Assembly: GCF_011745625.1 (NCBI RefSeq) | Contig: NW_027191485.1 | Coordinates: 231,100-251,099, forward strand | DNA from: Cladosporium halotolerans | Lineage: Eukaryota | Direction: 5' to 3' | DNA: 20,000 nucleotides | Shown: piece after piece, positions 1-20,000 of the stretch | How positions within the stretch are numbered: position 1 is the stretch's first letter | Layout: each line of letters opens with the position of its first letter | The notes under the pieces: model-generated | Seen by the model: the letters and a program-made list of their open reading frames with translations, nothing else | What the model was told of the DNA's origin: nothing | The model's database searches: none | Program-made: the position numbers and the translations under genes

Positions 1-2087
1 GTCGATTTACGCCAGAGCAGCTTGCCAAAATGATGGAAGCACCGACTTTGAGGCCTGTAGAGGAGGCTCCGGCTGCTAACACCGGTGCGACGCCCTCCAT
101 GGGCGTGAACCCCTTGACCGAAACGCCCGCTTCTACTCAGATCGCACCCACTCCAGCGTCGCAGTCGACTCTGCATCCTCAGCAGGCTTTTGGTACGGAC
201 TTCAGCTTCGACGACACCTCACTAGGTCTAGCCGCCAGTCATGCTTCACCAGAAGGGGCTTTCGATCTCGACCCTGCTACCGCCGACGACTTCGAATGGG
301 ACGAACAGGAGTCCTCATGGTCCCAACATGCTGGAGGCGATGGCTTTCCGCAAGCTGTAATGGACGGCATGGCTTCTCTCACTGTCGGCGAACGCAGAGG
401 TTACCTTGGTGCCGTCTCTGGAGCTGCACTACTGCGCCAAGTACTCTCTGCTGATAACGAAGGAAACTCAACCCACCAGAGAGCTCGCTCGCAACAGTTC
501 GACTCGTTATTCCAGCAGCGTCTGGATCAATCCCAACTATACCAGACCCGGACCATGCTCACGCGCGTGGCTGTCGAGAATCTGTTTGATGCCTTCTTCA
601 CGTTCTACCACCCGACATTTCCTATCGTCCACGAGCCCACTTTCCGAGCACAGTATATCAACAGTCTCCCCCGAGGCGACAACCACAAATGGGTCATGCT
701 GGCAAATATTGTCGCCGCTCTTGGATCTTTCGCTAGCAGTAATTGCGCCGACGCTACCGACTTGTCTATCTTCCAAGAGGCGCAGAAAAGCTTGTTCTCC
801 AACAACCTAGAAGCCGGCAATTTAACCCTCGTCCAAGCTTTTGCTCTGTCAGCTACATATCTGCAGAAGCGTAACAAGCCTAACACAGGCTACAACTACA
901 GCGGTATAGCGCTGCGGCTAGCGATTGGACTCGGTCTTCACAAGGATTACCAAGAAGGGCACATTTCTCCACTACAGGTAGAGTTGCGGCGGCGAGTCTG
1001 GTGGACGATCTGTGTCCTTGATGTTGGAGCGACAGTATCATATGGTAGGCCCTTAAACTGGCCCCGAGCTGGTACAGAGATCGCGCTGCCCAAGAATGTA
1101 CACGAAGAGGTAAGTGTGACCTTTTTGGTCGCTTGACCCTGCTCTAAATTTCATCTCGCAGGACATACTATCTGACTCCACGACATCTCCACCCGAAATT
1201 GAAGGCCTGACTTTGTACACATACTTGCGAGTACAGTCATTGTACCACCTCAAGACGATGGGTATCTACACCCGCCTCATCGGCAGACCTTTCCCAACCG
1301 CTGCAGAGCTCATTGCCATGGACGACGAAAACATCGGAGCTTGGCTGGCACAGATGCCACCTTACTACGCCGTCTACCCTCCGGCAGGATCCAAATATGC
1401 GCTCGGCCTGGGAATTACGAAGTGGCGGTACCGCAACTTGCGCATCGTTATGTACCGACCCTTCCTGATTCGCTGGGCTCTGACTCCGCCATCGCAAGGC
1501 GAGTGGGTTTCCTCGAGCACTGAGACCCTGGCCGTGTTCAAATGTCTGGACGCTGCGAAAGAGACCATCCTGTCTATCGAGGAGTACTGGACAACAAGAT
1601 CCCACGCGAGGCTTGACTCGTGGTATGTCCTGTAAGTCAACATCACCGCAGCCTCATCCACCGCCAGTAGAACAAAAGCTAATCTTACAACCACCAAAGA
1701 TACTTCCTATTCCACGCAACCCTCATCCCCCTCCACTGCCTGCGCCAAATGCCCCAGAACTCCCTCGCGCCCGACTGGCGCACGCAAATCCGTGCTTCCA
1801 TCTCCATCATGGAGGCCATGATCGACCTGTGCCCCAACAGCTCCAACTGCCGCGACATCACGCTCAAGCTGAGCTGGCCGCATTTGCAAGAGGAAAATAC
1901 GGCTTTCGACCCTTCGGCGCAGGCTGGGCCTGAGGCGGCGGCGGAGATCAACGACTATAACGCGTGGTGCGAGCAGACGAGTATTACTAACGGGGGTGTG
2001 CCGATCTTGCAGTGGCCGGATGTTGATGAGAGCGGGCTGAACTTCTTTTATGGCGCGGGCTTTGGATGGGGGAGGGCGGACATGTAG
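1..2087 (+). CDS. Fungal-specific transcription factor (Fungal_trans middle homology domain, probably Zn2Cys6 class), 5'-truncated; exons <1-1109, 1162-1631, 1700-2087
   Basis: Motifs FFTFYHPTFPIVHEPTFRAQY, ALRLAIGLGLH and ELRRRVWWTICVLD...SYGRP. Introns 1110-1161 (GTAAGT..CAG) and 1632-1699 (GTAAGT..GCTAAT..AAG) join three ORFs in frame. The frame is open to the window edge; the Zn cluster is not seen and is inferred to lie upstream. Confidence 0.88.
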
Positions 2088-2218
2088 GGCATTGGAATGG
2101 ATCGTGTAATAATGTTGCCATGCAAAAAGTGCTTATTGACCAATACCGCTTTTGGCTCAAGGGTGAGGTCCTTGATTATAAATCTTTGCGACATCGCGAT
2201 GCTTTTTCGACCACCCGT

Positions 2219-3175
2219 TTACTCCCAAGCAAAAGGATCCCACTCGCCCAAATTGCCCTCCTGACCCTCATCCAACTTCTCGATAGCAGCCAAATCCTCC
2301 GCATCAAGCTCCCAGCCGAAAATCCCCATGTTCTCCTTCAACCGCGCCTCCCGATCCGTCTTCGGAATGATGCTCACGCCCATCTGCAAACACCACCGCA
2401 GCACAACCTGCGCCGGCGTCTTGCCCACTTTCTCCGCGATCCGCGCGATCGTCTCGTCGCCCAACCGCTTCCCCTGCGTCAGCGGCGAGTACGCCACCAC
2501 CACGATCCCCTTCTCGCGGCAGTACGCCCGGATCGCCCGCTGCTGGTTCCACGGATGCACCTCGATCTGGTTCACCGCGGGCATTGTGTCGACGCCCGGG
2601 CTCGCGGCCAGCATGTCGAAGTGCTTTGGCGCCCAGTTGCTGACGCCGATCGCGCGCACTTTGCCGGCTTTCTGCGCCTGCTGCAGACCCAGCCATGCGC
2701 CTAGGCGCGCCTCGGGGCCCGGGCGCGGGTTGTGCAGCAGGTAGAGGTCGAAGTACTCCAGTCCTGAGGTCGCGAGACTGCGCTCGAGGCCTGCGAGGGC
2801 GCCCGCCGCGGAGAACGTGGTGTGCCCTGCTTCGCGCGAGTTCAAGGGCCAAGGGCCTTTGGTGCACATCGCCTCGAAGTCGGCGGGCATGTCCGGGCGC
2901 GAGAAGTCAGTTTCCCACAGCTTGGAGGTCACGAAGATGTCCTCGCGCGAGACTTCGGGGTGCTGCGCCAGGAACTTGGCCACGGCCGACCCGGTCTCGC
3001 GCTCGTTGAAGTAGATCTGCGCGGTGTCGATGTGGCGGTAGCCGGCGGAGAGGGCGGCGATGACGGAGGCCTCGCAGTTGGAGGACATGACGCCGAGGCC
3101 GAGTAGGGGGATGCTGCCCTGCCCGGAGGGCAGAGGGAATTTGGAGTCCAGGGTGAGAGAGGTGGTGGCGGACAT
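2219..3175 (-). CDS. Aldo-keto reductase (318 aa, intronless)
   Basis: GYRHIDTAQIYFNE, FVTSKLW, DLYLLHNP (Asp-Tyr-Lys-His tetrad), GKVRAIGVSNW, NQIEVHPW, AYSPL, TPAQVVLRW, IIPK. Confidence 0.95.
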   Translation of the reverse strand: MSATTSLTLDSKFPLPSGQGSIPLLGLGVMSSNCEASVIAALSAGYRHIDTAQIYFNERETGSAVAKFLAQHPEVSREDIFVTSKLWETDFSRPDMPADFEAMCTKGPWPLNSREAGHTTFSAAGALAGLERSLATSGLEYFDLYLLHNPRPGPEARLGAWLGLQQAQKAGKVRAIGVSNWAPKHFDMLAASPGVDTMPAVNQIEVHPWNQQRAIRAYCREKGIVVVAYSPLTQGKRLGDETIARIAEKVGKTPAQVVLRWCLQMGVSIIPKTDREARLKENMGIFGWELDAEDLAAIEKLDEGQEGNLGEWDPFAWE

Positions 3176-3237
3176 GGTGGGTGGTTGTATGGGATGGAGG
3201 TGAGGGATATTAGAGAGGGTTCAGGGGGGCAGCGAGG

Positions 3238-3243
3238 TTTATA
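3238..3243 (-). promoter_or_regulatory. Putative TATA box of the AKR gene
   Basis: TATAAA on the minus strand about 63 nt upstream of the ATG at 3175, followed by a pyrimidine-rich leader. Confidence 0.45.
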
Positions 3244-3559
3244 TTGTGTTCACACAGGTCCTGACTAACGGCCGTATGAGGATGTCATATGTGAAAGGTC
3301 TGGCCGGGCACTTGACTATTGTTCCCACGTCGCTCAACAAAAGGCGATGTCCCAGTCAGTCCACCGTGGAGTCTTTCGCATTTTAGCGTCTTGCCCCACA
3401 GCCACACCCACGTGGAGACATCGGGACACGCACGCCCCGCGCTTCGACCTTCCAGGCATTTGCTTAGTCTGGAAATTTGGGCATGTCACTGGAGAAAAAT
3501 CTCGTGGCTGTTCGATTGACGAGATCTAATGTCGCCTAACGTTTATGTGAGTCATTAAC

Positions 3560-4848
3560 TCAAGCCTCATCCGCCAATGCCTCTCTCCTCGACCTCGACC
3601 TGGGGTCAAAGTAAGGCTTCTCTCCCAGTGAACACACGCGATCACCCGCTCTCGCCGCCCCATAGTCATACGTCGCACAGTGGCCGGTGGAACGGTTGTC
3701 CCAGATGGCCAGATCGTTCTTCCGCCACTTGAAGCGGACTTGCGCGTCGTGGTTTTGGGTCAAAAGCTGCTTTTTGTCAGCCGGGTCCTAGTTGTGGGAG
3801 GAGCCTATTTCTACTCACGTTGAAGAGATATTGCAGCAGCAAGTCTGATTCGTCTTTCGTGACGCCAAGAATACGACGCGTGAAGCCCTTGTTGACGAAG
3901 ACGCTCTTCCAGCCCGTCACGGCTACACGTAGATGTCAGTACTATCTCCACTGTAGTGGATGCTGCTATACTCACGGTTGGTGCGAATTACAGGATGGAC
4001 AGCTTCGAGAGCAGAGCCGTGGTTCAATGGTGATCCTCTAGGTGTGGTTCGTAGAGGGTTACCAAGTCTCTCCGCTTCTTCGTGGAAGAACTTCGCATCG
4101 TGTCTGGCGCTGAGAGTCTCCAGGTAAGCGGCCATCGACGGCGACAGACGGTCGTAGACTTCATAGCCAGATGCCCAGAGCTGCGTTCGAGATATATCAG
4201 CAACAGCAACCCATATTTTTATACGGTTTCCCAGCCTGACTTACAGTATCACCACCGGTCTTGGGAAGAGTGTGAATCTTCAGCATCGCATAGTCCGAGG
4301 TCACGTTCTCGAACGTGATGTCGGAGTGCCATCCCACGCTGGCATATCGGCTTGTATCGCTGAGTTGGTGTGTAAGTCCGCCGCCCTTCTTTTGCTTCTC
4401 GGAACTGATCACGCTGATCTGGTCGCCCAGTTCGCTGCCTTCCTCCGTGAGAGGATGCACGTGGAGGGTGGATGAGTCCGGCTAGTATCCAACATGTCAG
4501 CAGGGTATCTTTCTAGACGATGGCCGGATATCGTACAGAGCCGGCTTGCTTGGTAATCTTCTCCATCAACTCGCGCATCTGCACGGGAGTCACATCTTGG
4601 TCGCGGAGGAACACAACGCCACGCTGTGAGATGGTGATGGCCAAATCGCGGATAAGGCTTTCATTGTTTGATGCTAAAATGTCGGCAATCTGAAGGCCCT
4701 CAAATTCGGTGCCGATGACAGGCGTCAGGTCGCTTTGGGTGTAGCAGTCTAGCAAGCCAGAGTACGCCAGTGGCTTGTCAAGCTTCGTGCGGGCGACTTC
4801 AAAGTCGACCCCGACAGGACCCTCGCTGACAGTAGTTGGAACAGGCAT
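3560..4848 (-). CDS. Fe(II)/2-oxoglutarate-dependent sulfonate/taurine dioxygenase (TauD/Jlp1-like), 354 aa; exons 4848-4537, 4481-4245, 4180-3976, 3922-3819, 3766-3560
   Basis: DLTPVIGTEF, QRGVVFLRDQ, WHSDITFE (HxD), TGGDTLWASGYEVYDRLS, HPVIRTNPVTGWKSVFVN, WDNRSTGH (distal His). Four canonical introns of 52-64 nt give a continuous 1065-nt frame. Confidence 0.93.
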
Positions 4849-5344
4849 GATTTGTGCTGCGAGTCTCCAACAATATTTTGAAATGATCGCCGCGTACGTG
4901 TCTAGGAGAAAGAGGAATACTCTTCGGCTGACAGCAGCGATTTCGCAGCCACGCGGCCCAAGCCACGTTGGGCCTCGGGTTACATTTGCGAGTCATTACT
5001 ATCACCACGTGTAACAGACCACGACTTTGCATCAGGTAGCGAGAACTCTGATCCTCTGTTACAATGGTCGTGAGGGGTCGCTCGGTGGTTGCTCCTTGGC
5101 TAGACAGCCACGTCCCATCGGGCCCCACCCGAATGTGGGGTCAATGCCGAAGGATAGCCATCACGACATCCACGCTACGTGGATTAGCCACGCAGCAAGC
5201 GAGTATTCGCAATAATTCGCCCGGATGAGATCAGTCACGGGATGCTTGAGTGGTTGGCGGACAATATCAACCACGAACCGAGGCCGAGCTGGCAAATTGT
5301 TCAGGCACGGCCTGGAAGCGGGACGAAAGATGTTTGTGAAGTAA

Positions 5345-5350
5345 TATAAG
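5345..5350 (+). promoter_or_regulatory. Possible TATA element of the MFS transporter gene
   Basis: AATATAAG is the most TATA-like sequence I saw in the 1.05-kb divergent intergenic region; it would imply a ~500-nt 5' leader. Confidence 0.3.
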
Positions 5351-5541
5351 GACGGCAGCGGATCAGCGCTATTTTGCCTCTGTCGGACTCACTTTTCTTC
5401 TCGGATGACAAACAGTCCACCGCCGATCTGGAACTCTGTAGGCACGCTGGGCGCTTTGCTAGGGTAATAGCAGCCAATCCCGGTGCCAATTTCGGAGTGA
5501 ACGCCCTCCTACTGCTTCTCAGCTCTCGGTATCTTGGAAAT

Positions 5542-5875
5542 TTAGTAGCGTGCTACCATCGCCTCTAAATCTTCAAGACTGGAGATTCCACTGAGAACTT
5601 GCATCCTACGAATCTCGATACCCAGGAAGCTTGGTGGCGTGCTACCATCGTCTCTGGACATTCAAGGACTGGGTTTTCCACTGAGAGTTTGCATCCCACA
5701 AGTCGCGGGAAGGCGGCCACTTAATAACGTGCTACCATCGCCCCTGAACATTGAGATAGGATTCCCTCTGAGAGCTTGATCCTGCGAGCTTCTGGATTGA
5801 CGCTCGCTTATAGCGTGCTACCATCGCCTCCCGACCCTCGAAATTGGATTTCTCCACGGAGAGCTTGCGTCTTTG
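5542..5875 (+). repeat. Four diverged tandem units (period 89, 90, 86 bp) with invariant core CGTGCTACCATCG
   Basis: Core at 5549-5561, 5638-5650, 5728-5740 and 5814-5826. Second block (CCACTGAGA, CCACTGAGA, CCTCTGAGA, CCACGGAGA) ends at 5596, 5686, 5773 and 5862. Confidence 0.95.
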
Positions 5876-5903
5876 ACTGGCCACGGATTCGACGTTCTTC
5901 ATC

Positions 5904-7861
5904 ATGGATGCACCCGCTCCGGCACCAAAAGCCGAGCTCGTGCGGACCACGAGTATTGACAAAGACATTGCTGGTGAGGTCGGCCGCGATCACATCCCGC
6001 TCAAGCCCCACGAGTCATACGAAGGCGCTCACCGCTGGGATCCCGAGGCAACATGGACTCCGAAGGAAGAGGCACGCGTCGTCCTCAAGACTGACATCCG
6101 TTTGATGACGTGGCTTTGCCTCATGTTCTTTGGTTTGCAGCTGGACCGCGGGAATCTTAGCAACGCGCTCACTGACAACCTCCTTGACGACCTCGCCTTG
6201 GACACCAACGACTATAACAATGGCACTACAATCCAACTTTTGGCCTTCCTCAGCGCTGAGTTCCCCGTACAATTATTGATAAAGCGGTTCGGTTTCAAGC
6301 AAGTTCTCCCCTTGCTCATGGTGATGTGGTCCACGGTCTCTTGGGCGCAAGCCTTCATGACTGGACGTACTGGCTTTTATATCACCCGCGCCCTGATCGG
6401 AGCATGCGAGGGCGGCTTCATACCGGGTACCATCTTGTTTGCCACCTACTTCTACACATCGAAAGAGCTGTCGGTCCGGTTGGCTGCATTTTGGTCGACT
6501 CTGAACATTGCCCGCGTCATCTCTTCGCTGCTTGCTGCCGGTATCCTTGAGATGCGGGGCATTGCCGGAAGACCGGGATGGTTCTGGTTGTTCCTTGTAA
6601 GTGATACAGGCGCAGTGCCCTATGTCGTTGGCTAATATCTCTTAGCTCGAGGGTCTCTTGACTTTCCTCATTGGCGCCATCAGCTACATCTACCTGCCGT
6701 ATAGCCCGACACGCACGAAGGGCGTGCTCTGGCGGAGGTCCTGGTACAACGAGGACGAAGAAGTGATCATGGTCAACCGCATCCTGCGAGACGACCCTGC
6801 GAAGGGCATCACTGCCTTGAAAGAGCCGGCTACATTCCGGGACGTTATAAACACTTGGAAAGACCCCTCCATGTGGGGCCTGTATTTCGTCGGTCTGGTG
6901 GCATACATCCCGGCTTCGCCAGTGCAAGCGTATTTGTCGCTCACGCTCAAGCGAATCGGCTTCAGCACTTTCGACAGTAATATGCTGTCGATCCCCTCGG
7001 CCGTGCTGCAGATCATCCTCATGCTGGCCCTAGCGTTCAGCAGCAACTACTTCATGGAGCGGACATTCCACTGCATTATTGGCGAGTTCTGGTGTCTGCC
7101 GCTTCTTATTGCGCTGCTCAAGCTTCCGGAGGGAGGACATGAATGGGGCCGCTTCACCATCACGACAATGATCTCAGGATGTGAGTGAAGCTCCCTTCTT
7201 GAGAGTGTTCTTGTAGCTAACGAATTGAACGCAGACCCGTATTTCCACCCCATCGTCTCCGCCTGGATCAGCGAGAATAGCTTCGACGTTAAGAAACGCG
7301 CCATAACCGCCGCGACGTACAACGTGATCGTTCAAGTGGGCTCAGTGATCTCGTCTCGTAAGTTCCATCTCATCAAAATTTCTTTCTCCATCGCGCCTGA
7401 CGCAGCTTTCCCGAAAGTTGGTGGTTGTGACTCTCTCGGGGCAGAATCCGCTTCTCAGTGGCATAAAAGCGATGATAGCACGCCATTTTGCCTTCTGAGC
7501 TCTGAGATGCCCAGAAGGGTCAAGACAGGCGTGGGCCACCTTGAATAGACACGGTGTCCTAACTACAATCTGATATGCCATATCTTTTCATAATGGCCAA
7601 TGATTGCTGACAATGTTTTCAGAGCTCTACCGCAAAGACGATCAGCCCTATTACTACCGCGGCAACAAAATCCTCATCTCGATCTGTGCGCTGTCGCTGG
7701 CGACTTTTGTCGCGCAGAGGGAGTACCTGCGCTGGCTTAACAGGCGGAAAGCGAAGGCCTGGGAAGCCATGAGCAGCGTGGACAAGGTCGCCTACCAAGC
7801 GGATCAGGAGGCAAGGGAAAAGGACGGCAACAAGAGGCTGGATTTCCGGTTCCAGTACTGA
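5904..7861 (+). CDS. MFS transporter, Dal5/allantoate permease (ACS) family, Soa1/AstA-like sulfonate/sulfate transporter, 529 aa; exons 5904-6596, 6646-7180, 7235-7357, 7623-7861
   Basis: CLMFFGLQLDRGNLSNALTDN, RALIGACEGGFIPG, GWFWLFLLEGLLT, NRILRDDPAKG, YPYFHP, LYRKDDQPYYYRGN, NKRLDFRFQY. Introns of 49, 54 and 265 nt give a 1590-nt frame. Divergent from the TauD-like gene. Substrate is inferred. Confidence 0.9.
7452..7485 (-). repeat. Inverted, internally shortened copy of the upstream repeat unit inside transporter intron 3
   Basis: Reverse complement reads TGGCGTGCTATCATCGC-ttttatg-CCACTGAGAA, matching core block 1 at 12/13 and block 2 of unit 1 at 10/10. Confidence 0.8.
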
Positions 7862-7873
7862 GCGCATCGGCAT

Positions 7874-8911
7874 TCACACGCTGGTCTCATAGATTTCCCG
7901 CAGCAAGATATTGAACTTCGTCTCGACGTTGAGGAGTGTATCCGGAGTCAATTGTCTTAGGTATCTTTCGCGAGCGAGATTTCCCCAGGCGTGGTAGGCG
8001 AGCTGATTTGGAAACATGGCGCCCTGCCACTGGGATATGTTACTCTTAATCTCAGTCAACTCTGACGCGTCAACGGACAGAGGCCGGTGCATCGACTCTA
8101 TGTGCTCTCTACTCCATGTGGGCCAGAAAAACGCCGCAGGCGACAGCGTACAGATGGTGTCCGGGAACTCGTGAGCCAGCTGGGCGGGCACCATGACGGA
8201 ATGATGGTTCCACATTTGCGGCCTGTCGTCGAAGCTCTTCCGGTATGCCTCGAGCCATCTGGAAATGAAAGTACTCGCAGGCCGCGCCACGATCACGGCA
8301 TTGCCAAGACCGCTGCGGCTGCCGCCTTCGTATCCCATGAGAACATCCCGAGATGAGGTGAGCAGGGGAGAGAAAGACTGCAGGGCGTAGACGTCCGTGT
8401 CAAGGTAAATCCCGCCTCTCGAGTGCAGGACCTCAAGGCGTAGAATGTCCGTCTGGTGAGGTAGCCGAAGCTTGTGGATGACACCATCGGTGGTGATGAG
8501 CGTTTCACGTCGAGTGTGAATGACAAGCTCTACCCGGTGCTGGATGAGTTGCCACCATTCGTTCTCCTCATTCAACGCATACGTATGCACCTTGATACGC
8601 TCGGGTTGTATTCGTAGCAAAGCGGCTTTGATCGCAAGATACTGGTAGAATTCCAGCTCGGCCCCTCTGTCATGTTCCGCGATAAGAACAAAGTGTACCA
8701 CAAAAGGTATTTGTGACCACTTGTTCGTATTATTACCGCCTTGTTGGCAAGTGATTTCCTCAGGCGTATCAACAAAATCCCAGTCCAGGTACTCATGCTC
8801 AAGTCGAAGGATTTCGGTGGCGTGGTGGGAGCGCCGAATGAGAAGCGAGTATACCCCGAGGAACACGCATATTGCGGAAGCGAGTACGAAAACCTGCAGC
8901 CTCAGCCGCAT
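7874..8911 (-). CDS. Glycosyltransferase family 32 (DXD sugar-binding motif), type II membrane protein, 345 aa, intronless
   Basis: N-terminal hydrophobic anchor, IPFVVHFV, HQTDILRLEVLHSRGGIYLDTDVY, GLGNAVIVARPASTFISRW, WNHHSVMVP. Confidence 0.88.
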   Translation of the reverse strand: MRLRLQVFVLASAICVFLGVYSLLIRRSHHATEILRLEHEYLDWDFVDTPEEITCQQGGNNTNKWSQIPFVVHFVLIAEHDRGAELEFYQYLAIKAALLRIQPERIKVHTYALNEENEWWQLIQHRVELVIHTRRETLITTDGVIHKLRLPHQTDILRLEVLHSRGGIYLDTDVYALQSFSPLLTSSRDVLMGYEGGSRSGLGNAVIVARPASTFISRWLEAYRKSFDDRPQMWNHHSVMVPAQLAHEFPDTICTLSPAAFFWPTWSREHIESMHRPLSVDASELTEIKSNISQWQGAMFPNQLAYHAWGNLARERYLRQLTPDTLLNVETKFNILLREIYETSV

Positions 8912-9137
8912 CGTCCCGCGTGGTGGAGAAGGACTGAAGGTGAGTGAACTATTGATGTTCTGAGTGTATCATGAAGTCTACACAAGATCCGGTGAGGTCG
9001 CTGCGGGTTGTTTGAAATCGACGGGCCGTTCCAATTCCACCACCGCGGCCCCGGGTCCGCCCCTTTACGCGTACGATGATGCAAACACTAGGAGTCCGTC
9101 CCGGGAGTGTATCAGATTGTCTAATTCCTACATCGCC

Positions 9138-10326
9138 CTATAGCCTCGCCAATGCCGCGCGATCTCCACCCCTAGGCAACAGACTGAATTGCTTCGACTG
9201 CCCCAAATGCTCTGGCAACATGCGGTCTCCCTCACGTGACCTCACGCCTTCGAGATCTTCGAGGCTGATTCCACGCGTCTCTTCCGCTGGGTTATATCCA
9301 AGCCGCTCTCTGCCATCGCGCAGGTGTCTCACTTCTTCGTGGCTTGGGGCTGCCTGACCCTCTGAGCGACAGAGGATGACCACGGTGGCTGATCCATCTG
9401 GGCCTTGAGTGTACTGCAAGGCATTCTGCAAGCGAGCGTGTGGCTCTTTCGTCCATCCTCGCAGTCGCCAAACTATTGGACATTGTCAGCCTGATGGCTC
9501 TCTGTACAAGGACTCGGAGCGCTCACCAAATCCACAAAGCCCAGCCATGCCCAATGCGCCGAGGTCTTTGAGCGGCTCCAAGGTAGTCGGCGACTGCTTG
9601 GCCGAATACTCAAATTCCTTGTTCGCAAGGAGCTCACGCCTCGCGCTTGGTGCCGAAAGTTGCCCTTGGATCTCGACTATCTGCAAGTCTTTGGCCTCTA
9701 TTCCTGCCTGTCTAAGAGCAGCCTGAACCGGGGCTCTTGCGTCCTTCGACATCGCGAGAGCGCAAGCCCGTATACGAGCCGCAGAATCCTTCAAGTAGGC
9801 GTGAGCGGTCAGGAAGAGGTCAGAAACAATGACCATGGCGACTACGGCTGGCTGGAGCTTGTTAGACTCTCTCGATTTCGAATAATCTCTCCCCAGTGGG
9901 ACCTGCTCAACTTACCAGCTTGGTACTTCTGGCACGATCTGAAGCCTTCTGTTTGGCAGGTCAGTTTGTGGTCCTGACAACAGGTGATGTAAACCATCTC
10001 ACCAAATCAATCCCAACTAGCAACACGCATTCTGCCTGCTGAGAACGCACGCATGATGCTGCCGTGAACAGCGCCGCGTGGTTCTCAACTTCCGTAACAG
10101 CAGCTTTCTGATTGCCAAACGTTCGGAAACAGCTCTTTGGAACGCGCAACTCAGGTTCACTAAATGTCGCTATGCTCAGGTCGATTTTCGCGTAAGTGAT
10201 ACCGGCGTCCAAGAGTGCTTTGGTGCCTGCTGAAACGGCAAGGCTCTCAATGCTCGCATTCGATTCTGTCTCCGACAACGAGATTCCGACGCCGGCTATG
10301 TGCGCCGCTGCTTTGTTGGTAGACAT
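9138..10326 (-). CDS. Shortened SCP2/nonspecific lipid-transfer-type thiolase-like protein lacking catalytic motifs, C-terminal ARL (PTS1), 338 aa; exons 10326-10003, 9948-9916, 9851-9527, 9472-9138
   Basis: AHIAGVGIS, AGTKALLDAGITY, AECVLLVGID, ALRQAGI..DLQIVEI, LGALGMAGLCGFVWRLRGW and GYNPAEETRG resemble fungal SCP2-thiolases. Three canonical introns (54, 64, 54 nt) give an intact 1017-nt frame. Confidence 0.75.
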
Positions 10327-10994
10327 AATAGAACTACAATCGCCGAGTGCTCCCATACAATGACTTGCTCAGATTTCTTCGAAGGGGAACGCTGGTCGAT
10401 CGACCTCGTTTTTCGACGGAATTCTTCTGGACCCGGAAATCGCGTACGAAGCACCAATTGCTCAAAATCACGCGTCTTGCACCCGAATGCCGATCTGTGA
10501 CGATCATCTTCCGGGAGCTTGTCAACGCCATTCAAACACACACCGGAGTCCGGCCCTTTGATAACCCCAACCCCGCTTACCACCCCGCAAGATGGTCCCT
10601 GTCGCAGCTCCAGCTATAATTTAGAGTTATTTCCGCGACTCCACGGGGTACAAACCCTATCGTGACGTCGTCAAACATCCAGAACGTCGTCGTGTTGATC
10701 TGCGCGTGCCACCAATATTTGGCTCGCTTGCGAATGCCTCGATACGGTTTGCGAGCATAGACAGCGGGGTTGAATGGACGTCCGGATCGAAAGCATCCCA
10801 CACCCGGTGCAGTCCACAGTCTCAGCCGATATGGCCATCAGATAGTCGACCACCACGGATTGTGTGAGGCTCGCTGGTCGAACACGCCATTCCATAGCAG
10901 AAAGCTGCTCCTACTCGGAAACCCCTAACGATCACCTGCTCGAAGGAATACCACCCGTGAAGCATTTCGACAATAACCCAGAGCGAGAACGACC

Positions 10995-12810
10995 ATGGCC
11001 TCCGAAATGGTGAAGAGCGAGGACGACCGTCCGCCGTCCATTTTGTACGGGCCGACTACACCTGTGCCGTTGCAGATGCCATTCGGCGACCTACTGGATT
11101 ATCATGTCGAAGTTCGCGGAGACCGACCTGCAGTGATCTCCCACCCGCAAGGTCTGACGCTCTCATGGCGGCAGCTGAGCGACAGAAGTATCAAGATGGC
11201 AAGCGCGCTGGCGAAAGATGGCGTTGGCAAGGGTAGCTTGGTCGCTATTTCGCTGGGAAGCAGGGCGGAATACTTCGAGACCTTTTTCGCATGCGCCAGG
11301 CTCGGGGCGGCGCTGGTGATGCTCAATTATGCCTACGCAGAATCAGAGATGCTGGCTCTGTTGAAGGTCGTCTGTGAGTAGGAACCTCTTTGCGAATGCG
11401 ACAGCTAGAACAATGGCTAACAGCGCAATAGCTCCCAAGGTCATGGTGGCATCGCCTGGCTTCACGTTCTACGACAACACGAAAGTCCTACCCAAGATCG
11501 CCGACCAGGTCCCCTCGATTGTCAAATTTGTGATTATGGACGACCTCGAAGGCAAATACAAACTCACCGCTCCACTCGCGCGACACATTCATTACGAGGA
11601 CTACTTGAGACCATACTCGCCGCTCGACAAGGCCGCATTACCAAAGGTCAAAGTCTCACCGCACGACATGGTCAACGTCCAATTCACCTCTGGCAGCACC
11701 GGCCTTCCGAAACCTGTCGCACTTTCGCACTACAACATCATGAACTGTGGGCGGAACATCTGGCAGCAAACAAGAATGACAGCCGATGACAAGATCTGTC
11801 TCCCTGTACCCCTCTTCCACTCTTTTGGCATGATCGTGGGCATCAGCAGTAGCACCGTCGCAGGATCTGCGCTCGTCTTGCCGCACGAGATATTCAACGT
11901 GAAGAAGACATTGGAGTGCATTCAAAGGTACAAGTGCACTGCCATATACGGCGTCCCGACCATGTTCATCACCGAAATGGCGGACAAGACGTTCAAGGAT
12001 ACCGATCGCTCGACCATCAAATTTGGCATTATAGCAGGAGCTGCCATGCCGCCCGAGCTGCTCAAGCGCATCACTTCTGCTTTTCCGTTACCTCGACTAT
12101 ACACTTGCTGGGGCATGACTGAGCTCAGCTCGTTCGCAACTATGATGCACGAGACGGACACTTTCGAGAAACGCACCACTACCGCAGGCAGGCTCTTCCC
12201 CAATTTTGTCGCGAAGGTTGTACAGCCCAATACCGGGAAGGTCGTGCCTTGGGGCGAGAAGGGAGAATTCGTCGTCAGTGGATACGGACAGATGTCTGAA
12301 TACCTTCACCATAAGAAGAAGACAGATGAAGCATTGCGAAAACACGAAGAGGATTTGCTGCCCGGCGGCGTCGGCGCGCTCGACGACGGCGGTCTGAGAA
12401 CATGGATGCACACCGGTGACGAGGGATTTTTCGATGCAGAGGGCTACTTCATCATCTCCGGCCGCATCAAGGACTTGGTGATCCGTGGCGGTGAAAACAT
12501 TTCGCCCATGGAGATCGAAGACCGCTTGATCGAGCACGAAGCAATCATACAGGCCCAGATCATTGGCGTGCCTGACGATCGATACGGTGAAGAGCTCGGC
12601 GCTTTCCTCGAGCTAAAGGAAGGCAGTTCTCGTCCCAGCGACGACGAGCTGCGGGCCTTCGTGAGGGAAAAATTGGCGAGATTCAAAGCGCCACGATACC
12701 TCTGGTGGCTTGGTGATAAGGGCGGGAAAGTCCCCAATGAATGGCCAAAGACAGCGAGCGGCAAGGTCTCGAAGCCAGACTTGAGGAAACTGCTCAAGAG
12801 TCTGCTCTAG
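10995..12810 (+). CDS. Acyl-CoA synthetase (AMP-forming, ANL superfamily, ACSF2-like), 585 aa; exons 10995-11373, 11432-12810
   Basis: VQFTSGSTGLPK, VPLFHSFG, YGVPTMF, WGMTE, WMHTGD, GRIKDLVIRGGENISPMEIE, GVPDDRYGEE, PKTASGK; intron 11374-11431. Confidence 0.94.
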
Positions 12811-13334
12811 ATAAGCGCAACAGACGAAATCTGCGATATACACTTGTTTCCCGATCCGTCTTGACATGTACACGCCAACAAAGCCACACCGCCGGGAACA
12901 ATGTGGTCGAACGCCCCTTGCCCAACATGTCTACAAGCTCAGATCGCGGGTCCCTGCCGTTGAAGCGGCTATCGTTTCCATACCTGTCAGAAGGGTTCAT
13001 GCGGGGTTGAAAGCATATTTCCCCCATGAGGGTTACAACTTACCTCTGTCCCTCCGCAGATCGTCGGGGATAACCATCGTTTACCGAGCCCATGGCTCTG
13101 CATGGCCACTCCCTCTGACCGAACGCCACTTACGTTCGCCACGAGGATGAACTGGCCCGACAGCACGTTCAGAGCTAGTTATTCCCAAGTTTCGACGCCA
13201 GTCCGAGACCGGCACAGCGAAAGCTCACCTCGGTGCAAGCTGAGGGAAAAGTCGCCTGTAGTACACTAACACTCGCCTCGTTGTGAGCGCTTCACACAGT
13301 CGTTCGCTGTCCACAGTATTGCGCCATCTTCATC

Positions 13335-15280
13335 ATGCCTACCGGTGCCCAAATCATTGCTCAGGCGCTGCACGACCTCGGTGTTCAGGTCATCTTTGGC
13401 GTGCCTGGACTCCCTGTCACCGATATTGGACAGCAAGGTCTGAATCTCGGCATTCGATTCATCAGCTTTCGCAATGAACAGGCAGCTGCCTACGCCGCGA
13501 CGGCATATGGCTATCTCACTGGAAAGCCAGGCGTCTGCATTTCTGTGGGTGGACCGGGCGTCTTCCATGTAATGGCTGGTGTATGTTGGATCCTGACAAG
13601 CTTTCTTTACGGGTGTATCAGTAATGACGTTTAAAAGATCCCTCATGCCGCAGCCAATTCATGGCCACTCTTGGTGTTGAGCGGCGCCACCGAGACACAC
13701 AATGCCGGCAAGGACGCTTTCCAAGACGTCGACGCCATCTCACTCCTGACACCACATGCGAAACTGGCCGTCCGACCTCCGTCGGCAGACATGATCCCCA
13801 AATTTATCAAGGATGCATACCGTGCTGCATACTTCGGCCGACCCGGGCCGGCATATGTTGACCTGCCCGCAAACTTGATCCTGGGGTCATACGACATTGG
13901 CAAGCCGAAGCTGTTACGCTTGACTGAAGCTCCAATATCGGTACCGCCGGAACGCAAATTGATCGATGTCGCAAACACAATCAGACTGGCTAGATCCCCC
14001 CTTGTTGTATTGGGCAAGGGAGCGGCATACGCGAGGGCTGAGGGTCCGATCAGGGCACTCATCGAGCGGTAAGTCTCACCCGGACTAGTGTGGACAAAGT
14101 ACATTTCTAACGGGAGCATTAGCACACATATTCCTTTCGTACCTACACCAATGGGCAAGGGAATCGTCGCCGACTCCAGCCCATACAATTACTCCGCCGC
14201 CCGATCCACAGCTTTGAAAGAAGCTGACGTCGTTCTCGTCCTGGGAGCCAAGCTGAATTGGATTTTATCATTCGGCCTTCCACCCAAATGGAACGCCAAA
14301 GCAAAGATCATTCAAGTAGACATATCCGCTGAAGAGCTGGGCAAGAACGGTGGAGACCCCACATTGAGTCTTCTGGGTGATGTTGGAGCTACCGTCGAGC
14401 AGCTTTTGTCCCATCTAGGCAATTGGCAATGGCAAGGCGAGAAAACCCAATTCCTGCGCAACCTTCAAGTCGCTCAGTCCAAGAACACTCAAAAGGCAGC
14501 CAAAAAGGCAGCCGTCGTGAAGTCACCCATGATGTTCGAACAAGCCTTTGACATCATCAAAAAGACACTGGATGGTCTTTCGAGCCCTTCGGACGGCGAC
14601 ATCGTCTACGTGTCCGAAGGTGCGAACGCAATGGATATCTCCCGCTCGATCTTCACTATGGAACACCCCAGAATACGTCTGGATGCCGGTACATATGCCA
14701 CGATGGGCGTCGGTCTCGGCTATGCGGTCGCCGCGTATGCCGCATACAACTTTCCTCAACCAGAAGGATCCGCTGGCACACACAGCAAAAAGAAGATCGT
14801 GTGCATCGAAGGCGACAGCGCTTTCGGCTTCTCAGGCATGGAAGTTGAGACGATGGCGCGCTTCAATATGGACGTGCTGATCTTCGTCATGAACAACAAC
14901 GGCTTGTACCGTGGCGACACCGATTCCGCTGAGACTTACCGTTCGAGGCGAGAGAACACTATCGCCGGCACGACGACCACTGGCAATGGTCTTACTGCGT
15001 GGTCACTCGGCTATCAGACAAACTACCACAAGATCGCTGAGATGGCGGGTGGTATCGGAATCGAAGCCCGCACGCCCGAGGAGCTGAAGAAAGCGACGGA
15101 AGCGGGCTTCAAGGCGAGGGTACCCGTGGTCGTGAATGTGATTATCAACTCGAATAGCGACCTCCCCATGGTATGTTGCTTTCGCTCAAGACGTAGTTTG
15201 ACGTACAAATTGCTGACTGTGAACAGGACTTCTCTTGGCTGGACATGATACCACCTGACCAGGCTAAGCCTAAGCTGTGA
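13335..15280 (+). CDS. TPP-dependent 2-hydroxyacyl-CoA lyase (HACL1/oxalyl-CoA decarboxylase family), C-terminal PKL, 592 aa; exons 13335-13580, 13638-14068, 14123-15170, 15227-15280
   Basis: [70 protein letters not shown] motif [15 protein letters not shown]...NNNG. The spliced C-terminus is [17 protein letters not shown]. Confidence 0.92.
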
Positions 15281-15613
15281 TGCGGCATGTCGTAGATATA
15301 CCCACGTAATGAGTGTACATATCAGAACACTTCAGTATCGGAATCTCCCTATCAGCGATGTCAATCGTGACTACCTCGGCATCCGACAAGGAAGCCACAT
15401 TCCCCTCACTCAAACCTGAATGTTGGACAATTTTGTGAGACGGCGGTCCAAGCAAGTTAGCACGACTGAGATCACTTAGAGGTATCATTGAGATTGTGTG
15501 AAATCGTAATATAAAGTAATCATAATTCTTGTGGATTCGGCTAATATTGACGGAATATAAGTGAACATGATAACTTGATGAACCAACTCCTTCGTCAACT
15601 ACCAATCAACCAA

Positions 15614-17539
15614 TTACAGACGGGCGTTCATGCTGCCAGCAGAGTGCTTGTTCTGAGCAATGATGAACTCAGCCGCCTTCTCAGCAATACCATAAGCAGG
15701 CATTTGAGTGTGACCGCTCATGAGCAGCGGCATAATACTGCAGTCGACGACGCGTAGGCCCTTGACGCCACGAACATTGAGGTACTTGTCGACGACGGCC
15801 ATAGGGTCATCGTCCTGTCCGAGCTTGCAGGTTCCGCCAGGGTGGTATGAGGTCGAAGCGTACTTCTGCACGTGGTCGTGCCAATCCGCGTTGGTCTTGT
15901 TCTTGTGGTGCGTCGCACCAGGCGGCCAGGCGCCGGATATGACGTCTTTGGTGCCGAGACCCTCCATCACGACTTCGTTGCCGAAGCGCACGCCCTCGGA
16001 CAGCATGAGCAAATCGCGCTTGTCGGAGAGGTAGCGTGGGTCGGCGAATGGAGGCTCGAAGGGATCCTTGCTCTTGATGGTTACGTAGCCACGAGAGCGC
16101 TGACCGCAGAGGAAGACGCACATCGAGAGAGCGAACTGGCCGGGGCCCGGATTGTCAGTGTACTCACCAGGCCCACCGTAGCAGACGGTATTGAAAAACT
16201 CGCAGTTGGGCTGAGATTCAGTGAGGCCCATGGGGTCACGGCCAGGCTCACGCTCGAGGTTGCGCCACTCAGGCACCTCCTTGTCAAGGCGGTCGTTCAG
16301 GCGAGCGAAACCGAAAGCGCCGAACGGGAAGGTGGCGAGCCAGCCCGTCCTCTTCTCTTGCCACTCTTTGAGTCCATTTTCCCAAGCGTTCGGATCATGA
16401 TTGACACGAGGGTCGTCGGTAAGACCCGGTTTGTTGACCTCGTAATAGGTGAAAATGAGCTGGTGGTCCTGCAAATTCTTGCCGACACCAGGAAGGTCGA
16501 CCTGAACTGGAATACCCAGCTTCTCGAGATCCTCGCGAGGGCCAATTCCGGAGCGAAGGAGCATGGAGGGAGAGTTGTAGGTGCCGCCCGCAAGCAAGAC
16601 TTCCTTCGAAGCTGACGCGGTGTATCTCTTGCCGCTGTTATCAAGGAACTCGACGCCGGTGGCGCGAAGGTCTCCGTTCGCGTCACGCTCAAGGACCACC
16701 TTGTCGACGGTCATATCGCACATAATGGTGACGTTCTTCCTTTCTTGGCTCTTGGTAACATAATCGGCAGCCGTTGTCCTGGATCCTTTGTATGTACTTC
16801 TCATGGCGTGGCCACAGCCGTTGGCTGTCTCGCCAGTGCTGAACATATCCGGCCTATATGGAAGGCCCTTGGACTGGAAAGACTCAAAGAAGCAGTCGGC
16901 GATCGGGTAGACAGGCGCAGGCTCGATGCTAAGTGGGCCGTTGGTGCCATGAGCAGATGGGTCGTGAGGGAACCAATCTTGGGCGTGAAATGTCTCCGCC
17001 TGAAGTGAATAATGTCAGAATGTGTAACCACAAGCCTTGGCCAGCTACGCGTGAACGTACCTTCCTCATTGCGCGAAACATCTCCTCGCCACTCCACTCC
17101 GGGAAACCCCAGTCATCGTAGTCTTGCTTGACACCGCGAATGCAAATTGTGCCATTGGAACCACTGCTGCCACCTAGGAATCGCCCGCGCGGAAGTCGAC
17201 ATTCCTTGCCCTTCAAACCGGGCTGAGGCGGGGAGACAATGTTCCAATCAAGAGGTCCGAAGTGGCACTTTGTCCAACTTTCCGCATGTCAGTACGAGGA
17301 AAACTGCTGGAGGTCAGAGTGATACGTACGCTCCGGGCATTTGGATGTTATCCACATTTGCGCTCGCAGAGCCTGCTTCGAGCAAAAGGATCGTCGCATT
17401 TGGATCCTCTGAAAGACGACCCGCAACCACAGGGCCGCAGGTTCCGCCACTATCGCGCAGGGTCAGTGTCTGAAGGCCATCGTTCACCTGCTTGATTTCC
17501 CTACCCAGCAATAATGTAGTCAAATGTCTTCGCCGCCAT
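15614..17539 (-). CDS. GMC (glucose-methanol-choline) FAD oxidoreductase, C-terminal ARL (PTS1), 585 aa; exons 17539-17505, 17449-17330, 17277-17061, 16999-15614
   Basis: FDYIIAGGGTCG (FAD-binding), PRGRFLGGSSGSNG, GTYNSPSMLLRSGIG, GVGKNLQDH, catalytic pair SYHPGGTC / SGHTQMP, GVKGLRVVD. No signal peptide seen. Confidence 0.93.
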
Positions 17540-18798
17540 CGTAGATATATGCCGTTTGCCGCAATGCCGTGAAATAGAAAAGTTCTAAGTCAACAGCTTG
17601 TCGGAAATGTAGTCCAGCTCTACAACGCCAGGGTCCTCCTCATGTGGCTTTCTACATATATCCGTCCAGATGTCGGGCCCAGCCCGAGAGCTCGATCCTC
17701 CAGACGCACACGCAGCTGCCCGAATCGAGAACTCCCGTGCCCAGCTGCTAGCTGTACTATGGCGTAATCGAGTCTCCCGTTTGTACGAGAGAGTCAGCGA
17801 TTGCTATGGCCGTAGCTTTCGTAAATCTACCCCTCTCGTGCATTGCGGTGCGGCGATCTGGACCAGAAATATGGCGATGAGTGATGCCAGTGGCTGGCGA
17901 CTGAGAGGTCATGGTTATTCCCGGTGGAGGTACCACTGCTTTACCCCAGATTTGCACGCGACATACCAGTTTCAGAGAATGGGTTGCAGACCTAGATTCG
18001 TGACAGGACGACGTCCGTTTAGAGTTCCTGCAATCCGGGGCCCCACTGCCGCAATGGCTGCAGATCCGTTAGTGAGCCTGTGACCAGAACATGGTCCCAG
18101 ACACCCGGTAATTCCCATCGACACGGGCGCCTAGAGGAGGGGAAACGCCAAAGAGGTCCAGAACATCGTGATTAGATAGCTCGGTCAATGCAGCCAAGCG
18201 AAGTGGCTGCCATGTGGAAACGTGGGAACAGCCACGACGTCGACAAGGGACAATAGGATTGCTGCCACACTGTCGCGGTTTAGTCGGTGAGTAGTGCCAA
18301 AGCTACTCCTCTTCCCTTGTGCGCATGTTTGCACACGGAAATCTTCGACCGATGATCGTATCAAGCTATCGAAAGCGAGGCGATCCAATTCCCGGAGCGG
18401 CTACACTTACCTCTGGGCAGGACTCAGGTCCGCCTTCGTAGCTGCATAACATCTCACTGCCTATTGTTCGATCGATCCAAGCACTCGGTGTCTCTCGCAA
18501 TCGGCCGTCGTTGCGCCATGCCGCACCGGGCATAAGATCATCGAGTGCGGACGCCGGCAGGGTCGCAATAAACCTACGTTTGCCCAGCCTTATCCAGCTC
18601 GTCGGAAAGGAGGTGTCCGGTCACGTTCATAGGTGTACGTGACTTGTCTTCAACAACAGTTAAATCATCGCGCAGATCTGCTTTTCCTTCTGCATCGAAA
18701 GGGTTGTCCAGAGGAGTTCCCCTCTTTCTACCGACTTCAAACATTTTTCCTTTTGTCTCTCCACCTCCATCTCCAACAGGCGCATTGGCGATTCAACC

Positions 18799-20000
18799 AT
18801 GGCCGACCATGACAACAAAGTAGATGCTTCGCATCTTGAGCATAGAGCGTCTTCGACCGACGCCGACCGCATTGAAGCGATCACGCACCAGCACCGCGTA
18901 GATGATGACCGAGCCGAGGAGGCCAAAGGTCGAAATGCCGACAAGTATGAGAAGAAGTATTGGCTCTCGGTCAACTACATCGGAACGCTTTTTGCCATTG
19001 GCGTTGCCTTCATGGGCGGCATCGGAGGTGCGTAAACGCAACTCATTGTGTGGCCCGCAGATTGCTCACGTATACTTGCAGGTTACGGTCTGATTGCACC
19101 CATTTTGACGCAAATCAATGAAGACATTGGACCGTCTCCCAACATCCTTTGGGTCTCACTCGCCAACATCGTGCTTGGTGCGATCGTGTTCTTGATGGTC
19201 GGGCAGCTTTCTGATATTTTCGGCCGCAGATGGTAAGCGATCTCGATGGTGACGGCAGTGATTGCGAACCTTCAACTAACACTGTCCCAGGTTCTTCATT
19301 ATCGGCTCTGTCATTGGCCTGATCGGCAGCATCATCGGCGCTGTTGCGCAAAATGTCAACACGCTCATCGTGAGCCAGGTGTTCATCGGTATCGCCGTTG
19401 GATTCCAGCAATCGTTCTTCTGGGTCGTGTCTGAGATCGTTCCGATGAAATGGCGTTACATCGCCAACTCTTACTGCTATCTCATGACAACCCCCACGAG
19501 TCCGTTGGCAGCAAGAGTGGCCTACTCCTTCATGACGTACCCCGGTACTTGGCGCAACTCGTTAGTAATCCTTCAGCGTCTCGCGGCGAGCCTGCGTTGC
19601 TAATGATGTGTCAGCTTCTATTTCCTCATCGCCATCAATGTCACCAGTATCTTCTCGTGGTACTTCTTTTACCGTAAGTATCCCCGCTTGTACCAAGACA
19701 TTGTCGCCCATACTGACCACGGCCTCTCATAGACCCACCCACCTTCAGTATGCTTCACCGCAAGAAGCTTGCGAGGGACCTCTTCTTCAACTTTGACTGG
19801 ATTGGACTTGCCCTCTTCAGCGGTGGTCTCGCCGTGTTTATCTTCGGTCTCAATTGGGGTGGCGTTCTGTAAGTTTCCACATACTGCGGTCCTCGAACAC
19901 ACAGTGATGTTGTTGGGTCGGTTCTTATTGGTGCGGTGCTGGTTTGGTTGGTGCTGGCTGGTGCTGGTTCGACTTGATCTGTAAGTGGTTGGTAGTGGTT
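18799..20000 (+). CDS. MFS transporter, TRI12 (fungal trichothecene efflux pump)-like family, 3'-truncated; exons 18799-19027, 19082-19232, 19291-19560, 19615-19673, 19733-19868
   Basis: APILTQINEDIGPSPNILWV, GQLSDIFGRRWFFIIGS, SEIVPMKWR, FFYHPPTF, FDWIGLALFSGGLAVFIFGLNWGG. Four canonical introns of 54-59 nt and a fifth donor at 19869. Confidence 0.87.

Follow-up and report, generated by a model that had tools for sequence, protein, structure and literature searches.

The window is the whole stretch of 20 kb of Cladosporium halotolerans DNA that was analysed. On its forward strand lies a gene for a Dal5-type MFS transporter, with four exons (Table 1). Exon 1 has an MFS_1 match, and the named proteins nearest to that exon are from Cladosporium and 80-82% identical. 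Some sources call relatives YIL166C-like. The four exons are collinear and match orthologs from end to end. The splice joints 7180>7235 and 7357>7623 are present in RNA contigs; the second is a GT..AG joint, which means that intron 3, on which a preliminary description of this DNA had centred, is real.

Genes around the transporter

A gene for a TauD/TfdA-family dioxygenase is divergent from the transporter. Its TauD Pfam match (E 1.2e-4, 22.5 bits) is under the curated score of 27. The two genes have an upstream region of 1056 nt in common, and their adjacency is kept in 20 of 31 orthologous loci. With high confidence, the locus is a conserved sulfonate-utilisation gene pair, in which a TauD-like dioxygenase is divergent from a Soa1/Dal5-type transporter. 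Upstream of the transporter, at a distance of 4 kb, is a gene for a fungal transcription factor. Annotations of some relatives fuse the transporter with a Zn-cluster factor into one protein, which implies that both genes are adjacent there.

On its other side, the transporter gene meets a convergent glycosyltransferase gene. Only 12 nt separate the two stop codons, which means that the transcripts of both genes must overlap. In RNA run X16, a contig of 1781 nt covers 7208-8000 and ~988 nt further. It runs from 7208 to a point ~77 nt ahead of the start codon of the glycosyltransferase, with intron 3 unspliced inside it. The contig looks like glycosyltransferase mRNA that is antisense to the transporter gene from exon 4 down to exon 3, intron 3 included; the RNA contigs themselves carry no strand, level or transcript-end information. 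Such an mRNA would carry the inverted copy described below in sense orientation. Intron 3 is spliced in two RNA runs. The unspliced signal from it can be explained by an antisense glycosyltransferase transcript, and apparent intron retention is inseparable from such a transcript.

Table 1. Features of the locus, in positions of the window.
Feature	Position	Strand	Basis or remark
TauD/TfdA-family dioxygenase, divergent, first exon	4516..4848	-	TauD Pfam match
Possible fifth unit, decayed	~5440-5523	+	judged by eye only
Four tandem units of 87-90 nt, 5' UTR	5524-5612, 5613-5702, 5703-5789, 5790-5878	+	repeat search, alignments
Block A core, units 1-4	5548-5562, 5637-5651, 5727-5741, 5813-5827	+	15-mer search
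Block B core, units 1-4	5586-5597, 5676-5687, 5763-5774, 5852-5863	+	12-mer search, alignment
Host gene, Dal5-type MFS transporter, 529 aa	5904..7861	+	splice sites and open frame
Host exons	5904-6596, 6646-7180, 7235-7357, 7623-7861	+	introns of 49, 54 and 265 nt
Convergent glycosyltransferase gene (ORF 7874-8911), with RNA contig to 7208	7208..8911	-	Gly_transf_sug match
Intron 3, 265 nt, ~200 nt longer than in any ortholog	7358..7622	+	splice sites, GT..AG joint 7357>7623
Inverted unit (7452-7485 and weaker flanking homology)	7441..7516	-	motif, profile, alignment
Candidate intron-encoded box C/D snoRNA, 124 nt	7458..7581	+	C/D scan, fold z -3.56
Terminal stem of the candidate, 8 bp	7458-7465 with 7574-7581	+	abuts box D, 3 nt from box C
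Candidate box C, GCGAUGA	7469-7475	+	one mismatch to RUGAUGA (U2>C), GA dinucleotides retained
Candidate D', CUGA	7495-7498	+	C/D scan
Candidate box D, CUGA	7570-7573	+	C/D scan
Inner foldback, DNA palindrome	7474..7540	both	folding

A repeat family in the leader and in intron 3

The 5' UTR of the transporter gene holds four tandem units of a repeat family of ~89 nt. Tandem Repeats Finder does not report this array, because the units are only 67-76% alike; a separate repeat search does. Every unit contains two conserved blocks, A and B, which in units 1-4 are spaced 25, 26, 23 and 26 nt apart. Block A has 13 consecutive invariant columns; elsewhere, the units are 60% alike. An invariant run of at least 13 columns was reached by 23 of 100000 column permutations, which makes it very unlikely that block A would look like this without constraint.

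The array is transcribed: contigs 5233-5691 and 5803-5963 place the units inside the pre-mRNA, and come from an RNA run with spliced forms of the transporter gene. They suggest that transcription begins at 5233 or further upstream. A TATA-like element common to the orthologs sits upstream of the array. The leader is without ATG for 499 nt (ATG-free stretch 5408-5903). No ATG-free run in the window, whichever the strand, is longer, and 5 of 5000 shuffles reached this length.

An aptamer or riboswitch-like leader was considered and dropped. The leader folds no better than random (z -0.5), the alignment fold of the units comes to -2.88 kcal/mol with 1 compensatory pair only, and a search of Rfam at E<=10 over 4500-8500 returns nothing meaningful. 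A tRNA-like reading of block A was also dropped, as ARAGORN finds 0 tRNA in the window.

Intron 3 contains another copy of the repeat. Positions 7452-7461 read TTCTCAGTGG, which is the exact complement of CCACTGAGAA in unit 1 (5588-5597). Positions 7469-7485 read GCGATGATAGCACGCCA, with two differences from the complement of unit 2 (5635-5651). In a sense-RNA duplex of 7469-7485 with unit 2, there is one A.C and one terminal G.U, just as the preliminary description had it. Its main observation, an antisense copy of both blocks in intron 3, is likewise borne out.

A profile made from the four leader units alone finds 7433-7486 on the minus strand at E 6e-4 (nhmmer), with the next match at E 2.1. 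In the 20 kb this is the only extra copy beyond the leader units. Searching both strands of the 20 kb for the block A 15-mer with at most 3 mismatches gives 6 matches: the leader copies with 0-1 mismatch, the inverted intron copy with 1, and a 3-mismatch match at 1790. No shuffle out of 200 reached that number. For the block B 12-mer with at most 2 mismatches there are 7 matches in the 20 kb, including the four leader copies and 7452-7463 (minus); 1 shuffle in 200 did as well. The intron copy retains 12 of the 13 invariant block A columns and all 10 of the 10 block B positions of unit 1. The 34-nt stretch 7452-7485 is a fifth, inverted member of the transporter's own 5' UTR repeat family.

When the whole of intron 3 is aligned locally with the leader, without a motif model, the score of 27 is not significant (shuffle maximum 31), because the spacer deletion breaks the alignment. 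This spacer was first put at 8 nt, down from ~26. The shrinkage is real, but the spacer measures 7 nt (7462-7468). It was also held that mainly the conserved blocks had been kept. They are indeed the best kept part, but the homology spans ~7441-7516, roughly at unit-to-unit level; the flanks of the copy have decayed to the level found between units. Arm-to-arm distances from the leader units to the intron copy are 1641-1896 nt, in agreement with the ~1.6-1.9 kb given before. A recombinational inversion around exons 1-3 had been suggested as well. Against this stands one DNA contig of a related strain that is collinear over 5000-8000, a weak argument as contigs drop rare forms.

Of the orthologs, 28 cover the intron 3 junction. 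The intron is absent in 8 of these and 57-116 nt long in the other 20. The repeat motif is found in 0 of 31 orthologous loci by motif scan, and the promoters of eight orthologs, when read, have no motif resembling it. From these comparisons, the four-unit array and the ~200 extra nt of intron 3 can with high confidence be taken as recent, lineage-specific additions. With the element missing from all 31 loci compared, conservation does not reach beyond the lineage. As no ortholog has the array and the intron copy, there is no comparative support for pairing between the two.

Some matches in the orthologs were rejected. Block A matches with 3 mismatches in loci L005, L007 and L008 lie downstream of the transporter, in the loop of an unrelated perfect 11-bp hairpin, and their number is within chance expectation. 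A 16-nt match between intron 3 and the leaders of L030 and L031 (E 0.009-0.036) rests on a low-complexity CTGAG/CTCAG core.

The foldback and its candidate snoRNA

A box C/D snoRNA is ~70-130 nt in size. Box C (RUGAUGA) is near its 5' end and box D (CUGA) near its 3' end, and a terminal stem joins the two. The guide consists of at least 10 nt upstream of D or D' that are complementary to rRNA or snRNA, and the modified base is the one opposite the fifth nucleotide. These are stable RNAs of ~120 nt, bound by fibrillarin, Nop56, Nop58 and Snu13.

The inverted copy of intron 3 is held in a ~200-nt nested foldback, which also holds what looks like a complete box C/D snoRNA arrangement of the intron-encoded kind. 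In this candidate, the 17-nt block of the copy makes up box C and the first nine guide bases. The 10-nt block makes up the 5' flank and the start of the terminal stem. The flank, 7452-7457, is outside the snoRNA-like body, so snoRNA function alone does not explain why it was retained.

The stretch 7458-7581 is the sole match of the C/D scan with a stem of at least 8 in the window. The same scan has 0 matches in 348 kb (both strands) of 31 related loci. It does not belong to a curated box C/D family of Rfam. The best match there is DdR13, which involves the guide and box D only and scores 13 bits against a gathering score of 65 (E 1.8); besides this weak match, Rfam at E<=10 has nothing meaningful over 7430-7610. 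Comparing the putative guides, D' at 7476-7494 and D at 7551-7569, with the window gives no notable target except unit 2 (16/19, in a non-canonical register). In a strain that is ~2% diverged, 12 inserted nt interrupt the putative D guide. For strain X6, none of the differences listed is inside 7445-7532.

The inner foldback pairs 7479-7484 of the 17-nt block with 7528-7533. It folds at -26.5 kcal/mol on the plus strand (z -2.4) and at -32.4 kcal/mol on the minus strand (z -4.6), and a G.U asymmetry of 3 vs 1 towards the minus strand involves too few pairs to decide the matter. Because it folds on both strands, and slightly better on minus, it looks like a DNA palindrome and not like a strand-specific RNA. 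A MITE or foldback transposon would show terminal inverted repeats, a target-site duplication and dispersed copies; the foldback has only an 8-bp outer inverted repeat, no target-site duplication by eye, and no other copies in the 20 kb.

Like fungal intron-encoded box C/D snoRNAs, the candidate is on the sense strand of an intron that is longer than that of orthologs. It also shares with them a box C-like heptamer, CUGA boxes, an 8-bp terminal stem and a length of ~124 nt. Unlike them, it is outside the Rfam families and has a conditionally used transporter as its host. A housekeeping snoRNA would be oddly placed in such a conditionally expressed gene. A further difference is that the 5' UTR of the host carries four antisense copies of the snoRNA 5' end. 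A non-exhaustive search of the literature on RNA pairing, and for the guide sequence, found no host-leader antisense copies of a snoRNA; the guide string itself returned unrelated primers only.

Possible roles of the inverted copy

Pairing between leader and intron needs the inverted orientation, and the RNA contigs place the leader array and intron 3 within one pre-mRNA. The computed duplexes have energies of -37.2 to -47.3 kcal/mol; the background, over 513 windows, is -28.8 +/- 5.7. Unit 2 alone beats all of these 513 windows.

The alignment contains no compensatory changes between the units and the intron copy. All four units keep a C opposite A7475, where C>U would complete the helix, and A7475 is essential in box C. 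The caveat that the sense RNA has A.C pairs there rather than G.U, raised at the outset, thus stands. Units 3 and 4 have disruptive changes in block B. Of the kinds of difference at paired positions, two are wobble-compatible and three disruptive, which is the chance expectation. In addition, the local hairpin already holds 7479-7484, in competition with the leader. Leader-intron pairing is possible and its use hypothetical, and nothing shows selection for it.

The best reading of the data, and a tentative one, is that leader and intron RNA pair in a way that masks box C, and not that they form a selector switch as in Dscam. The leader units would be multi-copy antisense partners of the 5' end of the intronic RNA. 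They are made 1.6-1.9 kb ahead of intron 3, and so could seize box C and the 5' strand of the stem before box D and the 3' strand exist. Alternatively, they could bind the intron after its release. Pairing with the leader would compete with K-turn and snoRNP assembly and with the local hairpin, and the fate of intron 3 and its RNA would then depend on the leader of the host mRNA.

It is conceivable, if unlikely, that the 5' UTR acts as a four-copy antisense trap for the 5' end (box C, 5' stem strand and flank) of a C/D-box RNA from the gene's own intron, in mutual regulation that closes a feedback loop between host and snoRNA. Such a trap might mask snoRNP assembly in cis, or the intron RNA might bind the four leader sites in trans, and for this too the chances look low. 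That the loop was born by inverted duplication within a single gene is likewise unlikely.

A partial parallel to leader-intron pairing is the TPP riboswitch intron of Neurospora NCU01977, for which the available part of the source describes long-distance base pairing and proposes an effect on splicing (PMC3597705). That gene is also of a fungal MFS-type transporter, with distant RNA segments that are proposed to pair (PMC3597705). Going by the same part of the source, the cases differ in that there is no TPP aptamer or other Rfam family here, and that the partners are an array and an inverted copy.

Blocks A and B could also work at the level of DNA, as protein binding sites for a sulfur regulator or for the neighbouring fungal-type transcription factor, multiplied by duplication. 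Complementarity would then be a mere consequence of the inverted orientation. This is unlikely. It does agree with the conservation of primary sequence and not of complementarity, and a site in double-stranded DNA is functional in either orientation. The transcription factor gene 4 kb upstream, and the Zn-cluster factor adjacent in some relatives, point the same way. In the available text of PMC8550094, the CYS-3 half-site is RYCAT, its consensus ATGRYRYCAT or ATBRCGCCATC, and TauD-type and MFS-transporter genes are among those that CYS-3 binds and regulates in Neurospora. As far as that text goes, the dioxygenase-transporter pair resembles these genes (PMC8550094). The single core difference, C in the units and T in the intron copy, sits at the degenerate Y of the half-site as given there. 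The intron copy agrees with the longer CYS-3/MetR motif ATBRCGCCATC of that text at 9 of 11 positions (PMC8550094). Block A agrees with ATGRYRYCAT, in the form given there, at 8 of 10, but there are ~93 matches of that or better quality in the 20 kb, which is chance level. Moreover, all five copies are in DNA that is transcribed, and the conserved TATA-like element and an E-box region shared by orthologs are upstream of them. The spacing from A to B is 23-26 nt in the units versus 7 nt in the intron, and no similar motif turns up in the eight ortholog promoters read or the 31 loci scanned.

TR34 of cyp51A is a tandem duplication of regulatory DNA in a fungal promoter. The array is like it in having short tandem copies with a conserved core upstream of a coding region. 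It is different in that it is older, with units 67-76% alike, in that it lies in a transcribed leader, and in having an inverted member in an intron.

The relationship might have no function at all, and be a relic of local inverted duplication and minisatellite-like expansion, which is quite unlikely. The intron copy would then persist as part of the snoRNA or hairpin, and the leader core for an unrelated reason or through short-tract gene conversion, a combination with equally slim prospects. The array and the intron insertion are young features of a single lineage, the foldback is strand-symmetric like a product of replication or repair, covariation is absent, and the intron of a related strain tolerates indels. 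All of this suits a relic. A 13-column invariant run in units otherwise 60% alike does not, being very unlikely without constraint, and neither does the retention of both blocks in the inverted copy, including the 5' flank outside the snoRNA-like body.

Very unlikely is a sense RNA motif in two convergent mRNAs, where one RNA-binding factor has four sites in a 5' UTR and one in a 3' UTR. There is little reason to expect that such a factor coordinates the transporter with the glycosyltransferase, in whose long 3' UTR the inverted copy would lie. In support, the 1781-nt contig spans unspliced intron 3 down to 7208, the closeness of the stop codons makes the transcripts overlap, 3' UTR elements there have no unconstrained room except in introns, and of the two strands the minus strand gives the more stable hairpin. 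On the other side, that strandless contig could be pre-mRNA or DNA. An invariant single-stranded protein site of 13-16 nt would be unusually long, the units have no conserved fold (-2.9 kcal/mol; leader z -0.5), and the plus-strand C/D layout would be a coincidence.

In a model from plants, hairpin small-RNA genes arise by inverted duplication of their target. The foldback shares with such genes its arms, antisense and sense to sequence in a potential target RNA, and differs in residing in an intron of the target gene itself. A young small-RNA locus, where an inverted duplicate of a leader unit is diced into small RNAs against the four leader sites, is nevertheless highly unlikely here, and dicing from the pre-mRNA hairpin or from a sense/antisense overlap is hardly to be expected. 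The hairpin, of ~55-67 nt, with one arm antisense and one sense to a unit, would suit this, as would four target-like sites with an invariant core of 13-16 nt, the likely convergent overlapping transcription and the plant precedent. The hairpin is short and imperfect, however, and block A is mostly outside the plus-strand stem.

Dscam exon 6 of arthropods has an intronic docking site that is complementary to upstream selector copies in one pre-mRNA. Such a switch serves clustered, mutually exclusive exons with a selector ahead of each one, and its complementarity is maintained through conservation and compensatory change. The likeness to this locus is a single intronic site with several complementary upstream copies in the same pre-mRNA. 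The differences are that there are no mutually exclusive exons here, that the copies are in the 5' UTR, and that this is a single-lineage element without compensatory change. What remains of the docking-site and selector pairing first proposed is the one pre-mRNA and the computable duplexes (-37 to -47 kcal/mol). That four leader copies compete for the intronic site, and that the choice sets the splicing of intron 3, is extremely unlikely: the gene offers no alternative exons or outcomes, covariation is absent, the local hairpin competes, intron 3 is spliced in two RNA runs with the antisense transcript able to explain unspliced signal, and selectors nearly identical in the paired core would carry no information.

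Even if leader and intron do not interact, this is a clean lineage-specific expansion of a 5' UTR by ~350 nt and of an intron by ~200 nt, within a conserved sulfonate-utilisation cluster. It likely also includes a new intronic snoRNA, for now a candidate. The convergent genes, 12 nt apart, look like a case of one gene's intron doubling as the other's 3' UTR.

If the leader does act on the intronic element, the locus would be a compact and tractable case of an mRNA leader that controls the RNA of its own intron, or the reverse. Given the recent origin, related fungi without the arrangement would be natural controls. It would also show how a regulator and its target can arise as a pair by inverted duplication within one gene.

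Genomic setting of the host gene

The window is fungal in character, with a G+C content of about 54% and introns of about 50 nt. The gene that carries the inverted copy encodes a transporter whose first exon matches the MFS_1 family. On that exon, its nearest named proteins are from Cladosporium, at 80-82% identity. Several sources label its relatives "YIL166C-like" or "nicotinamide mononucleotide permease-related". An excerpt of PMC5303821 identifies YIL166C as the yeast sulfonate/sulfate transporter Soa1.

Comparison was made with 31 orthologous loci (66-91% identity), all from one metagenome scan with exon 2. A TauD-like gene adjoins the transporter in 20 of these; its match in the window (E 1.2e-4, 22.5 bits) is below the curated cut-off because a single exon was scanned. 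The glycosyltransferase is adjacent in 4 loci, and the aldo/keto reductase in 7. Judged by gene content, the transporter and its TauD-like surroundings are a conserved sulfonate-utilisation neighbourhood, which fits the sulfur sources mentioned in the preliminary description.

Further along, at 10995-16846, is a second gene group that may be a small metabolic cluster. In one locus (L005, 5411-5503, +) an intron-bearing tRNA gene lies between transporter and glycosyltransferase (Rfam tRNA, 49 bits; missed by ARAGORN). Another, L008, has similar sequence, and the window is without a tRNA at that place.

Features of the window, with putative RNA elements named by resemblance
Feature	Position	Strand	Remark
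Aldo/keto reductase	2222-3175	-	with the neighbourhood 3200-8911 (TauD-like gene, transporter, glycosyltransferase)
TauD/TfdA dioxygenase family gene, first exon	4516-4848	-	upstream of transporter, divergent
Leader units 1-4 (the array)	5524-5612, 5613-5702, 5703-5789, 5790-5878	+
Block A (15 nt), 0-1 mismatch	5548, 5637, 5727, 5813	+	inverted at 7469-7483 (-)
Block B	5586, 5676, 5763, 5852		inverted at 7452-7463
Transporter gene, 529 aa	5904-6596, 6646-7180, 7235-7357, 7623-7861	+	four exons; host of inverted copy
Terminal stem, 8 bp	7458-7465 with 7574-7581	+	outer foldback layer
Box C-like GCGAUGA	7469-7475	+	three bases inside 5' arm
Internal CUGA	7495-7498	+	outer foldback layer
Box D CUGA	7570-7573	+	abuts 3' arm
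Glycosyltransferase ORF	7874-8911	-	downstream of transporter, convergent
AMP-binding enzyme	10995-12807	+	second gene group
Thiamine-pyrophosphate enzyme	14088-15245	+	second gene group
GMC oxidoreductase	15617-16846	-	second gene group

The repeat family and its inverted copy

Overall similarity among the four leader units is 67-76%. In block A, 13 columns in a row are invariant, a run reached in 23 of 100000 column permutations; the remaining columns are 60% alike pairwise. Elsewhere in the 20 kb, block A occurs at up to three mismatches only at 1790 (3 mismatches), and six matches were reached in 0 of 200 shuffles. A profile made from the leader units alone finds 7433-7486 (-) at E 6e-4, and nothing further below E 2.

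The blocks and the inverted copy at 7452-7485 read as first described. The intronic spacer is indeed shorter than in the units, at 7 nt rather than 8, compared to 23-26 nt. It had also been proposed that mainly the conserved blocks were kept. Weaker homology in fact extends to both sides, roughly 7441-7516, so the copy is an entire unit in shortened form, which dates back to when the units diverged, and no recent patch. It retains 12 of the 13 invariant block A columns, and it matches block B of unit 1 at 10 of 10. Together with the invariant run, this means that a common constraint appears to act on all five copies. Such a constraint, given that one copy is inverted, could arise in three ways: from complementarity through RNA pairing, from an orientation-blind protein that binds double-stranded DNA, or from two sense transcripts.

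None of the 31 loci has block A at up to 2 mismatches; 20 of them extend 500 nt or more upstream from the first exon. Block B with 1 mismatch occurs in one locus, far downstream of the transporter. The exon 3/exon 4 junction is covered in 28 loci: 8 lack an intron there, and 20 have one of 57-116 nt, versus 265 nt in the window. The start codons of the TauD-like gene and the transporter are about 700 nt apart in L005 and L008 versus 1056 nt here, an excess of about four units. In three loci (L005 5222-5246, L007 1595-1619, L008 4711-4735) the transporter gene is followed by a conserved hairpin with a perfect 11-bp stem and a loop of 3 nt; its resemblance to block A (12 of 15 positions) is probably chance.

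For a strain that differs by about 2% (X6), a DNA contig is collinear over 5000-8000, with 68 substitutions in 3001 nt. Among the differences listed, no indel falls in the array or in 7452-7485. The indels that are listed (1 nt deleted at 7533, 12 nt inserted after 7560 and 1 nt inserted after 7591) are in the 3' half of the snoRNA-like element described below or just past it, the 12-nt one within the putative D guide.

Transcription of leader and intron

Statements on coverage refer to the contigs listed for each RNA run. Spliced transporter forms are seen in X4: there is a joint 7180>7235, one contig of exon 1 stops precisely at 6596, and at 7357 a loose end runs on into exon 4 sequence. Contigs from this same run cover 5233-5691 and 5803-5963 in the array region, which bears out the idea that both pairing partners are in the pre-mRNA. 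The stretch 5408-5903 is the longest without ATG on either strand of the window, where about 7.9 would be expected; 5 of 5000 shuffles lack ATG over it, or 184 of 5000 once repeats are allowed for. Two elements are shared with L005, L008 and L010, where they precede the start codon by about 100-160 nt: a TATA-like one, AATATAAGG (5343-5351), and a short one upstream. Given the contigs, the ATG-free run and the position of the TATA-like element, the array is inside the transporter 5' UTR. Intron 3 is spliced out in X15 (joint 7357>7623) and, from the loose end, in X4.

With a transcription start near 5233, which the RNA contig suggests, the leader would include upstream ATGs at 5242 and 5330 (region 5242-5349) and at 5405. 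The ATG at 5405 begins an upstream ORF of 20 codons (region 5405-5467), which is closed ahead of the ATG-free array. The upstream region shared with the TauD-like gene contains a CACGTG E-box (5006-5011), present too in L005, L008 and L010. These three loci also have a palindromic element of the form GGCGAGTATTCGCCAT, whose CGCCAT core resembles the published CYS-3 motif; the window version (5196-5225) is changed, to …TTCGCAAT / TTCGCCCGG. The block B tail UGCAUCC (units 1 and 2; 5683-5696) is complementary to GGAUGCA starting at the start-codon G (5906-5919), but seven bases are too short a match to mean much. The first 48 nt of intron 3 (7358-7405), a multiple of three, resemble a complete short intron (GTAAGT … CTGAC … CAG). 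Read unspliced, intron 3 keeps the frame open to 7548, and the last 79 residues would become a 64-residue tail.

The stop codons of transporter and glycosyltransferase are 12 nt apart (7862-7873), versus about 115-1270 nt in relatives, so each mRNA must end within the other gene. In X16, a single 1781-nt contig begins about 77 nt ahead of the start codon of the glycosyltransferase and reaches 7208, across transporter exon 4, unspliced intron 3 and exon 3. Transporter exons 1-2 are without cover among the contigs listed for that run. Contigs are strandless, but this one looks like the mRNA of the glycosyltransferase, its 3' UTR being about 660 nt long, and the inverted copy would be in sense orientation within it. 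The unspliced intron 3 contigs in X4 (7414-7644) and X15 (7333-7447), equally strandless, therefore need not represent intron retention.

Foldback, pairing and other readings

The additional 200 nt or so of intron 3 are a nested foldback. On the transporter sense strand its outer layer resembles a box C/D snoRNA in layout, which makes it a candidate snoRNA. The window was scanned for a box C that retains both GA dinucleotides and has at most 1 mismatch, followed 50-170 nt downstream by CUGA, the two being flanked by a stem. This gives one match with a stem of at least 8 bp, the candidate, and 3 with at least 6; window shuffles give 0.17 of the former per 40 kb. The 31 loci (348 kb, both strands) have 29 matches at stem 6 or more, 3 at 7 or more, and none at 8 or more. 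The chance expectation for the 265-nt intron is below about 0.001, in a test devised after the boxes were seen. A 131-nt stretch folds with z -3.56.

Two further scan matches, 13364-13465 (-) with a 7-bp stem and 13172-13333 (-) with a 6-bp stem, coincide with long ORFs on the minus strand and are probably false positives. Rfam gives a sole hint, to the part of Dictyostelium DdR13 that comprises guide and box D (17 of 20 positions, 13 bits, E 1.8); membership was rejected, with a score far under the gathering score.

Read as a snoRNA, the 17-nt docking block (7469-7485) would be box C plus the first nine guide bases, and the 10-nt block (7452-7461) six flanking bases plus the first four of the terminal stem. 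The inner layer is a hairpin, which spans 7479-7533 on the plus strand and can be lengthened on the minus strand to 7474-7540. In it, GGCGUG (7528-7533), which resembles a short sense copy, is paired with part of the docking block. The hairpin folds at -26.5 kcal/mol on the plus strand (z -2.4) and -32.4 on the minus strand (z -4.6), as expected of a DNA palindrome.

Among the readings, RNA pairing between leader and intron is tentatively placed first. It needs the inverted orientation; the invariant core is 13-16 nt, and the conserved blocks take in flank that a snoRNA alone would not preserve. RNAduplex gives -38.5, -47.3, -41.2 and -37.2 kcal/mol for units 1-4 against 7440-7500. By energy a duplex is possible, but only unit 2 is beyond the background of 513 windows (-28.8 +/- 5.7, best -46.3). 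Against pairing, the local hairpin competes, and the A.C mismatch raised as a caveat is fixed: all four units have C opposite A7475. This A is the last base of box C and thus fixed if the box is functional; C>U in the units would close the helix there, and none of the four has made that change. Wobble is kept by A>G (units 2-4, block B end) and C>U (unit 2, block A end), while pairs are lost through G>A in block A of unit 3, and in block B through A>U (unit 3) and U>G (unit 4). This is a chance ratio, and the four-unit comparison shows no signature of selection for pairing, such as the compensatory change that had been looked to. Alignment and leader folding found no fold of the units' own.

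A module of DNA sites, bound by a protein on double-stranded DNA irrespective of orientation, is possible but doubtful. What is conserved is the sequence itself, not complementarity, and the sole core difference sits at a degenerate position of the CYS-3 half-site consensus, as excerpted from PMC8550094. Yet the CYS-3 match is at chance level, with about 93 equal-quality sites in 20 kb, and every copy is in transcribed DNA, downstream of the conserved promoter elements. That the copy is a relic is unlikely. It is improbable that the blocks are a sense UTR motif, read in the transporter 5' UTR and the neighbour's 3' UTR, and quite improbable that they form a small-RNA hairpin. The docking-site/selector switch as first written hardly survives: the gene lacks alternative exons, and its "selectors" all have the same core.

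It is well supported that intron 3 holds an inverted, lineage-specific paralog of the leader units, that this paralog lies in a foldback of C/D-like layout, and that it is transcribed together with the array and overlaps an antisense RNA. For leader-intron pairing, the predicted function is that the upstream antisense leader units would mask box C and the 5' stem of the intronic snoRNA-like RNA.
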